Source of the DNA: a virus | Taxonomy: Duplodnaviria; Caudoviricetes | IMG/VR virus record: IMGVR_UViG_3300007508_000433 | Coordinates: 1 to 61,933 of that record | DNA length: 61,933 nt | Strand: one strand, 5' to 3' | Shown here: positions 1-61,933 of the stretch, in pieces | Layout: each line of letters begins with the position of its first letter | Numbering within the stretch: position 1 is the first letter of the stretch | The notes under the pieces: model-generated | Databases searched by the model: none | What the model was told of the DNA's origin: nothing | What the model saw: only the letters and a program-made list of their open reading frames with translations | Program-made: the position numbers and the translations under genes

Positions 1-606
1 TACGCCATGTGGGATGCCAGTGAAGAGAAGTTGATCCTTGAAGGGACCAACGGAGCCACCGTCTTGGACATCACTGACGGCAACGTGGTCATCGCAGACG
101 GCACTCTCACCGTTGGGTCGGATGGCGCTGGAGAGGACGTAGTTTTCTATTCAGCGACCGCGGGGGACAATCTCACATGGTCGTCCGCTTCGGAATGTCT
201 GACCATCACTGGCACCAATGGTCAAGACGCCTTAGCGGTGGCCGACGGCGACGTTTCGATCACCGACAAACTCACCGTCACCGGCCAGATTGTCACTCAT
301 CTGACTGTCGAAACCGAATCGGGTACGACCCACGCCCCGGCCCTTGGGGACGAGAACAAATACATTCTCACCACGCACGGCACCGGTATTACCGTCACGC
401 TGCCACAGGACTCTGCTCAGGCTTTTGCGATTGGTACGACTATCTACTATGAGCGCAACGGGGCGGGAACGCTTACCTTCGCGGCTGGCACCGGCGCGAC
501 CATAACGTCGAAAGACGACACCAAAACCTGTGCCGACAGGTACACGACCGTCGCTGCCGTCAAAATAGGCACCAATGCGTGGAGCCTGATCGGGAACATC
601 GGCTGA
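1..606 (+). CDS. Virion fibre/decoration-type structural protein, probably 5'-truncated by the window
   Basis: Frame open from base 1; T/G/D-rich beta repeats; C-terminal 'ITVTLP..FAIGT..GAGTLTF..GATI..W.LIG' motif typical of phage fibre proteins. Confidence 0.6.
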   Translation, partial: YAMWDASEEKLILEGTNGATVLDITDGNVVIADGTLTVGSDGAGEDVVFYSATAGDNLTWSSASECLTITGTNGQDALAVADGDVSITDKLTVTGQIVTHLTVETESGTTHAPALGDENKYILTTHGTGITVTLPQDSAQAFAIGTTIYYERNGAGTLTFAAGTGATITSKDDTKTCADRYTTVAAVKIGTNAWSLIGNIG

Positions 607-1808
607 TGTCCATGCTCCTTTCCGCAGTCGCCGGACAGGGCGGCGTCAAGGTCCCCGGCGCTCCGGGCACTCTCAGCCTGTCGGCGGGTAGCCCTGCCCA
701 TAGCGCCATCAACCTGTCATGGTCGGCACCGTCCGACACGGGCGGCGGGACGATCAGCGGCTACAAGACCCAGATCTCAACCAACGGATCGTCATGGTCC
801 GACGAGGTTGCCAACACCGGCTCGACCGCTACGACGTACAGCGACACCGGCCTGTCGGCCAGCACCACCTACTACTACCGGGTGGCGGCAATCAACGAGA
901 AGGGCGCTGGCGCCTACGGCAACGAGCCGAGCCTCGCCACTGGCGCAGACCCGGCAGTCGCTTGGTCGGCCACGGGTTCGTACACCAACGGGACCGACGG
1001 CTCCTACTCATGGGTCAGGTGGACGAGTAGCGGCACGTTCGTCATTACGTCGAACACGACCAGCAAGACGTTCGACCAGCACATCACCGCTGGCGGGGGC
1101 GGCGGTTGTGGCTATGACGGCGGCCACGGTGGAGGCGGCGGCGGCGGTTCCAAACAGTTCACCAGTCAGACGATGGCTAACGGCACACACACCATCACGA
1201 TTGGTGCCGGAGGTGCCGGTAGTAACAACGCCAACACCGGCACCGATGGCAGCGACTCTGTGTGTGGCAGTAACTCCACCGAAGGCGGGGGCGGGGGCGG
1301 TAGCGGTCCCGGTAATGACGGCGGTTCTGGTGGCGGCGGCGGCGACCAAGGCGGAGGCATCCAGTCCGGCGGCTCCGGTAATGCCGGTGAAGGCAACGAC
1401 GGCGGAAACGGACAGTCCGGGTACTACCCCATCGCGAACGGGGGCGGCGGTGGAGGCGGTGCTGGCGCTGCCGGTGGAACGGGTTCCTCCGCTGATGGCG
1501 GCATCGGGACCACGATGACGTACACCAGCAGCGACTACGAGGTCGCTGGCGGCGGCGGATCGGGTTACCGGGACTGGTGGGGCAATTGGTACACGAAGAA
1601 GGGCGGAGGCAGCGACGGGAACGGCACCGGTAACGACACGACGAACACTGCCAACCAAAAGTACGGCGCCGGAAACTTTGCCCAGACCACCAACCCGTAT
1701 GGCGGGACGAACACGGGCGGCGGTGGTGGCTGCCACGGCAGGTACAACACCAGCCTCTACGGCGGAACCGGTGGCTCCGGCGTGGTCGAACTGCGCTGGC
1801 TCACCTAG
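606..1808 (+). CDS. Fibronectin type III + glycine-rich domain virion protein
   Basis: TGATG overlap start; FN3 motifs (LSWSAPSDTGG..YKTQ..YSDTGL..YYYRVAAIN); glycine-rich block ending GGSGVVELRW. Confidence 0.8.
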   Translation: MSMLLSAVAGQGGVKVPGAPGTLSLSAGSPAHSAINLSWSAPSDTGGGTISGYKTQISTNGSSWSDEVANTGSTATTYSDTGLSASTTYYYRVAAINEKGAGAYGNEPSLATGADPAVAWSATGSYTNGTDGSYSWVRWTSSGTFVITSNTTSKTFDQHITAGGGGGCGYDGGHGGGGGGGSKQFTSQTMANGTHTITIGAGGAGSNNANTGTDGSDSVCGSNSTEGGGGGGSGPGNDGGSGGGGGDQGGGIQSGGSGNAGEGNDGGNGQSGYYPIANGGGGGGGAGAAGGTGSSADGGIGTTMTYTSSDYEVAGGGGSGYRDWWGNWYTKKGGGSDGNGTGNDTTNTANQKYGAGNFAQTTNPYGGTNTGGGGGCHGRYNTSLYGGTGGSGVVELRWLT

Positions 1809-1816
1809 GAGGACTC

Positions 1817-2335
1817 ATGGCGCACTTCGCAGAAATCGGTTCCGACAACATCGTCCTACGGGTTCTCGCTGTCCCAAACGACGAGGAACACCGTGGGCAG
1901 GAGTACCTAGCCGACGACCTCGGCCTCGGCGGCACATGGATTCAGACCTCGTACTGGACACATGGAGGCGTCCACTACGGCGAGGACGGAGAACCTGACG
2001 GCGGCAACCCGCTCCACTTGAACTTCGCAGGCATCGGTCACTCATGGGATGGCACGGGCTTCAAAGCCCCACAGCCCTACCCGTCGTGGGTTCTGAGTGA
2101 CGGCTACGAGTGGGAGCCGCCCACCCCCCGCACAAACGATGGCTACATCTGGGACGAGGACTCGACCTCATGGGTCAAGCCTGACAGTCCGTACCCGTCA
2201 TGGATCTGGAACGACGAGCATGGAATGTGGCAGCCGCCCCTTCCGTACCCCGGCGTGTTCACCGAAGACGGCCCGCAGACACCGTTCTACGAGTGGGACG
2301 AGGACACGACCTCATGGGTTGAGGTCGGAACTTGA
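1817..2335 (+). CDS. Conserved phage protein (MAHFAE family, Trp/Pro repeats), usual partner of glycine-rich fibre genes
   Basis: AGGAGG RBS; MAHFAEI..NIVLRV N-terminus; two PYPSW..WDE...SW repeats. Confidence 0.7.
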   Translation: MAHFAEIGSDNIVLRVLAVPNDEEHRGQEYLADDLGLGGTWIQTSYWTHGGVHYGEDGEPDGGNPLHLNFAGIGHSWDGTGFKAPQPYPSWVLSDGYEWEPPTPRTNDGYIWDEDSTSWVKPDSPYPSWIWNDEHGMWQPPLPYPGVFTEDGPQTPFYEWDEDTTSWVEVGT

Positions 2336-2358
2336 AGAATCTAAGGTAAGGAGCAACT

Positions 2359-2497
2359 ATGGCTACTGCATACCCCGCAACCGTTCCCGTCGTGGAGTTT
2401 GAATGAAGAAAGTATGTGGGAGGCTCCCGTCCCCAATCCAGAAGATGGCAGGGTATGGGATGAACCCTCGCAGTCGTGGGTGGAGCGGACTCCCTAG
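2359..2497 (+). pseudogene. Frameshifted/relic paralog of the C-terminal repeat of 1817..2335
   Basis: AAGGAG-ATG gives MATAYP; the +1 frame reads PQPFPSWSLNEESMWEAPVPNPEDGRVWDEPSQSWVERTP*, matching PQPYPSWVLSDGYEWEPPTPRTNDGYIWDEDSTSWV upstream. Confidence 0.65.
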
Positions 2498-2505
2498 GTG
2501 GTGCT

Positions 2506-3306
2506 ATGAAAAATATTATTCATGAAAAATTTGAGGGTGATTGGCTTAACGGTTGGACTGGTAAGGCCCATAATGCCTATACGACTTCGAGTTCTCATGA
2601 TGGACAAACTGGGTTGAGGATTCTTTTCCGGCAGGGTTCTCATTATGGAAGCGATTTAAGGAAGGATATTGATCCTACCCGCCACATTAAGATGGGGTAT
2701 TGGGTTAGGGTTGCTTCTAATTGGAACAGCAATTCGACTGGGAAGTTTGTGGGGTTTGCCGATTTACGCTGGAAGGATGATCAGGGCAGGTCTTATGCTC
2801 ATGGTAATCGCAAGCCGGTTGATAATGGTTTCTCGTTTCGTACATGGTTTGGTAAGACTAAGAACGGGGAGCTTCCTTTGGGTATGTATGTTTATCATGC
2901 CGGTCAGAAGAAGGCTTGGGGTGATTCTATAAAGGTGGGTTCTATTAAGGTTGGCCATCCGCACGCTTTTTTTCAGGTTGAAGCGGATTTGGATGCTGGT
3001 TTTGTCAAGTGCAGACTAGACAGCGGTGCATGGACGCAGCACGATATTTCTGTTGGTGATGAAACGGAGATTACTTTGGCTTGGTTGGATGGCTATTATG
3101 GCGGGTGGATGAAGTCTCCTTTCAATATGGCGATAGATATTGATTCATATAGATTGGATGACATGTCGGCTCCTGAGCCCCCGCCGGAACCGGTTGTTCC
3201 TGCAAGGCCTGATCCGATTGAGGATGTTAGAAACAATCCCGGCGATGAGTCGATTGCTAGCCGGTTGAGAAAGTTGGCGGATGAGGTTGAATCCCTAGAG
3301 CAATAG
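2506..3306 (+). CDS. Polysaccharide lyase (PL14-like)/beta-jelly-roll protein
   Basis: GKFVGF (cf. GKLPGL), FSFRTWF, MYVYH, YYGG and IDID motifs; Pro-rich linker. Confidence 0.5.
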   Translation: MKNIIHEKFEGDWLNGWTGKAHNAYTTSSSHDGQTGLRILFRQGSHYGSDLRKDIDPTRHIKMGYWVRVASNWNSNSTGKFVGFADLRWKDDQGRSYAHGNRKPVDNGFSFRTWFGKTKNGELPLGMYVYHAGQKKAWGDSIKVGSIKVGHPHAFFQVEADLDAGFVKCRLDSGAWTQHDISVGDETEITLAWLDGYYGGWMKSPFNMAIDIDSYRLDDMSAPEPPPEPVVPARPDPIEDVRNNPGDESIASRLRKLADEVESLEQ

Positions 3307-3339
3307 TGGTAGACTGTTCTATTGTAAGAAGGGATTCTG

Positions 3340-3672
3340 ATGGGCAGAGAGCTACCAACTGATTGCACCGATTGTGGCGGCGTTTTGTATTGGGGCGATT
3401 TTGGCCCGTTTAATGAGGGCATGCTGGGCACTATTTGTGTCTGTAACCCCAGATGGGTTAGTGTTAAAAGCAAGTTGCGGTTGCTAATTGAAATGTACAG
3501 GGATCACCATAGAGGGGTCGATATTTCTGAAAGGGATGAGGCCATCGAGGCGTTAGATTGGGTCATGAATGAGGTCTGGATGCTTCGTGCTGAGAATCGT
3601 GAGTTGCGTATTATGGGTTGGCTTCCTGTGAGAGATGTATCTGAAGAGATAGGAGATGATGGCTATGAGTGA
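3340..3672 (+). CDS. Hypothetical protein with Cys pairs
   Basis: ORF with CxxC..CxC; overlaps next gene. Confidence 0.55.
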   Translation: MGRELPTDCTDCGGVLYWGDFGPFNEGMLGTICVCNPRWVSVKSKLRLLIEMYRDHHRGVDISERDEAIEALDWVMNEVWMLRAENRELRIMGWLPVRDVSEEIGDDGYE

Positions 3673-3817
3673 TAATTTGAATCCTACGGCAGAGGAGATC
3701 TTTGCTGAGTTGAACAACACCCCCGAGGGTAAGGTTCAGTTGGAGCTGGCTGCTTTGCGTGTTCTTGTCGCTAAGCAGCAGTTGAAGTTGGCTGAGCAGG
3801 AAGAAGAGAATGAGTGA
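3665..3817 (+). CDS. Small hypothetical protein (50 aa)
   Basis: MSDNLNPTAEEIF...EEENE; coupled to both neighbours; below ORF-track cutoff. Confidence 0.6.
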   Translation: MSDNLNPTAEEIFAELNNTPEGKVQLELAALRVLVAKQQLKLAEQEEENE

Positions 3818-4521
3818 TGATTCCTGTCACTGGTTCTAATGTTGATCTAAGCTTGTTGCATCCTCGTTTTAAGTTGCGGTTGGATGCTTTTTTTGCTGAT
3901 GCTCGCATTAAGGGACGGGTTTCTGTGGTTTCTGCCTGCAGGACGTATGCTCAGCAGAAGTGGTTTTATGACCGCTATAAGTCTGGTAGGGGGAATCTTG
4001 CTGCTAATCCTGATTGGAATCGCCCGGATGGGTTTTTTAAGGGAAGTTTCCATCAGGTGCAAGATGATGGTTTTTGTTATGCTGTGGACTTTAGGCTTAT
4101 TGGTGGCGGGTTGAAGCAGTGGGAGGTCAGCAATATAGCCAAGTCTTATGGTCTTTATCCTACTGTTGAAAGCGAGTGGTGGCACCATCAGCCTAGAGAT
4201 GGCGACGATTGGTTTGATGCTCCTTTGGTGGTTGAGGACAAGTGTGCTACTCGTGAATATAAGGTTGATTGGGCGGGGGTTTTTGAGTACCTGAATGATC
4301 TTGAAAAACAGGTTAAAGAGTCACCGATTCGCATTAAGGAACGGTCAGACCGCGTGAAGTGCCTTCAGAGCCGTTTAGGGGCCGCTGGGCACGATGCTGG
4401 CATCCCTGATGGTATCTTTGGCCGGAAAACTCGGAAGGCCGTCAGATCGCTTCAGAGGGCGTCTGGGCTGAAATCTGATGGGGTGGTTGGTCCTAATACT
4501 TGGAAGGCGCTCTGGTTGTAG
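3817..4521 (+). CDS. Endolysin: M15-family peptidase + C-terminal peptidoglycan-binding domain
   Basis: RTYAQQ, SFH..AVD and EWWH zinc-peptidase motifs; DGIFGRKT..AV..LQ..DGVVGPNTW PG_binding_1 motif. Confidence 0.9.
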   Translation: MIPVTGSNVDLSLLHPRFKLRLDAFFADARIKGRVSVVSACRTYAQQKWFYDRYKSGRGNLAANPDWNRPDGFFKGSFHQVQDDGFCYAVDFRLIGGGLKQWEVSNIAKSYGLYPTVESEWWHHQPRDGDDWFDAPLVVEDKCATREYKVDWAGVFEYLNDLEKQVKESPIRIKERSDRVKCLQSRLGAAGHDAGIPDGIFGRKTRKAVRSLQRASGLKSDGVVGPNTWKALWL

Positions 4522-4632
4522 ATGGGTGGCCGGCATTCTCTTATTCAGAGAAAGCTATTTTTGTGGAGCATCATCCCAGCCACTGTCATTATTTGTCTCT
4601 GGATTTATGATCTTGTTACTGCTATCATGTAG
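4522..4632 (+). CDS. Small single-TM membrane peptide (36 aa), possible lysis accessory
   Basis: MGGRHSLIQRKLFLWSIIPATVIICLWIYDLVTAIM directly after the endolysin stop. Confidence 0.45.
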   Translation: MGGRHSLIQRKLFLWSIIPATVIICLWIYDLVTAIM

Positions 4633-4647
4633 GTGTGGGGTGATTTT

Positions 4648-5394
4648 ATGAGTGATGATGAATCCCTTTCTGATGAAGAAAGAAACGCTAATGTTGCTAA
4701 GGCTGAAGCTGAAGCTAAGAAGGCTGCTGCTGAGGCCGAGAAGGCTTTGGCTGAGGCTCGTAAAGCAAATGCTGAGGCGGATCAGGCTGAGTTGAGTGTT
4801 CGTTTAGAGCACATTGAGGTTGATCAGGCTGAGAATGCTGCTGATAATCGTGCTGCTGGTGATGAGTTTCACCATATTTACCGGTTTGTTGGCGGTGTTG
4901 ATGGTGGCAGTGTTGAGAGGTGTATGAAGAAGTTGACTCAATGGTCTCGCCTCGATCCGGGGTGTGATATTGAGGTCATATTTTATTCTCCGGGTGGCGC
5001 TGTAATCTCCGGGCTTGCATTGTTCGATTATATAAGGTCTCTTGCGAATCAAGGGCATCGTATAACAACAGGTGCTACTGGTATGGCTGCGAGTATGGGC
5101 AGCATCCTTGTTCAGGCCGGTGATCATAGATGGATGTCTGCTGAGGCTTGGTATATGATTCATAGGGCCGCTTTTGGTGCGGCAGGAAAAACTTTTGAGA
5201 TCGAAGATGAAGTTGAGTGGGTTAAGAGGATCGAGAGAAGAATTATCGCTATCTTTTGTGCTAATTCTAAGCTGACTCCTCAAAAGATTAAGAGGAACTG
5301 GCATCGTAAAGATTGGTGGTTGGATGCAGACGAGTGTCTTTCTATTGGGCTGGTCGATGAGATAAGAGGCGGGTTTAGTGAAGGTATGGATTGA
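4648..5394 (+). CDS. clpP: ClpP-family serine protease with N-terminal coiled coil
   Basis: FYSPGG, AASMGS (Ser), MIH (His), DWWLDADE (Asp). Confidence 0.85.
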   Translation: MSDDESLSDEERNANVAKAEAEAKKAAAEAEKALAEARKANAEADQAELSVRLEHIEVDQAENAADNRAAGDEFHHIYRFVGGVDGGSVERCMKKLTQWSRLDPGCDIEVIFYSPGGAVISGLALFDYIRSLANQGHRITTGATGMAASMGSILVQAGDHRWMSAEAWYMIHRAAFGAAGKTFEIEDEVEWVKRIERRIIAIFCANSKLTPQKIKRNWHRKDWWLDADECLSIGLVDEIRGGFSEGMD

Positions 5395-5644
5395 TCAGGA
5401 CTTATGTACCGGCGATGGACTGTGTGAGGAGATCTGTCCTGCTATATTTCAAATGCATGATGATGGCTTGGCTTATGTGAAGGAAGCACATTGGGATACG
5501 ATATTTGGTCCAAACTATCAAACAAGGCCGGTATATCGAATGGCTGATGGACTCGCCACAGTTCCTGACGGCGAGTTGGAGAATGCTATTGACGCTGCCG
5601 ACGAGTGCCCAGGGGAATGCATTTACCTTGAGGTAGACGGCTAG
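5378..5644 (+). CDS. Single-cluster ferredoxin, actinobacterial type
   Basis: MKVWIDQDLCTGDGLCEEICP ... ECPGECI (CxxDxxC..CP). Confidence 0.9.
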   Translation: MKVWIDQDLCTGDGLCEEICPAIFQMHDDGLAYVKEAHWDTIFGPNYQTRPVYRMADGLATVPDGELENAIDAADECPGECIYLEVDG

Positions 5645-5670
5645 CTCTGTTAGCTATTAGATGTCTGTAG

Positions 5671-5679
5671 TGGTATAAT
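5671..5679 (+). promoter_or_regulatory. Extended -10 promoter (TGnTATAAT) for head-tail genes
   Basis: TGGTATAAT 18 nt before ATG 5698. Confidence 0.6.
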
Positions 5680-5697
5680 CTTGTTAGAGGAAAGTCG

Positions 5698-6645
5698 ATG
5701 GATGACGTAAAGATTAATACCAGTAAGGTTGTAACGTTGTCGTTGGGTGCAGATCCAGACAGCAATACAGTCAACGCTACCTTGTACCACGAATTTGATG
5801 ACAGTAGTGTGGTGCAGGCTTCTACTGCGTGTACACGCACGGCTGCTGGTACTTATACTATTACGTATGGTGAATCTGCGACTAATTCCAACAATTACGT
5901 ATTGTCTCAAGGTGGGGTTCATAAAGTGGTTTTTTCATATTCTATTAGTTCAGTTGCGTATACAAGCGAGTCGTATATGAATGTTTACACTCCTTATATA
6001 ACATCAGCGCAGTTCTTTTCTAATAATTCTGATATGCAGGCAAACTACGGGGCCAAATTTGATGATCTGGAGAAGAAGGCCAGAAGGATCATTAACACGT
6101 TTTGCGGCCAGACTTTTGATTATTATGGAAGTAAGAGTTTCATTATTGATGGCACAGATAACCGTTATTTGAGGCTGCCTTATCCTATGGATACGTTGAC
6201 AACCGTTGTGGCTGATTCGGGGGATAGCGATGCTGAGACTATTCATGATAGTTCTGACTCTACATTGAGTAATTTAGAAAAGTTTAATTCTATGGGGAAT
6301 TTCGGCTCATCGTATTCGATCAGATTCAAGAATAAGGTTTCTGATACCAGGAAGAGCTACATTGCTAGGACCTATTCTAATAAGTTTAATAGTAAGTCTG
6401 ATTACAAGGTGACTGGCAGTTTTGGCTGGCGTTATGTCCCTAGCAACGTTTTAAATGCTGCGGAGTTGCTGATTCTGGACTTGATGAATGATGATGTGGA
6501 GTTTAGGCGTCATCGTGTTAACTATGTTGCTATGGACTCTACTCGGTATAGGTTTGATGGTGATTACTTTGGCTCTACTGGCAATGTAGACGCCGACATT
6601 CTTTTGATGGATTATACTTTATATGTAATGGATTATGTGGGGTGA
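5698..6645 (+). CDS. Head-to-tail adaptor
   Basis: ARRIINTFCGQTF, VTGSFGW..VP..V..AA and TGN..AD..L motifs; position. Confidence 0.7.
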   Translation: MDDVKINTSKVVTLSLGADPDSNTVNATLYHEFDDSSVVQASTACTRTAAGTYTITYGESATNSNNYVLSQGGVHKVVFSYSISSVAYTSESYMNVYTPYITSAQFFSNNSDMQANYGAKFDDLEKKARRIINTFCGQTFDYYGSKSFIIDGTDNRYLRLPYPMDTLTTVVADSGDSDAETIHDSSDSTLSNLEKFNSMGNFGSSYSIRFKNKVSDTRKSYIARTYSNKFNSKSDYKVTGSFGWRYVPSNVLNAAELLILDLMNDDVEFRRHRVNYVAMDSTRYRFDGDYFGSTGNVDADILLMDYTLYVMDYVG

Positions 6646-6650
6646 GCTAA

Positions 6651-7025
6651 GTGTCTTTTCAAACCTTTATGCGTTTCCCACACATGGTAGATGTGCATTT
6701 CTATAGCGAGTCTGAGAGTGCATCCGGGCAGGTTGTTCCTGACTACTATTTCAGTAGAACGATTAATGCTCATGTAGCGCCGGTGGGTACTGTAAGAAAG
6801 ACTGCCCCTTATGTGACTGAGAATGCTGAGTATGGTGTTCACATTCCTCGGCATTTTGAAGATAAGATTACTTATGATTCGAGGTTGTATAATATCCGTG
6901 ATAGTCATGGCAATGTTTTAGAGGCTGGTCCTTTGGAAATTGTGTCTATTGTAAAAAGGCCGGGGTATTCAGGTAGATTGAATCATCTTCATGTTAAAGC
7001 ACGTGTTGTTGTGGAGTCTAAGTAA
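6651..7025 (+). CDS. Head-to-tail stopper (putative)
   Basis: Size and synteny. Confidence 0.5.
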   Translation: MSFQTFMRFPHMVDVHFYSESESASGQVVPDYYFSRTINAHVAPVGTVRKTAPYVTENAEYGVHIPRHFEDKITYDSRLYNIRDSHGNVLEAGPLEIVSIVKRPGYSGRLNHLHVKARVVVESK

Positions 7026-7459
7026 TGGTAAAGATAGACATTAAGGGCGCTCATGCTCTGAAGAGTATGGCTAGGCGCCTCCAGGGGTCCAATATCATAG
7101 TGTATTCGGCTATAGCTGCTCACGGCGATTCTGCTGCTAAGAATGTTGAGAGTCTCATTCATGAGCATTTCCCTGAGCAGGCCAGTCATTTGTCTGTGAG
7201 CCATACTGTTGATTTAACAAGTTTACACCTTATAATTTCTGGTACAAGCCAGTATGGAGCCTATATTGTTTCTACTGCTAGCATGGATTTTGATGACAGT
7301 GGCGGCATGAGTGGCGAGATGAGTTATAATAATGTGTCTGATGGCGGTGTAAAGTCCGTTATTGATGGTATTCAGAAGATAGTGGCATCTGAGATGTCTA
7401 ATCTTGCTGAAGAGGTCTCAAAGTCCGTTACAGCGGAGGTGGCCGGTGCCAGACTATAG
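7025..7459 (+). CDS. Neck/tail completion protein (putative)
   Basis: Synteny; TAATG coupling. Confidence 0.45.
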   Translation: MVKIDIKGAHALKSMARRLQGSNIIVYSAIAAHGDSAAKNVESLIHEHFPEQASHLSVSHTVDLTSLHLIISGTSQYGAYIVSTASMDFDDSGGMSGEMSYNNVSDGGVKSVIDGIQKIVASEMSNLAEEVSKSVTAEVAGARL

Positions 7460-7904
7460 CGATCAGATAATTGCTTACGATTTTAACGATGAGCTTAAGC
7501 GAAACTATGGGATGAAGGAAATTGCCGGTAAGACTGTCAAGATCTTTCCTATGGTGGCTCCGAATGATCAAAAGCCCCCATTTATAGTATATTACTGGCT
7601 TCCGGGCCACATAGCGTCTAGCGCCTACCTTCTAAGGGAAGATACGTTGCGCTACGTTATTTACGATTCTGATGCAGATCGATGCTTCAGGATAAGTAAT
7701 AAAATTATTAGTATGTTTGATACAGGTGGCGGGCCAAGGGGTCCTGGGACCGATACTACTGTTACATCCACGGTTAATGTAAATAACACTACTAATCGAG
7801 TTCTGGGATCTAGGCTGATAGGGTCTAGGTCTAACCAACCTCTTGAAAAGGAGGGCTGGTACTCTGTCCAATTGGACTTTTCCGTCATGTATGTAGCGGG
7901 ATAG
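7446..7904 (+). CDS. Tail terminator (putative)
   Basis: IFPMVAP..PPFIVY motif; lies upstream of the major tail gene. Confidence 0.6.
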   Translation: MPDYSDQIIAYDFNDELKRNYGMKEIAGKTVKIFPMVAPNDQKPPFIVYYWLPGHIASSAYLLREDTLRYVIYDSDADRCFRISNKIISMFDTGGGPRGPGTDTTVTSTVNVNNTTNRVLGSRLIGSRSNQPLEKEGWYSVQLDFSVMYVAG

Positions 7905-7918
7905 TATTCGCAATAGAA

Positions 7919-8119
7919 ATGAAAATAAGGTATACTGCTATTACATATGTGGGAAAGGCCTCTGGCTTTACTGCCCGTATTGGCGGCACTCAGTATGAGT
8001 TTGAGTGGCAAAACGCTGTAGGGGTGGGGAGTCGTAAGGACGAAGTGCTCTTAGAGCACGCACAGAAAATAGCAAAATGGAGGGACAAGCGTGGTAAGCG
8101 CATGTTCATTCTTGAATAA
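7919..8119 (+). CDS. Hypothetical protein in tail module
   Basis: 66-aa ORF filling the gap. Confidence 0.55.
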   Translation: MKIRYTAITYVGKASGFTARIGGTQYEFEWQNAVGVGSRKDEVLLEHAQKIAKWRDKRGKRMFILE

Positions 8120-8134
8120 TTTAGGAGGAAAATA

Positions 8135-8734
8135 ATGGCAATTACAACTGCAAATATTGTCGTTGGTGAGGCTACCGTCGAGCTGGGCGAGTCGGGAACG
8201 GCTTTTAGTGCCCTAACTGACGTTGGTGCTACTATGGATGGCGTTGAGCTTTCATGGGAGCCGGACATGGTTGACGTAGAGGTTGATCAGTTTGGCGATG
8301 CCGCCAAGGTCATCCAGTCGAGGGTTAAGGTGATGGTCAAGACGACCCTTGCCGAAGCAACGCTTCAGAACCTTGCCCACGCATGGAACTATTCATCAAC
8401 GGTTGCCGCTACAGATAGCACAACTGCAGATATCGTAACCAACTTGGATACGGTTTCTGGTGCTTCTGCTACGCGGACATTTAAGTTTGGTATTGAGAAC
8501 GTTTACCCGTATGAGAAGGTACTTCAGATTACTGGTAACGCTCCCGGCACAACTGCTAACACTACGCTAAAGCGCATCTTCCAAACGAAGCGCGCTGTAT
8601 CGTATTCGGCAAGCTCTCATTCAATGAAGCGGGCTGAGGCTGTAGCGTTTCCGGTAGAATTTCGTATTCTGCCGAATAGCTCGGATACCAACTACGAGTA
8701 TGGCAAGATTATTGATGTAACAGCGAACAGCTAA
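8135..8734 (+). CDS. Major tail tube protein
   Basis: AGGAGG RBS; NIVVG, VGATMDGVEL, VDQ, TTLAEATL.NL, FPVEFRILP, YGKIID motifs. Confidence 0.85.
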   Translation: MAITTANIVVGEATVELGESGTAFSALTDVGATMDGVELSWEPDMVDVEVDQFGDAAKVIQSRVKVMVKTTLAEATLQNLAHAWNYSSTVAATDSTTADIVTNLDTVSGASATRTFKFGIENVYPYEKVLQITGNAPGTTANTTLKRIFQTKRAVSYSASSHSMKRAEAVAFPVEFRILPNSSDTNYEYGKIIDVTANS

Positions 8735-8752
8735 ACAATTTGGCGGTTCGGG

Positions 8753-8781
8753 TTGATATTCCTTGGAATATCTGATAGCAT
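8753..8781 (+). promoter_or_regulatory. Sigma-A-type promoter
   Basis: TTGATA-17 nt-TAGCAT with TGn; overlaps inverted repeat GATATTCC-TT-GGAATATC. Confidence 0.45.
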
Positions 8782-8814
8782 GATGTTATCACGAATGAAA
8801 GGTGTGAAAAGTAA

Positions 8815-9138
8815 ATGGCTGCAACAAACAAAGACCTCAGGAGAGGTCAGGATGTTATTTTTGCGGATGGTGTGGAGAGGACCATTCATCCTTTGACCAT
8901 TAGGCAGTTACGGAAGTTTATGACCGTAGCTGATAAGCTTAATGTTGAAGATGATTCTGGTCTATCCGATGAGGACATTGACAATATGGTCCTCGCATCA
9001 TCTATTGCATTGCAAAAGGTAGATCCTGATTTGGCTAACGATAATGAAGCCCTTGAGGACGCTTTAGACTTGCGATGCTTTGCCGCTCTGATGGCTGCAA
9101 GCATGGGCAACGAGGTTGACGAAGCCCCAAACGAGTAG
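8815..9138 (+). CDS. Tail assembly chaperone (gpG-like)
   Basis: Between major tail and tape measure genes; PLTIRQLRKFM motif; ends at slippery site. Confidence 0.8.
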   Translation: MAATNKDLRRGQDVIFADGVERTIHPLTIRQLRKFMTVADKLNVEDDSGLSDEDIDNMVLASSIALQKVDPDLANDNEALEDALDLRCFAALMAASMGNEVDEAPNE

Positions 9139-9476
9139 GTGGAGAGGGAAATGATGGTACACCGTTTCAGTGGAGTACCTTCCCTCTCCACCACCTTGTT
9201 TTAGAGGCCTTTGTTACTGTCGGTGTTTGGAAAAGCATCGATGACATAGAGAACATATTAACGTTTCCAGAGCTGATTCATATTGTAGATATGATACGCA
9301 GCAAGAAGCATGCAGATTACGATCTGCTTGCTCAGGTTGTAACTGGTGAGGGTATAGGCGAGTATCAGTCTATGACTGATTTGGAAACATCATCTGGTTC
9401 TTCGTCAGATATGGCTCTGGACAGCGAGTTTACGATTTCACATCTACCCATCGGGCTTGGTTATGAAAGCCAATAG
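8815..9476 (+). CDS. Tail assembly chaperone, -1 frameshift product (gpGT-like)
   Basis: C CCA AAC at 9126-9132; -1 frame open 9126-9476 and in frame with ORF 9291..9476. Confidence 0.8.
9126..9192 (+). promoter_or_regulatory. Programmed -1 frameshift signal (slippery heptamer + stem-loop)
   Basis: CCCAAAC, 5-nt spacer, perfect 13-bp stem GGTGGAGAGGGAA (9138-9150)/TTCCCTCTCCACC (9180-9192). Confidence 0.8.
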
Positions 9477-9502
9477 GTGGGATAATGGTATAGGTGTGAA
9501 AT

Positions 9503-12500
9503 ATGGCAGAAACAGGCGGAGCAAATCTAGAATTTAGAGTTAATGTTGGCGGGCTGAATGAGCTGGGCCAGCTTAAGTCTCAGGTGCTTAAACTTGATAA
9601 AGGCATCGCTGTACTTGAGGATTCTGCCAAGGGTTTAACATCTCAATTCCCCAGGCTGACTGGTGCCGCTAAAGAGCTGAACAAGGCTTTTGTTGGCGAA
9701 GCACAGAGCCTGAAGATGCTGGCTAGAAACCAGAAGATCTTTAAGCGTGACATTAAGGGTCAGGTTGCTGGCATGAAGACGATGCGTGGTCAAACGCAGC
9801 GCGGCACTCAGGCGTGGCGGGCATATTCTAGAGAGATTACCAAACTGCGTTTTGATTTAAGAAAACTGCCTCTACGTAAGCTGGGCACCGATCTTAGAAA
9901 CGTATCTCGCAACGCTACATCTGCTGCTAAGAACATGCAGTGGTTGGGGCGTCAGATGATGGTCGGTGTTACTGCTCCTATTGGTATTGCGTTGCGCTTT
10001 ATGATGCAGTCGTTTGAGAGCTTTGAGCGCCAGTTTGTCAGGACTAAGAAGATTTTGGATATTTCTGGCCCATCTGCTGACGCACTTAAGGATAAAATTC
10101 TTGATCTGTCTTCCGCCCTTGGGGCGTCATCATCTATTGTTGCCGGTCTAACTTCTGACTTCGCTCAGATGGGCAAGGCCCTCCTTGGCGGCGGTACAGA
10201 AGATAAGCTGTCTGATCTTGCTGTTGAGTATGCAGGCCTTGCTCTTAAGCTTGAGAAGGTTGGTGAGGTTTCTGTCGAGGTCGGCAGGGACTTTATTGCC
10301 AACTTGGCTGGCTTGATTAAGCAGATGGATCCCCTTGGCGACAGGATTAGACAGGTATCTGGCCTGCTGGCTAAGTTTAATATGATGGAGAACACCACTG
10401 CTCTGTCGTTGAGGGATTTGGCAGAAGCGTTCCCGCAGGTTTCTCCTGCTGCTGTTGCTGCTGGTGTGGATCTTGTGTTTTTGTCTGGCGTAATGGCGAA
10501 CATGAAGGAAGTTGGTCTGGATGCCACAGAGTCGGCCCACGCTTTGAAGTTCTCTCTCCAGAGGATGATTAATCCGACAGCCAAGGTTCGTAATATGGCT
10601 GAAGATATGGGGTCTCGGTGGAGCGACTTTAATGTTGATCTTGGCATGGGTAACATGCTCCTATTTAACCTTGCTGAGAACCTGAATCTAATAAACAGGC
10701 ATGCTGGCCAAAAGGCTGCGATTACTTATTTGGGCGAGTTGGTTGGTAAGCGTCAGGCTAGCCGTATGTTTGCTGCTATGCGCGGCATGGAGGGGTTCAC
10801 GCAGTCGGTGGCCGCCATGCAGCGTCAGTTGCGCAAAGGCGGCGCCACTGGTCTTGCGGATGTCATAGGCGGTGTAGAGAATCTTGAGGAGCTTGAAGAC
10901 AGAATTAAGAATGCGTTTGCTACTGATGAGGTAATCAACAAATTCAGGCAGGATATTATCGAGTTTGATCAGGGTCTGGGTGATGCAAGTCAGGGGTTCG
11001 ATGAGAACACTACTACTGCTGGCATTATGTCTACAGCATTGCAGGATCTATCTCCACCGCTTAAATCTTTGATTATTGACTTTATGGGCGCCACTGAGGC
11101 GGGAAAGACGTTTGTAGACGAGTACAACTTGGTCATGAAGGGTCCTGCTGCTGTTATGCAGAGGATGCGTAATGATATTAAGCTTGCTATGCAAGAGTTG
11201 GGTGCTACGTTCTTCAATTCCGTTAGGGATACGCTGATTCCGGCTATTCAGAAGCTGGCTGAATGGTTGGCTGATTTAAGCCCCACTACAAAGCAGGCTA
11301 TTATGGTCTTTGCTGCATTTCTCGCTGTCTTAGGACCCGTGGCTTTCTCCATGGGTCAAGTTGGCAACATCATCGGCAGTGTTGGTCGTGTGTTTGCTAC
11401 CTTCTTGCCAAAGATGAAGGCAGTCACTATGAGTATGATTGTTGCTAAGGCTGCTGCCGGTGAGAAGCTTCCTGTATTGAGGCAGGTTGGTACTGCTTTG
11501 GTGGAAACTGGCAGGAAGGCTAAAACGGCGGCGTCTGGGCTGGGTAACTTGCGTAGTACTGCTGCTGCCACAATGTCAGCTTTAAAGCATGATCCTTCCA
11601 TTTCTATGTCTAGATATGCATCTCATATTGTGGATGTTGAGACTGTATCCAAGCAGAGCGCTAAGACTGTCTCAGCTGCCAGTGTTCAGGCTGAGGGTAG
11701 CCTGACGAGGATGTTCCGTAAGACATCCGGCCAGTTTGATAGATTCTTTGCTAGGATTAAGGCTGGTTCAATTGATGCAAAGAAGTCTTTGCGGCGTCTG
11801 GCTTCCGCTCAGGTGGGTAAGCATGCAAGACAACCTCTGTTGATGAAGAGGGACGCTGGCGGCAGGTTTACGGGCGCCAAGTTCCCGAACCCTGCTGAAA
11901 TGGCTGTTGCTTGGAGTCGCAAGATAAGCGGAGTGGCGGATCACTTTAGCGATAAGTTTGCACTATCAGCGTACGACGCTGCAGGCAAGATGGATAAGGC
12001 GTTTCGACAATTTCGGGAACATCCCTTCAAGTCTGCGTTTAAGGCTATTAGACTGGATGCAATTATTTCTGCATCGATATTTAGAATAGCGTTTATGGGG
12101 GCTATCAAGGCGGTTAAAGTTGCGATGATTTCTTCCGGCATCATGGCAATTTTCTTGATCCTCGGTAGCGTGATTGCTTATGTTGTAACCAATCTGGATA
12201 TGTTTAAAGAGGCTGGCAAGAAGTCTCTATCGACATTTACAGGGGCGCTGGCTGTGCTGAAGGATGCTTTTGTGTCTGTTGGTAAGATTTTCTTTGATAT
12301 CTTTGGTGAGATCTTTGGCGGCAAGACAGAAAAGGGATCTGCCAAGACCGCAGATAGTATGGATGTGGTCGGCAGTGCTATTCAGAAGGTTGCTGATATC
12401 TTTATGGGCTTCGCAAAGATCGTTCGATTTGTTATGCAAACCTTGCTGCCTCCCATTATTCGGTTCTTCTTGACGATTGTTAAGAAGGTTGCGGATAGGG

Positions 12501-14881
12501 TTGGTGCGGCGTTGGGGGTGCTGGGGCGAAATTGGACAAAGATCTCTAAGACAATCACAGATGTGGTTTATTGGATTGTAAAGGTCTTGGAGTTCCTGCT
12601 TGATTCCTTTATCGTGAGAACTAGAATATTGGTGACTATAGTCAAATGGATCGGTAAGGTCTTTTTCGGATTGCTTGAGCATGCTGTGGTTCCTGTCTTC
12701 AAGGGTATATGGTTTGTTATAGATGGGGTTTTGAATTTCGTTATTGGGTCCATGAGGAAGCTGGTTGAGGCTGTTTTGTGGGCTGTTAAGACTGCTCGGC
12801 CATTAATAAATAAAATCTTTAGCTGGGTGGACGACCTTGGTGGCGCCTTAGACAAGATAGGTATGGGGTGGAGTTTTGATTTCAGGATTGCTGATGATAT
12901 AAGTGGCATAGAGGCGGGGGCCGATAAGTTCTTTGATAAGGTTCAGCAAGGCCGTGATGGAATAAAGAACTTTATCAACGATGATCTTGGCAAAGTCGTG
13001 GGCGCGGTCGGTCATGGTGTTGATGTCGTATTGGATAAGATGTCTGAGGGGCTGGAGGCTATAGTTGGCTTTGACATGGCACGGAAAGTCAGAGGCGCTT
13101 TGGAGGGCATGTTCTCTAGCGGCCTCGGTCTCGGAGAAGCCGTGGCCGAAGAGGTGGACGAAAATCTGCCTGGGGCTTTGGATCTCGCCTTTGAGGACGT
13201 TAATGTCAAGCCTTTGGGCGTCCAGATTCAGGAAGAAATTTCTGAATCGATGCAGAATGCGTTTAACACTTTTGTAGGAAAGGTTAAGTCTCGATTGAAG
13301 AAGGAGCTTAGCGATCTTGTCAATTCTGGAATGAAGTCGTTTGATGCATATGTGAGTGTCTATTTGTCTGCCTACGATACTCGTATTGAGGCTATTCAGG
13401 GCGTCATTGAGGCTGAGAAGGAGCTCACTAAGACAGTTAAGTATGAGAGTGATCGCCGCGCCTTGGTAAACAAGATGGCTCTAGATACAGAGAACTTCTT
13501 GCGCAATAGGGCGTTGGCTTTGTATGAGGGGCGCGTGGAGGATGCACGCAATTTGTCTGTGAAGTTTGGTCTAACAAAGGCCAAGTCACAAGAGTCTATT
13601 TCTGGTCTGGATAAGGGGCGCGCTGCCTACTTGTTAGACAGGAAGCGTCAAGGTGTAATGGACACCATCAAGGACGAGCAGAAGCTTGAGAGGGAGCGCC
13701 TCAAGGTTGAGCGTGGAAAGCTTAAGGAAACTCTGGATGCCAAGCTTGAGGATCTTCCTGCTACTAATGAGGAATTGCAGACATGGTTGGCTGACCTCAA
13801 CACCACTGTTACTACCGGCCTAGAGACTGCTTTTGGCGAAGATGCTGCTGGCGCAACTAGCTTGAAGGAGTTTGCGACTATTATCGACACTGAGCTTGGC
13901 AGCAGGTTCCGTGAAATGTTTGCCGATATAGGGATTGTCTCTGATGGGGCCACGCTGCATTTTGTCACCACCTTCGACAATCTCAAGGGGACTATCGATG
14001 AGAAGAAGACAGAGGTATCAGCGTCGTTGACGGAGGCCACTAGCGATTGGCTGCTGAAGTTCCTTGAGTTCGATCCGCTAGAGCCGTTCCAGAGGATATT
14101 TGATCTTGTAAATGAAGAATGGAAGTCATCTATTGAGTGGGACTTGATCGCTCAGGGCTGGATGACCGGGTTCATGGATGATGCCATTCCTCACATTATT
14201 GAGCAGTTGAAGATAGCTAGGGGGATGATTGATGATGCTATGGACGAGTATACTGTAAGCAGCGCTGTCAATCCTGAAATTATATTTGCCAATAAGTGGC
14301 TGCAGGACAATCCTCAGACGTTCCTAGAATCTTCATTCAGTGAGGCTTTTCGTGCTGTGATACCACAATCTTCATTCAGAGAGGCTTTTCGTGCTGTGGA
14401 TCCATTTGCTGGCCCGGATAGTGGCGTCTATTATCAGAGGTATGGCTATGATCCTAATGATCCACGATTCTCTGGTAGGACAGATAGTGACTATAGTGAC
14501 TTTGTTGGATATGGTGAATATTATGGCTCTAGATTTAATGGTGGCGCGATCAAGGCGCAGTATGGTCGTTATCTAAATGGGTTCCGATCAGCAACGGTTC
14601 CTATTTTGGCTCATGGTGGTGAGTATGTCATGAACGCTAAGGCGGTTCAGAATGTTGGCCTATCTAACCTTGAGGCTATGAATAGTGAACGCAATTATGA
14701 GGGCGGCGGCGCTAGTGGGGTTAATATCTATGTAGATAACTTTATAGGCCAGCCTGAGTGGTTTGAGGGTATGATGAGTGATTACAATGTAAGTGTTGCT
14801 CCTAGGCATGAGCGTAGTAAGGGGCTTGATTCTAGAAGGATTAGCTCTATGGCTGACAACAACAGGAGGGGGCGTGTCTGA
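9503..14881 (+). CDS. Tape measure protein
   Basis: 1792 aa, helical and Ala-rich; TP901-like core (QWLGRQMMVGVTAP); C-terminal AHGGEYVMNA motif; follows chaperones. Confidence 0.93.
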   Translation: MAETGGANLEFRVNVGGLNELGQLKSQVLKLDKGIAVLEDSAKGLTSQFPRLTGAAKELNKAFVGEAQSLKMLARNQKIFKRDIKGQVAGMKTMRGQTQRGTQAWRAYSREITKLRFDLRKLPLRKLGTDLRNVSRNATSAAKNMQWLGRQMMVGVTAPIGIALRFMMQSFESFERQFVRTKKILDISGPSADALKDKILDLSSALGASSSIVAGLTSDFAQMGKALLGGGTEDKLSDLAVEYAGLALKLEKVGEVSVEVGRDFIANLAGLIKQMDPLGDRIRQVSGLLAKFNMMENTTALSLRDLAEAFPQVSPAAVAAGVDLVFLSGVMANMKEVGLDATESAHALKFSLQRMINPTAKVRNMAEDMGSRWSDFNVDLGMGNMLLFNLAENLNLINRHAGQKAAITYLGELVGKRQASRMFAAMRGMEGFTQSVAAMQRQLRKGGATGLADVIGGVENLEELEDRIKNAFATDEVINKFRQDIIEFDQGLGDASQGFDENTTTAGIMSTALQDLSPPLKSLIIDFMGATEAGKTFVDEYNLVMKGPAAVMQRMRNDIKLAMQELGATFFNSVRDTLIPAIQKLAEWLADLSPTTKQAIMVFAAFLAVLGPVAFSMGQVGNIIGSVGRVFATFLPKMKAVTMSMIVAKAAAGEKLPVLRQVGTALVETGRKAKTAASGLGNLRSTAAATMSALKHDPSISMSRYASHIVDVETVSKQSAKTVSAASVQAEGSLTRMFRKTSGQFDRFFARIKAGSIDAKKSLRRLASAQVGKHARQPLLMKRDAGGRFTGAKFPNPAEMAVAWSRKISGVADHFSDKFALSAYDAAGKMDKAFRQFREHPFKSAFKAIRLDAIISASIFRIAFMGAIKAVKVAMISSGIMAIFLILGSVIAYVVTNLDMFKEAGKKSLSTFTGALAVLKDAFVSVGKIFFDIFGEIFGGKTEKGSAKTADSMDVVGSAIQKVADIFMGFAKIVRFVMQTLLPPIIRFFLTIVKKVADRVGAALGVLGRNWTKISKTITDVVYWIVKVLEFLLDSFIVRTRILVTIVKWIGKVFFGLLEHAVVPVFKGIWFVIDGVLNFVIGSMRKLVEAVLWAVKTARPLINKIFSWVDDLGGALDKIGMGWSFDFRIADDISGIEAGADKFFDKVQQGRDGIKNFINDDLGKVVGAVGHGVDVVLDKMSEGLEAIVGFDMARKVRGALEGMFSSGLGLGEAVAEEVDENLPGALDLAFEDVNVKPLGVQIQEEISESMQNAFNTFVGKVKSRLKKELSDLVNSGMKSFDAYVSVYLSAYDTRIEAIQGVIEAEKELTKTVKYESDRRALVNKMALDTENFLRNRALALYEGRVEDARNLSVKFGLTKAKSQESISGLDKGRAAYLLDRKRQGVMDTIKDEQKLERERLKVERGKLKETLDAKLEDLPATNEELQTWLADLNTTVTTGLETAFGEDAAGATSLKEFATIIDTELGSRFREMFADIGIVSDGATLHFVTTFDNLKGTIDEKKTEVSASLTEATSDWLLKFLEFDPLEPFQRIFDLVNEEWKSSIEWDLIAQGWMTGFMDDAIPHIIEQLKIARGMIDDAMDEYTVSSAVNPEIIFANKWLQDNPQTFLESSFSEAFRAVIPQSSFREAFRAVDPFAGPDSGVYYQRYGYDPNDPRFSGRTDSDYSDFVGYGEYYGSRFNGGAIKAQYGRYLNGFRSATVPILAHGGEYVMNAKAVQNVGLSNLEAMNSERNYEGGGASGVNIYVDNFIGQPEWFEGMMSDYNVSVAPRHERSKGLDSRRISSMADNNRRGRV
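14328..14398 (+). repeat. In-frame 39-bp-period tandem duplication in the tape measure gene
   Basis: AATCTTCATTCAGnGAGGCTTTTCGTGCTGTG twice (SSFSEAFRAV/SSFREAFRAV). Confidence 0.85.
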
Positions 14882-15381
14882 TGGCTTTAGTTGCTGCTAG
14901 TGCTTTCATACATTCTGCTGCGACTGTCGATGCTGTAGATTCCACAGACAGAGCCAGGGGTGGTGGTAAGCATGTCGCTAAGTCTCTGTTTAAAGTTAAT
15001 GGTCGTGATGTTACTGCTCATAATCGTAAGTTCGCATCTGGGTCTGACCCTATCGCAAAAAATGTTCCCCTAGCTTCCGGTTCGAGTAAGCGGTACTATA
15101 TTCGCACACCTGAGAAACATACTCTTAATTTCACATATCTCCCAGGACCAAGCAGCATGACTGTGGATGGCAAGGAGGGGCGGGACTACTTGTATTCTTT
15201 GGCTACTTTAGATAAGAACGTTCTAGTTGAGCACCTACCGAACTACACTTCAGATCAGTCAGATTTTGACTACACTAGCAAGATGTCTAGGGTTGTAAGC
15301 TATAATGAGTCTTTGCTGCGCAGGGATGAGAGCAATGGTTGCTATTATTATGATGTTTCTATCACTTTTGAGGGTCTATAA
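14881..15381 (+). CDS. Minor tail protein (distal-tail-like)
   Basis: Follows tape measure; paralogous to next gene (T.HNRK/T.HGRK, LP, DG..GR, Y.ESL..R, YxV). Confidence 0.65.
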   Translation: MALVAASAFIHSAATVDAVDSTDRARGGGKHVAKSLFKVNGRDVTAHNRKFASGSDPIAKNVPLASGSSKRYYIRTPEKHTLNFTYLPGPSSMTVDGKEGRDYLYSLATLDKNVLVEHLPNYTSDQSDFDYTSKMSRVVSYNESLLRRDESNGCYYYDVSITFEGL

Positions 15382-15854
15382 TGGCTGTTGTAACCGGCGA
15401 TGCTTCGATCTCTGGCACGGGGGCTGCTAGTCTTACGATTTACGGTTCATGGAGTGATAGGCCGTATATTATGATCAACGATTTTGCGGTTACTGATCAT
15501 GGACGTAAGGCTAGTCTTAGTGTGAAGCAGATTGGTGCTAAGAGTCTCAGTACTACGAGCGGATACAGTAGGCACTACTATCCACGCAATACCGCTAAAG
15601 TTGCGGTATCATTGAATTGGACTAATCTTCCAGACACCTCTGTAGACACATATGATGGGCGTAGAGGGCGTGTGGAGTTGAAGTCGCTAGCATCGAGCAA
15701 GAAGGCTTTGACGCTGTACATTAAGAAGTCTGACGGCACAGGCTATACACAGCACAGCATGTATGCAGAAAAGTATAGCGAGTCGTTGGTGATGCGCCGT
15801 AATTCTGCTGGTGGCGTGTTGTATAACGTAACTATGAATTTGGTGGAGCTATGA
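15381..15854 (+). CDS. Minor tail protein (paralog of 14881..15381)
   Basis: Shared motifs; synteny. Confidence 0.65.
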   Translation: MAVVTGDASISGTGAASLTIYGSWSDRPYIMINDFAVTDHGRKASLSVKQIGAKSLSTTSGYSRHYYPRNTAKVAVSLNWTNLPDTSVDTYDGRRGRVELKSLASSKKALTLYIKKSDGTGYTQHSMYAEKYSESLVMRRNSAGGVLYNVTMNLVEL

Positions 15855-18800
15855 TAACTACTAACACTGACGGTAGCACTCTTTCGACTGCTTTTACTGA
15901 TGCAATAGACAGCTCCGTATTGTCAACGAAGGCGAGGGTGGTGATTGACTGGTTGGATAGTCGCCACTTGGAGTATACGTCTGGCGGGGAGGTGCAATCC
16001 GTTCAGGCGACAACCAATGATGCTCACTCTAGCAGCGCTAGGGGCGGTATAGGGCATTTCTTTGACCCCGCGCAGTCGGTCAATGGCTTTGAACGTCAGT
16101 CGTACTTGTGGGGGGTGTGCGGTGCTTTGGATGTTAATGGTCAAACGATTCGTGCTGACGGCAGGTGGGCTGCTATGCCTGATGAGAATAAAGGCAGGTA
16201 TGAGTATGGATGGTGGAGCGCCAGCAGGTCTAGTGCCACAGATGGAACGTTCGCCAGCGGGTCAGAGCCACATGTTCAGCTTGTATTTGATTCTGCAAGA
16301 GTGACACACATCAGGGTGAACACTTCAGAGTTTTATGGTCAGGTCAGTAGCATTAAGGTTGAGTACAAGAAGGCTGGGGCGTCCACTTGGACTGTTCATG
16401 ATGCGTCAGCGAGTATTGCTGCTGGGTCGTATTTCTACGAGTCTGAGATTAATGCCGGTGATTATTTTGACCTTATTGGTGTGCGGGTGACTGCTTTGGC
16501 TACACGAAATAAGGATGATCATGCACGCTTCAATGAGATTTCACCGATATATAGAGAGGATGTTACACCGTATCTTACTGCTTTGAATGTCAATAAGGTT
16601 CATACGATTCATGATAGTTCTTTGCCCATCGGTGCAACAGCGGCTAACTCTGGCACGTTTAGTTTAGATAACACCTCTAGCAGGTTTAGTCCGTTCGCTA
16701 CGGCGGGTGTCGGTAAGTATGTTAGGAAGGATCTGCGGATTGTGGTCGATATGGGTGTGCTGGTTGATGAGGATACTGAAACTTATGAGTATGTGCCATA
16801 TGGCACTTTCTGGGTTGACAATTGGAACATTTCTGCCGGTATGCATATACAGGGGCAGTTTAGAGATTATACAAAGTTTCTTTCTGAGTTGCTGATTGAT
16901 GATGGGTTTTTGATTGAGGATGTGCTGGCCGGTCGGGCTGTGACTGATCTAGCCTTGAAGTCTAATTTCCCTAAGGCCGATGTTGATTATCTTAAGCGGT
17001 TTGAAGATGAGGTTGTCGATAAGGGCGGCGTTGTTCACTTGAGGTTTACAGATAGCAATCCGTTTAATGAAACAATTGTTTCAAATACTGCAGATGATGG
17101 GGTGTGGGCGAATTGGTGGAATAAGGAGCAGGATCGTTGGAAGCCTATTGCAGATATTGATATTGAGTATAACGCTTTACGTGATACTGTGAAACAGATT
17201 AACTTTGCTGCCTCGCCTAATACTAGAGAGGTGGTGAGTTCGTCAACTAACGCTCTAACAATCAATGGTCTTAATAATGGCTCCTCGAATGTTTTTACTT
17301 CTGGGCAGACTTCTGGTGGTTATCCTTATTACATTAATGCACGGTTTAATACGTTTTATATTTCTCCGTCTTCTGGCAATGTTAGGTTTAGATTCACTAT
17401 TCAAAATGGCGGTATTAGGGTTAAAATGAACGATGTAATGATTGTTGATGAATATTCTAATGTAGATACGCCTTATAATACTGATAGTGTGTATGATGTA
17501 GATGTTGGCACGCTGCGTCAGAATGCGCCCTATCAGATAGAAATCGACTATTATCATTGGTATGGAACGCAAAAGTTGGTGTGGCAGTATTCTACTAACG
17601 GTGGAACTTCTTGGAGCAATGTGCCGACATCTGATACGTCACTTGTGGCGGCTAGGGATAATATCGGCGTGAGGGAGACGTACGGTACAGCGTATGACAA
17701 TGATCACTATAATCATGGTGTGTATCTTAACTCTTCTTCTTCTGTGCGTTTGGGGGAGGCGGGCGGCGTGGTTTCCGACTCCAGCAATGAGTCTGTTATA
17801 TTCAACAATACAAGCAACGCCAACTACCAGCATGTCAAGATCCCCTACGATGTTTCATACAATCTGGCATCTTCAACGTCTGCTAATTATACGGGCGCAT
17901 ACTCTATAGAGGCGCTAGCTCAGTTTGATGCCGCCATTGGAGGCAAGGGGGTTTATGCGGGCAACATAGATGATGCTAATAGTGCCACCAAGGGTGTAGG
18001 GCTTTTCTACACGACTGCTGGTAACGGGGTGTACCTGAGAGATGGTTCGCAAACGTTGTCTGTGTCCATTACAGATAGCAGTGCCTTTGCTCAGACGAAA
18101 TGGACTCATGTCGTTGCCACGTATGATGGAACGACGCTGAGTTATTATGTTAATGGCGTGTTGAAGGGGACCGATACTGGCAGCGGGCATGCGTCTTGGG
18201 CGAGTCAGGATTTCTTGGTTGGCAAGTCTTCTGATACTTCTTCTGGCTCATCTGCTGATTATTATTTTGATGGCAAGTTTGACCAGATGGCTGTCTATAA
18301 TCAGGCATTGACTGCGGCGGAGGTTTTGGAGAGCTACTATGTGATTAGTATGGTCGAATTGATCAAGTATGACTACTTGTGGGGCAACGATACTGATGCC
18401 TTCAATCTCATGCAGGAGATAGCTACGGCCGATTTGGGGATGTTTTATTTTGATGAGAATAACAAGTTTAACTATCATCATTACAACCGGCTCTATGAAT
18501 CTTTCATTGATAGACACAGCACGGTGCAGAAGACCATCTCTGATGATTCTTTCATTGTGGGCGGGAGTACGCCAATTGACCTGCAGGCGAATAAGGTGAC
18601 TGTGACAGTTAACAATCCCACGATTGAGGCGGCGGGCCGTCAGGGCATTTGGAGGCCGCCCAGCCCCACTACGATGGTTGTGGCGGGCCTCTCAGCGAAT
18701 ATGACCTCCTCTCAGACGAGCATGTCTGTTACGACGACTCAGGGCGAGTTCCCTTGGTATGATTCTGGATATTTACGGGTTGATGATGAAATTATGCAGT

Positions 18801-19498
18801 ATAATAGTAGAACTCTTTATTCTTTTGAGGGGATTACTAGGGGGATGTTTGGCACTACTGCTGCTGCGCATACTGCTGTGGTGGACGGGGAGACGACGAA
18901 GGTACGTGAAACCAAGGTGTTTGATGTGAAGTATAGTCAAACTCCTGCGGTTGATATCAGATATCCTCTTATCGCTTTGATTGATTTTGAGGACACTCCG
19001 CTGGCTACGATTGATCTGTGGGAGCCGACGCCGTTTGGTGCTCAGCTGGTGATTAGCGCTAGTGATGATGTAGGCATTGGTGATTTGTTATACTTGGAGG
19101 GGAGTAATGCTGTGACCAAGTTGGGTTATTTTACTTCTATTGCTGGCGTGCCGATCAATGTCAAGTCTCAGTCACAGCAGGTGGTGGAACAGTCTGCTTC
19201 TAATCATCCCAGCATCAGAAAGTATGGACTTAAGGCTATTGAGATAGTGAATAAGTTTATTACTTCTGCTTCGTGGGCTGAAATTATTGCCAGCTTTGTG
19301 CGGGACAAGTTCCAAGATGTGGTGATGGTGCTGTCTATTGATGCGGCGGGTGTGCCTCAATTGCAGTTGGGTGATAGGATAAAGATAGAGACGTTTGATA
19401 ATTTGAGCATCTCTAATAAAGAGTATTGGGTGATTGAAATAGGTATGAAGTATGATGGCGGGTTGACGCAGAGACTGGTTTTGAGGGAGGCGGCTTAG
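15851..19498 (+). CDS. Minor tail/hub protein with PA14-like and LamG (ConA-like) domains
   Basis: WTHVVATYDG..YYVNG..FDGKFDQMAVYNQALT (LamG); C-terminal GVPQLQLGDRIKI hub motif. Confidence 0.8.
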   Translation: MITTNTDGSTLSTAFTDAIDSSVLSTKARVVIDWLDSRHLEYTSGGEVQSVQATTNDAHSSSARGGIGHFFDPAQSVNGFERQSYLWGVCGALDVNGQTIRADGRWAAMPDENKGRYEYGWWSASRSSATDGTFASGSEPHVQLVFDSARVTHIRVNTSEFYGQVSSIKVEYKKAGASTWTVHDASASIAAGSYFYESEINAGDYFDLIGVRVTALATRNKDDHARFNEISPIYREDVTPYLTALNVNKVHTIHDSSLPIGATAANSGTFSLDNTSSRFSPFATAGVGKYVRKDLRIVVDMGVLVDEDTETYEYVPYGTFWVDNWNISAGMHIQGQFRDYTKFLSELLIDDGFLIEDVLAGRAVTDLALKSNFPKADVDYLKRFEDEVVDKGGVVHLRFTDSNPFNETIVSNTADDGVWANWWNKEQDRWKPIADIDIEYNALRDTVKQINFAASPNTREVVSSSTNALTINGLNNGSSNVFTSGQTSGGYPYYINARFNTFYISPSSGNVRFRFTIQNGGIRVKMNDVMIVDEYSNVDTPYNTDSVYDVDVGTLRQNAPYQIEIDYYHWYGTQKLVWQYSTNGGTSWSNVPTSDTSLVAARDNIGVRETYGTAYDNDHYNHGVYLNSSSSVRLGEAGGVVSDSSNESVIFNNTSNANYQHVKIPYDVSYNLASSTSANYTGAYSIEALAQFDAAIGGKGVYAGNIDDANSATKGVGLFYTTAGNGVYLRDGSQTLSVSITDSSAFAQTKWTHVVATYDGTTLSYYVNGVLKGTDTGSGHASWASQDFLVGKSSDTSSGSSADYYFDGKFDQMAVYNQALTAAEVLESYYVISMVELIKYDYLWGNDTDAFNLMQEIATADLGMFYFDENNKFNYHHYNRLYESFIDRHSTVQKTISDDSFIVGGSTPIDLQANKVTVTVNNPTIEAAGRQGIWRPPSPTTMVVAGLSANMTSSQTSMSVTTTQGEFPWYDSGYLRVDDEIMQYNSRTLYSFEGITRGMFGTTAAAHTAVVDGETTKVRETKVFDVKYSQTPAVDIRYPLIALIDFEDTPLATIDLWEPTPFGAQLVISASDDVGIGDLLYLEGSNAVTKLGYFTSIAGVPINVKSQSQQVVEQSASNHPSIRKYGLKAIEIVNKFITSASWAEIIASFVRDKFQDVVMVLSIDAAGVPQLQLGDRIKIETFDNLSISNKEYWVIEIGMKYDGGLTQRLVLREAA

Positions 19499-19499
19499 C

Positions 19500-22400
19500 A
19501 TGGCGTTGGAAGACGGCGAGGGCATTGCAGAAAATAGAGTAACCTTTTATCGCATGGCTGGTCATAGTCATGATGGAGATAACTCGTCTAAGATTGATTT
19601 TAGTGCATACGATATCTATGACATTATTGATGGCGAACAACTGCAGGCTCTTATAGGCTCCGTTGTTCAGAACGGGGCCTTGCGTACCACTCATTTAACA
19701 GTGGGGGATGGCAGTTCTGCTATTGTGATTGATGGCTCTATTCCTGCCGCCGTGAGCAACCTCAATGTTTCTTCGTCGGTGTCTACTACATCTGATGGCA
19801 ATGTCTTTATGGACGTTTCGTGGACTATTGATTCAGATAGTGACTATAAGCATTTTTTGGTTGAGCTGTATAAGAGCGAATCGGGCGTTAATGGCACGTA
19901 TCTGATCATGCAGTCTGTGGAGACTACTGCTTTGTCTGCACGGTTTGAGTGGATTGATAATAATTCTGGCGATGGCGGCCAGTTGTATTATAAGGCTAAG
20001 GTCTATGTGATTAGCCCTATAGGTATTCGTGGCGTGTCTTCTTCTTCGTCTGGTGTTGTGCCTGCTGTGGATACGACTGCTCCTTCTAGTCCTACTTTTA
20101 ATGATGATTTTAGTAATTTTGATGAGGGCGTTAAGCCTGCGTTTAAGGGGATTTTTGTATATCTTGATGAGAATACTGAGTATGATGTTAAGGAGATGCG
20201 TGGTAGGTATGAATATCAAGTATCTATAAGCAATACTGCTGCTTCGTTTGATAGTGCTAGCAATTTGAAAGCGGCGGGCCTATCTAAGAGTAATTATTTC
20301 CTTGTGAACAATCTTGATGTGCGCTCTAGTGCTGGCGGGGCTAAGATTGATTATTATCTGCGCATCAGGGCGGTCGATAGTTCTGGCAACTATTCTTCGT
20401 GGGTCTATTATCAGGACACGGCCGATGGCGGGTCTGGTGGTGCTGGAACCACTACAGACTCGTCTGCGTCTGCTATTAATGTTCTTGAGATTGATGCCGG
20501 TGTTGATGTTCAGGCTAATACGATTACAGCTAATGAGATCTTTGCCGGCACTATAACAGCAACTGAGATTGCTTCTAATACTATTACTGCTGATGAGTTG
20601 TCTTCGTTGACCATCACTGTTGGTAAGCATATCCAGAGTAGTAATTATTCTTCTGGTGGTACACCGGCCGGGTGGAAGATTGATGGTAGTGGTAATGGGT
20701 ATATGAATAATATTGTAGCTAGGGGCACTATTCATGCAACAAGTGGTACTATTGGTGGGGAGACCACTGGCTGGACGATTGCCTCTAACGTTATTCAGCA
20801 TGGAGCAGGATCCGGTACTGTCATTTTTAGCACTAATGGTGCTGGTACTCCGTTTATTCGTTTGGGTTCTAAGACTTCGTTCACTAGTACCAGCAGCGGG
20901 TATTGGCTTGATACTGCTAATGGTATGGCTTTGGGTTCTAATGCTTGGCATGTTGATGTTAGTGGCAATATGTGGTGGGGGAACCACTCCTCTTATTCTG
21001 CTGCTAACTACAAGGTGGCGTCTTGGGGCGGTGCATATTTGCTGTATGCACGTATAGGTGGTGCCGTCTCTGGTAGCGATACTACGACTGGGAAGTCTTG
21101 GGAGATCAATGATGGAAATATTACTAATGTTTCTACTGTCAACAGTATCATATCTACAGACTATAATGCTGTTGGTCTGAATAGTGTATCGGGAATTATC
21201 AATACTGCTGGCCGTAAGGTGATTCTTCGTGGTTATAGCGGCGGCGACATCCGCGTCGGGATAGCTCAGACTACTGCCGACCAGCCTTCATACAATGTGG
21301 CTGATGATATTGCAATGTTTTGGGACGCCAGTGCCAGTAAAATGTATTTTTCTGTAGAGCAGGCTTTTCTTGTTGCTGATGGTGATGTAACTATCAATAA
21401 TAAGCCCACTATTGATGCTGGTTTGACGCTAACTGGCACGCCCACAAACACTGCCGGTAATTATATGTTGTCTAGGAATGCTGGCGGCGATCTGGTCTGG
21501 AATGGTTCTACTGTTGGTGGCACCACATACACATTCAACTCTCCTCTGTCGGAGTCAAGCGGTACAGTCAGTTTGGACGCTCTGATAGTTGCAGATTTTT
21601 CTGGCGCTGCGATTCAGACTGGCACTGAGTCGTTTGTAGATAGCGATACTGTGCTTATGACTGCAGCAGCGGTTCAGGATAAGATTCTTTCTTATGGTTA
21701 TGGAGATATAACCGGAGTGTGGGGGACTGGCTCTGGTCTGACTGGCGGCGGATCTAGTGGTTCTGTGAGTATAAGTCACGCAGATACTAGCACTCAGGCC
21801 AGTGTAAACAATTCTGGCCAAACATTCATACAGGATATTACTCTGGATAACTTTGGGCACATCACTGCAATGTCTAGCGCCACAGCCACAGGGGGCTCGT
21901 CTGATCACGGAGTATTGACGGGTCTTGGTGATGATGATCATACACAATATCTGCTAACGAGTGGCTCTAGAGCGATGTCTGGCTCGCTGCTGGGTGCTGC
22001 TGGAAGTCGGTCTGCGCCGGGGTATGCGTTCTCTGTAGATACTAATACTGGTATGTATCGTAGCGGCGCTGATGAGATATCGTTTAGCTTGGGCAATAGT
22101 TCGCGTGTGACTATGAATCAGAACTATACGAAGTTCTTTAAGCCAGTGTATGGCGTTAATGGCAGCGCGACAGCCCCGTCGTATTCGTTCACAGCCGACA
22201 CTGATACTGGCATGTATGGTGCTGTAAATACGCTGAGTTTTGCGACAGGTGGAATTCAGAGGGTCACTATAAGCAGCGCTGGCGGTGTCGGCATAGGATA
22301 CAGTTCGCCTAGTTATAGGTTGTCCGTCAATGGGACTCTTTATATAAACAGCACTGCGTATTTTGGTTATAATTCTTTCACGAACGGCGCTGTATTGCCA

Positions 22401-22853
22401 TGGTTCAGCAACTCTTCTGATTTGGGTTCATCAAGTTATTATTGGGATGATTTCTATCATTCGGGCAGCACTTTCACATCAGATATTAATCTTAAGGATA
22501 ATATCGAGGATGCAACGTATGGTCTTGATTTTGTTAATACTCTAAGGCCGGTTACATACACAAAAAGGGAGGGCGGCACTGGCCGCAACGGTCCCCGCAC
22601 GCACCACGGTTTTATTGCTCAGGAGATTGAGACTCTGCTTGGAGATGATGCTGACCATATAGCACTGTGGGCTGATGGTTATCATCCTGAGGTTTTACCT
22701 GAAGATGATCCCTCTGGTGAGGGGCAGGCTGAGGGGTATGTCTATGGCTTGCGTTACACTGAGTTTATTCCTATTTTGACTAAAGGAATTCAAGAATTGT
22801 CGGCTAAGCTTGATGCGGCTGAGGCTAGGATTGCTGAGTTGGAAGCGGTTTAA
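19500..22853 (+). CDS. Tail fibre/spike with FN3-like domains and C-terminal peptidase S74 intramolecular chaperone
   Basis: YYLRIRAVDSSGNYS; ITA.EI repeats; TSDINLKDNI..LRPVTY..HGFIAQEI..LRYTEFIPILTKGIQEL. Confidence 0.88.
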   Translation: MALEDGEGIAENRVTFYRMAGHSHDGDNSSKIDFSAYDIYDIIDGEQLQALIGSVVQNGALRTTHLTVGDGSSAIVIDGSIPAAVSNLNVSSSVSTTSDGNVFMDVSWTIDSDSDYKHFLVELYKSESGVNGTYLIMQSVETTALSARFEWIDNNSGDGGQLYYKAKVYVISPIGIRGVSSSSSGVVPAVDTTAPSSPTFNDDFSNFDEGVKPAFKGIFVYLDENTEYDVKEMRGRYEYQVSISNTAASFDSASNLKAAGLSKSNYFLVNNLDVRSSAGGAKIDYYLRIRAVDSSGNYSSWVYYQDTADGGSGGAGTTTDSSASAINVLEIDAGVDVQANTITANEIFAGTITATEIASNTITADELSSLTITVGKHIQSSNYSSGGTPAGWKIDGSGNGYMNNIVARGTIHATSGTIGGETTGWTIASNVIQHGAGSGTVIFSTNGAGTPFIRLGSKTSFTSTSSGYWLDTANGMALGSNAWHVDVSGNMWWGNHSSYSAANYKVASWGGAYLLYARIGGAVSGSDTTTGKSWEINDGNITNVSTVNSIISTDYNAVGLNSVSGIINTAGRKVILRGYSGGDIRVGIAQTTADQPSYNVADDIAMFWDASASKMYFSVEQAFLVADGDVTINNKPTIDAGLTLTGTPTNTAGNYMLSRNAGGDLVWNGSTVGGTTYTFNSPLSESSGTVSLDALIVADFSGAAIQTGTESFVDSDTVLMTAAAVQDKILSYGYGDITGVWGTGSGLTGGGSSGSVSISHADTSTQASVNNSGQTFIQDITLDNFGHITAMSSATATGGSSDHGVLTGLGDDDHTQYLLTSGSRAMSGSLLGAAGSRSAPGYAFSVDTNTGMYRSGADEISFSLGNSSRVTMNQNYTKFFKPVYGVNGSATAPSYSFTADTDTGMYGAVNTLSFATGGIQRVTISSAGGVGIGYSSPSYRLSVNGTLYINSTAYFGYNSFTNGAVLPWFSNSSDLGSSSYYWDDFYHSGSTFTSDINLKDNIEDATYGLDFVNTLRPVTYTKREGGTGRNGPRTHHGFIAQEIETLLGDDADHIALWADGYHPEVLPEDDPSGEGQAEGYVYGLRYTEFIPILTKGIQELSAKLDAAEARIAELEAV

Positions 22854-22876
22854 TGGTGGAATTTTAACCCCCAATA

Positions 22877-22889
22877 GGGTATAATGGAT
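22877..22889 (+). promoter_or_regulatory. -10 element GGGTATAATGGAT (likely leaderless mRNA)
   Basis: TATAAT ends 8 nt before ATG 22894; no SD; same 13-mer at 40218. Confidence 0.55.
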
Positions 22890-22893
22890 ACAC

Positions 22894-23517
22894 ATGGCTG
22901 ATTATCAAAACTACGATGCAATTAGTTGGTCTCTGGGAACACCGATCACTCACGGTCGGCTGCAACAGATGTCTACCAACATTTCAGAGGTGAAGACTGC
23001 TTCCGGCAAGCACGCCAAGGGCGTGATTGTCTTGAATCAGTTTACGTCACAAATCTCTACTACAACGAATACCGTGCTTCACACTGGTTTAGCTGGAAGC
23101 ACCTACACTATTTCTACTCTGAATAGTGCGTCTGGTAGCGGCAGTACCGATCAGCGCATTACGCTTGAGGCGGCTCGGTACTATAAGGTGGCGTTGTCGT
23201 TGCCTAACATCTATCTTGGCGGCGGACATGCGGGCAGTCATTTTGTCTTAAGTCTGGTGAAGACTGTTTCTTCTGTTGACACCACTCTTGGAACTTTTAA
23301 TATAATGAGAACGAATGCACCCGGTGCGGCATATTTTGGTGGCGGGGTGTATCAGGTGATGATTGACACTGGTGCTGGCAGCACCACTCCGCATGAGATT
23401 AAGGCCACCTTGTCGCAAACGAACAGGGCTGGAACCGATTCAGATACTTATTCTGTGTCTATTTCTACCACTGCGCCGCTGCAACTTTGGGTTGAGGATG
23501 CCGGAGCCTCGGCGTAA
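22894..23517 (+). CDS. Minor tail protein (putative)
   Basis: T/S-rich; W..G.PIT..RL.QM..N N-terminus; ends LWVEDAG. Confidence 0.55.
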   Translation: MADYQNYDAISWSLGTPITHGRLQQMSTNISEVKTASGKHAKGVIVLNQFTSQISTTTNTVLHTGLAGSTYTISTLNSASGSGSTDQRITLEAARYYKVALSLPNIYLGGGHAGSHFVLSLVKTVSSVDTTLGTFNIMRTNAPGAAYFGGGVYQVMIDTGAGSTTPHEIKATLSQTNRAGTDSDTYSVSISTTAPLQLWVEDAGASA

Positions 23518-23947
23518 AACTTTAGCCTCTCGTCGTAAGGACCTTAAGTGGGGAAACGACGCTCGTAGGGGAAAGGGTAATAGCAACTGGTCTGGCGGTA
23601 AATACGTGGATGACAAGGGGTATATCAGAGTTAGAGTCACAGAGCACCCGTATCAGGTCCATGGCTATGTTTACGAACACAGGCTGGTGATCGAAAGGCT
23701 GTTCGGTAGATACCTTGAGACTTGGGAGTCTGTCCATCATATTAATGAAATTAAAGAGGATAACAGGCCTTCTAACTTGTATCTGTGCACAGTCCCTGAA
23801 CACAGCGCCATCCACAGAGAGGGCTCTACTCACACTATGGCTTATAAGGACCACATGCGTAAAAAGATGAAAGAGCGTAAGTCTAGGCCCGTTAAGCGAG
23901 ATTTTAAAAATTCAAGAAAAAACGGTGCGGGGTCCGCTCAGGACTGA
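23498..23947 (+). CDS. HNH homing endonuclease
   Basis: NWSGG..GY; YEHRLV..VHHINEIKEDNRPSNL. Confidence 0.85.
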   Translation: MPEPRRKTLASRRKDLKWGNDARRGKGNSNWSGGKYVDDKGYIRVRVTEHPYQVHGYVYEHRLVIERLFGRYLETWESVHHINEIKEDNRPSNLYLCTVPEHSAIHREGSTHTMAYKDHMRKKMKERKSRPVKRDFKNSRKNGAGSAQD

Positions 23948-23978
23948 TATGATGTATGGAACCAACATTGGAGATGAC

Positions 23979-25160
23979 ATGAATGACGGCGTAAAAGAGT
24001 GCGAAGGGGACGGGTGTGGCGTCTGCTTCACTCCGAATTCGCATAACCAGAAGTATGCAGATCCGCGATGCAGAAAAGAGCAGGAGTACAATATTGTTTG
24101 CTCGTATAGACGGGAGCAGAACGATTTTGGCGTTCCGGCAGACCCTATGGATGATTTAGATATAACTAATGAGGTGGAGTTGAAGCTGGCTTATACTAAG
24201 CTGGTTAAGGAATACGGAAAGCTCAAGACAAAGAAGGATGATCTGTCTGCGTCTGTGTATCGTGCAGTTGCAGACAATGCTGAGAATTATGTTGTTCCAC
24301 CCACAGCGCCACCTAAGTCTGATAGGCGCTCTAAGGGTGAAGAGGTTGCTGTGGCTGTGCTGGCTGATTGGCAACTTGCGAAGGTTACGCAGGATTACGA
24401 TTCCGCAGCCTGCGAGTCTCGCATCGAGAGGTATGCCGACAAGGTTATTTCTCTTACAGATGTTCAGCGTGCAGATCATCCGGTTAAGGATATCCATGTG
24501 TGGATGTTGGGTGACATTGTTGAGGGGGAGCTGATATTCCCCGGCCAGTCGTTCTTGATTGATGGCGGTCTGTATCGTCAGATAACTGTTGATGGTCCAA
24601 GGATAATGACTAGGTTTTTCAAGAAGATGCTTGAAAACTTCCGGCATGTATATGTGACTGGTGTCATTGGCAATCATGGTGCTATTGGCGGCAGGCAGAG
24701 GCGTGATCACGATCCTGAGACTAATGCTGATCGTATGCTGTATCGCATTATGGATCTCATTTTTGCGGATGAGGATAGGATTACTTTTGATATTCCTGAT
24801 GGCAGGGGTGAGGGTAGCTGGTATGCCATTGATGAGATAGGCAACTATAGCTCACTGCTGTGTCACGGAGATCAGTTCAATTCTTTGTCATCGTTTTACC
24901 AGTTTCAGAAGAAAATATATGGCTGGCGTATAGGTGCTATTCAGCAGCACTTTGACGATATTTATATTGGGCATTTTCATACGCCCACTAAGATGACGTT
25001 TAACACGATTCAATGCAGGATTTCCGGTAGTCCTGAGAGCAGCAACGATTATGCTGCCGAGAAGTTGGCTGCGGTTGGGAGACCGTCACAGCCGCTGATG
25101 TTTGTTCATCCAGAGAGAGGTATTGTTACCTCTGAATACTGTGTCTGGTTGGACGATTAA
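23979..25160 (+). CDS. Calcineurin-like metallophosphoesterase/nuclease with N-terminal Zn finger
   Basis: ADWQ, LGDIVEG, GNHG, HGD and GHFH motifs. Confidence 0.8.
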   Translation: MNDGVKECEGDGCGVCFTPNSHNQKYADPRCRKEQEYNIVCSYRREQNDFGVPADPMDDLDITNEVELKLAYTKLVKEYGKLKTKKDDLSASVYRAVADNAENYVVPPTAPPKSDRRSKGEEVAVAVLADWQLAKVTQDYDSAACESRIERYADKVISLTDVQRADHPVKDIHVWMLGDIVEGELIFPGQSFLIDGGLYRQITVDGPRIMTRFFKKMLENFRHVYVTGVIGNHGAIGGRQRRDHDPETNADRMLYRIMDLIFADEDRITFDIPDGRGEGSWYAIDEIGNYSSLLCHGDQFNSLSSFYQFQKKIYGWRIGAIQQHFDDIYIGHFHTPTKMTFNTIQCRISGSPESSNDYAAEKLAAVGRPSQPLMFVHPERGIVTSEYCVWLDD

Positions 25161-25221
25161 AGAACTATGAGGCCGCTCTGTCTGTATAGACTGGCGGGGT
25201 CTATAGTAAATAGGAGGAAAT

Positions 25222-25416
25222 ATGAATTTATATAGAGATATTATCGAAAGGGCGATCTGGACGGCAGTTCAGGCTTTCTTGGCTGTATTTACAGTTACGG
25301 ACCTGTCTTCGTCTAAGGCCGCTGCTGTTGCTGGAGCCGGTGCTTTGATCTCCGCACTTAAGAGTGTGGCTGCTTCAAAGGTCGGAGATCCAAGCAACGG
25401 TTCCATTCTTAAGTGA
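25222..25416 (+). CDS. Holin (r1t-like)
   Basis: ERAIWTAVQAFLAV..AA..A..SALKS pattern; hydrophobic; GGAGG RBS. Confidence 0.8.
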   Translation: MNLYRDIIERAIWTAVQAFLAVFTVTDLSSSKAAAVAGAGALISALKSVAASKVGDPSNGSILK

Positions 25417-25610
25417 GCTATGACAGGAAAATTGGGGTGTGTGTTAAATGTCCTCAATGTTCTGGTAAAGTTATGGAAGGAGCAACGTTTAAGAGTACCA
25501 TTGAGCTGTCTTGTTTGACTTGCGGTTGGCGTGTTGAACCTGATATAGCACTTTGGGAGGGGGAGAAGGATAGACTCTATAAGCGTTTACTAAGTGAACG
25601 AGTTAGATAG
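25413..25610 (+). CDS. Zn-ribbon protein
   Basis: CPQC..CLTCG. Confidence 0.6.
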   Translation: MSYDRKIGVCVKCPQCSGKVMEGATFKSTIELSCLTCGWRVEPDIALWEGEKDRLYKRLLSERVR

Positions 25611-26040
25611 TTTAGCTAATAGGATTGATGCTCAAGTAAAAGGGTTGTATCTTGATGATGGTGTTGTTGTGAAAGCAATTAAATACATTCGTAAAGAGAA
25701 CAAGGTCATTTTCAGGCGGATGGACACAGGCGAGGAGTATTTTGACGAATATAAAGGGTCAGCTTTATTCCGTAAGCGTGTGTTTACTATTAGCGAGGTT
25801 GCTAGGATGGTCGGCAGGGCAGTAGGCACTATACGGGACTATGAACGTTCCGGCCTACTCCCTGCCGCCAGCCGTTTTCCGCATAAGAGCACTCAGTGCC
25901 GCTACTACACTCTTGGTGATGTGCGGGAGGTTGAGTCATTTTTTAATTCCCGCAGGGTTGGAAGGCCGTCGAAGAAGCCGCTATACTCCAGAAGGGAACT
26001 GAGAGAAAAAATTCGCAATGCGAAGAAAGGGATATCATGA
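25594..26040 (+). CDS. MerR-like HTH DNA-binding protein
   Basis: FTISEVARMVGRAVGTIRDYERSGLLP..RYYT..DV. Confidence 0.8.
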   Translation: MNELDSLANRIDAQVKGLYLDDGVVVKAIKYIRKENKVIFRRMDTGEEYFDEYKGSALFRKRVFTISEVARMVGRAVGTIRDYERSGLLPAASRFPHKSTQCRYYTLGDVREVESFFNSRRVGRPSKKPLYSRRELREKIRNAKKGIS

Positions 26041-26237
26041 AGATTGACGATGGTAATCATGTTTGGGTGTCTATTGGTGTAACTAAGAATCTGGGCAACT
26101 ATGAGTCGATGCGTTTGGATGCTGGCGCTAAGTTGTCAGGCGATCCTAGCGACGATAAGCTGTGGGACAGGTTGTGGGACACTGTAGATAGTCAGATTGA
26201 AGCCAAGTTGGCTGAGATTGATAAGGGAAGTGGATAG
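26037..26237 (+). CDS. Conserved actinophage hypothetical protein
   Basis: V.IG.TKNLGNYES.R.D motif. Confidence 0.65.
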   Translation: MKIDDGNHVWVSIGVTKNLGNYESMRLDAGAKLSGDPSDDKLWDRLWDTVDSQIEAKLAEIDKGSG

Positions 26238-26526
26238 CCATGATTGGTCGCAAGGTGCGTTGTGCTTTAGCGATGAGCGTGGGCACTATTGGACTAGTTA
26301 TGATTACGATGAGACGAAATATGCGAAGACTATTTGCAATGATTGTAAGGTGAAGTTGCCATGTTTAATTGCTGCTACGAGCGATCCCTTTTTTGTCGGC
26401 GTGAGTGCAGGTCTGTCAAAGTACGATATGCTTATGGCTTCATGGAGGAGGATTGAGGATGTCTCAGAGTCAAACTGGAGCGGACCTGATTCTATTATTG
26501 AAAAAGCTCTCCAGCGAGGAGAGTAA
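26230..26526 (+). CDS. whiB: Divergent WhiB-like transcription factor
   Basis: W...ALC..AKTICNDCKVKLPCL..GVSAG (four Cys, altered GVWGG turn). Confidence 0.7.
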   Translation: MDSHDWSQGALCFSDERGHYWTSYDYDETKYAKTICNDCKVKLPCLIAATSDPFFVGVSAGLSKYDMLMASWRRIEDVSESNWSGPDSIIEKALQRGE

Positions 26527-26773
26527 ATTCTTTCTTCCTGATATTGGAAGAGAGGAGGCTGTAGCAAATAGCCTTATTGATGCCTACGGGTATGAGGATG
26601 TTGCTACTACTGCTGAGGCGTATGTTAAGAAGGCGTCTAGTCCTATCATGGTTTTTAGCTTTGCTATGGATGCTCCTTCTATTATTGGTAAGGCTGTGGC
26701 TGAACGTAAGTCTAGGGAAAGGTTCTTGGAGATCGTGGAGCAAACACGCGAGAGAATGGACAAGCGCAAGTGA
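26459..26773 (+). CDS. Hypothetical protein upstream of helicase
   Basis: ORF coupled to the helicase gene. Confidence 0.6.
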   Translation: MSQSQTGADLILLLKKLSSEESKFFLPDIGREEAVANSLIDAYGYEDVATTAEAYVKKASSPIMVFSFAMDAPSIIGKAVAERKSRERFLEIVEQTRERMDKRK

Positions 26774-27987
26774 ATTATGAGGTTAAACTGCTTAACGCCG
26801 TACTTGAATCGGGCGACTATATTGAGTGTCAGAACGAGGGGGTTGGTAATGTCTTCATCAACTATCAGGATGTCTGGACATTTATAACGAGTCATTATGA
26901 GCAGCATAAGAAGATTCCCGCCAAGCAGGAAGTAAAGTCTCACTTTCCTGACTTTGAGTATCTTACTACTACTGAGCCTTTGAGGTATTATATCGATAAT
27001 GCCCGTCAGGAGTCGATGTCTGCAAACACTCGTTCTCTTATAGCTAGCACGCATGAGTTGTTGAAGACTGGTGGCCCTAAGACTGCTCTTAACTATTTGT
27101 TGTCTAATGCTAACAAATTGGTTAAAGAGGCGACTAGTCTTAAGGATACTGACCTTGTTGGTGAGTGGAGGGACAGGGCTAAGGACCTTGCTGATCGTGT
27201 GAAGTATGGGGATAAGGAGACTCTTGGTATCCCTACCAATATTAGCGTTATCGACTCTGAGTTTGGTGGGTGGATGCCGGGTGACTTTGTTGTATTGTTA
27301 GGCTGGACTGGCGTGGGGAAGAGCTTCATAACTAGGTTGTTTGCTGTTAATGCTTGGCTTGCTGGCTATAGACCTATGATTATCTCTTTGGAGATGAACA
27401 AGCAACAAGAGGCTCAACGTATTGATACAATATTGAACAATGGTAGAGGTTTTTTTACACACTCTGACCTTGTGCGCCCTAACGATGAGGTTGTTGACTC
27501 ATATAAGAAGTGGGCTGAGGATACGTTTGAAGATATGCATCCGTTTTATCTGATTACGTCGGAGGGTTTGGACGTATGCGATCAGAACTTGGTTCAGGCT
27601 AAGATAGATCAGTATAACCCGGATTTGGTTATTCTTGATTATCATGGATTGTTCGATGACGCAAGTGGGGCCAAGTCTGAAACTGAGAAGGCTAAGAATC
27701 TTTCTAAGGCTTTTAAGCGTATGGCTGTGAAGAACAATGTTGCCATCATTGATGTCGCTGCTGTAACAATGCAGGATGGACATTCTGAACGCCCTCCAGA
27801 GTTGGAGGAGGTGGCATGGAGCAAGCAGTTGGCTTATGATGCCGATCTGGTCCTATCTCTTCATAGAGAGGTTGATTCAAACATTTTTCAGGTGGTTAGC
27901 AGGAAGGTCCGCAGGTGCGCCCAGTTTGGGTTCTATCTAAATTGGGATTTGGATACTGGTGAGTGGCGGGAGGAATGGGGTGTCTGA
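26770..27987 (+). CDS. dnaB: DnaB-like replicative helicase
   Basis: GWTGVGKS Walker A; SLEM; ILDY; YDADLVL. Confidence 0.92.
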   Translation: MNYEVKLLNAVLESGDYIECQNEGVGNVFINYQDVWTFITSHYEQHKKIPAKQEVKSHFPDFEYLTTTEPLRYYIDNARQESMSANTRSLIASTHELLKTGGPKTALNYLLSNANKLVKEATSLKDTDLVGEWRDRAKDLADRVKYGDKETLGIPTNISVIDSEFGGWMPGDFVVLLGWTGVGKSFITRLFAVNAWLAGYRPMIISLEMNKQQEAQRIDTILNNGRGFFTHSDLVRPNDEVVDSYKKWAEDTFEDMHPFYLITSEGLDVCDQNLVQAKIDQYNPDLVILDYHGLFDDASGAKSETEKAKNLSKAFKRMAVKNNVAIIDVAAVTMQDGHSERPPELEEVAWSKQLAYDADLVLSLHREVDSNIFQVVSRKVRRCAQFGFYLNWDLDTGEWREEWGV

Positions 27988-28174
27988 TGTGATTAGAGAG
28001 TACGACGGTAGAGCCAAGGATGTTGAGACGATACTCAGGTTAAAGACTTGGGTGTCTGACTATATTATTGAGGAGCTTAGTCAAGAGGGCTTGACAGTTT
28101 CTGATTGCAAGTTTGAATGGTACTACGATCCCGAAAGCGAGATGTTTGATTACCGTGTCTTCGCAATCGCTTGA
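27980..28174 (+). CDS. Hypothetical protein
   Basis: Coupled ORF between helicase and primase. Confidence 0.55.
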   Translation: MSDVIREYDGRAKDVETILRLKTWVSDYIIEELSQEGLTVSDCKFEWYYDPESEMFDYRVFAIA

Positions 28175-29072
28175 GGCTTCTATACGTGATATACTACATA
28201 GAGGCGCTGTTTCGATAGTTAATGAGGTTGGTGATGAGCTTGTAACTTATTGCCCGTTTCATAGCAATATGAATACTCCGTCATTTTCTATCAATAGGCA
28301 CACTGGGTTGTGGCAATGTTTTAACCCTGATTGCGAGAAGCGGGGAGGCGTAAGGCTCCTCCAGAAACTGCTCCTGAATGAAGATTCACGTATTGATACT
28401 TCATCAATGAGTGAAGACTATCTTGATAAGCTGTTGAAGGGGTTAGATGAGAATGACGATGTAGATGATTTGGAGCGCCTACTTCAACAATGCTCGATAG
28501 ATTACACATCTGACGATGTGGAGTTTCTTAGCCCAATGGTTGATCGAGGCTTTGAACTAGATACTCTGAAAGATTTTGAGGTAGGGTTTTCCAGAGTGAA
28601 GAGGAGAGTTGTTATTCCAGTCAGGGATCAGTTCTTTAACCTGATTGGCCTCATTGGCAGGGGGACTCTCTCTGAACAGCTTCCAAAGTATCTTTATAGC
28701 TCAGGTTTTCCGAGGCGTAAGACCCTGTTTAACCTGAACAAAGCTAAGACACATGAGGAGGTTATCATTGTAGAGGGGAGTCTGGATGCGATGAAAGTCC
28801 ATCAGGCAGGCTTCCCGAATGTCGTGGCTACACTTGGTGCTGTCATCACAGAGGAACAGATACAACTGCTCAATAAGCATTTTGATCAAATTGTGATAAT
28901 TCCTGACGTTGATGCCGCCGGTTTCGCCATGAGGGATGCTATAATAGCATCTACCCGCCGAAAGGAGGTTTTCGTGGCCGAATGCCCCGATGGACTCAAG
29001 GATGCGGGGGATATGAATACTTATCAAATAATCAAGATGATTGCCGATAAGAAAACAACTTTATTTAACTAG
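28155..29072 (+). CDS. dnaG: DNA primase (CHC2 Zn finger + TOPRIM)
   Basis: CPFH..TPSF..CF..C; KYLYS; VEG..D; DVDAAG; KDAGD. Confidence 0.92.
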   Translation: MSSQSLEASIRDILHRGAVSIVNEVGDELVTYCPFHSNMNTPSFSINRHTGLWQCFNPDCEKRGGVRLLQKLLLNEDSRIDTSSMSEDYLDKLLKGLDENDDVDDLERLLQQCSIDYTSDDVEFLSPMVDRGFELDTLKDFEVGFSRVKRRVVIPVRDQFFNLIGLIGRGTLSEQLPKYLYSSGFPRRKTLFNLNKAKTHEEVIIVEGSLDAMKVHQAGFPNVVATLGAVITEEQIQLLNKHFDQIVIIPDVDAAGFAMRDAIIASTRRKEVFVAECPDGLKDAGDMNTYQIIKMIADKKTTLFN

Positions 29073-29081
29073 GAGAAAAAT

Positions 29082-29735
29082 ATGAAAAGCTTTAGCACAC
29101 TTGCAGATATGAAGAAAACAGTAGGAGATGAAGCCGCCAAGTCCTCTGGAGGGGGCGGTAAGAGGTTCCTCTTTTTGAGGGACGGAGACAGCTTTAAGAT
29201 CAGGTTCCGTCAGGAGCTTGCTGAGGATGGCGCTAATTTTGACGATGAACGCGGTACGGCGCTGGTTGTGCCAGTTGTTACATCGCCAATCAATTGGAAG
29301 TATAAGGCCATGTGTACCGCTGGCTTGGAGGAGACCAACTATAAGTGTTGGGCTCAAGAGCAGTCAATTGTGGATCCTAAGTGGAATCCACGACAGAATA
29401 TGCTCATCAATGTTGCGGTTGAGATTGAGCCGGGAAAGTGGGAGCCTCGTATTATTGAGACTACTCTCACCAATCCCCGCCATGTTGGTCAGACAATCAT
29501 TGAGTATGCTCAGACATACGGCACTATTACTGACCGGTATTACAAGTATAGCCGTACTGGTAGTGGCCCGCAGGACACGGCATATAATTTGATCCCTCTT
29601 GAGAGTGGTGATGAGACTGATGAGGTGGCCGCTATGCCCCTTCATGAGTTGGACAGGGTTTACAAGGTGATTCCCTACGATCAGCAGGAGTCGTTTTATT
29701 CGACTGGCGAGACTGCTGGAAGCGGTGCTTGGTAG
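29082..29735 (+). CDS. Single-stranded DNA-binding protein (putative)
   Basis: FL.L.DG.S.KIRF; RTGSG..TAYNLIP; ends in Trp; follows primase. Confidence 0.65.
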   Translation: MKSFSTLADMKKTVGDEAAKSSGGGGKRFLFLRDGDSFKIRFRQELAEDGANFDDERGTALVVPVVTSPINWKYKAMCTAGLEETNYKCWAQEQSIVDPKWNPRQNMLINVAVEIEPGKWEPRIIETTLTNPRHVGQTIIEYAQTYGTITDRYYKYSRTGSGPQDTAYNLIPLESGDETDEVAAMPLHELDRVYKVIPYDQQESFYSTGETAGSGAW

Positions 29736-29750
29736 AAGGTAGTGGACACG

Positions 29751-29770
29751 GGGGGGGCTTCGGCCCTCCC
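29751..29770 (+). terminator. GC-rich hairpin with cUUCGg tetraloop after the SSB gene
   Basis: GGGGGGGC-TTCG-GCCCTCCC; weak U tail. Confidence 0.55.
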
Positions 29771-29793
29771 TATTCCGCTGGGAAGGAGACATC

Positions 29794-30384
29794 GTGCTTC
29801 TGTGTTTGGACATTGATGGTGTTGTTGCAGACATCACTTATGAGTTGGACTTTATTGCTTTGCGTGACGGCCACGATCAGTACGACTTTAGTAAGTCGTT
29901 TGACAGTAAGCATTGGCGTGATGTCGAGTGGGTGTACGATGCGATGCAGGACGAAGTGTTTTGGCGCAATCTGAGACCTTATGAGGATGCTTGGCATTTT
30001 GTTAATGAGCATTTCATGTCTGGTGTTGATGTTGTGTTTGTAACTAGTCGCAACCCTAAATGGCGTGAGGTCACAGAGAAGTGGTTGGACGAGTGGGACA
30101 TTGCGTATCATGAAGTCTTGTTTACAGATGCTGGCAGAAAGTCTGAGTTGATGAAGACGCTTCAGGGCGAGGTTCCTTGGGGCGAGGCAGCGCTGCTGAT
30201 TGAAGACAATCCTTTAGAGGTGGAGGCTGTTAATGACGCCAATATGCTCGGTGTGTTGATGAATCGTGACTATAATGTAGATTTTGAATTAAGCGATCCT
30301 TGGTGGTCCAGCGATCATGACGATATTCGTGTAGACTCTTTTGGTGATGTTGAGAAGCTGATAGATAAACTAGGTTTGGAGTAG
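29794..30384 (+). CDS. HAD-family 5'(3')-nucleotidase (NT5C-like)
   Basis: DIDGVVAD, VTSR, K, IEDN motifs. Confidence 0.8.
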   Translation: MLLCLDIDGVVADITYELDFIALRDGHDQYDFSKSFDSKHWRDVEWVYDAMQDEVFWRNLRPYEDAWHFVNEHFMSGVDVVFVTSRNPKWREVTEKWLDEWDIAYHEVLFTDAGRKSELMKTLQGEVPWGEAALLIEDNPLEVEAVNDANMLGVLMNRDYNVDFELSDPWWSSDHDDIRVDSFGDVEKLIDKLGLE

Positions 30385-30387
30385 AGG

Positions 30388-30876
30388 GTGAGTATTAACG
30401 TGAGTGATAATGATAGGCCAGATTGGGATTCATACTTTTTTAGGATGGCTACGCTGGTTGCTACACGGGCAACATGTCCGTCTAGATCAGTTGGGTGCAT
30501 AATCGTAAACCCTGAGACTAACCATGTATTGGCTACGGGGTATAATGGAGCCCCGAGGGGGACTGGACATTGCGGTGAGAGTTGTTCTAACCGCAGGTCT
30601 GGCGACAGCTTTGAGAGATGCAGGGCTGTGCATGCTGAACTTAATGCGATTTTGCATGCAGCGAAGAGTGGCGTGAGTACGAATGGGTGTCGTATGTATT
30701 TAACTACTACGCCGTGTGTGTTCTGCTCTAGAACGATTATCAATGCCGGTGTCAAGGAAGTTTACGCCATGAGCAAGTATGCTCATGAAGATGCTATCGA
30801 GTTGTTGCAAGAGGGCGGGGTTGAGGTTAGAGTGATTTCACCCGTTGAGCTTACAGACCTTGTGCGCTTCTCATGA
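30388..30876 (+). CDS. dCMP deaminase
   Basis: RPDWD.YF, TGYNG.P, HAELNA, PCVFC. Confidence 0.92.
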   Translation: MSINVSDNDRPDWDSYFFRMATLVATRATCPSRSVGCIIVNPETNHVLATGYNGAPRGTGHCGESCSNRRSGDSFERCRAVHAELNAILHAAKSGVSTNGCRMYLTTTPCVFCSRTIINAGVKEVYAMSKYAHEDAIELLQEGGVEVRVISPVELTDLVRFS

Positions 30877-33800
30877 CAGATTTTGTTCATCTACATGTGC
30901 ATAGCGAATATTCTCTGCTGGACGGCATGTCTACTCCAGAGGAGATGGCAGCGGCGGCATCAACGCATGGTCAAACTTCTCTAGCTATTACGGATCATGG
31001 CAGCATGGCGGGGGTCCTTAAGTTTCAGGACGCTTGTTCTAAGCAGAACATAAAGCCTATATTCGGGATCGAGGCTTACTTTACTCCTGACATGGCAGAC
31101 GATACTGTGGATGCCAAGACTGAGCGATTTCATCTTATCCTTCTTGCCAAAAATAATGAGGGGCTGTCGAATCTGTTCAGGTTGAACAATGAAGCGTGGA
31201 TGAATGGATTCTACTATAAGCCTCGCATGGACTTCCCAATGCTGGAGCAGATGGTTAATAATGACATTATAGCTCTATCGGGCTGCAGGGGTAGCTCTAT
31301 TGCTAAGGCTATTGAGTCTGGTGACTGGAGCAGGGCTGAGCGCCTGTCTGAGAAGTTTATTGACATCTTTGGCGATGACTTCTATTTCGAGATTCAGTCT
31401 TGGAACCCCCCGGAAATCAATAACGGTCTTATAATGCTTGCAGACTCTTACGAGAAAAAGATAGTTCCTACGCTGGATTGCCACTATCCAAGCCATGACG
31501 ATGCGGGCGTAGAAGAGGTTTTACTGTCGGTAGCTCAGTTCCCATCTATGAAGGCTGCCGATAAACGCTACGCTGTGGAGCATAGTGGATGTGCCCAGAA
31601 GCATGGCATGGATATAGTTAGCAAGATTAACACTATGTATCCAGATAGGAGGCTGCGCTTCGATGATATCCAGCCTTACATCATGGGTGCTTCTGAGGTT
31701 AGGGATTTGTTCCTTGACAAGGGTCTTGGCGACCATCTAGAAAACACTCTAGAAGTCGCTGACAAGTGTAATGCAGAGATGGTCAAGAAGCGTTACTTGC
31801 TGCCGAAGTATGATGACAAGTTTGACTCTGCATGGTATTTGCGTGAGATTGCCAATATGGCTATGTCTAGCAAGGGGCATGCGGATGACGCTGTGTACGT
31901 GGACCGGCTGGACGAGGAGATGGAGGCCATTAAGAAAACTGGATTTGCTGATTACTTCTTGGTTATTTGGGATCTTGTCAATTGGGCTAGGAATAATGAT
32001 ATAGGCGTAGGCCCTGGCCGTGGTTCTGTGGGCGGCTCTCTGCTGGCTTACTTGATGGACATAACTATTGTTGATCCCTTAAAGTACGATCTGTTGTTTG
32101 CTAGGTTTATCAATATAGATCGCAATGACTATCCTGATATTGATCTTGATTTTGAGGACAAGAGGAGGGGTGAGGTAAAAGAGTACCTGAAGGAGCGTTG
32201 GGGGGAGGAGAACGTGGCTTCAATCTCTGCGTTTGGTGTGTTTAAGGCCAAGTCTGCAGTCAAAGATGTGGCTAGAGTCTTTGGGGTGGAGTTCAGAGAG
32301 ATTAATGGCATCACACAGTTGTTTGATTCTTTAGATGATATGGGGCGTAACGCCAAGGTGCGTGAGTTTTGTGATAAGTATGTAGATGTCAAGCCTGTGG
32401 CTGAGAGGCTTGAGGGGCGTATTCGCACTGCTGGGATGCATGCAGCGGGTGTGGTGGTGTCTTCTAAGCCTTTGTGGGAGGTTTGCCCGGTGGAGTCACG
32501 CAAGGATCCCTCAGGTGACGGCAGGACAGTTGTGACGGCTTTTGACATGGATGATGCTGAGTCTGTTGGTCTTATTAAGATTGATATTCTTGGCTTGAAG
32601 ACCGTCTCTGTGGTTAAAGATTGTCTACGTCAGGTTGTGGAGCGTCGTGGTGTTGATGTTGAGTCTGAGTCTCTAGGGTTGGACGACCCTGCTGTGTTTG
32701 AGCAGTTTAATGCCGCTGAGACCACGGGGGTGTTTCAGGCCGATGCTGGTGCGTACCGTAGTCTGTTGGAGCGCATGCCTTGTGAGAGTTTCACGGATCT
32801 GGTTATCTCTAATGCCCTAGTGCGGCCCGGCGCTTTGCTGACTCAGGGGGATAAGTTCGTCAAGCGCCGTTCAGGGCAGCGCAGGGTGAAGTATCAGCAT
32901 CCCTTGCTGAAGCCCATCTTGGAGGAAACGTATGGTACTTTTATTTTTCAGGAGCAGTTAATGCACGCTGTGGTGGCTTTGGCGGGCTTTAGTTGGTCAG
33001 ATGCAGACAGGTTGCGCAAGATAATCGGTAAAAAGCGCGATGTACATGAGTTTGAGAAGTATCGTAGGCAGTTTGTCGATAACAATGTCATGGATGCAGA
33101 GGCTTCTGAAAAGATGTGGGATGATTTTGAAGTCTCTGCATTGTATATGTTTAATAAGTCTCATGCTGTGGCGTATTCGATGCTTTCATATCAGACTATG
33201 TGGTTGAAGATTCATTACCCTCTGGAGTTCTGTTGGGCGCTGCTGACTAATGAAAGCAGCAGAGAGAAGGTTACTGCCTATCTGCTTGAGGCGAAGCGTC
33301 TTGGTGTGGAAATTAAACCGCCAGATGTAAATCACTCTGATGAGTTCTTTTCTGTGGATTACGTTGGTGAGGGGTCGATCAGGTTTGGCCTCTCTAACAT
33401 TGATGGTGTTGGTCAAACGGCTATTAAGGAGATTATTCAGAAGCGTCCTTTTGCGTCTTATGATGAGCTTGTTGGAAGGTGCGCTAAGCGCTATTTGAAG
33501 AGCAATATCCTTGAGAGCCTGGACAAGGTTGGTTCTTTGGAGTCTTTGGGCCACGTGTCTGAGTATGACCATGATAAATACTACATGCCTTTGCTTGGAT
33601 TTCCGATTTCTCAAGAGATTCACGATGTCCATGAGGACTTGTTGGCACCGGCTTCTTATGTTCACGAGGATGAGACATCCATGTCTTTTGTTAAGGCAGT
33701 GGTGAGATCGGTGAAGCGATCTCCGACTTATATGAGGATTGAGTTTGAAGATCCCACTGGCTCCTTCACTGTGTTTAGCAATCTTGATACTGACCTTAAA

Positions 33801-34253
33801 AAGCGTGACTATGTGTATGCGCTGATTGGTGACCGCACGCTGCAATGTTTCAATGATGTAGAGGATGAGGGGGGCGAGGCTGTTAAGCTGATGCAGTTGA
33901 TAAGGTCTGAGCGTGATCATGATCATGCGTGGTTGTATGGCCATGGACTCGGCTCTATGGACGATTCTAAGGCTTTGGTGTACGTCGTCAATGTACGCCA
34001 GTTCAAGACCTCCAAGGGGAAGCAGATGGCGAGTGTGTATGTGTGGGACGGGATGCAATTTGCCAAGATCGTAATTTTCCCTCATATGTACGGGCGCTAC
34101 GCTCAAAAACTTGGTAGAATAGAGGGAACGTGGGTGGCTGTCAAGCCCACCCCGATATCTAACGATGATCCGGGATTTAAAGTTGACGGCACAGACGATA
34201 TTATTGATATTGATGATTTTTGTAGGAGGATGAAAATTAATGTTAGTAGTTGA
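30873..34253 (+). CDS. dnaE: DNA polymerase III alpha subunit (DnaE-like)
   Basis: PHP domain HLHVHSEYSLLDG, TDHG; GRGS; PDIDLD; KIDILG; FNKSHA; no intein seen. Confidence 0.96.
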   Translation: MTDFVHLHVHSEYSLLDGMSTPEEMAAAASTHGQTSLAITDHGSMAGVLKFQDACSKQNIKPIFGIEAYFTPDMADDTVDAKTERFHLILLAKNNEGLSNLFRLNNEAWMNGFYYKPRMDFPMLEQMVNNDIIALSGCRGSSIAKAIESGDWSRAERLSEKFIDIFGDDFYFEIQSWNPPEINNGLIMLADSYEKKIVPTLDCHYPSHDDAGVEEVLLSVAQFPSMKAADKRYAVEHSGCAQKHGMDIVSKINTMYPDRRLRFDDIQPYIMGASEVRDLFLDKGLGDHLENTLEVADKCNAEMVKKRYLLPKYDDKFDSAWYLREIANMAMSSKGHADDAVYVDRLDEEMEAIKKTGFADYFLVIWDLVNWARNNDIGVGPGRGSVGGSLLAYLMDITIVDPLKYDLLFARFINIDRNDYPDIDLDFEDKRRGEVKEYLKERWGEENVASISAFGVFKAKSAVKDVARVFGVEFREINGITQLFDSLDDMGRNAKVREFCDKYVDVKPVAERLEGRIRTAGMHAAGVVVSSKPLWEVCPVESRKDPSGDGRTVVTAFDMDDAESVGLIKIDILGLKTVSVVKDCLRQVVERRGVDVESESLGLDDPAVFEQFNAAETTGVFQADAGAYRSLLERMPCESFTDLVISNALVRPGALLTQGDKFVKRRSGQRRVKYQHPLLKPILEETYGTFIFQEQLMHAVVALAGFSWSDADRLRKIIGKKRDVHEFEKYRRQFVDNNVMDAEASEKMWDDFEVSALYMFNKSHAVAYSMLSYQTMWLKIHYPLEFCWALLTNESSREKVTAYLLEAKRLGVEIKPPDVNHSDEFFSVDYVGEGSIRFGLSNIDGVGQTAIKEIIQKRPFASYDELVGRCAKRYLKSNILESLDKVGSLESLGHVSEYDHDKYYMPLLGFPISQEIHDVHEDLLAPASYVHEDETSMSFVKAVVRSVKRSPTYMRIEFEDPTGSFTVFSNLDTDLKKRDYVYALIGDRTLQCFNDVEDEGGEAVKLMQLIRSERDHDHAWLYGHGLGSMDDSKALVYVVNVRQFKTSKGKQMASVYVWDGMQFAKIVIFPHMYGRYAQKLGRIEGTWVAVKPTPISNDDPGFKVDGTDDIIDIDDFCRRMKINVSS

Positions 34254-35157
34254 TAAACGTAGCGGCGACAAAATGCCGGAGTATGAGATTATACCTACGC
34301 CTTCAATTGGTCTGAATAGGGCTTTGGGCGGAGGCTTGTATACAGGGATGACACATTTGCTGTGGGGGACACCTTCAGCGGGTAAGACGACTTTGTGTTA
34401 TCACATTTTAGCGCAGGCTCAGAGGATGGGGTATAGACCTGTCGTTATTGATTCTGAGTTTTCGTATAAGGAGGAGTATGCCGAGCAGTGCGGGGTGGAT
34501 ATCAGTGACCCCATTATAGTTCAGGGCACTGTGGTGGAGGACATATTGAAGGCCATCATGCCTATGTTGGAGAGTACAGATGAGAAGCACATCTTTCTTG
34601 TTGATTCTCTTTCTAATTTAATGAAAGATGAGTTTTATGGGAAGCCAGATGGCGGTAAGGCTATGGGTTTGGCCGCTCGTTCTCAGGGGTACTTCATACA
34701 GAAGTTGGTGAACTATCTTAATAAGGAACGCAACATCATGTTGTTTATTTCTCACCAGATGGTGGATCTGAGTGGCATGTATGCGGTGTTGCGTGGTAAG
34801 TATGGCAATACTGTTCACCACAATATGCATAACATAGTTAGGCTGTTCTTGTCGATGTCTCAAAGCGAGATGGAGCGGGATAATGCAAAGATGATCACTT
34901 CTCAGAAGGTGGCTTGGTCTATTGATAAGACGAAGCAGCGGGCGAGTATAGGCACTACAGGTCAGTATTATATTCTACCTCAGCGTGGTGGTATTGATAC
35001 TATTCGCGAGTTGATTGATATAGCTGTTGAGATGGATGTCATTGAGAGGCGTGGAGCTTGGTTCTACTATGGCGATGATAAGTGGAATGGTGCAGGCAAT
35101 ATTAACCTTTCTGATGTGCAGCATTCCGAGATTGTAGAGAAAGTTCTTGTAGGATGA
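34240..35157 (+). CDS. recA: RecA-like recombinase
   Basis: TPSIGLNRALGGG; GTPSAGKT; LVDS; GAWF. Confidence 0.9.
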   Translation: MLVVDKRSGDKMPEYEIIPTPSIGLNRALGGGLYTGMTHLLWGTPSAGKTTLCYHILAQAQRMGYRPVVIDSEFSYKEEYAEQCGVDISDPIIVQGTVVEDILKAIMPMLESTDEKHIFLVDSLSNLMKDEFYGKPDGGKAMGLAARSQGYFIQKLVNYLNKERNIMLFISHQMVDLSGMYAVLRGKYGNTVHHNMHNIVRLFLSMSQSEMERDNAKMITSQKVAWSIDKTKQRASIGTTGQYYILPQRGGIDTIRELIDIAVEMDVIERRGAWFYYGDDKWNGAGNINLSDVQHSEIVEKVLVG

Positions 35158-35453
35158 AGCGCACTGAGAGGCAGGAGATTAAGAAAGATGGCGCTAAGGC
35201 TGTCAAGAATTCTGGTCGTGGTCTAAAGAAGGGCGACGCTCAGTTGTTCAATTTTCTAGTAGACTATAAGCATTGCGGTAAGTCGTTTACTCTTTCTTTA
35301 AAAAATTGGCAGAAGCATGCGAAGGATTCTTGGAACGATAATTATCGCCACCCTTGTTTGAGCGTGGTTCTTGGTGAGGATAGTGAGCGTAAGCTTGCGG
35401 TGATAGAGTGGTCCGTGTTTAAAGAACTAGTGGAAGGAAGCGACTATGAGTAG
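35154..35453 (+). CDS. PD-(D/E)XK Holliday junction resolvase-like nuclease
   Basis: NSGRG.KKGDA..VDYK motif. Confidence 0.6.
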   Translation: MKRTERQEIKKDGAKAVKNSGRGLKKGDAQLFNFLVDYKHCGKSFTLSLKNWQKHAKDSWNDNYRHPCLSVVLGEDSERKLAVIEWSVFKELVEGSDYE

Positions 35454-35766
35454 AGACATCATCGTGTCTGTTGAGAGCCTACAGACGGCTATGGGCGATA
35501 AGGCTGAGGAGTTTATCGCTGTGATGAGGATTGTGGAGGATATTATTGCTAATCCTAATCATTATCACGGCATTCAGGCTGCTAAAACTGCGGCTACTTT
35601 GGCGGCGTATAGAACAAAGGTAATTATTATGGCTCAAGCTTATAAAAGAAATTCCACAATTATGTCCAATAATGACAAGATTTCTAAAGACATATGGTAT
35701 ACTCTACATGAAGCACTTGAGGAGAATATTAATACCCTCAAGCTTCTGGCTAGGAGTAGTTCGTGA
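35446..35766 (+). CDS. Hypothetical protein
   Basis: Coupled ORF. Confidence 0.6.
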   Translation: MSRDIIVSVESLQTAMGDKAEEFIAVMRIVEDIIANPNHYHGIQAAKTAATLAAYRTKVIIMAQAYKRNSTIMSNNDKISKDIWYTLHEALEENINTLKLLARSSS

Positions 35767-36494
35767 AGTCCCTTAATATGCTCAAGAGTGTGGAAGAGCC
35801 TGTTGGGGAGGTAGCGGTTTCTCTTGAGGAGGGTTTTTCAAAGGCAGTAGATGAGCATCTCAGGGTCAAGAATGAACGTGACTTTAAACGAGTGGATGGG
35901 TTTCATCCAAGTTATACAAATCAGTGTTCTCGATATTGGGTGTATTTGTTTCGTGGTGTACCTGTAGTTCCCACGTTTACTGGTCACACTTATCGTATAT
36001 TTGATAATGGTCATGCTGTGCATGATCGTTTGTATGGGTATTTTAGAGATATGGGTATTCTTGTTGCTGAGGAGATTTCTGTCCAGCATGATGATCCCCC
36101 GATTGTTGGCACCGCTGATGGTGTTATGAATTGGGAGGGTGAGAAGCTAATAGAGCTGAAGTCTATTTCGCAGGAGGGCTTTCATTATAGGCAGGTGCAT
36201 AATAAGCCTAAGGATGATCATTATCGTCAGGCTCAGGTCTATATGAGATGTTTGGGGTTTAATGAGGGTTTGGTCATCTATGAGAACAAGAATAACCAGA
36301 GATTGCTGCCTTTGTTGATTCAGCGGGATGATAAGTTTGTTGATAGGGTTTTCAAGAAGTGGCGTAAGTGGCATCAAGCTTTCTTGGATGATGTGTTGCC
36401 TGTGAGACCTTACAAGATTACTTCTCCAAAATGCCAGAATTGCGATGTTAAATCTTTTTGTTGGAGTGACGATGACGAAGGAGTCAAACTGTAA
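35763..36494 (+). CDS. Cas4-family exonuclease
   Basis: CSRY; G..VH; GTADG; ELKS; QAQVY; CQNC...C. Confidence 0.85.
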   Translation: MKSLNMLKSVEEPVGEVAVSLEEGFSKAVDEHLRVKNERDFKRVDGFHPSYTNQCSRYWVYLFRGVPVVPTFTGHTYRIFDNGHAVHDRLYGYFRDMGILVAEEISVQHDDPPIVGTADGVMNWEGEKLIELKSISQEGFHYRQVHNKPKDDHYRQAQVYMRCLGFNEGLVIYENKNNQRLLPLLIQRDDKFVDRVFKKWRKWHQAFLDDVLPVRPYKITSPKCQNCDVKSFCWSDDDEGVKL

Positions 36495-36786
36495 GTCTTG
36501 TGCCAACCCGGATTGTGGTAAGTCGTTTGTACCTAAGGTGTATAATGCTATTTATTGCGGTGCCGAGTGTCGTAAGGTTATTACAAACAAAAAAGTACTG
36601 CAGAGGTACTATGAAAAGAAGGAAAGACGTAATTCACGCAGGGTGTGTCTCACCAAGAAGTGTGGCACTGTCTTGTCTCGATACAATGAGGAAGATATTT
36701 GTGAACAATGCAAGCGTGAGCGCTTTATTCAGAGGCTGGTCGGCTGGGGCTGGAGTGAGTACAAACTGCGTCGTGAGTGTGAATGA
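36472..36786 (+). CDS. Cys-rich Zn-finger protein
   Basis: CANPDC..F.P..YC..C and C..C..LSRYN..CEQC. Confidence 0.65.
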   Translation: MTKESNCKSCANPDCGKSFVPKVYNAIYCGAECRKVITNKKVLQRYYEKKERRNSRRVCLTKKCGTVLSRYNEEDICEQCKRERFIQRLVGWGWSEYKLRRECE

Positions 36787-37385
36787 GAGCGCTGGCTGCT
36801 TTGAAGAGTGTTAAAATTCTTGGGATAGATCCTTCTACTCGTTCGTTGGCTTGGGCGGTGTGTACGCTTGACGGCTCTGGTGATGTGATCCTTGGTGAGA
36901 CTGGCAAGATTGATTTGCCTCACAAGCAGGGCATGGAGTTGAAGGTCAATGCGGTGGTTGATAACCTGCCGGGTGTGATTGAGTCCATTAAGCCAGATTT
37001 TGTATATATCGAACAGACTGTCTATATACAGAACTATCAGACAAGTCGCGATCTGTCTTATGTGGTTGGCGCTTCTATGGCAACCTCAGCGCTTAGCGGT
37101 GTGCATGTTCGTGAGGCTAGTCCTCTGGTGTGGAAGGTCGGCATTGGATACAAGAAGGTTATGAAGGCAGATATCGCCAAGTGGGCTGCTGAGACTTCAG
37201 AGAAGGAGGCGAAGAAGCGGGCAATGCATGAGCGCAAGCACCGTGTCAGGGAAATTCTATCGGACCAGTTTTCCGGCGACCTTTTGGATGATGAGAGGTA
37301 TGACCACGATGTCATTGACGCTATCGGTATCGCATTGTGGGGCTGCCAGAAACAGGATGAGCGAAATCGCGATGGGATTGAGTAA
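36783..37385 (+). CDS. ruvC: RuvC-like Holliday junction resolvase
   Basis: ILGIDPS; YIEQ; WK; DVIDAIGIA. Confidence 0.85.
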   Translation: MRALAALKSVKILGIDPSTRSLAWAVCTLDGSGDVILGETGKIDLPHKQGMELKVNAVVDNLPGVIESIKPDFVYIEQTVYIQNYQTSRDLSYVVGASMATSALSGVHVREASPLVWKVGIGYKKVMKADIAKWAAETSEKEAKKRAMHERKHRVREILSDQFSGDLLDDERYDHDVIDAIGIALWGCQKQDERNRDGIE

Positions 37386-37427
37386 TTCGCCAATGATCGT
37401 GGTAGACTCCCATAGGAGGATTTTCTG

Positions 37428-37727
37428 ATGGCTAGCATGGTTCCATATAAGGATAAGCAGTGGCTTTATGAGCATTATGTCAAAAAGCGCATGAAGCTGA
37501 CTGACATCTGTAAGTTGTTGAAGCAGTCACACAATATTGATGTGACACCTCAGGCCCTGTACAACTGGGCTAAGAAGTATGATCTGTTAAGGTTTAGGGG
37601 CAAGGGGCGCACATTGAAGGGCGTGTCTCAGAGGAGGCCGAAGAGTCCGATGCAGGATCGGGTGGAGAAGATGAAGAGGGTGCGTGCAAAAGAGATGAGA
37701 GCACGCAAGAAGGGCAGAAAGAGATGA
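37428..37727 (+). CDS. HTH DNA-binding protein
   Basis: YKDKQWLYEHYV..LTDICK..QALYNWAKK; basic tail. Confidence 0.65.
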   Translation: MASMVPYKDKQWLYEHYVKKRMKLTDICKLLKQSHNIDVTPQALYNWAKKYDLLRFRGKGRTLKGVSQRRPKSPMQDRVEKMKRVRAKEMRARKKGRKR

Positions 37728-38509
37728 AGAGAAGGGAGATTCATTCTAAGGATCTTGGCACGTTTGTTAGTTTGGATATGGTGTATAACAAGGTCCGCAT
37801 CTTTCAGTCTCGCCATAATGAGACTGAGTTTGGTTGTGTGAATTCAGGCAAGTGCTGTAAGGTGGGTTTGAAGATTCATATGACTGAGGCGGCGTATATC
37901 GCTTTCCGTATGCGTCAGGAGTATTATCTAATCATGGAGGATCGTGGTGAGGATGCTGCAACTGAGTGGATGAATGGCAAGATTGATCAACTGCTTGGTG
38001 CCATGTATGATTCTTCTTGGAATTGGGATGAGCAGACTGTTGATGGTTACTGTGCTTTTTGGGATGACGGGTGTACGATTTACGGTTATCGTCCTTTGGT
38101 CTGTCGTGCTTATGGCACTCTAACGGAGGTTGACGAGTTTTGTCCAAGGAAGCGGAATGACTATAATACGATTGAGCATTTTGCCGGTGAGGGTGTTGAG
38201 AGAGTCGTTCAGGAGTTCCAACTGCTTCTAAAGAAGTACGGCGAGGATAATGGGTCCAACATTGAGTATGATGCTGTGGTGTATATGCCTTTGGGGGTTT
38301 TGAGTTTCATTCTTGATGAGACAGAGCTTGAGGAGTTGTATCAGCAAACTAGCGAGAAGATGTGGGAGGGCTTTGAGGGCTGGTTCAACTATCAGTCTCG
38401 TTTTACTCGTCTGCATGGGCTGCATGAGGATTTTATTATGCAGGAGGCTAAGTTGCGTGGTGCGGTTGATAGTGATGGAAGCATACTAGAAAGGATTAGT
38501 GATGAGTAG
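37724..38509 (+). CDS. YkgJ-family (CxxCxxCC) cysteine-cluster protein
   Basis: CVNSGKCC; CAFWDDGCTIYGYRPLVCRAYG. Confidence 0.8.
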   Translation: MKRREIHSKDLGTFVSLDMVYNKVRIFQSRHNETEFGCVNSGKCCKVGLKIHMTEAAYIAFRMRQEYYLIMEDRGEDAATEWMNGKIDQLLGAMYDSSWNWDEQTVDGYCAFWDDGCTIYGYRPLVCRAYGTLTEVDEFCPRKRNDYNTIEHFAGEGVERVVQEFQLLLKKYGEDNGSNIEYDAVVYMPLGVLSFILDETELEELYQQTSEKMWEGFEGWFNYQSRFTRLHGLHEDFIMQEAKLRGAVDSDGSILERISDE

Positions 38510-38810
38510 ACATAACGGACACCCAATGTTTTTGAAGATCCTAAAGGATATGTCGGATCTTCATAAGAAGAAGGGTGCTGACTATGGTGTTGATGAGGAC
38601 ATATTTTTAAACATTAGGCAGTCTGCTGAGTGGGGCGTGCAGCCTTGGGTTGGCGCTATGGTTCGTGCTGGCGATAAGGTGGTGCGTTTGAAGTCTGCTG
38701 CTGCTGGTAATCATTTGGAGAATGAGTCTGTTGAGGATTCGTTCATGGATTTGGCTTGCTATGCTATTATAGGTTTGGTCCTATACAGGGAGGGCTTAAT
38801 CAATGATTGA
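38499..38810 (+). CDS. DUF1599 / nucleotide-modification-associated domain 1 protein
   Basis: KKGADYG; R..DK..RL; ESVEDSFMDLACYAII. Confidence 0.75.
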   Translation: MMSRHNGHPMFLKILKDMSDLHKKKGADYGVDEDIFLNIRQSAEWGVQPWVGAMVRAGDKVVRLKSAAAGNHLENESVEDSFMDLACYAIIGLVLYREGLIND

Positions 38811-38976
38811 TGATTGTCCACGTTGTAGCGATGAGGGTATCATTGTGTACCTTGAAGGAGCGGAGGAGGAGTCGTATAGGATAGTCGTTCCTTGGACTCT
38901 CATTGAGGAGACTATCTCCACGTTCGTCAGGGAGGCCGTAGAGGGCGCGAGTGAAGGTCCCTCCGATGAGTCGTGA
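38803..38976 (+). CDS. Small hypothetical protein (57 aa)
   Basis: MIDDCPRC...; overlaps both neighbours. Confidence 0.5.
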   Translation: MIDDCPRCSDEGIIVYLEGAEEESYRIVVPWTLIEETISTFVREAVEGASEGPSDES

Positions 38977-39976
38977 GTATCTTAGTTTTGATGATGTCTT
39001 AATTGAGCCTCAGCATTCTGCTGTGCGTAGCCGGAGTGATGTTAGCCTTAAGACAAAACTGTATGATGGGTTTGAGTTGGATCTCCCCATTATTGCTTCT
39101 AATATGGATACTGTGTGTGAGTTGGATATGGCGATTGCGATGTCTGAGCTTGGCGGCTTGGGTGTGATTCATCGCAACTTGATTCATGCCACGCGTATTC
39201 ATTGTATACGCCAGTTAACGAGCATGGGTTTGGCTTCTGCTGTGGCTATGGGTGTTAACGAATTGCGTCTTTCTCCTGTGAGGCGGTATATTGAGGAGGG
39301 TGTCCGGTACATTGTGTTGGATATTGCTCATGGAGATTCTGTTCATGCTTTAAAGGCTGTGGAACAATTGAGGAGCATGTCTGATAAGCACGGCGGGGCT
39401 GTTTGTATCATTGGTGGCAATGTGGCTACTCCTGATGCTGTTGGCCGTATGGCTGATGCTGGTGCTCATTGTGTCAAGGTGGGGATCGGCCCGGGCGCAG
39501 CATGCTTGACGAGGATTAACACAGGGGTGGGTATACCTCAGCTGTCTGCCATTCTTGAGTGTTCTCATGCCGCAGATTTGCATGGCGTGGGGTGTATTGC
39601 TGATGGTGGTATGAAGACTCCGGGTGATATTGCTAAGGCTTTGGCTGCTGGTGCCGATGCTGTAATGCTTGGTGGAATGTTGGCTGGCACGTTTGAGTCT
39701 CCGGGTGATGTTGTGGATATTGATGGCGAAAAGTTTAAAACTTACCGAGGAATGGCATCGAATGGTGCGGGATCCATGTATATTGAGGGTGCTGAGGGTT
39801 TTGTTAAGTATAGCGGCAAGGCTGGGGATGTAGTAAACGATATTTCTGACGGTTTGCGTAGCGCTTTTTCATATGTTGGGGCTAGTGACATGGCCGAGTA
39901 CCACTCAAAAGCCCTTTTTGTGCGCATTTCTACGGCATCTATCCTCGAAAACGGCGCTCACGGTACTATTACATGA
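38966..39976 (+). CDS. IMP dehydrogenase/GMP reductase family protein, CBS-less
   Basis: FDDVL; SNMDTV; GGLGVIHRN; DIAHG; [13 protein letters not shown]; IADGG; YRGMAS; GLRS..SYVG. Confidence 0.9.
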
Positions 39977-40217
39977 TTGCGCTAAAACACCCCCTTTCTG
40001 AATTGCTCTCAGACCGCCGTAGAGCCCGTCTGAGGGCCTCTGGGGGCGTTTGTGTATAGTCCCCCACAAGCACCCTGTGAGGCCCGTAGAGAGGCTCCTA
40101 GGGGCCTTAGAGAGCAATCTAGAGAGGCTACCCCTGTCCCCGAGAAGGGTGGCGGTCTGGATGTGGAAAGAAAAAAATAAAAATATCCCCAAATGTAGCA
40201 TGATGGGGCGCTAAATG

Positions 40218-40230
40218 GGGTATAATGGAT
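40218..40230 (+). promoter_or_regulatory. -10 element GGGTATAATGGAT
   Basis: Identical to 22877; followed by AAGGAGG RBS. Confidence 0.55.
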
Positions 40231-40258
40231 GCCAAGAGAAGCCTAAGGAGGCATTGAC

Positions 40259-41284
40259 ATGACAGGTTGGGAATTTCCAACAGCAACAATTGAACTTGAT
40301 CAGCTTATGGGTGACCTTGGAAGCATTTCTAAGAACACTAAGCATCTTGAGTTTGAACTTGGCCGGTCTAAGTACCATGCCAAGACGAATACTATTACAA
40401 CACCAAATGATGAGAGCATTACGTTAACAGGCAGTAGTTTTACACAACTGTGCAATCTTATCGACGTTCCTGCTAGCTATGCGGGAAGGATGCCGGACAC
40501 TTTGACCGATTTTACAGTTAATTACTTACTGACAGAGGGGCCTAGGCGCCCATACAACGCACTTGTGGACGATAAGGGGGTCGCTAGGTCTCTTATGCGC
40601 CCAGATTTGCCATATGTGCCACATGATGCTCTCTTGGGGGCAATTGTGGACTCGTTTGATGGTGAAGCACCCTTTGTTCACCGTTGGGGAGTCAATGATG
40701 GCAAATTTAACATCCAATTGCGCTCCCCTGAGTTGACATTTGAAGATCCCGGCGGTTCTGTGCTGTTTGGTGGTGTATCTGCCACATATGATGACAGTTG
40801 GAAGACAGCGCCAGTGTTTAAGACGTTCCTAAACCGGCTGGTTTGCGATAATGGAGCATCTGTAAACATTGATGGACGTAAATTTAGAGTAAATGGCTAT
40901 AGTTCTGATGGAGTTCTTGCTCAGGCGAGCGAATTCTCGTCCTTGGCCCTAGATCAGGTCAAGCAGATGGTAGATGGACTCATGGCTATGCAGCAAGACA
41001 AGATTCGTAACGCTGAATCTGCTGTTCGCAATATGTGTGTTCAGTACAGGCTGCCTAATAAGATTAGGGACTTGCTGATACGCTACTTGACAGATGAAGG
41101 CTATTTGGCTACTGTCTCTGATGGTATACCGTCTACAATGTATGATATTGTTAACCTTTTCACATATGTTGGCACTCACGACTTTACAATTTCTGCAGAG
41201 TACCGTGATCTGCTGTGTGAGATTGGTGGCGGTGCAATGTTTGCCCACGATGCAACATGCGAGTCGTGCGGTAGTAGAGTCTAA
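40259..41284 (+). CDS. DUF932/DUF945-like protein
   Basis: QLC.L..VP..Y; RLVCDNG; T.YD.VN.FT motifs. Confidence 0.6.
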   Translation: MTGWEFPTATIELDQLMGDLGSISKNTKHLEFELGRSKYHAKTNTITTPNDESITLTGSSFTQLCNLIDVPASYAGRMPDTLTDFTVNYLLTEGPRRPYNALVDDKGVARSLMRPDLPYVPHDALLGAIVDSFDGEAPFVHRWGVNDGKFNIQLRSPELTFEDPGGSVLFGGVSATYDDSWKTAPVFKTFLNRLVCDNGASVNIDGRKFRVNGYSSDGVLAQASEFSSLALDQVKQMVDGLMAMQQDKIRNAESAVRNMCVQYRLPNKIRDLLIRYLTDEGYLATVSDGIPSTMYDIVNLFTYVGTHDFTISAEYRDLLCEIGGGAMFAHDATCESCGSRV

Positions 41285-41295
41285 TAAAAGGAGGC

Positions 41296-41329
41296 GCTGT
41301 GTGCTGGCCTGAACGAGTCAGCACACAGC
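41296..41329 (+). promoter_or_regulatory. 13-bp hairpin between SD and start codon
   Basis: GCTGTGTGCTGGC/GTCAGCACACAGC (one G-U pair). Confidence 0.6.
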
Positions 41330-41338
41330 AACGTTTTA

Positions 41339-41980
41339 ATGTCTGAGGAGATAGAAACTACTAGTAGCCAGCATACTATCGTTGATGAGTTAAACGATAT
41401 CGAAGAAGCCGGTCTGTTATCGGTTAAGGGCTACAAGGTGTCTGAGATAGCCACTGTGATGGACATCTCGCCACAGCGTGTAAGAAAACACGTTAATGAT
41501 TACAAGAGTCTTATCGACAAGAGGGCTCAAGATGATCCTTATTTTCTAGAGAAGGTGCAGTACAACACACTGCGTGCTCTAGAGGAGTTTGAACAGGTCT
41601 CTAAGGAGGCTTGGGAGACTGTGACCATAGCTACCGATCATGGTATGATCTCTGCGAGAGTTCAGGCATTAAAACTGGCTTCTGATGTTGCCTCTAAGAA
41701 GGCACAATTACATCATTTGCTTGGTGGGAACAACGCTGATGTAGAATATGTTGCAAGAATGCAGCGGGCGGAGTCTGTCAATCAGATTCTGTCTAAGATC
41801 TTGCGCGATACGGTGTCTCAATTCCCTGAGATAGCTTCTCAGGTGAGAGGTGAGCTTGCATTGGCCTTTGAGCTAATGGAGGCAAGCGAGGAGTTTGAAG
41901 ACGCTATGGATGATCCTAACACCATTGATGCTGATATAGTGGAAGATGATGAAGATGAGGAGGAACCGGAAGGCTTGTAG
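41339..41980 (+). CDS. Terminase small subunit-like HTH protein (putative)
   Basis: N-terminal HTH (GYKVSEIATVMDISPQRV), helical body, acidic tail; precedes large terminase. Confidence 0.55.
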   Translation: MSEEIETTSSQHTIVDELNDIEEAGLLSVKGYKVSEIATVMDISPQRVRKHVNDYKSLIDKRAQDDPYFLEKVQYNTLRALEEFEQVSKEAWETVTIATDHGMISARVQALKLASDVASKKAQLHHLLGGNNADVEYVARMQRAESVNQILSKILRDTVSQFPEIASQVRGELALAFELMEASEEFEDAMDDPNTIDADIVEDDEDEEEPEGL

Positions 41981-42071
41981 GGAACTACATGCGCCCTATA
42001 TAATGTCCTTTTTCTATTAAAGTCGTGGGGAAAGAAATCGACTCTATATAATGGTCAAAACCGGATAAAAG

Positions 42072-43802
42072 ATGAGTGAATTCTATGGTCTAAACGTTGA
42101 GTTTGATGATCTTGATAAACTTTTAAGCCATGAGGAACTTGACATGGAGCCTGTTCCTCTTGACGTATTTGTAAGTGATCGTAAATACCTTGGTCTACCG
42201 CCATTGTCTGACATCCAAACTGAGATTGTTAAGATGAGTACGCAGGTATTTAATGTGGAAACGTTGAAGAAGCTTCATGGCGATAAGGAAGGGCAGCGTA
42301 TATATGATACATACACTCAAAACGAGGTAATCTGCCAACTTGGCAAGGGTTCTGGCAAGGACCATTGTGCTAGGATAACAATGGCCTACACCATCTATCT
42401 TATGCATTGTCTACGAGATCCTCTTGGGTACTATGGTAAAGCAACTGGTGTGTATATTGATCTCCTGAACCTAGCTGTGAACGCACAGCAGGCTCAGAGG
42501 GTATTTTTTGAACCATTTAAGAACCTCCTTCTCTCGTCTCCGTGGTTCAACGAACAGGGCTTCGAACCAAGGGTATCAGAAATTTTCTTCTTTTCACGCC
42601 CCGTGCGCTGTTTTTCTGGTCACTCTGAGTCAGAGGGGTGGGAGGGGTATGAGGTAATGACTATCATCTTGGATGAGATCTCAGCCTTTAAGACAGACTC
42701 TGAGCTGAAAGGTGATGTCAGATCTAAGGGCTCTGCGTCTGCCATTTACAACATGAGTAAGTTGTCTGTGATGTCTCGCTTCCCTGAGGTCGGTAAAACT
42801 ATCCTGTTGTCCTTCCCCCGTTATCGAGGAGACTTTATTCAACAGAGGTATGATTCTTCTATAGCTTTAGATGAGCCTAAGACATGGGCTATCAAGGCTG
42901 CTACTTGGGAGGTTAATCCCACGATTGAGCGCGAGCAGTTGGAGTCAGAATATATCCGCAATCCAATTGAGGCTAGAGCAAGGTTTGAATGTGAGCCTCC
43001 ACATATGGAGGATGCATTCTTTAGGGATGCGGATTTGGTTAGGAATGCTTTCAACTTTGCTGAGGACCCCATAGAAGAAGATGGCTCATTCAAGTCTTGG
43101 TTTAATGGCAGTGATGATTTTACTAGGTTCATTCATGTCGATCTAGCTGTCAAGCGTGATCGTGCTGCATTGTCTATGGTGCACTGTCCCGGCATGAAGA
43201 GTATTAACACTGGCCTTGGAACTGAGCAACTTCCGGTGCTTAATGTAGACTTGGTTTATTCATGGCAAGCACAGCCGGGTGCAGAGATTAACTTTAGTCA
43301 GATCAGAGCGATGATAGTGGACTTGTGTAGGAGATTCTCTGTCGCCATTGTAAGCTTTGATCAATGGCAGTCGGTAGAGATGATTCAGTCCCTGCGCGCA
43401 ATGGGTATTAATGCAGACTTTCATAGCGTCAAAAAGACAGACTACGATACGCTGATGACGGCTATCTATGATAAGAGATTGCGGGGGTATTGGAATGAGA
43501 TCCTAGTTGAGGATGAACTATTGAAGCTTAAACTGCTCCGTGGTAACAAGATTGATCACCCTTCATCTGGTTCTAAAGATCTTGCTGATGCTGTTGCCGG
43601 GGCCGTGTTTCAGTCTGTGCAACACATGCAGATAGATCAAGAGGTTGAGATTGAGTTTGAGACATTCTCTCATGAGCTGTACGAAGATGAAGAAGATTCT
43701 GCGGAACATAGGGTTAAGAAGAACCTAACCGAGGATAGAAGCGAGTCTGAGATAGACGCTGGGATGCCAGATGAGATCCAATCTTGGCTTGACCTTGTTT
43801 AA
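42072..43802 (+). CDS. terL: Terminase large subunit
   Basis: LGKGSGKD; ILDE; HVDLA; SFDQWQS; IDHP..GSKDLADA. Confidence 0.88.
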   Translation: MSEFYGLNVEFDDLDKLLSHEELDMEPVPLDVFVSDRKYLGLPPLSDIQTEIVKMSTQVFNVETLKKLHGDKEGQRIYDTYTQNEVICQLGKGSGKDHCARITMAYTIYLMHCLRDPLGYYGKATGVYIDLLNLAVNAQQAQRVFFEPFKNLLLSSPWFNEQGFEPRVSEIFFFSRPVRCFSGHSESEGWEGYEVMTIILDEISAFKTDSELKGDVRSKGSASAIYNMSKLSVMSRFPEVGKTILLSFPRYRGDFIQQRYDSSIALDEPKTWAIKAATWEVNPTIEREQLESEYIRNPIEARARFECEPPHMEDAFFRDADLVRNAFNFAEDPIEEDGSFKSWFNGSDDFTRFIHVDLAVKRDRAALSMVHCPGMKSINTGLGTEQLPVLNVDLVYSWQAQPGAEINFSQIRAMIVDLCRRFSVAIVSFDQWQSVEMIQSLRAMGINADFHSVKKTDYDTLMTAIYDKRLRGYWNEILVEDELLKLKLLRGNKIDHPSSGSKDLADAVAGAVFQSVQHMQIDQEVEIEFETFSHELYEDEEDSAEHRVKKNLTEDRSESEIDAGMPDEIQSWLDLV

Positions 43803-44063
43803 CGTACTAAAAATTCACTCAATTTGTTAACGATTTAGCTGGCCGTTTGTGGCCGAGAGTCTCTTGTGATACTTTGGTCGAGAGTATTTATCGACTGTAT
43901 GTTTGCCGATGTGTTTGGAGGATCAGCGACTGCCTCCTTGCCTGATACGTTAACGGCCAAAAAACATACCGTATAAGAGGTTAGGGTCCACTTTGGTGGC
44001 TTCTCACCCCGCTATACTGGGGCGTGCCACTACCGGCATACCTATTTACAGGAGATAATAAAA

Positions 44064-44375
44064 ATGGTTAGTATCAGTAAGATTGATGATTTTCCTGCAG
44101 TAACCCGTGCGGGTCGCAGTACGGAAGAGGTGGTTATGGTTAGAGATGCTTTGAAGGAATCTCTTGAGAATGATCATAGCCCATTCGAGCTTAAGGGTGT
44201 TACTAAGGATGCTTATGGCTCATGGCAGCAGCGGATTCGCACTCAGGCTTACAAGCTTGGTGTAAATGTAGAGATTCGCTTTAGTGCTGACGAAGAGACA
44301 TTGGCTTTCCGCACTAAGGAGCTGAAGGCAAAGGATGAGGCTTCTGGTAAGGCTTCTGGTAAGGCTTCAAAGTAG
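44064..44375 (+). CDS. Hypothetical (possibly DNA-binding) protein with C-terminal ASGK repeats
   Basis: AGGAG RBS; upstream TATACT; own terminator. Confidence 0.65.
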   Translation: MVSISKIDDFPAVTRAGRSTEEVVMVRDALKESLENDHSPFELKGVTKDAYGSWQQRIRTQAYKLGVNVEIRFSADEETLAFRTKELKAKDEASGKASGKASK

Positions 44376-44402
44376 CATTACTTACCTCGTCTGTTAGAGA
44401 CC

Positions 44403-44439
44403 AAAAACCCCCGTGGCTTAAACGCTGCGGGGGTTTTTT
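44403..44439 (+). terminator. Rho-independent terminator (possibly bidirectional)
   Basis: AAAAACCCCCGTGGC-TTAAAC-GCTGCGGGGGTTTTTT. Confidence 0.85.
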
Positions 44440-44916
44440 GTTCTCTATTTTTATGCCGGGTTAAGAGTATCTATTGTGGACCCATATAAGGGGTATATAA
44501 AGCCCCTATATAAAGGGCGCACACTGCTCAGAGCTATCCTATCACTAAAAGTTGTTGATGCTTCTAACGTGTAATGATAATGATTCCATGTCAAAAATGT
44601 ATACTCAACTTGATGAAAGGGTAAGACTAATGGCCCGGTTGCTCTTATTATTAAGCCTTCTCCGTAGGGAAATATATACTCAATATAAGTATTGCCTATA
44701 ACATATTGCCGTGTTGCTCCCTTATTTTACTTTTATCTTTTGACTCCACTCAAGGAAGATATGTTTACTCAAATCACAACAGAGAGACATCAAGTCCGGC
44801 GCCCGCCATTATTTTTAACTTATACCCCTATGTCGGCACTGAGCAAATATGTCAACGCCCAGGACCAGGAATCTGCCATTACTTTTATCCTTTCACGTAT
44901 TGGCCGAACATTTGCA

Positions 44917-44968
44917 GCCAACTTCTGGCGCCAACTTCTGGCGCCAACTTCTGGCGTTCACTTCTGGC
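44917..44968. repeat. Tandem 13-bp repeat GCCAACTTCTGGC x3 plus one degenerate copy
   Basis: Read directly; no spacers. Confidence 0.9.
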
Positions 44969-45117
44969 CTCGGCTGCTAGCTGCGGGAATGGGTGCAATG
45001 GTTATCGTTAGCAGTTGCAGCAAGCCGTTGTCGTTGACCGTTGTCGCTAACCGTTGTGGCCAGCACAAACTCTCTCAAACTTCTCTCGACAGATTCTAAT
45101 GATCGAACTCGAAATAC

Positions 45118-45146
45118 TTGACTCGACCGCTCAAATATGATAGTCT
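45118..45146 (+). promoter_or_regulatory. Sigma-A-type early promoter
   Basis: TTGACT-17 nt-TAGTCT with TGn, heading the small-gene region. Confidence 0.65.
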
Positions 45147-45193
45147 CTCCTTTATCGGTAGTCGAAAGCTTTAGCAGAAAGGGAGAAGAAATA

Positions 45194-45631
45194 ATGACAA
45201 CCGAAGCAGATAACTATAAGTTTAATAATAAAGTATCAAAGGCAAACTTTGATGCTGTTTCTTCGCGTGCTATTACTGATAAGCGTAATCGTGTAAGGGC
45301 GCGTAAACTTATCGGTAAGATTATTCGTAAAAATGGTACTGATTATGGCCGCATTGTTGCCATCCACACTTTGGATAAAGATGGCGACAAGAGGCTAATA
45401 GTTATTACTGATAAGGACATCAAGATTGACGCTTTGTCTATCTTTAGGGTCCTAGATAGCGATAAGACTAGCGGCTTTATGTACCCTGATGGTACGGCGT
45501 ATTCTAAGAGAATAATGCGTGCGCCTAAAAGCAGGGGTGGTGGTCATGCAGTAACTGGTCGGCGTGAGATTGATGATAGGTCGGCACGTTACTATGAAAA
45601 TAACTACAAGGATGGAGGTCAGCCCAAATGA
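45194..45631 (+). CDS. Hypothetical basic protein
   Basis: GGGAG RBS. Confidence 0.65.
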   Translation: MTTEADNYKFNNKVSKANFDAVSSRAITDKRNRVRARKLIGKIIRKNGTDYGRIVAIHTLDKDGDKRLIVITDKDIKIDALSIFRVLDSDKTSGFMYPDGTAYSKRIMRAPKSRGGGHAVTGRREIDDRSARYYENNYKDGGQPK

Positions 45632-45999
45632 CTATATTTGGTGACATTATTGATGTTGACGACATCGTAGCTTCTATAGATGACTGTGATAATGAGGTTA
45701 TCTGTGACGACAACGGTTCATTTGGTGATATAATCGACATCCATCAAATGGTGACTTATCGTGGCAGTAAGTGCAAGCGCAGCGGTAAGAACCGGGGTAG
45801 AGTGTATTCCCTGCTTGAGAGAGAACAGGCTGAGCATATCTTTAATCGTTTTCGTAGCGATGAAGATAAGACTGAGTTTGAGATTTCTGATGATCTTCGT
45901 GATACGATTGATAAGTGCAATGCTGTTTCTGACGCTGAATGGGCGGATGAACAACGACGTTTGATGAATCGCATCGAGCGTAACAAATACTACGCATAA
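45628..45999 (+). CDS. Hypothetical protein (duplicated FGDIID motif)
   Basis: GGAGG RBS; ATGA overlap. Confidence 0.6.
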   Translation: MTIFGDIIDVDDIVASIDDCDNEVICDDNGSFGDIIDIHQMVTYRGSKCKRSGKNRGRVYSLLEREQAEHIFNRFRSDEDKTEFEISDDLRDTIDKCNAVSDAEWADEQRRLMNRIERNKYYA

Positions 46000-46010
46000 A
46001 GGAAAATACT

Positions 46011-46355
46011 ATGTATGATTCAATATATATTGGAGACACCGCTCCTTTCGGTGAAAGCTGTGTCCAGGTTGGTAATGCTAACTATGCCAGACTTGCTAGT
46101 GCAGAAGCTCATATGTTTATTGAGCAGATCATTGAACATTATGGTGAAGAACCAGGGTCGGGTCATTTGCATATAGTAGGCACTCCCCATGACTTTGGCT
46201 CGTATCTTTCAGTTGAGTACAAGTTTCGTAGCGATGATGATGAGGCTATGGAATATGGATTCGATGTCGAGGGTGATGTAAAGAATGCCCTAGAGTACTG
46301 GGATGAAGATAAAAAGTCAGCAGCTAGTAAGATCATCAATGGGGAGATGGCATGA
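46011..46355 (+). CDS. Conserved phage hypothetical protein
   Basis: P..E.C.QVG...Y and HDFG.Y.SV motifs. Confidence 0.65.
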   Translation: MYDSIYIGDTAPFGESCVQVGNANYARLASAEAHMFIEQIIEHYGEEPGSGHLHIVGTPHDFGSYLSVEYKFRSDDDEAMEYGFDVEGDVKNALEYWDEDKKSAASKIINGEMA

Positions 46356-46435
46356 GCACCAAGCGCAAGACTAATCGAAACAAGAGGGTTCGGCGTAACA
46401 GCAGGTACACGCCTAAAGGGGTTTCTAATGGCTGA
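46352..46435 (+). CDS. Highly basic micropeptide (27 aa)
   Basis: MSTKRKTNRNKRVRRNSRYTPKGVSNG; GGGGAG RBS; ATGA coupling. Confidence 0.4.
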   Translation: MSTKRKTNRNKRVRRNSRYTPKGVSNG

Positions 46436-46613
46436 GATCGGTTTCGATGAACAGATTGCCATATCTGTTAATTACATTGTTGAGGGCGGCGATAGATATC
46501 ACAGCCCTTCATTTAAATCAGAGCTTCGTCATTTACGTTCAATATTGAAGACTGTTCTGATATACGAAGTAGAGAGAGCAGCAGACTTGAAAAGAGGAGA
46601 GTCAAATGGCTAA
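46428..46613 (+). CDS. Hypothetical protein
   Basis: Coupled ORF. Confidence 0.5.
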   Translation: MAEIGFDEQIAISVNYIVEGGDRYHSPSFKSELRHLRSILKTVLIYEVERAADLKRGESNG

Positions 46614-47157
46614 CACTATAATACTAAGCGATATGCAAGCGAATGTCTATGATGGCGAAGTTGTGTATACGTCGCAGGACCAGAGTGTTTTCTTAAATGA
46701 GGAGCAGCGTTTTGTTTCTCTGGTAATACAATCCATAAGGGATGGCAATATGGTTGACGAGAGTCGGCCGGAATGTTGTGTTGCTGTCATTGATAATACA
46801 GTCATACCGCTAAAGCCTGCAATATGCGAAAGGTGCCGTGGTAAGGGCACTCATGCAAATCCTGTTTTTGATGGAACTTCTGCTGAATGGTGGGAGGAGA
46901 GGTATGGTGCAGATGTTTATGATGAGCTTGATGAGTATATGCACGGCTCCGCTTATGATGTTAGTTGTGAGTATTCTTGCAATGGTGGCTGGTTCTGGAG
47001 TGTCGATTGGTCACACTTTGTTAATAGTGCTGATTACGGCATCGGTGCTGAACTTGAGCAAGAGATAAACGATCAGGCAAAGAGTTTGAAGTCCATGATA
47101 GATGACTACTATTCCAGCGAGGCAGAGCGTCGCATGGAAGAAAGGTACGGTTGCTAA
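46606..47157 (+). CDS. Hypothetical protein with CxxCxGxG Zn motif
   Basis: CERCRGKG..NP; YDV.C..CNG; E..ME..YG. Confidence 0.65.
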   Translation: MANTIILSDMQANVYDGEVVYTSQDQSVFLNEEQRFVSLVIQSIRDGNMVDESRPECCVAVIDNTVIPLKPAICERCRGKGTHANPVFDGTSAEWWEERYGADVYDELDEYMHGSAYDVSCEYSCNGGWFWSVDWSHFVNSADYGIGAELEQEINDQAKSLKSMIDDYYSSEAERRMEERYGC

Positions 47158-47158
47158 T

Positions 47159-47332
47159 ATGAGTTGGTCACAAAAGGTGATAGTCCAGGATATCGTTTTT
47201 AATGATTCTGGGTCTGCGTTTTACCTGTATCATTGCATTGATTGTAATGAGCGTAGGCATACTAAGCTTGATGTTTATCCTCGTTGTGCTCCTTGCCATG
47301 AAGTCCACAACAACACAATAAGGGAGAAGTAA
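47159..47332 (+). CDS. Small Zn-ribbon protein
   Basis: CIDC..CAPC. Confidence 0.5.
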   Translation: MSWSQKVIVQDIVFNDSGSAFYLYHCIDCNERRHTKLDVYPRCAPCHEVHNNTIREK

Positions 47333-47556
47333 TGACAGCACTATTGACATTCAATGAGTTTGCTGAAGGTGTTTCAAAGCAGACTTTTGACTTTGGTTAC
47401 GATGTGAGCGATTGGCGTCAAGGCCAATATTTTTTCAACGTTCTTTGCTCGTTGAACAATGATGTAGCAGAGAAGTTGCGTGGAGCAGGACTCGATCCTT
47501 TTCATAGGGATAAAGTTTCAATGGAAACATGGCAGTTCGTAGAAACGAACTGGTAA
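47332..47556 (+). CDS. Conserved phage hypothetical protein
   Basis: WR.GQ..FN.L...A..LRG..LDPF motif. Confidence 0.65.
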   Translation: MTALLTFNEFAEGVSKQTFDFGYDVSDWRQGQYFFNVLCSLNNDVAEKLRGAGLDPFHRDKVSMETWQFVETNW

Positions 47557-47578
47557 TCTAGACAAAGGACTGATAGAT

Positions 47579-47848
47579 ATGAATAACGAAGCCATTAGGG
47601 TTTGTGCTGAGATAGCATATTCTACTGAGAGTGGCGCTGTCCATTCCGACGTTTGTCCACCCGGACATTTGTTTGAGAATATCGACAGCGAGGAGCGTAA
47701 GCTGTTGCATCAGTTTTTGGATGAATGGCTGAACGAATCTGGCGGCACTGGTTGTTTCTTTGTGGGTGATAGTGACTACTATCGCTTTATTCCTGATCAG
47801 AGCATTATTCCTGCGTTGGCGAAACTAATAGATCGGAGTAGATGGTGA
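47579..47848 (+). CDS. Hypothetical protein
   Basis: ORF with RBS. Confidence 0.55.
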   Translation: MNNEAIRVCAEIAYSTESGAVHSDVCPPGHLFENIDSEERKLLHQFLDEWLNESGGTGCFFVGDSDYYRFIPDQSIIPALAKLIDRSRW

Positions 47849-49389
47849 GTTATATTAAGATAACTAACACTACATCAAGCGTGCCCAGATTGTATCTGGA
47901 GATTCTTGGTGTATCGACCAAGCGTGACAGCGACATTACTATCGGCCAGTTTGGTTCTGGTACAAAGTTTGCTCCTATTTACGCTTTGCGTGAGGGGTTG
48001 GAGTGGATTAATACTGGCTTTGATAGTCATGGTGGTTACACTATGTCGTATCAGGTTTCTGATGATAATGATGAAGGCCTGGATCTGGTCGAGTTTGTCT
48101 ATGAAGATATGGACGGACATATAACAAAAAAGCCTTCATCTTATTCTTTGGGTGCTGGCGAACTTGGATGGAATCATCCCTTCCAGATATTCCGTGAGGC
48201 TTTTGCTAACGCTCTGGATGCTCACTATGAGTTTGACGAAGGCTATTCTATTGACAGGGTTGATGAGATTGAACCTCCTGTTGAGGGTGAGTTTTCTGTT
48301 TACCTTACTGCTTCTGATGGTCTTATTGAAGTTGTTGATAACTTTGATAAGTATTTCTCCTTGGAGCGCACTCCTCTCTTTGAGGATAGCAGGGGGAACA
48401 AGGTTTATGAAAAGCTAATGTCTGTGCCTTATGATGGTGTTAGAATCTACCATAAGGGTGTTCTTGTTTATGGTGGAGAGCTTGAGCATGACGATACCCC
48501 TTCATTGTTTGATTATGATTTGAAGGAAGTTAGCCTTAATGAGGAGCGTCGTTTGAGTGATGTTTCTGCTAACGAGATATATACCATTGCTAAGATTATC
48601 GGTGAGAATGAGCATTACACTAACAGCACTGGAATAAGGCCGGTTGTTGATAGTATCATTGACAACTGCAATGAAAGTGAGAGCGGTAAGCCTGACGGCG
48701 TGTGGGAGTACAACTTTTCTTACGCTTTCAGGATGCAGCATTGGTATGATGTTCAGCCTCAAGATAGCGATTCATTCGGTAATCAGTTTGTGGCTGCGAT
48801 GACAGCCAAGTATTGTGATGAGACATATAGCGATATTGCATTTGTTAGCGATAGAGCTGCGGCATTCTATGAGATTGAGATTAATTTGAATGAGCGTGGG
48901 CGTAAAGCTATACCAGTTTCTGACTCTATGTATGAACTTCTAAACACTACTGGTGCTAAGGAGTGGATGGATAAAAACATACTTGGCGAAGAGTATGACA
49001 CTCCCTTTGTTGAGTTGGATGGTATTGATCTTGAGGTGTTTAACTTTGCATATGAGAGTGTCGCTGAATATGACACTGACATATTGAACATCCCCGTAAA
49101 GATTATGCAAAGCACAGCTTACAATACCGGTATTCAGGGTAAGGCTATGAATGTGCATGACGACAGCAAAAGAACTGTTATTGCTTTGAGTCAGGCATTG
49201 ATTGAAGGTCGGAATATGCAGCAAATTATTGCTACTATGCTACATGAACTTGATCATGCTGTTACTGGTGCTGCAGATAACACTAGGGCTTTCCGCGACG
49301 CTGCAGATAATCGCCTAGGTGATCTAATCATCAGGCACTACTGTAGCAAGGTGGATTTGGCTAAACTAGTTAACAAGACGGAGGTGTAA
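47842..49389 (+). CDS. GHKL-like ATPase fused to C-terminal HExxH metallopeptidase-like domain
   Basis: G.STKR..IGQFGSGTK; REAFANALD; LHELDH. Confidence 0.65.
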   Translation: MVSYIKITNTTSSVPRLYLEILGVSTKRDSDITIGQFGSGTKFAPIYALREGLEWINTGFDSHGGYTMSYQVSDDNDEGLDLVEFVYEDMDGHITKKPSSYSLGAGELGWNHPFQIFREAFANALDAHYEFDEGYSIDRVDEIEPPVEGEFSVYLTASDGLIEVVDNFDKYFSLERTPLFEDSRGNKVYEKLMSVPYDGVRIYHKGVLVYGGELEHDDTPSLFDYDLKEVSLNEERRLSDVSANEIYTIAKIIGENEHYTNSTGIRPVVDSIIDNCNESESGKPDGVWEYNFSYAFRMQHWYDVQPQDSDSFGNQFVAAMTAKYCDETYSDIAFVSDRAAAFYEIEINLNERGRKAIPVSDSMYELLNTTGAKEWMDKNILGEEYDTPFVELDGIDLEVFNFAYESVAEYDTDILNIPVKIMQSTAYNTGIQGKAMNVHDDSKRTVIALSQALIEGRNMQQIIATMLHELDHAVTGAADNTRAFRDAADNRLGDLIIRHYCSKVDLAKLVNKTEV

Positions 49390-49394
49390 CTGCT

Positions 49395-49610
49395 ATGACA
49401 GATATGTCGTTTCAAGCAACGTATATTGTTTCTGATGAAATTGTTGATCAGATACGCTTATCGTTAGAGCACATATGGTGGGCTGCTCCAGAAGATATCC
49501 CTGAGGATAATGAGAAGGCCGTACAGTTCTGGGTTGATGTGGTCTTGGATTCAACTATTGACAATGAACATGAAGTCCTACTAGATATGGATGAGGTGGA
49601 CTATGAATGA
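49395..49610 (+). CDS. Acidic hypothetical protein
   Basis: GGAGG RBS. Confidence 0.55.
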   Translation: MTDMSFQATYIVSDEIVDQIRLSLEHIWWAAPEDIPEDNEKAVQFWVDVVLDSTIDNEHEVLLDMDEVDYE

Positions 49611-50049
49611 AGTAGTGTTTGATTCTGATACCAACTATTTTTGTGATCGTTGTGGTAAAATAACTAAGAGTATGTTCCCAGAACTTGGGCATAGTGCCCG
49701 GACTCAGATTAAGGCCGGGTTGCACATCGAGGTCATTGGTTATTATGGTGGCTTCTATGACACTTATCTGGATGATGGACCTGATGTTATTCACTTCTGC
49801 CACGATTGTTCTCTATGGTTTGCTAGAGAGGTTGGCGCCATTTCTGAAAGAAGCAAGGGCGGTCATCCTTGCGACAGCGAGTCGGAGCGGTGTTGCGAGT
49901 ATGCGTGGTCTCCAGAAGAAGAGACTATGGAGATACTTAGCGATCCTGAATGGATGAAGTCCTTGGCCGAGGCTCAGGAGGATGTTGATTCTGGTAATCT
50001 GGTAGATTTCAAAGATATTGAAACATCGACAATGAACCGGGAGGTTTGA
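49603..50049 (+). CDS. Zn-binding protein with C-terminal Phd/YefM-antitoxin-like segment
   Basis: CDRC..GYYGGF.D..CHDC; tail EETMEILSDPEWMKSLAEAQEDVDSGNLV. Confidence 0.6.
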   Translation: MNEVVFDSDTNYFCDRCGKITKSMFPELGHSARTQIKAGLHIEVIGYYGGFYDTYLDDGPDVIHFCHDCSLWFAREVGAISERSKGGHPCDSESERCCEYAWSPEEETMEILSDPEWMKSLAEAQEDVDSGNLVDFKDIETSTMNREV

Positions 50050-50246
50050 TTATGGCTAAGGCTAGAAAGAAAAGGCGCGTTGTTCCTAAGTCTAAGCAGC
50101 GCTATCAGGTAGAGACAAGTGGTAAGGATTATGTGATTGTCGATACTGGCGCCACAACTAAGAGATATCGTAATATCGAGACTTTGAAGAAAAGTAGCGA
50201 TGCTATTCGTAAATGCCGTGAGTTTAACCGTTACCTTGAGGGGTGA
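50046..50246 (+). CDS. Basic hypothetical protein
   Basis: GGAGG RBS; K/R-rich. Confidence 0.55.
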   Translation: MIMAKARKKRRVVPKSKQRYQVETSGKDYVIVDTGATTKRYRNIETLKKSSDAIRKCREFNRYLEG

Positions 50247-50251
50247 AGTAA

Positions 50252-50632
50252 ATGACTGATACTGCAGAAGTAACGAGTGATCAGGATGCCAATGATCATT
50301 ATAGTAGCTATACCGAATTGGTGGGTGATTATCTTGAAGTTATCAATGACAATGTTGATGATGATGACGCCCTTGAGGAAAATCTTCACTATCTAGAGTG
50401 CATGATGCTTGCAAGAGATGAGCATAGGGTTATTGATGTTTGTCTTGCTACAGGTGGGCCAGCGGTTCATGTCTTATACCACATTAAAGACAAAGAGATA
50501 ATAAACATTGTATTCAAGTTCGTAGACTGGTTCTACGTAAAAGAGTTTAAGGTCAGCCCTGGCTCTAAAGAGTGGGCTATCTGGGAAGATGCAGCGCAGT
50601 ACTTTATCATAGATATTCTTGAGGAGTGGTGA
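50252..50632 (+). CDS. Acidic hypothetical protein (LATGGP motif)
   Basis: ORF with RBS. Confidence 0.6.
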   Translation: MTDTAEVTSDQDANDHYSSYTELVGDYLEVINDNVDDDDALEENLHYLECMMLARDEHRVIDVCLATGGPAVHVLYHIKDKEIINIVFKFVDWFYVKEFKVSPGSKEWAIWEDAAQYFIIDILEEW

Positions 50633-50717
50633 TGAATAACGAGCTGGCTTTGTTGAAGAGAAGCCCGCAGAGGATTATCCCACAGAGAGGCCACATTACG
50701 AATAGCTCTAACGGTTT

Positions 50718-50840
50718 GTCGGGCTAAGTCTGGTAATCCTTAATCCAGATTAAGGACAGCCTGCATGTCATTTGATCGTTTACGGTCAGTGACTTGTTAA
50801 CGAGTTTTCGTCATCGTGTCCCAAAGGTTGTCCGCCCGAC
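50718..50840 (+). ncRNA. Candidate structured RNA (multi-stem junction)
   Basis: GTCGGGC/GCCCGAC closing stem; AGTCTGG/CCAGATT; GGACAGCCT/AGGTTGTCC; inner hairpins; lies in a coding gap. Confidence 0.45.
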
Positions 50841-50870
50841 TGTTCTATACTAATAGTGATTGGAGATCAC

Positions 50871-51014
50871 ATGGAAGATGATGAGAGTTTTATTATACTG
50901 GATGAAGAGAGGTGGGATGAGTTGATGGCCATGCTTGATGCTCCCCCTAAACGTCTCCCAGGTCTATTAAAGCTAATGCGGTCAAAGATGCCGTGGAGTG
51001 ATGATGGAAAATAA
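50871..51014 (+). CDS. 47-aa peptide resembling the C-terminal half of DUF1778/TacA antitoxins
   Basis: GGAG RBS; IILDEERWDELMAMLDAPPKRLPGLLKLMRSKMPW. Confidence 0.6.
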   Translation: MEDDESFIILDEERWDELMAMLDAPPKRLPGLLKLMRSKMPWSDDGK

Positions 51015-51052
51015 GCATACACATCCCCCGATAAAGGGGTGCTTGGTGCCAG

Positions 51053-51307
51053 ATGAGTACATGGCTGATTGGCTTAATTGTCATGTTTGTCATGACGACC
51101 TTGATGCATACATGGAGGAAGATAATGAATCTATATGATGATATTGCACAGGAAGAACACTGGGACTTTTTACGATCTCTTGGTGATGCCGTGAGAGATG
51201 TTGAGCTTAATATTAGGCTTATACATGAGCCCCCACCTCCTCCTTCCGAGGAAGAATGGGCTGCTATTATTGCAAGTTATGAGGCGGATTCTTATGATGG
51301 TCGGTAA
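51053..51307 (+). CDS. Hypothetical protein, N-terminal hydrophobic helix
   Basis: ORF; alternative internal start MNLYDD with GGAGG. Confidence 0.5.
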   Translation: MSTWLIGLIVMFVMTTLMHTWRKIMNLYDDIAQEEHWDFLRSLGDAVRDVELNIRLIHEPPPPPSEEEWAAIIASYEADSYDGR

Positions 51308-51506
51308 GAAACTATATGTATATGATCCTATAGGTCATGACTTGTATGACGGTAGAACGTCATGTATTGCTGGCACTGTTGTTGTTAAGGTGCAGCCTCC
51401 GGGGTGTCCTGTGAATGGAACAATGAAGCATTGCTATATTGCAGACGCTGAAACTGGGGGTTTCTATGGCCTAGTTTTGGAGAATAGCTTGGTGCCTTGT
51501 GAGTAG
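51294..51506 (+). CDS. Conserved phage hypothetical protein
   Basis: V.KVQP.GCP.NGTM.HCY..GLV..NSL motif. Confidence 0.6.
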   Translation: MMVGKKLYVYDPIGHDLYDGRTSCIAGTVVVKVQPPGCPVNGTMKHCYIADAETGGFYGLVLENSLVPCE

Positions 51507-51954
51507 TAATGATAGCGCACCAGAAGGTATGGTGGATGTGCAGGATGCAGTAACGTCCTTGCATCTAATATCTACTATGATCGGCAGTCATCGTCATAAG
51601 GGGTTCAATAGTATCCTTAGGAGTTTGCGCTCTATTGGGTTTTCTGATGAGACATCATATTACATGATGTGCTATGTGTTGTGTGTTGTCTATCACGAGT
51701 TTGAATCTTCTGTAAATGATTCGATGGACTTGCTGGAGCGGGTGGACTTCCAGTTGGAGCAACTGTTTCAGTTAAATGAGTTCGAGCCATTTGTTGAGGC
51801 TGTAAGAAATATCTATCATGTTGATGATGAGACTCCGTTTGGGGCTATGAGGCCTGCTTGGAAGGAGCATTTTAAGTCAAGATACAACAAGTATTGGAGG
51901 AAGTATTTGAACGGGCATCCCAAGTCAATACCTTACTATGATAAGGAGAAGTAG
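51499..51954 (+). CDS. Hypothetical protein
   Basis: Coupled ORF. Confidence 0.55.
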   Translation: MSSNDSAPEGMVDVQDAVTSLHLISTMIGSHRHKGFNSILRSLRSIGFSDETSYYMMCYVLCVVYHEFESSVNDSMDLLERVDFQLEQLFQLNEFEPFVEAVRNIYHVDDETPFGAMRPAWKEHFKSRYNKYWRKYLNGHPKSIPYYDKEK

Positions 51955-52079
51955 TGCTATTCTTATCAATAAGGTTTTGGATAATGATCTCCTTTACTGG
52001 AGTGATAGTTTTGGCTATTTTGCCGATATTTCTTCTAATAGGACTTCTAATAATAGTGCCATTGATTTTAGCAACTTAG
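51954..52079 (+). CDS. Hydrophobic membrane micro-protein (41 aa)
   Basis: AAGGAG RBS; MLFLSIRFWIMISFTGVIVLAILPIFLLIGLLIIVPLILAT. Confidence 0.5.
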   Translation: MLFLSIRFWIMISFTGVIVLAILPIFLLIGLLIIVPLILAT

Positions 52080-52088
52080 GAGGATGCA

Positions 52089-52265
52089 ATGAATGCACCA
52101 TATGGTTGGGCGGAAGAAGATGGGTTTGAAGAGGAAACACATTTTGATAAGTTGGTTGATAGAGTGTGTGAAGCTATAGATGGCGTAGTCTTTTATCGTT
52201 GCGTGTATACATTTACTGCTTTTTTTATCGGTTATATGCTGTGGCAAGCGATGAGGGTTATCTAA
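52089..52265 (+). CDS. Small protein with C-terminal TM helix (58 aa)
   Basis: AGGAGG RBS; TAATG coupling to next gene. Confidence 0.55.
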   Translation: MNAPYGWAEEDGFEEETHFDKLVDRVCEAIDGVVFYRCVYTFTAFFIGYMLWQAMRVI

Positions 52266-52567
52266 TGGGAGCGTTTGAGGACTATTATATTGTGGAGTAT
52301 AGATATGCAGTCAAGGTCCCTATTACTAAGGCTAATAGAAGCTCTGTGCCTGCTGCTGTTTCTACTGCTAATAGTATTTGCGAAAGGATACACGGCTTCA
52401 GGCCGTCAAATTGGTTTGCAAGAATCTTTAAATATTCAACAAAGGATGGTGTGATTGGAGTAGACGAAGAATTTTTCTATAACCCTCATGGTGCTACTGT
52501 GAGGACTGTTGATGCTAACTGGATAAACCATGAAGAAATGCTAAAGGAGCAAAAAAATGACAATTAA
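52265..52567 (+). CDS. Hypothetical protein
   Basis: Coupled ORF. Confidence 0.55.
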   Translation: MGAFEDYYIVEYRYAVKVPITKANRSSVPAAVSTANSICERIHGFRPSNWFARIFKYSTKDGVIGVDEEFFYNPHGATVRTVDANWINHEEMLKEQKNDN

Positions 52568-53036
52568 TGTAACACAAACGGATGCAGCATTTGATGTAGA
52601 TATAAATTATGATGATCTTGCGAGCGATCTTGTACCGCATTTCATTGACTATATCGATGATGCTATATTGACTGCAGTTGATGATTCTTTGGTTGATGCG
52701 ATTGATAGATATATCCAAAGTGGTCTAGCTGCAGATATTGATATTGAGGAAAAAATAGGCGACTTGCTTGATGGCGTTGGAACGGGAGATCTTTGCTATC
52801 TTGGCGAGAAGTTTAGAAGTGCCATCGAGGTCATACTGGAGCAGCATCTTGATCTTGGTGCGATATTTGGGCGCAATCTTGCATATGCTGGCAAGAGGCT
52901 TGCTATTAATGTAGAAGTTGTTGATATTGAACAGCCTACGATGGTTGATCCTACGCCTGATGTTGATCTTACCACTGCCACGGTTGTAAGTACAACGCCA
53001 AGTGCAACAGCAGATGTTTCAGCATCTATTATCTAG
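52557..53036 (+). CDS. Very acidic hypothetical protein
   Basis: AAGGAG RBS; Asp-rich. Confidence 0.6.
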   Translation: MTINVTQTDAAFDVDINYDDLASDLVPHFIDYIDDAILTAVDDSLVDAIDRYIQSGLAADIDIEEKIGDLLDGVGTGDLCYLGEKFRSAIEVILEQHLDLGAIFGRNLAYAGKRLAINVEVVDIEQPTMVDPTPDVDLTTATVVSTTPSATADVSASII

Positions 53037-53041
53037 AAGGG

Positions 53042-53368
53042 ATGATTGTGTATACAAAAGAGCAAATTAAGAAAGCTATTGATGATGAGATCATTTATGG
53101 CGATGGGCACACCATCATGGCCCCAGAGTACTATGAGGGGTTCGATGTGTCCAGTTTGATCCAGACTTATGAATCTGATTTGAGCAGTGGTAAGTCTACA
53201 ATATTTAAAGATGGTGAAGTTGTAAATGAGGTTGAAGGCGTTTACAATCTCACATTCCTTTACCATATTGCTGGGAACGTGGGTGTCCAGTATCGTAGTT
53301 GTATGGGTAGAGGCAGTCAAGCAAGAGCTATTGTTGATTCGCTAAAGGAGTGGGTTGATAGTGAGTAG
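53042..53368 (+). CDS. Hypothetical protein
   Basis: GRGSQAR motif; RBS. Confidence 0.6.
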   Translation: MIVYTKEQIKKAIDDEIIYGDGHTIMAPEYYEGFDVSSLIQTYESDLSSGKSTIFKDGEVVNEVEGVYNLTFLYHIAGNVGVQYRSCMGRGSQARAIVDSLKEWVDSE

Positions 53369-53519
53369 CATTCAGGAAAATAACCTCTCTCATCACATAG
53401 AGATGATGAGAAGGACCGCAGACAAGCTTCGGAGTGGAACCGATGAGTGGTCCTACATAAACGGATTGATGGTTGACTTAAAGATAGAGCTTAAGGAGCT
53501 GACTTTAAATGCTGAATAG
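53361..53519 (+). CDS. Small hypothetical protein (52 aa)
   Basis: Overlaps both neighbours. Confidence 0.45.
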   Translation: MSSIQENNLSHHIEMMRRTADKLRSGTDEWSYINGLMVDLKIELKELTLNAE

Positions 53520-53715
53520 AGAGATGGCAGGAACCAGGGTTAAGCTTATTATGACAACTGATCCCTATACCAGGCTTATCGGTGGCGATACTGGCACTGT
53601 TCAATACGAAGATGATGCGGGAACTATGATTGTAGCTTGGGATAATGGCTCCGCTATGGGGTTAATCCCGGGAACTGACATATGGGAAGTTATTGAGGAT
53701 GATGACAATGATTGA
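53509..53715 (+). CDS. DUF4314-like protein
   Basis: GTRVKL..DPY..GDTGTV..DD.G..V.WDNGS..GLIPG.D. Confidence 0.8.
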   Translation: MLNREMAGTRVKLIMTTDPYTRLIGGDTGTVQYEDDAGTMIVAWDNGSAMGLIPGTDIWEVIEDDDND

Positions 53716-53881
53716 GGCTGTGAGTGGTAAGGATCTTGTTGTCATCGTTATGAACCGTGTTGTAGCAGAGTCTTTGTCGTCAGCGTTGACTGTATTTGCT
53801 GGCACTGCAGAACATGATGAGCTAAGAGACTATGAGCGCTGGGACATTGGCAACATTGTTTCGGCCATCGATGGATGTTAG
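53708..53881 (+). CDS. Hypothetical protein
   Basis: Coupled ORF. Confidence 0.45.
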   Translation: MIEAVSGKDLVVIVMNRVVAESLSSALTVFAGTAEHDELRDYERWDIGNIVSAIDGC

Positions 53882-53888
53882 GAGCATT

Positions 53889-54170
53889 GTGGAGCAAATA
53901 GGCAATTGGAAGATCATTGATGATGATGGAAACACGCTTGTAAAGGTTATTAGTTTCCCGGCAGGCAACTCTGGCTTTGCAGGTGAATCAATGTGGGTAG
54001 AGGTGGTTGATGGTAATGAGAATAGCGGTAGCGGCTATTTGAGAAACACGCCAGCGTTCTGTGATATTGAATACGGAGCGTTGGTTCGTTTTGATGGTGG
54101 CACTGATGACATCAAGCCACATTTTACCGGTATAGTCAATATAGACAATGAGGAGGTCGGCAATGTCTGA
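53889..54170 (+). CDS. DUF2314-like protein (start uncertain)
   Basis: ESMWVEV..GYLRNTP..YG..VRF. Confidence 0.55.
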   Translation: MEQIGNWKIIDDDGNTLVKVISFPAGNSGFAGESMWVEVVDGNENSGSGYLRNTPAFCDIEYGALVRFDGGTDDIKPHFTGIVNIDNEEVGNV

Positions 54171-54798
54171 TTGGACAGATTCAACTATAAGCGATTCTAC
54201 TAATAATGGCTGGGATAGTGAGATTGCTGCTTTGATTGACAATGAGGCAGATAAGGCTGCATTCTTAAAAGCCGGGGAGGGGTTGTTAGATATGACAAAA
54301 AGTTTTCTTTTTGATGAATATGTCGATGAGGACGGCAATCATGATAGTCAATATAGACAATTTAGTGAATTTGAAGCTTTGTGTGAATCAATGGACGGAG
54401 ATCTTTTTCCCGCCTATTTGGTCTACATGATGGCGTCCTTTTTAAAGGGTGCAGCAGAGATTGCTGTTCCTTTGTGTAAGATTATGGACGAGACTCATCA
54501 AAGAGGTCTCGCTCGACAGAAGGAGTGTCTTACTGATAAAAGCAGGCTGCCATCTGAGGCTGAGATTCAAGAATCGTTTATGGAGAGAATGCCTGCTGTT
54601 GGGACAGATGCATATTATGATTACATGAATGAGGAGCTGATAGGTCTCCAGAAGGAGGTCAGCCTCTTTAGGAGTGTTTTTGTAGATACAGAGGATGAGC
54701 CGCCAGAGTGGTTGATAGGCCATATGAACGGTGTGATGAGCAAGATTGATTATATTGAAATGTCACTTGAAACTACTAGCGAACATGGAGATGAATAA
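54163..54798 (+). CDS. Hypothetical acidic helical protein
   Basis: AGGAGG RBS. Confidence 0.6.
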   Translation: MSDWTDSTISDSTNNGWDSEIAALIDNEADKAAFLKAGEGLLDMTKSFLFDEYVDEDGNHDSQYRQFSEFEALCESMDGDLFPAYLVYMMASFLKGAAEIAVPLCKIMDETHQRGLARQKECLTDKSRLPSEAEIQESFMERMPAVGTDAYYDYMNEELIGLQKEVSLFRSVFVDTEDEPPEWLIGHMNGVMSKIDYIEMSLETTSEHGDE

Positions 54799-55373
54799 TG
54801 CCAAACCATTGCAATAACACATTGACGGTTGTTGGACCATATGACGATATTGATGAGTTCATCGGTGCTATCGAAAACGAAGATGGCACTGTGGGGATAC
54901 TTGATAATCTATATCCAATCCCAGAGGCTTTGACTAAAGTTAAGGCAACTATCGGTAGTGGAGATGATGTTAACGAGCGGGCTAAAAAGTCCAATATGGA
55001 TGAGTATGGATATAGTGATTGGTATGATTGGTGCAATGCTAAGTGGGGAACTAAGTGGGGCGACTATGATGCTCGCATCGTGCAGAGTCATAGCGACTCT
55101 GAGGGTGTGGATGATCGTATGGGTAAAGCCATGATAGAATTTGATAGCGCATGGTCACCGCCAGAGGCTGGAATTGAGCATATCAGCACACTGTTTCCTA
55201 AAGTTCTATTTGACTTGAGATATGAGGAGCCGGGGATGTGTTTTACCGGTGTCTTTCAGGTTCAGAATGGCACAATCCTTGCTGAACGTTGTGTTGAGTA
55301 TATTGAGCCAAGCACAATATTTTACATGTTTGCTGATGAGAACTATGATCATCTCAATATCATCTCAATATAG
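54798..55373 (+). CDS. DUF1281/YubB ferredoxin-like-domain protein
   Basis: MPNHC.N.L; WYDWC..KWGTKW; FDSAWSPP; YEEPGM.F.G. Confidence 0.8.
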   Translation: MPNHCNNTLTVVGPYDDIDEFIGAIENEDGTVGILDNLYPIPEALTKVKATIGSGDDVNERAKKSNMDEYGYSDWYDWCNAKWGTKWGDYDARIVQSHSDSEGVDDRMGKAMIEFDSAWSPPEAGIEHISTLFPKVLFDLRYEEPGMCFTGVFQVQNGTILAERCVEYIEPSTIFYMFADENYDHLNIISI

Positions 55374-55481
55374 ACGGTGTATGATGGATTATTCTAGAGA
55401 GTTTGGTCGAGAGTTTAATATCGACTTAGATGAGTGTCGTAATCTCACGATTGTTATTACTACAGAATGGGAGAAGATTTG

Positions 55482-55736
55482 ATGGCTGAGGTAATTAGTG
55501 GTTCTGATTTGACGGAGGTAGATATGAATAAAGGTGCCGATACGTTGTGCCATGTGGTTACAATTGAGGCCGCAATAATTGGTGATGATGCTTTACGTAT
55601 TGATCCTGTGACTATGGAGCCATGGGATGGTTATACAATTGACGATTCTGCAGCTTTTGTGCAGGATATATTGGATTATCTAAATGAGGTGTATCCTATA
55701 CATTTTAATATTGTTGATGTCAAGGAGGTTGGTTGA
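55482..55736 (+). CDS. Hypothetical protein
   Basis: GGGAG RBS. Confidence 0.5.
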   Translation: MAEVISGSDLTEVDMNKGADTLCHVVTIEAAIIGDDALRIDPVTMEPWDGYTIDDSAAFVQDILDYLNEVYPIHFNIVDVKEVG

Positions 55737-56140
55737 TTATGGGAAGACATAAATGGCCACCGCCATCTAAAAGGGATGGTGAATATGTTGTGTGGGTTGG
55801 TGAGTTTCGTAATGGATTTGTCTCTTATGGCCCTTTTGATTGCTTGAGTGACGCTATTGAATGGTACTCTGATCCATTCGGGGAGAAATATAGAGAGCAC
55901 AGATTCATTGTTCCATTGAGGCGGCATAATGCTAACATCAGTGAGCCAGGTGAATTTGATGATAAATATATCGCCTGTGTTGGCGATTTGTCTTGCGGGT
56001 GGAAAGTGTTCGGCCCCTTTGATTCATTCGATAATGCTTATCTGTGGTATTCGTGTGATTCTGAGTATAGTGAGATTCTTATGACTATGGATTGTTGGAT
56101 TGCATCATTGCATTCACCGTTTGCAGAGGAGAGAGTATAG
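55733..56140 (+). CDS. Hypothetical protein with internal duplication
   Basis: Y..VG...G...GPFD...A..WYS twice. Confidence 0.6.
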   Translation: MIMGRHKWPPPSKRDGEYVVWVGEFRNGFVSYGPFDCLSDAIEWYSDPFGEKYREHRFIVPLRRHNANISEPGEFDDKYIACVGDLSCGWKVFGPFDSFDNAYLWYSCDSEYSEILMTMDCWIASLHSPFAEERV

Positions 56141-56142
56141 CT

Positions 56143-56388
56143 ATGGCTACGATATTTAATGAAACAGAAGAAATTTCAATTCACAGGTTTGCATTCTTAA
56201 TGGATGACTTGGAAGAGTTTCAAGGTGCTGAGTTGCTAGATGTTAGCTTTGGACCTATTGGGGTTGTGATTGATGCATCGAGAAGCAATATTACCAATAC
56301 TGAAGATCTCGCTGTAGGGTCAGCGAGTTTTACTTGGAGAGATATCTTCAACTTGCTAGAGGGAAAGAAGGAGGAGGAAGTGCTATGA
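56143..56388 (+). CDS. Hypothetical protein
   Basis: AGGAG RBS. Confidence 0.5.
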   Translation: MATIFNETEEISIHRFAFLMDDLEEFQGAELLDVSFGPIGVVIDASRSNITNTEDLAVGSASFTWRDIFNLLEGKKEEEVL

Positions 56389-56642
56389 CTAATTTTGGAT
56401 GGAACTATCCGCCGGGAGTTACTGGTAGAGAATATGCTATATTGGGTGCTGATGAAGAATGGGAGGAGGAAGTAGAATGTAGGCTGTGTGAGGAAGACAC
56501 GTTGCATCGTTGCGAGATGTATCAAAAAGTTATTACAACTTCTTGTGATGAGTGTGGACATGTTGATGAATACGATTCTGATTGGTGGTTTGGTGTAGGC
56601 GACATGGCCTATGATCGTATGAAAGATGAGGAAAAGATATGA
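56385..56642 (+). CDS. Acidic Zn-ribbon protein (NYPPGV motif)
   Basis: CRLC..CDECG. Confidence 0.6.
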   Translation: MTNFGWNYPPGVTGREYAILGADEEWEEEVECRLCEEDTLHRCEMYQKVITTSCDECGHVDEYDSDWWFGVGDMAYDRMKDEEKI

Positions 56643-56881
56643 GAACCCTAGAGTGTAATGTTGAGGATAGTAGCACTATTAAGCGTATCTCTGTTGATGT
56701 TAAGCCGGGAGTTGGTTCATCGTCACTCTACGTGAGTTTTATTTCTGGTGCTGAGTACTATTACCCTTCTGTGGATAACAGTCTTGTAGTGTCTGTCATT
56801 TGGGCGGAATCTATAGGTGGGGCGTTTAGTAGGCTGATAAGCAAGGATCCTAATATTGCATATAGTAGATTGGATGGGTGA
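56639..56881 (+). CDS. KTSC-domain protein
   Basis: SS.I..I; L.V.F.SG.EY.Y..V; AES.G..F...I. Confidence 0.7.
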   Translation: MRTLECNVEDSSTIKRISVDVKPGVGSSSLYVSFISGAEYYYPSVDNSLVVSVIWAESIGGAFSRLISKDPNIAYSRLDG

Positions 56882-56887
56882 GCGAGA

Positions 56888-57310
56888 ATGTCTGTCAAGA
56901 AAAGAATGGGGCGTGAGAGGCGCTTCATAAGTCCCCAGTTAAAGGACAAGGTTAGAGAGAGAGATCAGTGGACATGCAGGATGTGTTTAACGAGTGTTGA
57001 TGATTTAGATACGCAGCTTGAAGTCCATCATATTAGGCCCGTTAATATGGGCGGAAGGGATAGGTTCAATAACTTAATATCTCTGTGCAGTTCGTGCCAT
57101 TCGGGGGTTCATTATGATGAGGATTGTGTGAAGTTCTGGATTCAACCATTGCGCAAATATGTGCAACTGCTGAAGGAGACTGGTGTGCATATGGCATTGA
57201 TAGAAGTGGTTAACACAATCAAACAAGAGGAGAATGAAAGTAATGAGCCCCGACAAGAACGAAGTAACGCCTCAGGAGGCTGCGAAGCTTCTAGAAGCAT
57301 CTATGCGTGA
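56888..57310 (+). CDS. HNH endonuclease
   Basis: VRERD..TC.MC; LEVHHI.P...GG; NLISLC..CH. Confidence 0.88.
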   Translation: MSVKKRMGRERRFISPQLKDKVRERDQWTCRMCLTSVDDLDTQLEVHHIRPVNMGGRDRFNNLISLCSSCHSGVHYDEDCVKFWIQPLRKYVQLLKETGVHMALIEVVNTIKQEENESNEPRQERSNASGGCEASRSIYA

Positions 57311-57632
57311 ATCATATTTCAAGTCATTGGAAATGATTGTGGCTTTCTCTTTTGGCGATATGAAAGCTGTGGAGGATGCTCAGCCGTATCCAAACAAAGA
57401 GTTGCTCGTAGGCGCCTTGCTTAGTCATTGTAGATATATTTTTGAATATATGGGAGATTTGCAGGGGCTTGAGCCATCGGAGGTGTGTCAGGGGTATTCC
57501 TATCACTTCTATGGCAATGTTCTCCCGGATATGGAAGCAATGTTTAAGTCTGTGGATGTGGATCAACTACAAGGTAAGATCAGAGAGATAGATGAGCGAT
57601 ATGGAGATGATAATGATGACAAAGCTAGCTGA
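57234..57632 (+). CDS. Hypothetical protein
   Basis: ORF with AGGAG. Confidence 0.55.
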   Translation: MKVMSPDKNEVTPQEAAKLLEASMRESYFKSLEMIVAFSFGDMKAVEDAQPYPNKELLVGALLSHCRYIFEYMGDLQGLEPSEVCQGYSYHFYGNVLPDMEAMFKSVDVDQLQGKIREIDERYGDDNDDKAS

Positions 57633-58326
57633 TACAATGATAGATCATGAAGAGTTGCTTAGTTATGCTAGACAGTCTATGTCAAAACCAGAGGATTTCG
57701 GATACTGGGGGTCTGACGATATGTTTGAGTCGTGGGGCTTCGCGGGTATTGATGTAACTCCCGGTAGTGGCATTGCAGAAAGATCTAATTTTAGATCCTT
57801 TCATGATAATATTGTTAGAATATACCCGGATGACTTTAGAGTAGAAAACTATAGCCATTGGGCGGTGGGTAGTATTGATCGTACCGTGGTTCGTGTCCTC
57901 AAGGATCCAGATAATGGCTTGGATGTTGATAATATCACCGAGGCCTTTATTGAGACATGTGAAACCTTAGAGGCGCTTATGAGTTATCCGATACTTGATG
58001 AGTCAGATTATTCCGATCTTGAGTATACGGAAATCATGCAAGACATAGAAGAGAATGCGCCGGAAATGGTTGCTCAGGATGAGTTTGATTGGTCTGGGAG
58101 GATATATGAAGCAATGGTAGATGCAGGGGTAGAGATTTGCCCTGATGCTGAAGCATATCCTTCACATCAAGACATTAAGGAGGCTGCTTATCATTTGGGC
58201 TTTCTTAGCAAAGACCACAAGCATGAGTGGGTTGAGTTTTGCGATAAAGAGGGGCTGAGCATCCCTGACATATTTAGGAAGAACGGTATCCAGATCGAGG
58301 GCCAGCAAGTGTTGGAGGTTGAGTGA
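57613..58326 (+). CDS. Conserved phage hypothetical protein
   Basis: RSNF; HWAVG; L..YP.LDE.DYS..E motifs. Confidence 0.65.
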   Translation: MMTKLADTMIDHEELLSYARQSMSKPEDFGYWGSDDMFESWGFAGIDVTPGSGIAERSNFRSFHDNIVRIYPDDFRVENYSHWAVGSIDRTVVRVLKDPDNGLDVDNITEAFIETCETLEALMSYPILDESDYSDLEYTEIMQDIEENAPEMVAQDEFDWSGRIYEAMVDAGVEICPDAEAYPSHQDIKEAAYHLGFLSKDHKHEWVEFCDKEGLSIPDIFRKNGIQIEGQQVLEVE

Positions 58327-58457
58327 TGTCTGATCCTTTGATGATAAATATAGACAGTGCGCCTACTTATGAGGAAGTCATTAAAGCCAGGGGTAAGGAT
58401 GAAACTGAGGTTAAGAAGACCAAGCCCCGTGAGTTGAAAGGATATAGCGTAGCATGA
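58326..58457 (+). CDS. Small hypothetical protein (43 aa)
   Basis: TGATG and ATGA coupling. Confidence 0.45.
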   Translation: MSDPLMINIDSAPTYEEVIKARGKDETEVKKTKPRELKGYSVA

Positions 58458-58672
58458 CTATCACCAGAAATGCTGTACAGTGCAATAACTGCAATGAGGT
58501 GATTGAGTCTGTCCATAGGCATGACTTTGTTGTGTGCAAGTGTGAGGACGAAAACCTTCAGGTTTTTGTTGATGGAGGGCATGCATATTTTCGTATGATG
58601 TTTGGCAAGCATGCTAGTTGGACAGATCTAAGTGAAACAACAGACAACGAAGAAAGAATCGAGGAAAAATAA
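58454..58672 (+). CDS. Conserved phage Zn-binding protein
   Basis: NA.QC..C..VIES.HRHDF..C.C...VDGG..Y. Confidence 0.7.
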   Translation: MTITRNAVQCNNCNEVIESVHRHDFVVCKCEDENLQVFVDGGHAYFRMMFGKHASWTDLSETTDNEERIEEK

Positions 58673-58908
58673 TGAGTAGTGCATTCGGTGACATTATTGA
58701 GATGAAGGATATCGCCAGATATCGCTCTATAGATACGCCGGGAAGCTTTAGAAAGTTTAAAGCAATATTCCTGGCTCTGCGTAATCAGTGCCCAAAGTGT
58801 GGTCATGCTAAGATGAGTTATGCTGAGGTTGCAGATTATTTGAATCGCACCCTTGATATTGGTGTGAGCAGTAAAACTGTTGGCCGGTATTGCAGGGAAG
58901 GGAGATAG
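58672..58908 (+). CDS. HTH DNA-binding protein
   Basis: MSYAEVADYL..VSSKTVGRY. Confidence 0.55.
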   Translation: MSSAFGDIIEMKDIARYRSIDTPGSFRKFKAIFLALRNQCPKCGHAKMSYAEVADYLNRTLDIGVSSKTVGRYCREGR

Positions 58909-58913
58909 CTGTT

Positions 58914-59402
58914 ATGGGTTTGGATAATATGCCTGTTGAATATCCATGCGAGGCTGATCATGGTGTAATCTTTGCCGATTCACCTGAGGGCTCGCATTGT
59001 TCTAACATGCAAGCGTGCGGCAAGTGCCCTTGGTATGATGCTTTGGGTAATGAGCCGGGTGCCGTATATGGAATGTTTGGTTTGAATTGTTGGTACCGTG
59101 GAAAGATGGGTAACTATTTGATAGAGGTGGTTAATAATTCTGGTGAAGATCTAACTACTGGCATTCATGGCCATCTTGTTGACTTCTATGGCAATGGTAT
59201 TAACAATCAGACTGAAGGTATTAGTCCTGGTGATTGCTCGGAGTTGGCTACTTGGCTATCAGAGAGACGCGAACAGTTTATGGTTGGTATTGCTAAGGAA
59301 GAACCAGATGCAGACCCGGAGGATGCTGCTAATATGTATATGTATGCAATTAAGTGGCTAAGATTCGTTTCTAATTATGGCGGATCTGCGATATGGTACT
59401 AG
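58914..59402 (+). CDS. Hypothetical protein
   Basis: MGLD..C; CWYRGK motifs. Confidence 0.6.
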   Translation: MGLDNMPVEYPCEADHGVIFADSPEGSHCSNMQACGKCPWYDALGNEPGAVYGMFGLNCWYRGKMGNYLIEVVNNSGEDLTTGIHGHLVDFYGNGINNQTEGISPGDCSELATWLSERREQFMVGIAKEEPDADPEDAANMYMYAIKWLRFVSNYGGSAIWY

Positions 59403-59410
59403 GAGAAAAT

Positions 59411-59611
59411 ATGTCGATTCACGTATCACATAGAGATTTGTCTGCTATGGAGGATGAAATAGTGGCCAAGATGGATGATGTAATGAATCTTCCCGGCAGC
59501 AAGTATCAGTACGTTATGCATAAGTATGGTGGATGCATTAGTTGCTGGGAGCAAATTAATGACGCTCTAGACAATATCTATGCAAAGATAAGGGGCAATC
59601 ATGGAAAATGA
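59411..59611 (+). CDS. Hypothetical protein
   Basis: AGGAG RBS. Confidence 0.5.
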   Translation: MSIHVSHRDLSAMEDEIVAKMDDVMNLPGSKYQYVMHKYGGCISCWEQINDALDNIYAKIRGNHGK

Positions 59612-59984
59612 TATGGAGATAGGTGTTTTTGTTGAAGTTGGCATGGACATGGAGTGGCGAAGGCGTGCTTCCTGTAGGGGTTTGGATACGGATGCTTTCT
59701 TTCCCGGCAGAGGAGAGTCTCTTGCTGCTTTGAAGAGTTATTGCAAGTTTTGCCCTGTTGTTAAGCCATGTCTTGAGTATGCATTTCGCTCTATGGAGAA
59801 GTTTGGTATTTGGGGTGGGACTTCTGAAAAGGAGCGGCGCAAGGTGAGAAGTCTTATGCAGCGCAATAGGGAGTCAGGAAGAAAGATGTCTTTGACAGAA
59901 ATGTTGCGCACCTTGGGTGTCAACTATACACACATAGATGATGACAAGCTTGAATCTTTTACCGGAGAAGCCCCCTACTGTTAG
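59601..59984 (+). CDS. whiB: WhiB-family transcription factor
   Basis: W..RASC..D.FFP; CKFCPV..PCL; GIWGGTSEKERR. Confidence 0.92.
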   Translation: MENDMEIGVFVEVGMDMEWRRRASCRGLDTDAFFPGRGESLAALKSYCKFCPVVKPCLEYAFRSMEKFGIWGGTSEKERRKVRSLMQRNRESGRKMSLTEMLRTLGVNYTHIDDDKLESFTGEAPYC

Positions 59985-59993
59985 GATTGGTTA

Positions 59994-60695
59994 ATGTTCA
60001 GAATTATGAGAAGATTTCTGGTGGCCCTGTCTTGTGCGCTTGTTGCGTCCATCTTTATTGGTCAGTCTGTAAATAGCACAGACGTAAAGATGGTCGCTCC
60101 GGTTGAGCAAGAAGTGGTGGCTACATCGGTTGCCACTAATGTTGTTGCTAATACCACTACTACTAGTGTGGTGCCAGCTACTACGAGTATAGCAACGACT
60201 ACGACTACCCATGTCGTTGTAACTACAGTGCCGCCTGTTGTGACTACAACGGTTCCTGTTGTGACTACAACAATAGTAAGGGTTCCGGCAACGATTACAT
60301 ATGTTGAAACTGACTATGATAGGTGGGCGGATGAGAATAAGAATGCGATATGCCAGCCTGATGAGGTTTGCGAGTCTATATATGTTATGCCCACTCTGCG
60401 AGAACTGGTGATAGAGTATTTTGGGGTGGAAGACTGGGGGTGGGCTATTGATATAGCGTTTTGTGAGTCTAGCGGCCAGCCTGATGATAGATGGAGCGAA
60501 GCTGTTAATAAAACTACGAATGCTAGCGGTTGGTTTCAGCATCTACCTAAGTATTGGGAGGAAAGGTCAGCTAAGGCAGGGTTTTCTGGTTTTCATATCA
60601 TGGACCCTAGAGGTAATGTTGGAGTTGCGGCATGGCTGTTTTATCATGGCGGTGGAGAGAAGCATTGGGAGTGCGCGAAGCATGAACATAACTAA
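59994..60695 (+). CDS. Secreted SLT/Rpf-like lytic transglycosylase with Thr/Val-rich stalk
   Basis: Signal peptide; TTT repeats; IAFCESSG; ASGWFQ; N..AAWL; HWEC. Confidence 0.8.
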   Translation: MFRIMRRFLVALSCALVASIFIGQSVNSTDVKMVAPVEQEVVATSVATNVVANTTTTSVVPATTSIATTTTTHVVVTTVPPVVTTTVPVVTTTIVRVPATITYVETDYDRWADENKNAICQPDEVCESIYVMPTLRELVIEYFGVEDWGWAIDIAFCESSGQPDDRWSEAVNKTTNASGWFQHLPKYWEERSAKAGFSGFHIMDPRGNVGVAAWLFYHGGGEKHWECAKHEHN

Positions 60696-60714
60696 ACGAG
60701 AGAAAGGATAGTCA

Positions 60715-60822
60715 ATGCTGGAGTACAATTGCGAGTGCCCTGAATGTCATCGTGTGTTTAATTTGCTAGATGAAGCAGACGCTGAGGAGTGGGCGTATGG
60801 TCACGATTGTGAGGTTGAATGA
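60715..60822 (+). CDS. Small Zn-binding protein (35 aa)
   Basis: CPEC.RVF.L.DE.DA.EW.YGHDCE; AAGGA RBS. Confidence 0.65.
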   Translation: MLEYNCECPECHRVFNLLDEADAEEWAYGHDCEVE

Positions 60823-60889
60823 GTAGGCTAAACATTCGTAGGTTAAATATTTAATTATCGTAACGAAAATATTATTTGGAGGTTATGTT

Positions 60890-61318
60890 ATGGGTTATTA
60901 TATTACATTAGAAGAGAGCACTTGGTTCTTGCCTGCAATACACTACGATCAGGCATTGGGGGTATTGAAGGGGCTTAACGACTATGACCATTTGAAGGGT
61001 GGTGGTTCTTCTGATGGAGAGAAGTGGTTCTCTTGGATGCCGTCTGATTATGATAAAACAGTTGAGAGTGTAGAGGAAGTCTTTGAACTTCTTGGCTTTG
61101 AGTGTAGTGAAGACGAGGGTGTTGGGCTGCGCTTGGAGGACTATTATACGAAGAGCGGTGATGAAGAGATTTTCCTTCGTGCTGTATGTCATTTTGCAAC
61201 GGGGCATTTGATATGGCGTGGTGAAGATGGTGTAAGGTGGAAGGTTGACTACACTGGCATAACTCCTAAACTTTACAAAGCAGAACAGACATGGGTAAGG
61301 GAGCCGTACGGGTCATGA
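60890..61318 (+). CDS. Conserved actinophage hypothetical protein
   Basis: MGY..; WFSWM; K.G.E..F; WRGEDG..W. Confidence 0.65.
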   Translation: MGYYITLEESTWFLPAIHYDQALGVLKGLNDYDHLKGGGSSDGEKWFSWMPSDYDKTVESVEEVFELLGFECSEDEGVGLRLEDYYTKSGDEEIFLRAVCHFATGHLIWRGEDGVRWKVDYTGITPKLYKAEQTWVREPYGS

Positions 61319-61572
61319 GTCATCCTAGAGATAAAGAGTATTTGCAGGCAGAGCTTGATACCTTGAAGGGTATGGTCATTGTTGATGCGTATGTTGATGA
61401 AGATACTGTGAGTGGGTACACAGAGTTGTGGCCCGTTCTCGTTTTTGATATAGCGCAGAACTCTAATGATCACAAGCATCTTATTGCAATGGCTGTTAGC
61501 CAAGATATGGAGGGTAACGGGCCGGGGTATTTGATGCGCCTTAATCCTTCTACTGATGATATACACCAATAG
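61315..61572 (+). CDS. Hypothetical protein (D.EGNGPG motif)
   Basis: ATGA coupling. Confidence 0.6.
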   Translation: MSHPRDKEYLQAELDTLKGMVIVDAYVDEDTVSGYTELWPVLVFDIAQNSNDHKHLIAMAVSQDMEGNGPGYLMRLNPSTDDIHQ

Positions 61573-61585
61573 AAAGGTTGATACA

Positions 61586-61804
61586 ATGAATGAGTGTCCA
61601 CGTTGCGGTGACTATGAAATGATGGTCCCCGAGGAGATTAACGCTTTAAGCCGGACCACTAGGGAAGAATGGCAGGATGCTATCTATGTTTGCTCTGCTT
61701 GCGGTAGAGATGAAGCAATGCAAGAGTTTCATAAGGGTGTAGCTACCAGCCCCACTAAATGGCCGGTGGCTAAAAGAGAGTATGATTATCTAGTATTCGG
61801 TTAA
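61586..61804 (+). CDS. Zn-ribbon protein
   Basis: CPRC..ALSR..CSACG.DEA. Confidence 0.65.
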   Translation: MNECPRCGDYEMMVPEEINALSRTTREEWQDAIYVCSACGRDEAMQEFHKGVATSPTKWPVAKREYDYLVFG

Positions 61805-61830
61805 GTCCTTATTAGCTAAGAGAAAGGAGG

Positions 61831-61933
61831 TTCCCTCTGGTTTATCTGTCGGAATAAAAGGGAAAGCATATCACGCTACGTCGAAAGGCGTGGTTCATTA
61901 TATTAAGGCCCACTCTCCAGAAATGGGGGGTGG
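61831..61933 (+). ncRNA. Candidate structured RNA with GAAA tetraloops, truncated by the window end
   Basis: GCTACGTC-GAAA-GGCGTGGT; CCACTCTCCA-GAAA-TGGGGGGTGG; TTCCCT/AGGGAA. Confidence 0.45.

Follow-up and report, generated by a model that had tools for sequence, protein, structure and literature searches.

Two proteins encoded in a genome fragment of a marine actinophage resemble the C-terminal ends of antitoxins from two unrelated type II families. One is a peptide of 47 residues related to the TacA/DUF1778 antitoxins. The other is a chimera of 148 residues, in which a RelB/YefM-type antitoxin tail follows a Cys/His-rich viral domain. The fragment, in its entirety called the window below, is 61,933 nt long (IMGVR_UViG_3300007508_000433) and about 59% complete. 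On balance, the two proteins appear to be independent, orphan antitoxin-tail decoys that serve in counter-defense against toxin-antitoxin (TA) systems of the host, and not components of an integrated island. A preliminary description had combined both fragments with a very basic protein, a very acidic protein and a folded non-coding segment into one clustered counter-defense locus. Profile comparisons confirm that the two fragments derive from unrelated type II antitoxins, and they are accompanied neither by toxins nor by antitoxin DNA-binding domains. Counter-defense is still their most natural reading. Their clustering into an island, however, is not upheld.

Genome context and relatives

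A WhiB gene at positions 59601-59984 places the window in an actinophage context and points to a host among the Actinomycetota. The closest matches of its PolIII-alpha among cultured phages are those of Streptomyces phages, at about 38% identity. The only diverged relative found is a marine metagenome contig, L002, to which all statements on conservation in this paper refer. The comparison of the window with L002 indicates purifying selection on all genes of the locus. The sequences from four sequencing runs (three DNA libraries and one metatranscriptome library) are nearly the same as that of the window and have a single SNP in common. Public assemblies contain contigs of this phage group of 88-105 kb.

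Protein-pattern scans of IMG/VR with the 148-residue protein, P0002, the 515-residue neighbor and the TacA-like pair found no close relatives. Among cultured phages, the region 49300-51400 had no DNA match, and tblastn gave no match to the TacA-like peptide or to the tail of the 148-residue protein. Genome contigs scanned with the TacA-like pair contained no relative that might have pointed to the host. With the tail alone and with the 47-residue peptide, searches of the word index returned only each query's own clusters, and a PADLOC scan produced nothing relevant.

The TacA-like peptide

The gene for the short peptide overlaps a second small open reading frame (ORF):

50871-51014, + strand: 47-residue orphan peptide, equivalent to the C terminus of TacA/DUF1778 antitoxins; matches PF08681 and has no RHH domain
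51001-51138, + strand: 45-residue acidic ORF containing Cys and His; overlaps the 3' end of the TacA-like gene

The peptide matches the Pfam family TacA1 (PF08681) with an E-value of 1.4e-7 and 31.8 bits (the cut-off is 21). The match is confined to positions 43-76 of the 80 positions in the profile, which is the C-terminal, toxin-binding half. Positions 1-42 have no counterpart, and the N-terminal RHH domain is therefore missing. The ortholog in L002 is also 47 residues long, is 64% identical and has a dN/dS of 0.19. In a phmmer search of the Protein Data Bank (PDB), the peptide aligned to C-terminal parts or peptides of DUF1778/TacA proteins (9ilr_B, 7f37_C, 7ak7_C and 7ak8_G). An identical product is encoded on 22 contigs, with PF08681 in the precomputed annotation.

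The layout of the peptide is a strand, a helix, a PP linker, a second helix and a terminal PW. At the level of the sequence, this layout fits the description of KacA, and the matched part is exactly the stretch that touches the toxin in complexes of known structure. According to passages of the KacA study (PMC6698736), the C-terminal strand-helix-PPAP-helix of KacA wraps around KacT and constitutes the high-affinity interface. Mutations in this C-terminal region abolish neutralization, whereas the 10 N-terminal residues are dispensable (PMC6698736). None of the ORFs neighboring the 47-residue gene has a GNAT match.

The 45-residue ORF is probably co-translated with the TacA-like gene. Its dN/dS relative to L002 is 0.085, and its ATG in that contig overlaps the stop codon of the TacA-like gene. 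A 246-nt contig from the metatranscriptome library covers positions 50868-51113, the rest of the locus being uncovered in that RNA library, which does not speak against transcription there. This contig is a hint of transcription and not more, as such libraries may contain DNA.

The chimeric protein

The second antitoxin fragment is the C-terminal part of a larger protein, the gene of which starts within the preceding gene:

49395-49610, + strand: 71-residue acidic protein; overlaps the start of the 148-residue gene; dN/dS of 0.27 relative to L002
49603-50049, + strand: 148-residue chimera of an N-terminal Cys/His-rich viral domain and a C-terminal RelB/YefM-type antitoxin tail
49915-50022, + strand: tail module, residues 105-140, EETMEILSDPEWMKSLAEAQEDVDSGNLVDFKDIE; homologous to the C terminus of RelB/Rv2865-type antitoxins

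The Cys/His-rich domain spans approximately residues 1-104 (CxxC...CHDCS...GGH...CCEYA), and its Cys and His columns are invariant in the family alignment. The domain is widespread in viruses that lack the tail. In the ESM Atlas, it retrieves only unnamed viral clusters. Zinc-finger families are also listed there for the domain, with scores below 0.9, and are leads only. The complete protein belongs to no Pfam, NCBIfam, PHROG or PADLOC family, and the upstream 71-residue protein matched no family in Pfam, NCBIfam and PHROG searches. A sub-threshold match to STI1-HOP_DP was rejected as compositional, and searches of the PDB, Pfam and NCBIfam with the whole 148-residue protein or its tail gave nothing else that was meaningful.

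The tail alone has no match in Pfam, NCBIfam or the PDB. The comparison of profiles by hhalign, however, aligns it with the tail of RelB/Rv2865-type antitoxins of the Phd/YefM fold over 36 columns, with a probability of 97.85% and an E-value of 6.5e-13. The fold of PF02604 itself was not detected, either in the 148-residue protein (at E<=1) or in P0002 (at E<=10). An exhaustive profile search with the tail gave 74 matches at E<=1e-3. PF02604 is the commonest family among the 73 matched proteins that were scanned (15 of them), and in 56 of the 73 the match ends no more than 15 residues from the C terminus. A profile of the tail-bearing antitoxins matches two PDB entries, RelB (9g12_C, 4e-22) and Rv2865 (3g5o_A, 5e-18), across the tail. 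The short tail-only matches are mostly on contigs of 1-3 kb, where a stand-alone peptide and a truncated gene call are indistinguishable.

In bacterial genomes, the antitoxin ORF was found in 73 loci, and in 61 of these the downstream ORF, with a median length of 91 residues, overlaps it by 4 nt. All 20 of the downstream genes sampled from the 61 loci encode ParE_toxin (PF05016). Thus, wherever a cellular context was checked, the tail belongs to an antitoxin whose gene immediately precedes that of a ParE/RelE toxin. In the viral family, the tail is present only in the proteins of the window and L002 and is missing from P0003 and the L004 homolog. The L002 protein has the same length as that of the window, with a dN of 0.23 and saturated dS.

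The AlphaFold2 model of the 148-residue protein, built from four sequences, has a mean pLDDT of 41.7 and is unusable. When an actinobacterial ParE/RelE toxin was taken as a stand-in and co-folded with the tail, the score was 0.48, compared with 0.00 for the best of three controls, which lends weak support to an interaction. The runs agree in at least 87% of the contacts, and the pLDDT of the partner is at least 67. Of 80 solved complexes, 58 attain the mark applied to such scores, as do 2 of 110 mismatched pairs. With scores of 0.60 or below, only 7 of the 80 complexes attain it, along with both mismatches. The outcome for the tail may stem from the likeness of the pair to solved RelBE complexes.

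Both modules might have been exapted for purposes unrelated to TA defense. The RelB-like tail would then be a generic helical segment for interaction or oligomerization of the Cys-rich domain, and the partner regulated by the TacA-like peptide would be a GNAT acetyltransferase of the host or phage that is not a toxin, or some other protein. This would accord with the variety of unrelated N-termini to which the tail is joined in the 73 matched proteins (DUF3310, RHH, DUF2683 and long repeat proteins among them), and with the many viral Cys-rich domains that have no tail. Exaptation is nevertheless unlikely. The cellular tails that were checked are all on antitoxins directly preceding toxin genes, the TacA match coincides with the toxin-contacting region, and a common anti-TA role explains two independent antitoxin-derived modules more simply.

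The region between the two modules

The tail module and the TacA-like gene are separated by the following elements:

50052-50246, + strand: 64-residue basic protein; pI 10.4, charge +11.5; 70% amino acid identity in L002
50252-50632, + strand: 126-residue acidic protein; pI 4.1, charge -21; dN/dS of 0.16 relative to L002
50632-50727, + strand: 31-residue ORF; its start overlaps the stop codon of the 126-residue gene (ATGA)
50650-50705, + strand: 3' remnant of a gene, about 19 codons and a stop; intact as an 89-residue ORF in L002
50706-50870, + strand: lineage-specific spacer of 165 nt, directly upstream of the TacA-like gene; holds a predicted fold

The integrated island of the preliminary description would join both antitoxin fragments to the proteins of 64 and 126 residues and to a structured RNA that acts as a pseudo-antitoxin decoy or as a regulator of the downstream peptide. 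Such an island is very improbable. The basic and acidic proteins have the extreme pI values ascribed to them, although the acidity is not distinctive, because nearly all of the neighbors are acidic, and the seven other proteins for which it was computed have a pI of 4.1-4.4. Neither protein matches a TA or defense family in Pfam, PHROG, NCBIfam or PADLOC. The sole family match of the 64-residue protein is a weak one to PHROG 6742 (E-value of 0.0043). The family of the 126-residue protein consists of hypothetical proteins of viruses, and its nearest clusters in the ESM Atlas are viral and contain no named family. At E<=0.001, none of the 40 other ORFs at 44-62 kb matches a TA family.

The co-linearity of all the protein genes in L002 speaks for the island. 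However, L002 has extra genes between the two modules, amounting to about 0.7 kb with three ORFs that are missing from the window. In L003-L005, which carry the Cys-rich domain but are more distant, tblastn detected no other element of the locus around it. By a rough estimate, the chance that two modules would fall within four genes of each other among about 48 genes is about 17%, and their spacing is statistically unremarkable.

The non-coding segment was proposed as a folded RNA. The + strand of the 223-nt gap at 50633-50855 does fold better than its shuffles, with a modest z of -2.48, whereas the - strand does not (z of -0.73). Shuffles that fold as well numbered 2 of 200 for a 238-nt segment and 4 of 200 for a 143-nt segment. 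The spacer contains a 9-bp inverted repeat (50737-50745 and 50748-50756), and its position immediately upstream of the TacA-like gene would suit a regulator. Nevertheless, a z of about -2.5 from a single sequence is weak, a gene remnant makes up part of the segment, and the rest is not conserved. In L002, the spacer is absent and the TacA-like gene begins inside the gene before it. Conservation and covariation thus give the fold no support: there is no diverged copy, and the copies from the sequencing runs are near-identical and contain no variation to test. No Rfam family matched the gap at the gathering score, and at E<=10 there were only sub-threshold matches to C/D-box snoRNA. There is no second copy of the gap in the window, where 7 exact 11-mers were found and 6.7 were expected. 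Direct-repeat families of the ToxI kind are absent from 50600-50900, and the 20-nt palindrome was not found in IMG/VR viral contigs. The proposal of an RNA decoy or regulator is accordingly not supported.

The history of the segment can be partly read by comparison with L002. The frame of the remnant, GFVEEKPAEDYPTERPHYE, matches the end of the L002 gene, ...VCVEKEKAQDYPIERPRYE, with 65% identity over 17 residues (tblastn; the search space was small, and the E-value is 1.3e-5). The alignment at the nucleotide level is consistent with this. Judged by these alignments, positions 50650-50705 are a deletion scar. The 31-residue ORF has approximately its first 7 codons in common with a co-located 60-residue ORF in L002 and then runs through the gene remnant out of frame. 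It is probably a by-product of the deletion and not a conserved gene. Read by eye, the spacer contains a TATACT box at 50845-50850 and, as a ribosome-binding site, GGAG; a consensus scan of the + strand at 50633-50870 found no sigma-70-type promoter and no terminator. Most likely, the spacer does no more than provide the signals for expression of the TacA-like operon.

Proposed function

In cells, the C-terminal hook of TacA/DUF1778 antitoxins wraps around GNAT toxins of the TacT/KacT/AtaT type, which are aminoacyl-tRNA acetyltransferases, and the RelB/YefM-type tail wraps around toxins of the RelE/ParE family. The 47-residue peptide would be equivalent to the first of these hooks. The infection is presumed to shut off host expression, upon which the labile host antitoxins would decay and release their toxins. 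The phage proteins would bind the freed toxins one-to-one so that translation continues, and this capture would block TA-mediated abortive infection. The two genes would act independently of each other. Neither of the antitoxin DNA-binding and dimerization domains, RHH and Phd/YefM, is present in the 62-kb contig, and the proteins would therefore be pure decoys, outside the autoregulation of an operon. As stated in the discussion of the AdfN study (PMC11825919), an antitoxin of type II is as a rule specific for its own toxin; for the mechanism to work, the host must therefore possess a suitable target.

Since the contig is only about 59% complete, a phage-borne toxin partner might be located elsewhere in the genome. 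The two genes would then be the antitoxin halves of phage-borne modules, with their toxins in the unsequenced part of about 41% or recently lost, and would function in addiction, superinfection exclusion or self-regulation, or be decaying remnants. The deletion scar does record a recent gene loss at the locus, and a different cyanophage with a TA pair of type II is mentioned in a passage of the S-CREM1 paper (PMC9964418). This origin is improbable, however, because the two genes of a TA pair nearly always lie side by side and are transcribed together, and the flanking ORFs are not toxins, either here or in L002. The 61.9-kb window contains no match to ParE_toxin (PF05016), Acetyltransf_1 (PF00583) or Acetyltransf_7 (PF13508). 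Purifying selection (dN/dS of 0.19) and the equal lengths of 47 and 148 residues in L002, despite saturated dS, argue against decay. Furthermore, the loss of the DNA-binding domains would be unexpected for an autoregulated TA pair.

The reading of the two proteins as independent decoys suggests a broader notion, which is held more tentatively: phages may routinely take over nothing of type II antitoxins but the intrinsically disordered tails that grip the toxin, and use them either as mini-peptides or as grafts on unrelated stable scaffolds, such as the Cys-rich domain, DUF3310 and further N-termini among the matched proteins. If this is true, there is a modular class of anti-TA counter-defense that ordinary domain annotation misses, and the window, as part of a marine actinophage, would contain the first natural pair directed against two families of toxins, GNAT and RelE/ParE. 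The chimeric design, in which a disordered tail is borrowed by a stable scaffold, would explain the escape from standard annotation, and profiles of tails alone, rather than of whole antitoxins, suggest themselves for finding hidden anti-TA genes. The role of type II TA systems as a natural phage defense is still debated. Phage genes that retain only an antitoxin tail would be indirect evidence for it, implying that phages have been selected for disarming such toxins. Full-text searches of the literature found no experimental account of counter-defense by a phage protein derived from a type II antitoxin fragment, and no evidence was seen for anti-phage defense by GNAT-RHH systems or by this RelBE/ParDE subtype in marine actinobacteria. 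The two proteins are also small natural candidates for toxin binders that do not bind DNA.

Comparison with known systems

Synechococcus phage S-CREM1 has three genes annotated as antitoxins, the 'Tac antitoxin peptide' (ORF106), YefM (ORF54) and MazE (ORF155), and its authors proposed that they neutralize host toxins (PMC9964418; GenBank OP535465). ORF106 is a precedent for the proteins of the window: both phages are marine, S-CREM1 is lytic, its Tac gene is an orphan with no adjoining toxin, and a YefM-type antitoxin is annotated as well. The TacA similarity of ORF106, like that of the 47-residue peptide, is limited to the C-terminal motif (...IVLSQEDFDTLLERLNEPP...KPAPW), at positions 45-68 of PF08681. 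However, ORF106 is annotated with 92 residues and has an unrelated N-terminal extension, and its PF08681 match of 15.5 bits is below the Pfam cut-off. The antitoxin genes of S-CREM1 are scattered in a T4-like cyanomyovirus genome, whereas the two modules of the window are four genes apart. A profile of the tail module has no match in the S-CREM1 genome, and the main-text passages of PMC9964418 mention no functional test of ORF106.

AdfN, a phage NADAR protein, is one of the orphan DarG1-like antitoxins of T-even phages and, to the knowledge of its authors, the first antitoxin homolog of a lytic phage used for counter-defense (PMC11825919). The window would follow the same strategy, in which a lytic phage co-opts a toxin-less antitoxin homolog against a TA system. 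AdfN, however, is an enzyme that reverses a modification according to type IV logic, whereas the proteins of the window would be stoichiometric binders made from disordered type II tails.

The cellular antitoxins TacA, KacA and AtaR (DUF1778, RHH) share with the 47-residue peptide the C-terminal strand-helix-PP-helix hook that ends in PW. They are about 90 residues long, contain an RHH domain and have an adjacent GNAT toxin, whereas the phage peptide has neither. Cellular RelB (9g12_C) and Rv2865 (3g5o_A) share with the 148-residue protein the C-terminal tail ET-x-E-I-L-x-D-x-E-...-D-x-x-x-G. Their N-terminus is of the Phd/YefM type and their partner belongs to the RelE/ParE family, in contrast to the unrelated Cys/His-rich domain of the phage protein, which has no adjacent toxin. 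The concept of a substitute antitoxin made by the phage is common to the proteins of the window, the pseudo-ToxI of phage PhiTE and Dmd of phage T4. Pseudo-ToxI is a tandem-repeat RNA, and such repeats are absent here. Dmd has no homology to cellular antitoxins; unlike it, both proteins of the window are homologous to them.

Layout of the locus and its diverged relative

Both antitoxin-fragment proteins reported in the preliminary description are real, as indicated by the C-terminal PF08681 match of one, the tail homology of the other and their selection relative to contig L002. They are found in the following arrangement.

47842 - 49389: 515-aa protein directly upstream, with a HELDH (HExxH) motif near its C-terminus
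49395 - 49610, + strand: 71-aa acidic ORF
49603 - 50049, + strand: 148-aa ORF, Cys/His-rich domain plus tail
50052 - 50246, + strand: 64-aa basic ORF
50252 - 50632, + strand: 126-aa acidic ORF
between the 126-aa and 47-aa ORFs: gap of 223 nt
50871 - 51014, + strand: 47-aa TacA-like ORF
after the TacA-like ORF: 45-aa and 60-aa ORFs, overlapping

L002, a marine metagenome contig, is the sole diverged relative found. It is collinear with the window over 47532 - 50652 and again from 50898 on, with a nucleotide identity of 70 - 75%, and contains orthologues of all genes of the 49.4 - 51.3 kb region. The dN/dS ratios of the six computable genes are 0.03 - 0.27, with dS at or near saturation. Because the orthologues are present and have such ratios, the genes of the locus are real and under selection.

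The 515-aa protein is 71% identical to its L002 counterpart (dN/dS 0.11). Its N-terminal half matches PHROG 8203 (1e-13), and its matches to SprT-like (E 0.0034) and WLM metalloprotease (E 0.012) families are both sub-threshold. A GQFGSGTKFA stretch at the N-terminus may resemble GHKL/Hsp90-type ATPase motifs. Several tiny Cys-rich ORFs occur in the arm, including a DUF7695 protein (58454 - 58672) and a 45-aa C...CxxC protein (51001 - 51138), the latter overlapping the TacA-like gene.

The TacA-like peptide

The TacA-like peptide matches Pfam TacA1 (PF08681) with 31.8 bits (curated cut-off 21), but only at profile positions 43 - 76 of 80. When searched with phmmer against PDB sequences, it aligns to the C-terminal segments of DUF1778/TacA antitoxins. 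The matches include peptide-only constructs: 9ilr_B (42 aa), 7ak8_G ('TacA1 antitoxin peptide', 39 aa) and 6gtq_C (46 aa). The passages on KacA in PMC6698736 describe a C-terminal strand - helix - PPAP - helix that wraps the GNAT toxin KacT with a high-affinity interface; mutations in this region destroy neutralisation, whereas an N-terminal truncation of 10 residues does not. The phage peptide (…SFIILDEERWDELMAMLDAPPKRLPGLLKLMRSKMPW…) consists of the KacA-type C-terminal layout alone, and the RHH domain is absent from its 47 residues.

The ORF likely starts at the ATG, which has a GGAG 7 nt upstream, and not at the GTG at 50856. The resulting length equals that of the gene product on 22 public contigs and of the L002 orthologue, which is 64% identical. 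In a seawater metatranscriptome library, a 246-nt contig spans 50868 - 51113, taking in exactly the TacA-like ORF and the first part of the one after it. Four runs (three DNA, one RNA library) share a single difference from the window, 50911 G>A, resulting in R14K in the peptide; lysine is also the L002 residue.

The 148-residue chimera

The 148-aa protein as a whole matches no family. Its few homologues have in common an N-terminal domain in which certain Cys and His positions are invariant. Only the window and L002 have the final ~45 residues; the more distant homologues, P0003 and a 125-aa protein on contigs L004 and L005, end after a CCEYA motif or bear another end.

A profile of the two tails was searched against 1.84 billion representative proteins, giving 74 matches at E<=1e-3. 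With the query itself left out, 73 remain, and in 56 of them the matched region reaches to within 15 residues of the C-terminus. Phd/YefM antitoxin (PF02604) is the commonest Pfam family among these 73 proteins (15), followed by DUF2683 (4), RHH_1 (2) and RelB-like (2); unrelated N-termini such as DUF3310 are single cases. When the phage family was compared, profile against profile, with ten proteins that combine Phd/YefM and the tail, the probability was 97.85% (E 6.5e-13), and residues 105 - 140 of the 148-aa protein were paired with antitoxin residues 55 - 90. The ten-protein profile in turn matches RelB (9g12_C, 4e-22) and Rv2865 (3g5o_A, 5e-18) through the whole tail.

The tail is also found on other public scaffolds, namely DUF3310 (P0059), an RHH-like protein (P0020) and a CxxC protein (P0077), and the Phd/YefM protein P0007 bears two tandem tails. 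Many matches are 40 - 70 aa long; they may represent free-standing tails or else gene calls cut short, since their contigs are mostly 1 - 3 kb.

Eighty genome loci with tail-type antitoxins, mostly from Actinomycetota MAGs, were retrieved, and the antitoxin ORF was located in 73. In 61 of these the antitoxin shares 4 nt with the ORF downstream of it, whose median length is 91 aa. All 20 downstream ORFs sampled from the 61 are PF05016 ParE_toxin proteins of the RelE/ParE superfamily. Antitoxin C-termini are described as wrapping and masking their cognate toxins, e.g. RelB-RelE, in the relevant part of PMC6698736. Co-folding of the phage tail with one stand-in ParE_toxin from the sampled loci weakly supports such a contact: the score was 0.48 (best control 0.00), with agreement between runs of at least 87% and partner pLDDT of at least 67. 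Among 80 solved complexes, 58 attain this mark, against 2 of 110 mismatches; at 0.60 or under, it is attained by only 7 of those 80 and by both mismatches. The pass may stem from likeness to solved RelBE complexes.

Neither ParE_toxin nor Acetyltransf_1 or Acetyltransf_7 has a match in the window, outside which about 41% of the genome lies. Of the 48 ORFs called at 43.8 - 61.9 kb, 40 others were scanned, and none of them matched a TA family at E<=0.001.

The intergenic segment

The distance from the 126-aa gene to the TacA-like gene is 752 nt in L002 versus 245 nt in the window. The L002 stretch holds three ORFs: one of 60 aa, coupled to the gene before it, one of 98 aa, and one of 89 aa, the stop of which overlaps the start of the TacA-like gene. 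Window positions 50650 - 50705 encode the last ~19 codons of the 89-aa gene in a frame that is closed upstream (window GFVEEKPAEDYPTERPHYE*, L002 …VCVEKEKAQDYPIERPRYE*). A 31-aa ORF (50632 - 50727) has only its first ~7 codons in common with the 60-aa L002 ORF and then reads the remnant out of frame. Thus the first third of the supposed non-coding segment is, in all appearance, a deletion scar. Comparison of window 50632 - 50705 with L002 9033 - 9780 suggests a deletion of ~0.7 kb that took out three small ORFs; what stayed behind is a 3' remnant of 19 codons, together with a short ORF of chimeric make-up. In our reading of the alignment, the junction has TTGAAGA-like microhomology.

The remaining 165 nt (50706 - 50870) have no counterpart in L002, the rest of the window or the other loci. 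They contain a 9-bp inverted repeat and a predicted fold (z -2.48 on the + strand, -0.73 on the - strand), and gave no Rfam match. ToxI-type direct repeats and a consensus sigma-70 promoter or terminator were not found in them. There is no diverged copy for covariation, the four runs varying at 50911 only. A TATACT box can be read about 20 nt upstream of the TacA-like ATG, in addition to the GGAG ribosome-binding site. In the preferred reading, the spacer would simply serve as a cassette for expressing the downstream operon. The structured RNA proposed earlier as part of the system is not supported.

Probable independence of the elements

The computed charges of the 64-aa and 126-aa proteins are as the preliminary description stated; the seven other proteins computed are acidic too (pI 4.1 - 4.4). 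Neither protein has a TA or defence-related match, and the 126-aa protein falls in unnamed viral clusters. The two antitoxin-derived modules are four genes apart in the window and farther apart in L002. The chance of two items lying within four genes of each other, among about 48 genes in the arm, is estimated at about 17%, and none of the other elements occurs in the loci of the distant carriers of the Cys-rich domain. The modules are therefore treated as independent genes with a common theme, and the framing of the locus as a counter-defence island is not supported.

Phage and host

The window is an IMG/VR viral contig, linear and 61,933 bp long, with an estimated completeness of about 59%; its + strand carries all the long ORFs. 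The products include a tape-measure-like protein, tail-fibre-like proteins, DnaB and a DnaE-type PolIII alpha, as well as the following.

579 - 1808: fn3 and glycine-rich-domain protein, within the 63%-GC start of the window
38951 - 39976: IMPDH/GMP-reductase-family enzyme (PF00478, E 2.4e-94), likely a nucleotide-metabolism auxiliary gene
59601 - 59984: WhiB-family transcription factor (PF02467, E 8.9e-21)

WhiB proteins are not known outside Actinomycetota and their phages. The WhiB gene thus supports an actinobacterial host and makes the earlier 'actinophage' label reasonable. The nearest matches of PolIII alpha among cultured phages are Streptomyces phages (about 38% identity). Near-identical DNA was found in marine and seawater metagenome runs of two studies. 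The first 2 kb (1 - 2000) have a GC content of 63%, compared to 42 - 50% in the remaining contig.

Proposed role and comparison with known systems

The reading with the best support takes both proteins for orphan antitoxin decoys, in which the toxin-binding module is kept and the DNA-binding domain is gone; they would tie up host GNAT and RelE/ParE toxins freed in infection. The analysis shows the homologies, the lack of partner toxins in the window and of DNA-binding domains, and purifying selection, and from there we infer the binding, the targets and the timing. The protein finding is real and moderately interesting, and what is new is especially the scaffold-plus-tail chimera.

The phage antitoxin homologues established by experiment are the AdfN proteins, enzymes of the NADAR/DarG-like kind, which the relevant passages of PMC11825919 present as, to the authors' knowledge, the first lytic-phage antitoxin homologue in counter-defence; the same passages point out how difficult type II antitoxins are to recognise, being disordered and specific. 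The TA-inactivation section of a November 2026 counter-defence overview (PMC13728456) covers DarTG and ToxIN cases, and type II antitoxin fragments were not found in that section. The literature searches yielded no tested example of a phage type II antitoxin fragment as counter-defence. Orphan antitoxin decoys are an already known kind of counter-defence with bioinformatic precedent. The closest published case is cyanophage S-CREM1, the ORF106 of which is annotated 'Tac antitoxin peptide' and, like the TacA-like peptide, has the C-terminal TacA motif only. S-CREM1 also has genes annotated YefM and MazE, and toxin neutralisation is put forward by the authors as a proposal.

Follow-up and report, generated by a model that had tools for sequence, protein, structure and literature searches.

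Organization of the locus

The stretch of DNA analysed here, which comes from a marine phage and is referred to as the window, is 61,933 nucleotides (61.9 kb) long. The gene of interest lies at 49603–50049, where the earlier note had placed it, and encodes a 148-residue protein, P0001, which by its sequence is a chimera of a presumed Zn-binding phage domain and, from a RelB/YefM-type type II antitoxin, just the C-terminal toxin-neutralising module. The features of the locus are as follows.

49395..49610, + strand: acidic ORF of 71 aa, its stop overlapping the start of the fusion gene; conserved in the related contig L156, with no assigned function
49603..50049 (stop codon included), + strand: fusion gene P0001, with ATG at 49603 and stop at 50047–50049; 148 aa
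49603..49908, + strand: Cys/His-rich N-domain (residues 1–102), presumably Zn-binding, of an unnamed and mostly viral family
49909..50025, + strand: grafted C-terminal module (residues 103–141), assigned by comparison as a homologue of the C-terminal segment with which RelB/YefM-type antitoxins bind RelE toxins
50026..50046, + strand: last seven residues, STMNREV, outside the aligned module and poorly conserved (2/7 identical to the L156 orthologue)
50052..50246, + strand: basic ORF of 64 aa, starting 3 nt past the stop of the fusion gene; not RelE-like; conserved in L156
50856..51014, + strand: headless TacA (DUF1778) gene, 52 aa, comprising the C-terminal toxin-binding part without the N-terminal half; 800 bp downstream of the fusion gene

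A second in-frame ATG lies at 49591, and P0001 would be longer by 4 aa if it were used. The module carries the motif E107-T108-x-E-I-L-S-D-P-E116, followed by M118, L121, E123, D127, G131 and V134. The peptide EEETMEILSDPEWMKSLAEAQEDVDSGNLVDFKDI, which had been described as ending the protein, is indeed present, at residues 105–139 (nt 49915–50019 of the fusion gene), but it is not the terminus, as nine further residues (ETSTMNREV) follow it up to nt 50046. The AF2 model of P0001 has a mean pLDDT of 88.5 and predicts tail helices at residues 104–112, 115–129 and 136–144 (pLDDT 87–91), the last of which extends beyond the module; over residues 141–148 the pLDDT is 59.

The marine contig L156 carries a syntenic orthologue of P0001 with 68% identity. 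The terminase encoded in the window has its nearest relatives in Streptomyces and Gordonia phages, and from this kinship together with WhiB the marine host is probably an actinobacterium.

A viral N-terminal domain with variable C-terminal extensions

Relatives of the N-domain were collected and aligned (104 proteins; alignment A1), and 102 representatives found at E≤1e-3 all align to the N-domain part of P0001. The Cys-rich domain recognised in the earlier note is real: C66 and C69 are invariant in the 104 sequences, and C14, C17, H67, H88, C97 and C98 are nearly so, being present, together with G39, G46, Y48, F51 and D53, in at least 90% of them. P0001 contains the family pattern CxxC ... 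G(Y/H)YGGFxD ... CHDC ... GGHP ... CCE(Y/F)AW.

The closest Atlas clusters to the N-domain are 70–89% viral, and Pfam, NCBIfam and PHROG hold no family for it. Foldseek against the PDB gave no assignment (best E 0.21), and the best match in BFVD is an uncharacterised Caudovirales protein (E 4.8e-4), with a protein of Gordonia phage Kenna at 2.3e-3. A VIA wide search with the full P0001 model reached a best Z of 4.0, with almost every match falling on the tail helices and none giving an N-domain fold. With the tail-less relative P0003 the best Z was 2.9, to a B-box (rmsd 2.2 over 40 residues), and RING, PARP-type and GATA-type zinc fingers lay within 1 Z of it. Neither Foldseek nor VIA wide matched the N-domain to a DNA-binding fold.

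The tail is no fixed component of this family. Only two of the 104 N-domain proteins carry it, P0001 and the 68%-identical P0002 from the syntenic marine contig, and no antitoxin-type module lies within ∼4 kb at any of 34 IMG/VR loci encoding relatives of the N-domain; these loci were found with alignment A5, and a single-protein query of viral contigs returned no related locus. C-terminal extensions vary widely across the family, and the graft of the antitoxin module is, on this distribution, lineage-specific. The tail of the relative P0005 (…PVEAIVHSQPDLNDVMRRGEE…) was considered as a decayed copy of the module and rejected (E 88 with the C-module HMM).

The tail is related to antitoxin C-termini

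The C-terminal, toxin-wrapping part of the RelB/YefM-fold antitoxins (M. tuberculosis RelB1, Rv1247c, PDB 9G12; RelB2, Rv2865, PDB 3G5O; PF02604) aligns with residues 103–141 of P0001, which shares with RelB1 and RelB2 the motif ET.E(I/V)L..P and, after it, M..(I/L).E...D...G..V. With an HMM built from 107 antitoxin C-modules, P0001 reaches 48.7 bits (E 3.3e-14), a full-module score that is circular for this protein, as the C-module set was gathered with a motif from the phage sequence itself. The post-motif and P0002 tests alone escape this circularity, and they are weaker, at 16–21 bits. P0002, which does not have the exact motif used for collecting the C-modules, scores 21.5 bits with the same HMM (E 1e-5), whereas the third-best among 1093 sequences scores 5.3 bits. 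With an HMM of the post-motif part only, the two whole proteins score 15.9 bits (E 6.8e-4) and 18.0 bits (E 1.6e-4), with the next best at 6.2 bits, and the excised post-motif stretches of both tails (residues 117–148) score 19.0 and 19.7 bits. Shuffles of these stretches gave maxima of 6.2 and 9.0, so that 0 of 2000 per tail reached the real score. By hhalign, the tail matches the antitoxin C-modules with Prob 90.2 and E 1.5e-6 over residues 106–141. Searched alone, as had been suggested, the tail finds a single protein in the PDB, and it is an antitoxin, the YefM-fold RelB-type Rv2865 (residues 52–84, E 0.78). We conclude from these comparisons that residues 103–141 are a homologue of the module with which RelB/YefM-type antitoxins bind their toxins at the C-terminus. 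The likeness reported earlier is thus beyond chance, and the reading of the tail as an antitoxin mimic is supported by the profile tests, albeit with 'homologous fragment' as the better term. Neither of the outcomes that the earlier note named as refuting, a tail without antitoxin matches or one present in all homologues, was obtained.

Could the likeness nonetheless arise by chance, from the composition of an acidic helical tail? No curated model in Pfam, NCBIfam, PHROGs or PADLOC recognises the tail, the E value of the PDB match is high at 0.78, and the lone Pfam match, STI1-HOP_DP, is below threshold (E 0.003–0.025; 14.9–17.9 bits against a cut-off of 29.1) and was discarded as a chance helical 'DP' likeness. 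The shuffles and the hhalign result argue against such an origin, as does the isolation of the matches: the two tails are the only ones among the 1093 sequences, and the C-module HMM run over 4738 ORFs of related loci matches one, the L156 orthologue. We therefore strongly disfavour chance and give it hardly any credence.

Other searches returned little. A representative protein search (E≤0.001) gave no tail-only match, as expected for ∼35 residues against 1.8 billion proteins, and word-indexed protein searches for the tail returned the query alone, by a method too insensitive to gauge the rarity of fusions. Neither tblastn of P0001 nor megablast of 10 kb gave a match in 50,697 phage records. 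An exact-motif DNA scan of IMG/VR found three stretches, none module-like by eye, although this is a narrow probe that would miss P0002.

Between P0001 and its L156 orthologue 22 of 39 tail residues are identical, with dN/dS ∼0.33, and the tail is, by this measure, maintained under selection. Where the two phage tails agree, it is at the positions conserved across the module family, namely E-T, I-L, D, M, L, E, D and G.

The same module in cellular antitoxins

Scanning genomes for DNA that encodes ET.EILSDPE turned up at least 120 stretches. The 119 motif-bearing ORFs scanned include 61 with PhdYeFM_antitox, 25 with DUF7557 (archaeal) and 24 with VAPB_antitox; in cells, the motif tail is borne by at least three different heads. 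A downstream ORF of at least 60 aa was found at 100 loci and matches ParE_toxin PF05016 (RelE/ParE toxins) in 74 of them. Those toxins match RelE2 (3g5o_B, 3e-25) and RelE1 (9g12_A, 8e-23) as well as the RelE proteins of archaea and of E. coli, and the motif-bearing antitoxins match RelB (9g12_C, 4e-21), Rv2865 (1.5e-19) and YefM. The tail had been described as that of an actinobacterial Phd/YefM-RelB antitoxin; the antitoxin type stands, but it is not specifically actinobacterial, as the 80 listed motif loci, counted from their titles, divide into 26 from actinobacteria, 29 from archaea and 25 from bacteria of other groups.

P0001 differs from these antitoxins in two respects. It is without the Phd/YefM dimerisation and DNA-binding domain, in whose place stands the unrelated, presumably Zn-binding domain, and it is phage-encoded without an adjoining toxin gene. 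With respect to whole-protein membership of PF02604 (PhdYeFM_antitox), the C-terminal segment is present and the N-terminal Phd/YefM fold is not.

A missing toxin and a second headless antitoxin

That neither a Phd/YefM head nor a RelE/ParE toxin is present, as the earlier note stated, was borne out. PF02604 gave no match at E≤10 for P0001 or across the 61.9-kb window, and neither did PF05016 (ParE_toxin) in the window; the best E of a RelE-type HMM was 3.8, with no RelE/ParE or YoeB-like ORF. For the 60 ORFs at 35–62 kb, no toxin family is present among the best 25 of 27 Pfam families. There is likewise no toxin in the 12.4 kb of L156, where each ORF either has a counterpart in the window or is a small unknown; both L156 and the window are partial genomes. 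Because the completeness of the IMG/VR record is estimated at only ∼59%, a toxin gene may be located elsewhere in the phage genome.

A toxin in the unsequenced part would fit a reading in which the phage carries a toxin-antitoxin or addiction module with P0001 as its antitoxin and the Zn domain in place of the DNA-binding head; alternatively, the toxin of such a module would be the 64-aa basic ORF. The arrangement of an N-terminal domain followed by a C-terminal toxin-binding tail is indeed the layout of a type II antitoxin, the same tail sits on several heads in cells, and the basic ORF, immediately past the stop, is kept in L156. However, this ORF was dropped as a toxin candidate, as it matches no toxin family in Pfam, PADLOC, NCBIfam or PHROGs and, at 64 aa, is rather small to form a RelE fold. 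The genes of toxin-antitoxin partners normally lie side by side, and the window offers no RelE/ParE or YoeB-like partner; moreover, the N-domain has no match to a DNA-binding fold. We consider a phage-borne module quite unlikely.

The 52-aa protein encoded downstream is a fragment of an antitoxin of a different family. Positions 43–76 of the 80 in the Pfam TacA1 profile match it with 31.7 bits (cut-off 21; E 1.5e-7), and in the PDB it matches 9ilr_B, a 42-aa DUF1778 peptide (E 0.004), residues 51–91 of 92 of 7f37_C, and 7ak8_G, a 'TacA1 antitoxin peptide'; crystallised peptides from the C-terminus are among these matches. Its orthologue in L156 is 47 aa long, with 66% identity.

Predicted contact with a RelE-type toxin

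In the RelBE1 structure, RelB1 is described as dimerising via its N-domain and wrapping RelE1 with helices a2–a4, and a salt bridge is reported between RelB1 E50 and RelE1 R65, a catalytic Arg (PMC12620021). By chaining two alignments, RelB1 E50 corresponds to E107 of P0001. The second salt-bridge residue, RelB1 D44, precedes the graft point and is without a counterpart in P0001, which counts against a role in counter-defence.

Residues 101–148 were modelled in complex with the RelE-type toxin that adjoins the most similar antitoxin (locus L069), as the earlier note had proposed. The score was 0.42 (runs 0.42, 0.38 and 0.44), against 0.00 for the best of three controls; at least 77% of contacts agree between runs, and the partner pLDDT is at least 65. 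In calibration on 80 solved complexes and 110 mismatched pairs, 58 and 2 of them, respectively, reached the pass mark, and at scores ≤0.60 the passes were only 7 of the 80 solved complexes plus both passing mismatches. The pass may also reflect model memory, because like complexes have already been solved. The modelling weakly supports binding of a RelE-type toxin by the P0001 tail, and if the tail helices pack on the N-domain they might not be free for it.

The tail could instead have been co-opted as a helical hairpin for oligomerisation or docking, or for binding a non-toxin partner, with no toxin-antitoxin role at all. The wide variation in C-terminal extensions in the N-domain family is in keeping with this, since such tails may just tune the family's own function, and the modelled P0001 tail is a helical hairpin of a generic kind, which matches numerous unrelated pairs of helices at Z≤4.0; toxin binding by the tail, for its part, is something that we infer. 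Yet the two phage tails share the family-conserved positions, including the Glu that contacts the catalytic Arg in RelBE1, and the adjacent headless antitoxin of an unrelated family, TacA, is hard to explain without a toxin-antitoxin link. We thus regard co-option as unlikely, albeit worth keeping in mind.

Discussion

On balance we think it probable, if only modestly so, that P0001 is an anti-toxin-antitoxin counter-defence protein that disarms host RelE-type toxins. Host RelE-family RNase toxins would be released as the labile host antitoxins decay, and P0001, produced by the phage during infection, would bind the freed toxins. Both tail helices would lie in the hydrophobic groove of the toxin, with E107, the Glu of the 'ET' motif, pairing with its catalytic Arg. 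Binding of RelE by P0001 would block toxin-antitoxin-based abortive infection, and the headless TacA peptide may act in the same way on a TacT-type acetyltransferase toxin. We infer the toxin binding, the host target and the timing in this scheme, as well as any stabilisation by the Zn domain. The location of the fusion gene, downstream of the terminase gene and outside any obvious early anti-defence block, counts against counter-defence.

A bolder and, in our view, distinctly improbable extension is that the Zn domain is a conserved viral platform and that exchangeable C-terminal peptides serve as handles targeting host defence proteins. The RelB-type handle would here mask RelE-type toxins and deliver them to an activity of the Zn domain, be it sequestration, degradation or an abortive-infection signal to the phage, and the variable tails of the 104 members would constitute a library of anti-defence handles.

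There are parallels to counter-defence by P0001 among other viruses. The SMV1 protein gp44 is a viral Phd homologue reported to bind and neutralise the host Doc toxin (PMC11065993). Like P0001, it is a virus-borne homologue of a host antitoxin without a toxin, although for P0001 this is judged by sequence in a partial genome; as described, gp44 is a stand-alone Phd homologue acting against Doc, whereas P0001 has the tail only, on a foreign domain, and its predicted target is RelE. Cyanophage S-CREM1 is reported to have orphan YefM, TacA and MazE genes, proposed to counter host toxin-antitoxin systems (PMC9964418). The likeness is in the presence of a YefM-type gene and TacA together in one phage genome without toxins, with the S-CREM1 genes described at the level of annotation. 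Phage anti-toxin-antitoxin factors further include T4 Dmd, the phiTE pseudo-ToxI RNA, the DarG-like AdfB and NADAR-type orphan antitoxins (PMC3475682, PMC11481870, PMC11825919). As these reports present them, they follow the same logic of a replacement antitoxin supplied by the phage, but they are an RNA mimic, ADP-ribosylation-reversing enzymes or an unrelated protein, and none is a type II antitoxin peptide module. In the literature covered, mostly titles and abstracts, there is no description of a phage protein that joins a C-terminal module of RelB/YefM type to a different domain. Virus-encoded orphan antitoxins are thus already known, and it is the headless module on a foreign domain that is new with respect to these sources.

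To our knowledge, the orphan antitoxins of phages are now emerging as a class of counter-defence, with few cases that concern classical type II RNase toxins. If the proposed role is correct, a phage can trim an antitoxin to its toxin-binding peptide and use it either grafted on a foreign folded domain or alone, as in the TacA fragment, and RelBE- and TacAT-type systems would probably be anti-phage defences in the marine host. The RelB-type C-terminal module would then be a mobile unit, found with Phd/YefM heads, with archaeal DUF7557 or VapB-like heads, and with a viral Zn domain. Anti-toxin-antitoxin genes in viral dark matter could be sought by the simple rule of looking for antitoxin C-termini that lack their heads, and the P0001 tail provides a natural minimal peptide for the study of RelE neutralisation.

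Gene organization and genome setting

The open reading frame in which the earlier note saw an antitoxin-like tail on a putative zinc-binding phage protein is present as claimed. It encodes P0001, a 148-residue protein with an N-terminal domain (residues 1–102) and a tail (residues 103–141). The quoted peptide corresponds to residues 105–139 (nt 49915–50019), but the protein does not quite end there, with nine more residues (ETSTMNREV) following residue 139. Starting instead from the in-frame ATG at 49591 would lengthen the protein by four residues. The genes referred to here are:

42072–43802, + strand, terminase large subunit (576 aa), closest to Streptomyces phages at 38–39% identity
49395–49610, + strand, 71-aa acidic ORF, its stop overlapped by the start of the fusion gene
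49603–50049, + strand, fusion gene for P0001 (ORF reading; stop codon 50047–50049)
from 3 nt past the fusion-gene stop, 64-aa basic ORF (ORF reading)
50856–51014, + strand, 52-aa gene for a TacA-like C-terminus (Pfam TacA1, 31.7 bits against a cut-off of 21, E 1.5e-7)

Directly 5' of this cassette, a 515-aa protein (47842–49389, +) carries an HELDH motif close to its C-terminus and gives weak SprT/WLM metalloprotease matches (E 0.003–0.01, below the cut-off). It belongs to PHROG 8203, of unknown function, and is 70% identical to its counterpart in L156, a marine metagenome contig.

The 61.9-kb IMG/VR record has an estimated completeness of 59%, and essentially all of its long ORFs lie on the + strand. 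GC content is 42–48% except in the first 5 kb (55% at 1–5000). The terminase gene sits mid-record, with many small unknown genes in succession after it, and the tail genes lie at 9–35 kb, so that a permuted or partial record is probable. Among the 408 terminase-matching records, Streptomyces (127), Gordonia (95) and Rhodococcus (15) are represented, and the closest Streptomyces phages have genomes of ∼130 kb. The window also contains a WhiB-family match (Pfam, E 8.9e-21; ORF 59601–59984, +, assigned by eye). WhiB is typical of actinobacteria and their phages, and the gene points to an actinobacterial host; the host is likely a marine actinobacterium. An IMP dehydrogenase/GMP reductase-family gene (38951–39976, +, assigned by eye; Pfam IMPDH, E 2.4e-94) is probably an auxiliary nucleotide-metabolism gene.

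A viral N-terminal domain with a lineage-specific tail

Scanning 1.84 billion representative sequences in full with HMMER returned 102 proteins at E≤1e-3 for P0001, all aligning with residues 1 to ∼124 and ranging in length from 54 to 178 aa; two more from a word-indexed search bring the family set to 104. Invariant or near-invariant positions in their alignment are C14, C17, G39, G46, Y48, F51, D53, C66, H67, C69, H88, C97 and C98, and because of this conserved Cys/His pattern we read the domain as compatible with zinc binding. It has no family match in Pfam, NCBIfam or PHROG. The closest ESM-Atlas clusters are unnamed and 70–89% viral, and the BFVD matches are uncharacterised Caudovirales proteins (best E 4.8e-4), one of them from a Gordonia phage. 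AlphaFold2 models are confident for both P0001 (mean pLDDT 88.5) and a tail-less relative, P0003 (87.7). The models led to no fold assignment: the best Foldseek E against the PDB was only 0.21, and VIA wide gave a best Z of 4.0 on the full model, nearly all rows falling on the tail helices, and 2.9 on P0003, where B-box, RING and PARP-type zinc fingers tied.

Reading all 104 sequences located an ET.(E/L)IL-type tail in only two, P0001 and P0002 (68% identical and likewise 148 aa). The remaining 102 lack it, ending shortly past a CCE(Y/F)AW motif or bearing tails unrelated to it, of a 'G.W' type in many cases. A module HMM likewise matched only these two across the family (next best member, E 1.2), and among 4738 six-frame ORFs from L156 and 34 IMG/VR loci with N-domain relatives, it matched only the L156 protein. 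By these comparisons the tail is a lineage-specific graft on the domain.

Homology of the tail to RelB/YefM-type antitoxins

Against all PDB sequences the tail alone gave a single match, to residues 52–84 of M. tuberculosis Rv2865, which is the YefM-fold antitoxin in the RelBE2 complex; with E 0.78 and 12 of 33 residues identical by our count, this is suggestive but not significant. We then scanned bacterial and archaeal genomes, one per species, for DNA encoding the tail motif ET.EILSDPE and recovered at least 120 stretches, against ∼7 expected by chance from our own information-content estimate. Among the matches listed, the ORFs are mostly 72–117 aa with the motif 35–45 residues ahead of the C-terminus; a dozen or so large unrelated proteins we take as chance matches. 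Pfam analysis of 119 of the listed ORFs (a 15-aa ORF was left out) identified PhdYeFM_antitox in 61, DUF7557 in 25 and VAPB_antitox in 24, the latter two being archaeal and largely overlapping sets. A downstream ORF of at least 60 aa is present at 100 of the 120 listed loci; these 100 include matches to ParE_toxin PF05016 (74), ParE-like (36), Gp49 (19) and YoeB (15). A cleaned set of 57 downstream toxins matches Rv2866/RelE2 (3e-25), RelE1 (8e-23), archaeal RelE and E. coli RelE, and a set of 67 motif antitoxins matches RelB (9g12_C, 4e-21), Rv2865 (1.5e-19) and E. coli YefM (3e-11). Together these matches show the motif to be a marker of the C-terminal region in antitoxins that pair with RelE-family toxins.

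Cellular heads (the N-terminal parts) that carry the module are of at least three kinds: Phd/YefM, archaeal DUF7557/VapB-like, and 72–75-aa Bathyarchaeota proteins without a Pfam head. A RelE/ParE toxin then follows at most of the loci (L002–L121). Two 141-aa Latescibacteria proteins (L026, L035) carry the module on yet another N-terminus.

Because the module set was collected with the phage's own motif, three tests independent of that motif were used. Some 5 of the 107 module sequences are chance matches, whose effect on the HMM can only be weakening. P0002, in which the motif is replaced by ETNLILNDEE, scored 21.5 bits (E 1e-5) with the full-module HMM, with which P0001 scored 48.7 and the runner-up among 1093 sequences 5.3 bits. 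An HMM of the post-motif residues only gave 18.0 bits (E 1.6e-4) for whole P0002 and 15.9 bits (E 6.8e-4) for P0001 (next best, 6.2); the excised stretches (residues 117–148) scored 19.0 and 19.7 bits, values reached by none of 2000 shuffles each (maxima 6.2 and 9.0). When a profile of the nine closest N-domain proteins was compared with one of the 67 antitoxins, P0001 residues 106–141 paired with antitoxin residues 50–85 (Prob 90.2%, E 1.5e-6). The earlier reading is supported for architecture and homology, and the observation itself is confirmed.

Absence of a head and a toxin

The companion claim, that neither a DNA-binding N-terminus nor a RelE/YoeB toxin is present, also holds for the window: PF02604 (Phd/YefM head) and PF05016 (RelE/ParE toxin) match nothing in it at E≤10, and the best E with a RelE-type HMM is 3.8. 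No toxin family occurs among 25 of the 27 Pfam families from 60 ORFs at 35–62 kb, and the 64-aa basic ORF matches none. A phage-borne toxin-antitoxin pair whose toxin escapes these searches is the next-ranked rival, and we consider it rather improbable. P0001 itself falls outside PF02604 as a whole protein, with neither head nor partner, and because it has the toxin-binding module in common with those antitoxins it may act like one without belonging to the family.

Conservation and a second antitoxin tail

L156 is syntenic with the window at 42–55 kb (protein identity 37–92%) and keeps the order 71-aa ORF, fusion gene, basic ORF, TacA-like gene. Between the two fusion genes, 76 of 102 N-domain residues are identical and synonymous sites are saturated; the tails share 22 of 39 residues, with dN 0.35, dS ∼1.0 and dN/dS ∼0.33, a rough value with dS near saturation that fits purifying selection.

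The 52-aa ORF covers only positions 43–76 of the 80-position TacA1 profile, and aligns with residues 51–91 of a 92-aa DUF1778 chain and with separately crystallised C-terminal TacA peptides (9ilr_B, 7ak8_G). These alignments identify it as the toxin-binding C-terminal segment alone of a TacA/DUF1778 antitoxin, and its surroundings showed no GNAT toxin. The locus thus holds two antitoxin tails, which belong to unrelated families and lack both heads and toxins.

Proposed toxin binding and function

The RelBE1 structure paper (PMC12620021) describes RelB1 as dimerising through an N-terminal β-sheet and helix α1, with helices α2–α4 wrapping RelE1. Helices α3 and α4 sit on hydrophobic patches of RelE1, whose own C-terminal helix is apparently displaced by α3, and two RelB1 residues, D44 and E50, are salt-bridged to R50 and R65 of RelE1. 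Chaining two alignments places P0001 E107-T108 opposite RelB1 E50-T51; D44 precedes the graft point, with no equivalent residue in P0001. AlphaFold2 predicts tail helices at 104–112 and 115–129, with a break at D114-P115, plus a third helix spanning 136–144, and we infer that these predicted helices would correspond to RelB1 α3 and α4.

The earlier note had proposed modelling the tail with a toxin. Residues 101–148 modelled with the 83-aa RelE-type toxin adjoining the most similar antitoxin (L069) scored 0.42 (runs 0.42, 0.38 and 0.44; best of three controls 0.00), with no fewer than 77% of contacts agreeing between runs and a partner pLDDT of at least 65. This passes a mark that 58 of 80 solved complexes attained, as did 2 of 110 mismatched pairs; with scores of 0.60 or under, only 7 of the 80 attained it, along with both of the mismatches that passed, and the verdict is weak support. 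Because like complexes are already solved, the pass may mirror likeness to them rather than binding, and we give it little weight. The main rival, that the tail is a co-opted interaction module, we regard as unlikely, though less so than the unseen toxin.

Virus-encoded orphan antitoxins are already known. The viral Phd homologue SMV1 gp44 binds and neutralises a host Doc toxin and viral antitoxins for RelE toxins are predicted (PMC11065993), the annotation of cyanophage S-CREM1 includes genes for YefM, TacA and MazE but none for toxins (PMC9964418), and DarG-like orphan antitoxins and pseudo-ToxI RNA are further examples. In the literature searched, mostly at the level of abstracts, no phage protein was described in which a C-terminal module of RelB/YefM type is grafted on another domain. 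The best reading of P0001, and one we hold to be somewhat more probable than even, is that it would serve an anti-toxin-antitoxin function.

Follow-up and report, generated by a model that had tools for sequence, protein, structure and literature searches.

A TacA/DUF1778-like protein without an RHH domain in a marine tailed phage: a putative stand-alone antitoxin peptide

Our analysis supports the assignment of a 47-aa ORF, located in a phage contig, as the toxin-binding half of a DUF1778/TacA antitoxin devoid of its RHH domain. The contig, an IMG/VR record of 61,933 bp analyzed over its whole length (hereafter, the window), has a relative in L002, a 68.9-kb marine contig that is syntenic with it but diverged, and the comparison of the two indicated that the TacA-like ORF is a conserved gene under purifying selection in two diverged phages and not a chance ORF. 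As judged by computation, the protein is well founded both as a gene and as a domain, while its function is putative.

The phage record and the 47-aa ORF

The record is linear, belongs to a tailed phage and was estimated by CheckV to be ~59% complete. Its long ORFs, nearly all on the + strand, encode an endolysin, a head maturation protease, a 1,792-aa tape-measure-like protein and tail fibre proteins, as well as an exonuclease, a DnaB-like helicase, a primase and a DnaE-type polymerase. The large terminase gene (42072-43802) lies ~38 kb downstream of the head protease gene (4633-5394) and of the tail genes, with 18 kb of small ORFs behind it, an unusual position for which the missing 41% of the genome may be the explanation. 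From ~44 kb to its end, the record consists of a block of small, tightly packed ORFs, which includes the TacA-like gene and in which only one of the 20 ORFs scanned with Pfam scored above the cut-off (DUF1281_C). The first 2 kb (1-2000) have a G+C content of 63%, compared to 42 to 50% in the remaining contig, and the protein encoded there by the ORF at 579-1808 is rich in glycine and contains an fn3 domain; this G+C-rich region could be a recently acquired host recognition gene or an assembly chimera. Neither tRNAs nor a PF00589 integrase were found in the 61.9 kb of this ~59% complete record.

The same stretch is carried by eight DNA runs from marine/seawater metagenomes belonging to two studies, seven of the eight runs being possible sources, and contigs of 99 to 109 kb in these runs also carry it; no RNA run was listed among the carriers. 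The actinobacterial host suggested by the first-pass annotation found no support in these marine runs, the sole link to actinophages being the DnaE polymerase, whose closest cultured relatives are Streptomyces phages, at only 38% identity. A genome scan gave four full-length relatives of the 47-aa protein, in Stenotrophomonas (two), Terracidiphilus and Rhizobiaceae, with 46 to 53% identity, which are uninformative with regard to the host.

The ORF read-out placed the 47-aa ORF on the + strand at 50871-51014, where it had been claimed, with an ATG at 50871 and a TAA at 51012-51014 (protein sequence MEDDESFIILDEERWDELMAMLDAPPKRLPGLLKLMRSKMPWSDDGK); the identical protein is present in public protein collections. 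The proposed ribosome binding site was also recovered, as a GGAG Shine-Dalgarno-like motif read from the sequence at 50862-50865 (+ strand), 5 nt before the ATG, and the L002 ortholog has a GAGAGG 7 nt ahead of its own ATG. A GTG at 50856, which would give a 52-aa form, was disfavored as the start codon, because both the L002 ortholog and the database gene calls correspond to the 47-aa ATG form. No acceptable -35 element accompanies the hexamer TATACT (50846-50851) upstream of the ORF, and a consensus scan detected no + strand promoter before the ORF, so that we rejected the proposal that the gene has a promoter of its own. The accompanying notion of early expression was not sustained either, no promoter being detected and the L002 gene overlapping the ORF upstream of it, with zero intergenic space. 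In both phages, the antisense frame is also free of stop codons (50867-51022 on the - strand of the window, 51 aa), which we regard as an incidental consequence of the sense frame; the + frame is favored by the Pfam match, by the orientation of all neighboring genes and by the substitution pattern.

Correspondence to the C-terminal half of TacA

The Pfam profile PF08681 (TacA1/DUF1778) matched the 47-aa protein with an E value of 1.4e-7 and 31.8 bits, above the gathering cut-off of 21, showing that the likeness to DUF1778 proteins pointed out in the first-pass annotation is not due to chance. The alignment pairs residues 4 to 37 of the protein with positions 43 to 76 of the 80-position profile, i.e., with its C-terminal half only. 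When the entire record was searched in six frames, stop codons being tolerated, the profile matched at a single place, the ORF at 50871-51014 (E value, 4.7e-8), and the RHH half (profile positions 1 to 42) was found nowhere in the record in any of the six frames, nor did the 26 open codons upstream of the ATG contain RHH-like sequence. The reported absence of the RHH domain was thus confirmed both by the position at which the match begins and by the six-frame search, and, according to the profile alignment, the predicted protein starts exactly where the RHH domain of a full antitoxin would end. The PHROGs collection gave only a weak match, to phrog_10531 (no assigned function; E value, 0.021), and an NCBIfam search with the 47-aa protein gave none.

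According to the KacA-KacT structure paper, KacA residues 52 to 86 wrap the toxin by means of a strand, beta-B (52 to 56), a helix, alpha-C (57 to 70), the linker 71PPAP74 and a second helix, alpha-D (75 to 86). Taking this description together with the alignment and an AF2 model, the features of the toxin-wrapping segment all have a counterpart in the 47-aa protein, namely, a strand, a helix, a Pro-Pro, a second helix and a terminal Trp, encoded on the + strand. Residues 6 to 10 (SFIIL; 50886-50900), assigned from PDB alignments and the KacA description, would be the counterpart of beta-B; they are unstructured in the AF2 monomer model, and in KacA the beta-B strand pairs with the beta-sheet of the toxin. 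Residues 12 to 23 (50904-50939), helical in the AF2 model and bearing W15 and M19, are the putative alpha-C, and residues 25 and 26 (50943-50948) form the Pro-Pro linker between the helices, which is invariant, as is L32, in all 26 rows of alignment A5. In the same alignment, D4, M19, L22, D23, L35 and W42 are present in at least 90% of the rows. Residues 30 to 42 (PGLLKLMRSKMPW; 50958-50996), the likely counterpart of alpha-D with a predicted helix at 30 to 37, are the stretch best conserved with respect to L002, 12 of 13 residues being identical.

The AF2 monomer, modeled with the 26-row alignment, had a mean pLDDT of 83.8, with helices 12 to 23 and 30 to 37 flanking the PP linker. Foldseek gave only two PDB hits, with TMq values of 0.61 and 0.59; both are chains of TacA2 in its complex with TacT2, and their E values, 1.1 and 1.7, do not reach significance with a query of this small size. 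By sequence, six of the seven PDB chains found at an E value of ≤10 were DUF1778/TacA/CopG-type antitoxin chains, headed by 9ilr_B (E value, 0.0034) and 7f37_C (E value, 0.006). Three of the matched chains are C-terminal fragments of 39 to 46 aa, one of them deposited as "TacA1 antitoxin peptide," so that a folded chain of this length and register is already on record. The KacA-KacT structure paper lists W61, V64, A67 and I68 as hydrophobic toxin contacts and M65, I68, Q70 and R77 as required for neutralization, which is retained upon removal of the first 10 residues of KacA. When the Pro-Pro motifs are aligned (offset of 46), W61, M65 and P72 of KacA would correspond to W15, M19 and P26 of the phage protein. 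Prediction of a complex between the 47-aa protein (alignment A5) and the GNAT toxin of the metagenome locus L010 (alignment A4), a stand-in from an unrelated organism run without controls, gave values of 0.20 and 0.01, the mark being 0.32, and speaks neither for binding nor against it.

Conservation, relatives and the toxin partner

Between the window and L002, 29 ORF pairs could be aligned at 37 to 87% amino acid identity, a few of them being alternative-frame ORFs inside larger genes. The L002 ortholog of the TacA-like gene is likewise a 47-aa ORF, found at the corresponding position and matched by PF08681 with 23 bits (profile 41 to 76). Twenty-seven of 43 residues are identical between the two proteins, dN is 0.26 and dS is 1.26, giving an omega (dN/dS) of 0.2, with a Fisher P value of 4e-4 for synonymous versus nonsynonymous changes; the neighboring genes, compared likewise, have similar or lower dN values (0.11 to 0.26). 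The first-pass annotation had named a lack of evidence for translation or conservation as a ground for refutation; for conservation, the comparison with L002 provides such evidence. The 90% cluster of the protein comprises the identical sequence and two one-residue variants, on 25 contigs in total (22, 2 and 1), the longest of 88.7 kb. Over 3,201 nt, a single difference separates the window from the contigs of four runs: G50911A, an R14-to-K substitution that yields the sequence of the database representative; since these contigs represent a near-clonal population, they add nothing independent on selection.

The 3' end of the TacA-like ORF is overlapped by 11 nt by an ORF for a 44-aa Cys/His-rich protein (51004-51138, + strand), the L002 ortholog of which (6129-6266) is 67.5% identical and has a 4-nt overlap with its TacA-like neighbor. 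This acidic protein of 44 to 45 aa, with the pattern C-x13-CHxCH, is conserved together with the TacA-like gene in both phages; it has no Pfam or PADLOC family and gave only sub-threshold, zinc-ribbon-like leads in the Atlas. Upstream lies a noncoding gap of 238 nt (50633-50870), which contains a palindrome with 8-bp arms, CCTTAATC-CA-GATTAAGG, at 50738-50755. The blastn homology between the window and L002 stops at window position 50652 and restarts at 50898, defining an indel hotspot (50653-50897 in the window versus L002:5270-6021) immediately upstream of the TacA-like gene. On the L002 side, the hotspot holds two additional ORFs (98 and 89 aa) without a Pfam family, the second of which overlaps the start of the TacA-like gene. 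The homology break and the overlapping ORFs locate the TacA-like gene on the border of a variable region and, at least in L002, inside a multigene operon. On the window side, the hotspot holds a truncated ORF of 31 to 33 aa whose start resembles that of an L002 ORF. Elsewhere in the region, the window encodes a 515-aa protein (47842-49389) that is 70% identical in L002 and has sub-threshold SprT-like and WLM zinc protease matches at residues ~433 to 480, an HExxH-type region; it is possibly a phage metalloprotease.

We then considered how widely the short form occurs. When 1.84 billion representatives were searched exhaustively with phmmer, 13 proteins were returned at an E value of ≤1e-3, including the protein's own cluster, and 7 of the 12 others were 46 to 64 aa long. 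A Pfam scan of 10 of these proteins (P0015 and P0016 being left out) showed that P0009 alone spans the whole profile and that the other nine match its C-terminal part only. Several of the short forms are found on contigs of 0.5 to 1.4 kb, and one clusters with a 169-aa protein, suggesting that some of them are probably truncated gene calls. One of the matches, P0012 (151 aa, from a metagenome), joins a TacA C-terminal half (13 to 49) to an Xre/MbcA/ParS C-terminal toxin-binding domain (103 to 148) and thus has two neutralizing modules and no DNA-binding domain. When only proteins of 18 to 97 aa were considered, a profile search gave 2,944 matches, and those among the 120 listed were mostly 88 to 97 aa long. 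The nearest full-length relatives of the 47-aa protein are only 35 to 54% identical to it.

Among viruses, P0008, P0012 and P0014 were not found in IMG/VR, and a search of IMG/VR with the 52-aa form and alignment A2 gave no confirmed relative beyond the phage's own lineage, a lineage that the search may omit. A tblastn search with the 47-aa protein in 50,697 phage records (E value, ≤1) and a megablast search with window positions 49000 to 53000 were both without a match. An N-truncated homolog in another phage was thus found in the 47-aa ortholog of L002 and none in the 50,697 phage records, so that the trait rests on two related lineages. The phage lineage is thus the one clear case of the short form on long contigs.

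A full-length TacA query recovered six records from the phage collection, among them two Salmonella whole-genome contigs and one 2-kb record. In Dolichospermum phage Dfl-JY45 (PP438435.1, 209 kb; L034:2001-2781), a DUF1778 gene is followed by one for an annotated NAT_SF protein. For the Dfl-JY45 antitoxin, the record gives the name "ICP1 protein, Vibrio phage ICP1 Orf50," a hint that ICP1 might itself possess a DUF1778-like gene. In Synechococcus phage Ssp-JY39 (PP438429.1; L035:2064-2576), the DUF1778 gene is followed by an unannotated 170-aa ORF with a TTG start, which displays the N-terminal motif of TacT-like GNAT toxins, and on this motif the Ssp-JY39 record probably contains a complete toxin-antitoxin pair. 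As the DUF1778 proteins of these cultured phages are full length and encoded beside a GNAT ORF, decay of such a module would provide a natural origin for the window gene.

The first-pass annotation had also noted that no cognate toxin accompanies the ORF. In agreement with this, the 61.9-kb window contained no match at an E value of ≤1 to the GNAT families PF13302, PF00583, PF13508 and PF13673, a result that applies to these 61.9 kb of a record ~59% complete by CheckV. Since three of the four families (PF13508, PF13673 and PF00583) detected the toxins adjoining full-length relatives in three of three loci tested, this negative result is meaningful. No GNAT-type ORF is located next to the TacA-like gene in the window or in the 12 kb around the L002 ortholog, and the ORFs downstream of the gene, of 44, 60 and 72 aa, have no Pfam family.

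For comparison, a scan of metagenome contigs yielded 32 loci, 30 of which were evaluable, the antitoxin gene being cut by the contig end in two. In 28 of the 32, the ORF was at least 88 aa long and had an RHH-type N-terminal half, as judged by eye and confirmed by Pfam for L022 (profile 1 to 77). A GNAT-type ORF was found immediately downstream, i.e., starting between -30 and +80 nt relative to the antitoxin stop codon, in 25 of the 30 evaluable loci; 23 of these ORFs were complete (162 to 182 aa), two were cut by the contig end, and 21 of the 25 align at 37 to 85% identity. The loci without a downstream GNAT ORF were the phage ortholog L002, L031 (75 aa, no RHH), L022, L030 and the fragment L033. 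L031, a 2.1-kb soil-type metagenome contig, carries a second RHH-less form, a 75-aa PF08681 match (1142-1369; profile 33 to 76) that lacks the RHH half and is not followed by a GNAT ORF.

Putative function and relation to known systems

The explanation that we favor, still tentatively, is that this stand-alone peptide may serve as a decoy in the infected cell, neutralizing a TacT-like GNAT toxin for which the phage has no gene of its own. The conserved module corresponds to the beta-B/alpha-C/Pro-Pro/alpha-D segment which, in TacA, AtaR and KacA, wraps the GNAT tRNA-acetylating toxin, and the peptide would bind such a toxin produced by the host, by a resident mobile element or by a rival element. 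Binding would keep the acetylation of aminoacyl-tRNA from halting translation once the labile host antitoxin is lost, and, being without an RHH domain, the peptide could neither dimerize on an operator nor repress it and would be a purely stoichiometric decoy. What we infer is that the peptide binds a toxin, which toxin this is and that the phage profits from it. Compared with the original proposal that the phage keeps only the neutralizing half as an early anti-defense protein, what stands is the toxin-binding half, the missing RHH domain and the lack of an adjacent toxin; early expression, a promoter of its own and an actinobacterial host do not.

The premise that GNAT/DUF1778 modules are abortive-infection defenses received no backing, as PADLOC has no model for them and no report of their restricting phages was found in the literature searched. 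In one review-style introduction, TacT is named only among tRNA-modifying toxins. A report on four K. pneumoniae GNAT-RHH pairs describes only one non-cognate rescue and cites a study in which there was none among three Salmonella pairs; since GNAT-RHH pairs are thus mostly specific, a generic decoy is not expected to work broadly.

Several other explanations have to be weighed against the decoy. We consider it rather unlikely that the TacA-like, fold-on-binding motif has been repurposed for another partner, such as a housekeeping GNAT acetyltransferase or the 44-aa Cys/His protein. The overlap and co-conservation of the TacA-like and 44- to 45-aa Cys/His ORFs in both phages would fit such a role, as would the joining of the same module to an Xre/MbcA/ParS toxin-binding domain in P0012 and the N-terminal regions without a Pfam match carried by P0006, P0007 and P0010. 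However, the phage protein has kept W15, M19, L22, P25, P26, L32, L35 and W42, residues conserved across canonical antitoxins, which indicates a canonical partner surface, and the downstream 44-aa protein has neither a family nor toxin features. That the protein is instead the antitoxin of a phage toxin encoded outside the 61.9 kb, or of a non-GNAT partner, within a split or rearranged addiction or superinfection-exclusion module, appears improbable. Such a toxin gene could lie in the part of the genome missing from the record, the same stretch being found on the contigs of 99 to 109 kb, and cultured cyanophages do carry complete DUF1778-GNAT pairs. Against this, type II partners were adjacent in 25 of 30 evaluable loci, no GNAT-size ORF lies beside the gene in the window or in the 12 kb around its ortholog, and an antitoxin that controls its operon normally retains the RHH domain.

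Least plausible, and in our view very improbable, is that the ORF is a leftover, without function, of a phage-borne tacAT module that decayed, its reading frame having stayed open by chance. The existence of complete phage-borne modules, the location of the gene's 5' end at an indel junction relative to L002 and the occurrence of several short database relatives on contigs of ≤1.5 kb, where they may be truncated gene calls, are compatible with decay. A remnant, however, would not be expected to have the same length and position in two lineages separated by a dS above 1, with an omega of 0.2, to keep a start codon and a Shine-Dalgarno-like motif in both phages or to be identical at 12 of the 13 C-terminal residues, and neither an RHH half nor a toxin has left a trace in any frame of the window.

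Returning to the decoy, its wider form, in which marine phages would use a disordered 47-residue TacA half as a stoichiometric decoy against GNAT tRNA-acetylating toxins, is possible yet doubtful in our estimation. If it were true, TacAT/AtaRT/KacAT-type modules, whose natural role is debated, would be abortive-infection defenses in nature, and the neutralizing segments of type II antitoxins would be excisable and carried by viruses as portable anti-toxin cassettes, of which the P0012 fusion of TacA and ParS C-terminal parts may be a two-headed version. According to a 2022 NAR paper on GNAT toxins, most toxin-antitoxin systems still have no known function. A neutralizing half kept alone under purifying selection would be indirect evidence, from the virus side, that GNAT toxins matter in infection, and the 47-aa peptide would be a small, easily synthesized reagent for testing that role. 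If the peptide is active, the idea of orphan antitoxins as counter-defense would extend from enzymatic antitoxins to minimal type II peptides. No report of a phage-encoded, RHH-less DUF1778 protein was found in the literature searched, in which subscription titles are thinly covered.

With TacA, AtaR and KacA, the 47-aa protein shares the toxin-wrapping segment and the conserved W, M, L, PP, L, L and W positions; it differs from them in having no RHH DNA-binding and dimerization domain and no adjacent GNAT toxin and in being encoded within a block of small phage ORFs. Dfl-JY45 and Ssp-JY39 resemble the window in carrying phage-borne DUF1778 homologs, but their antitoxins are ~92 aa long (89 to 97% of the TacA query) and accompanied by a GNAT-type ORF of 165 to 170 aa, whereas the window has the C-terminal half and no toxin. 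Among the antitoxin mimics of phages, T4 Dmd acts against RnlA/LsoA. Phages also carry orphan antitoxin-like proteins directed against DarTG (PMC11825919), and the idea of a phage orphan antitoxin has been put forward for the DarTG of V. cholerae (bioRxiv 10.1101/2023.12.14.571748). The DarG-like/NADAR proteins and Dmd are phage-borne antitoxin homologs or mimics without a toxin, a description that fits the window gene within the 61.9 kb of its ~59% complete record; they are, however, enzymes or unrelated folds acting against DarT-type or RNase toxins, whereas the window would encode a domain-minimized type II proteic antitoxin.
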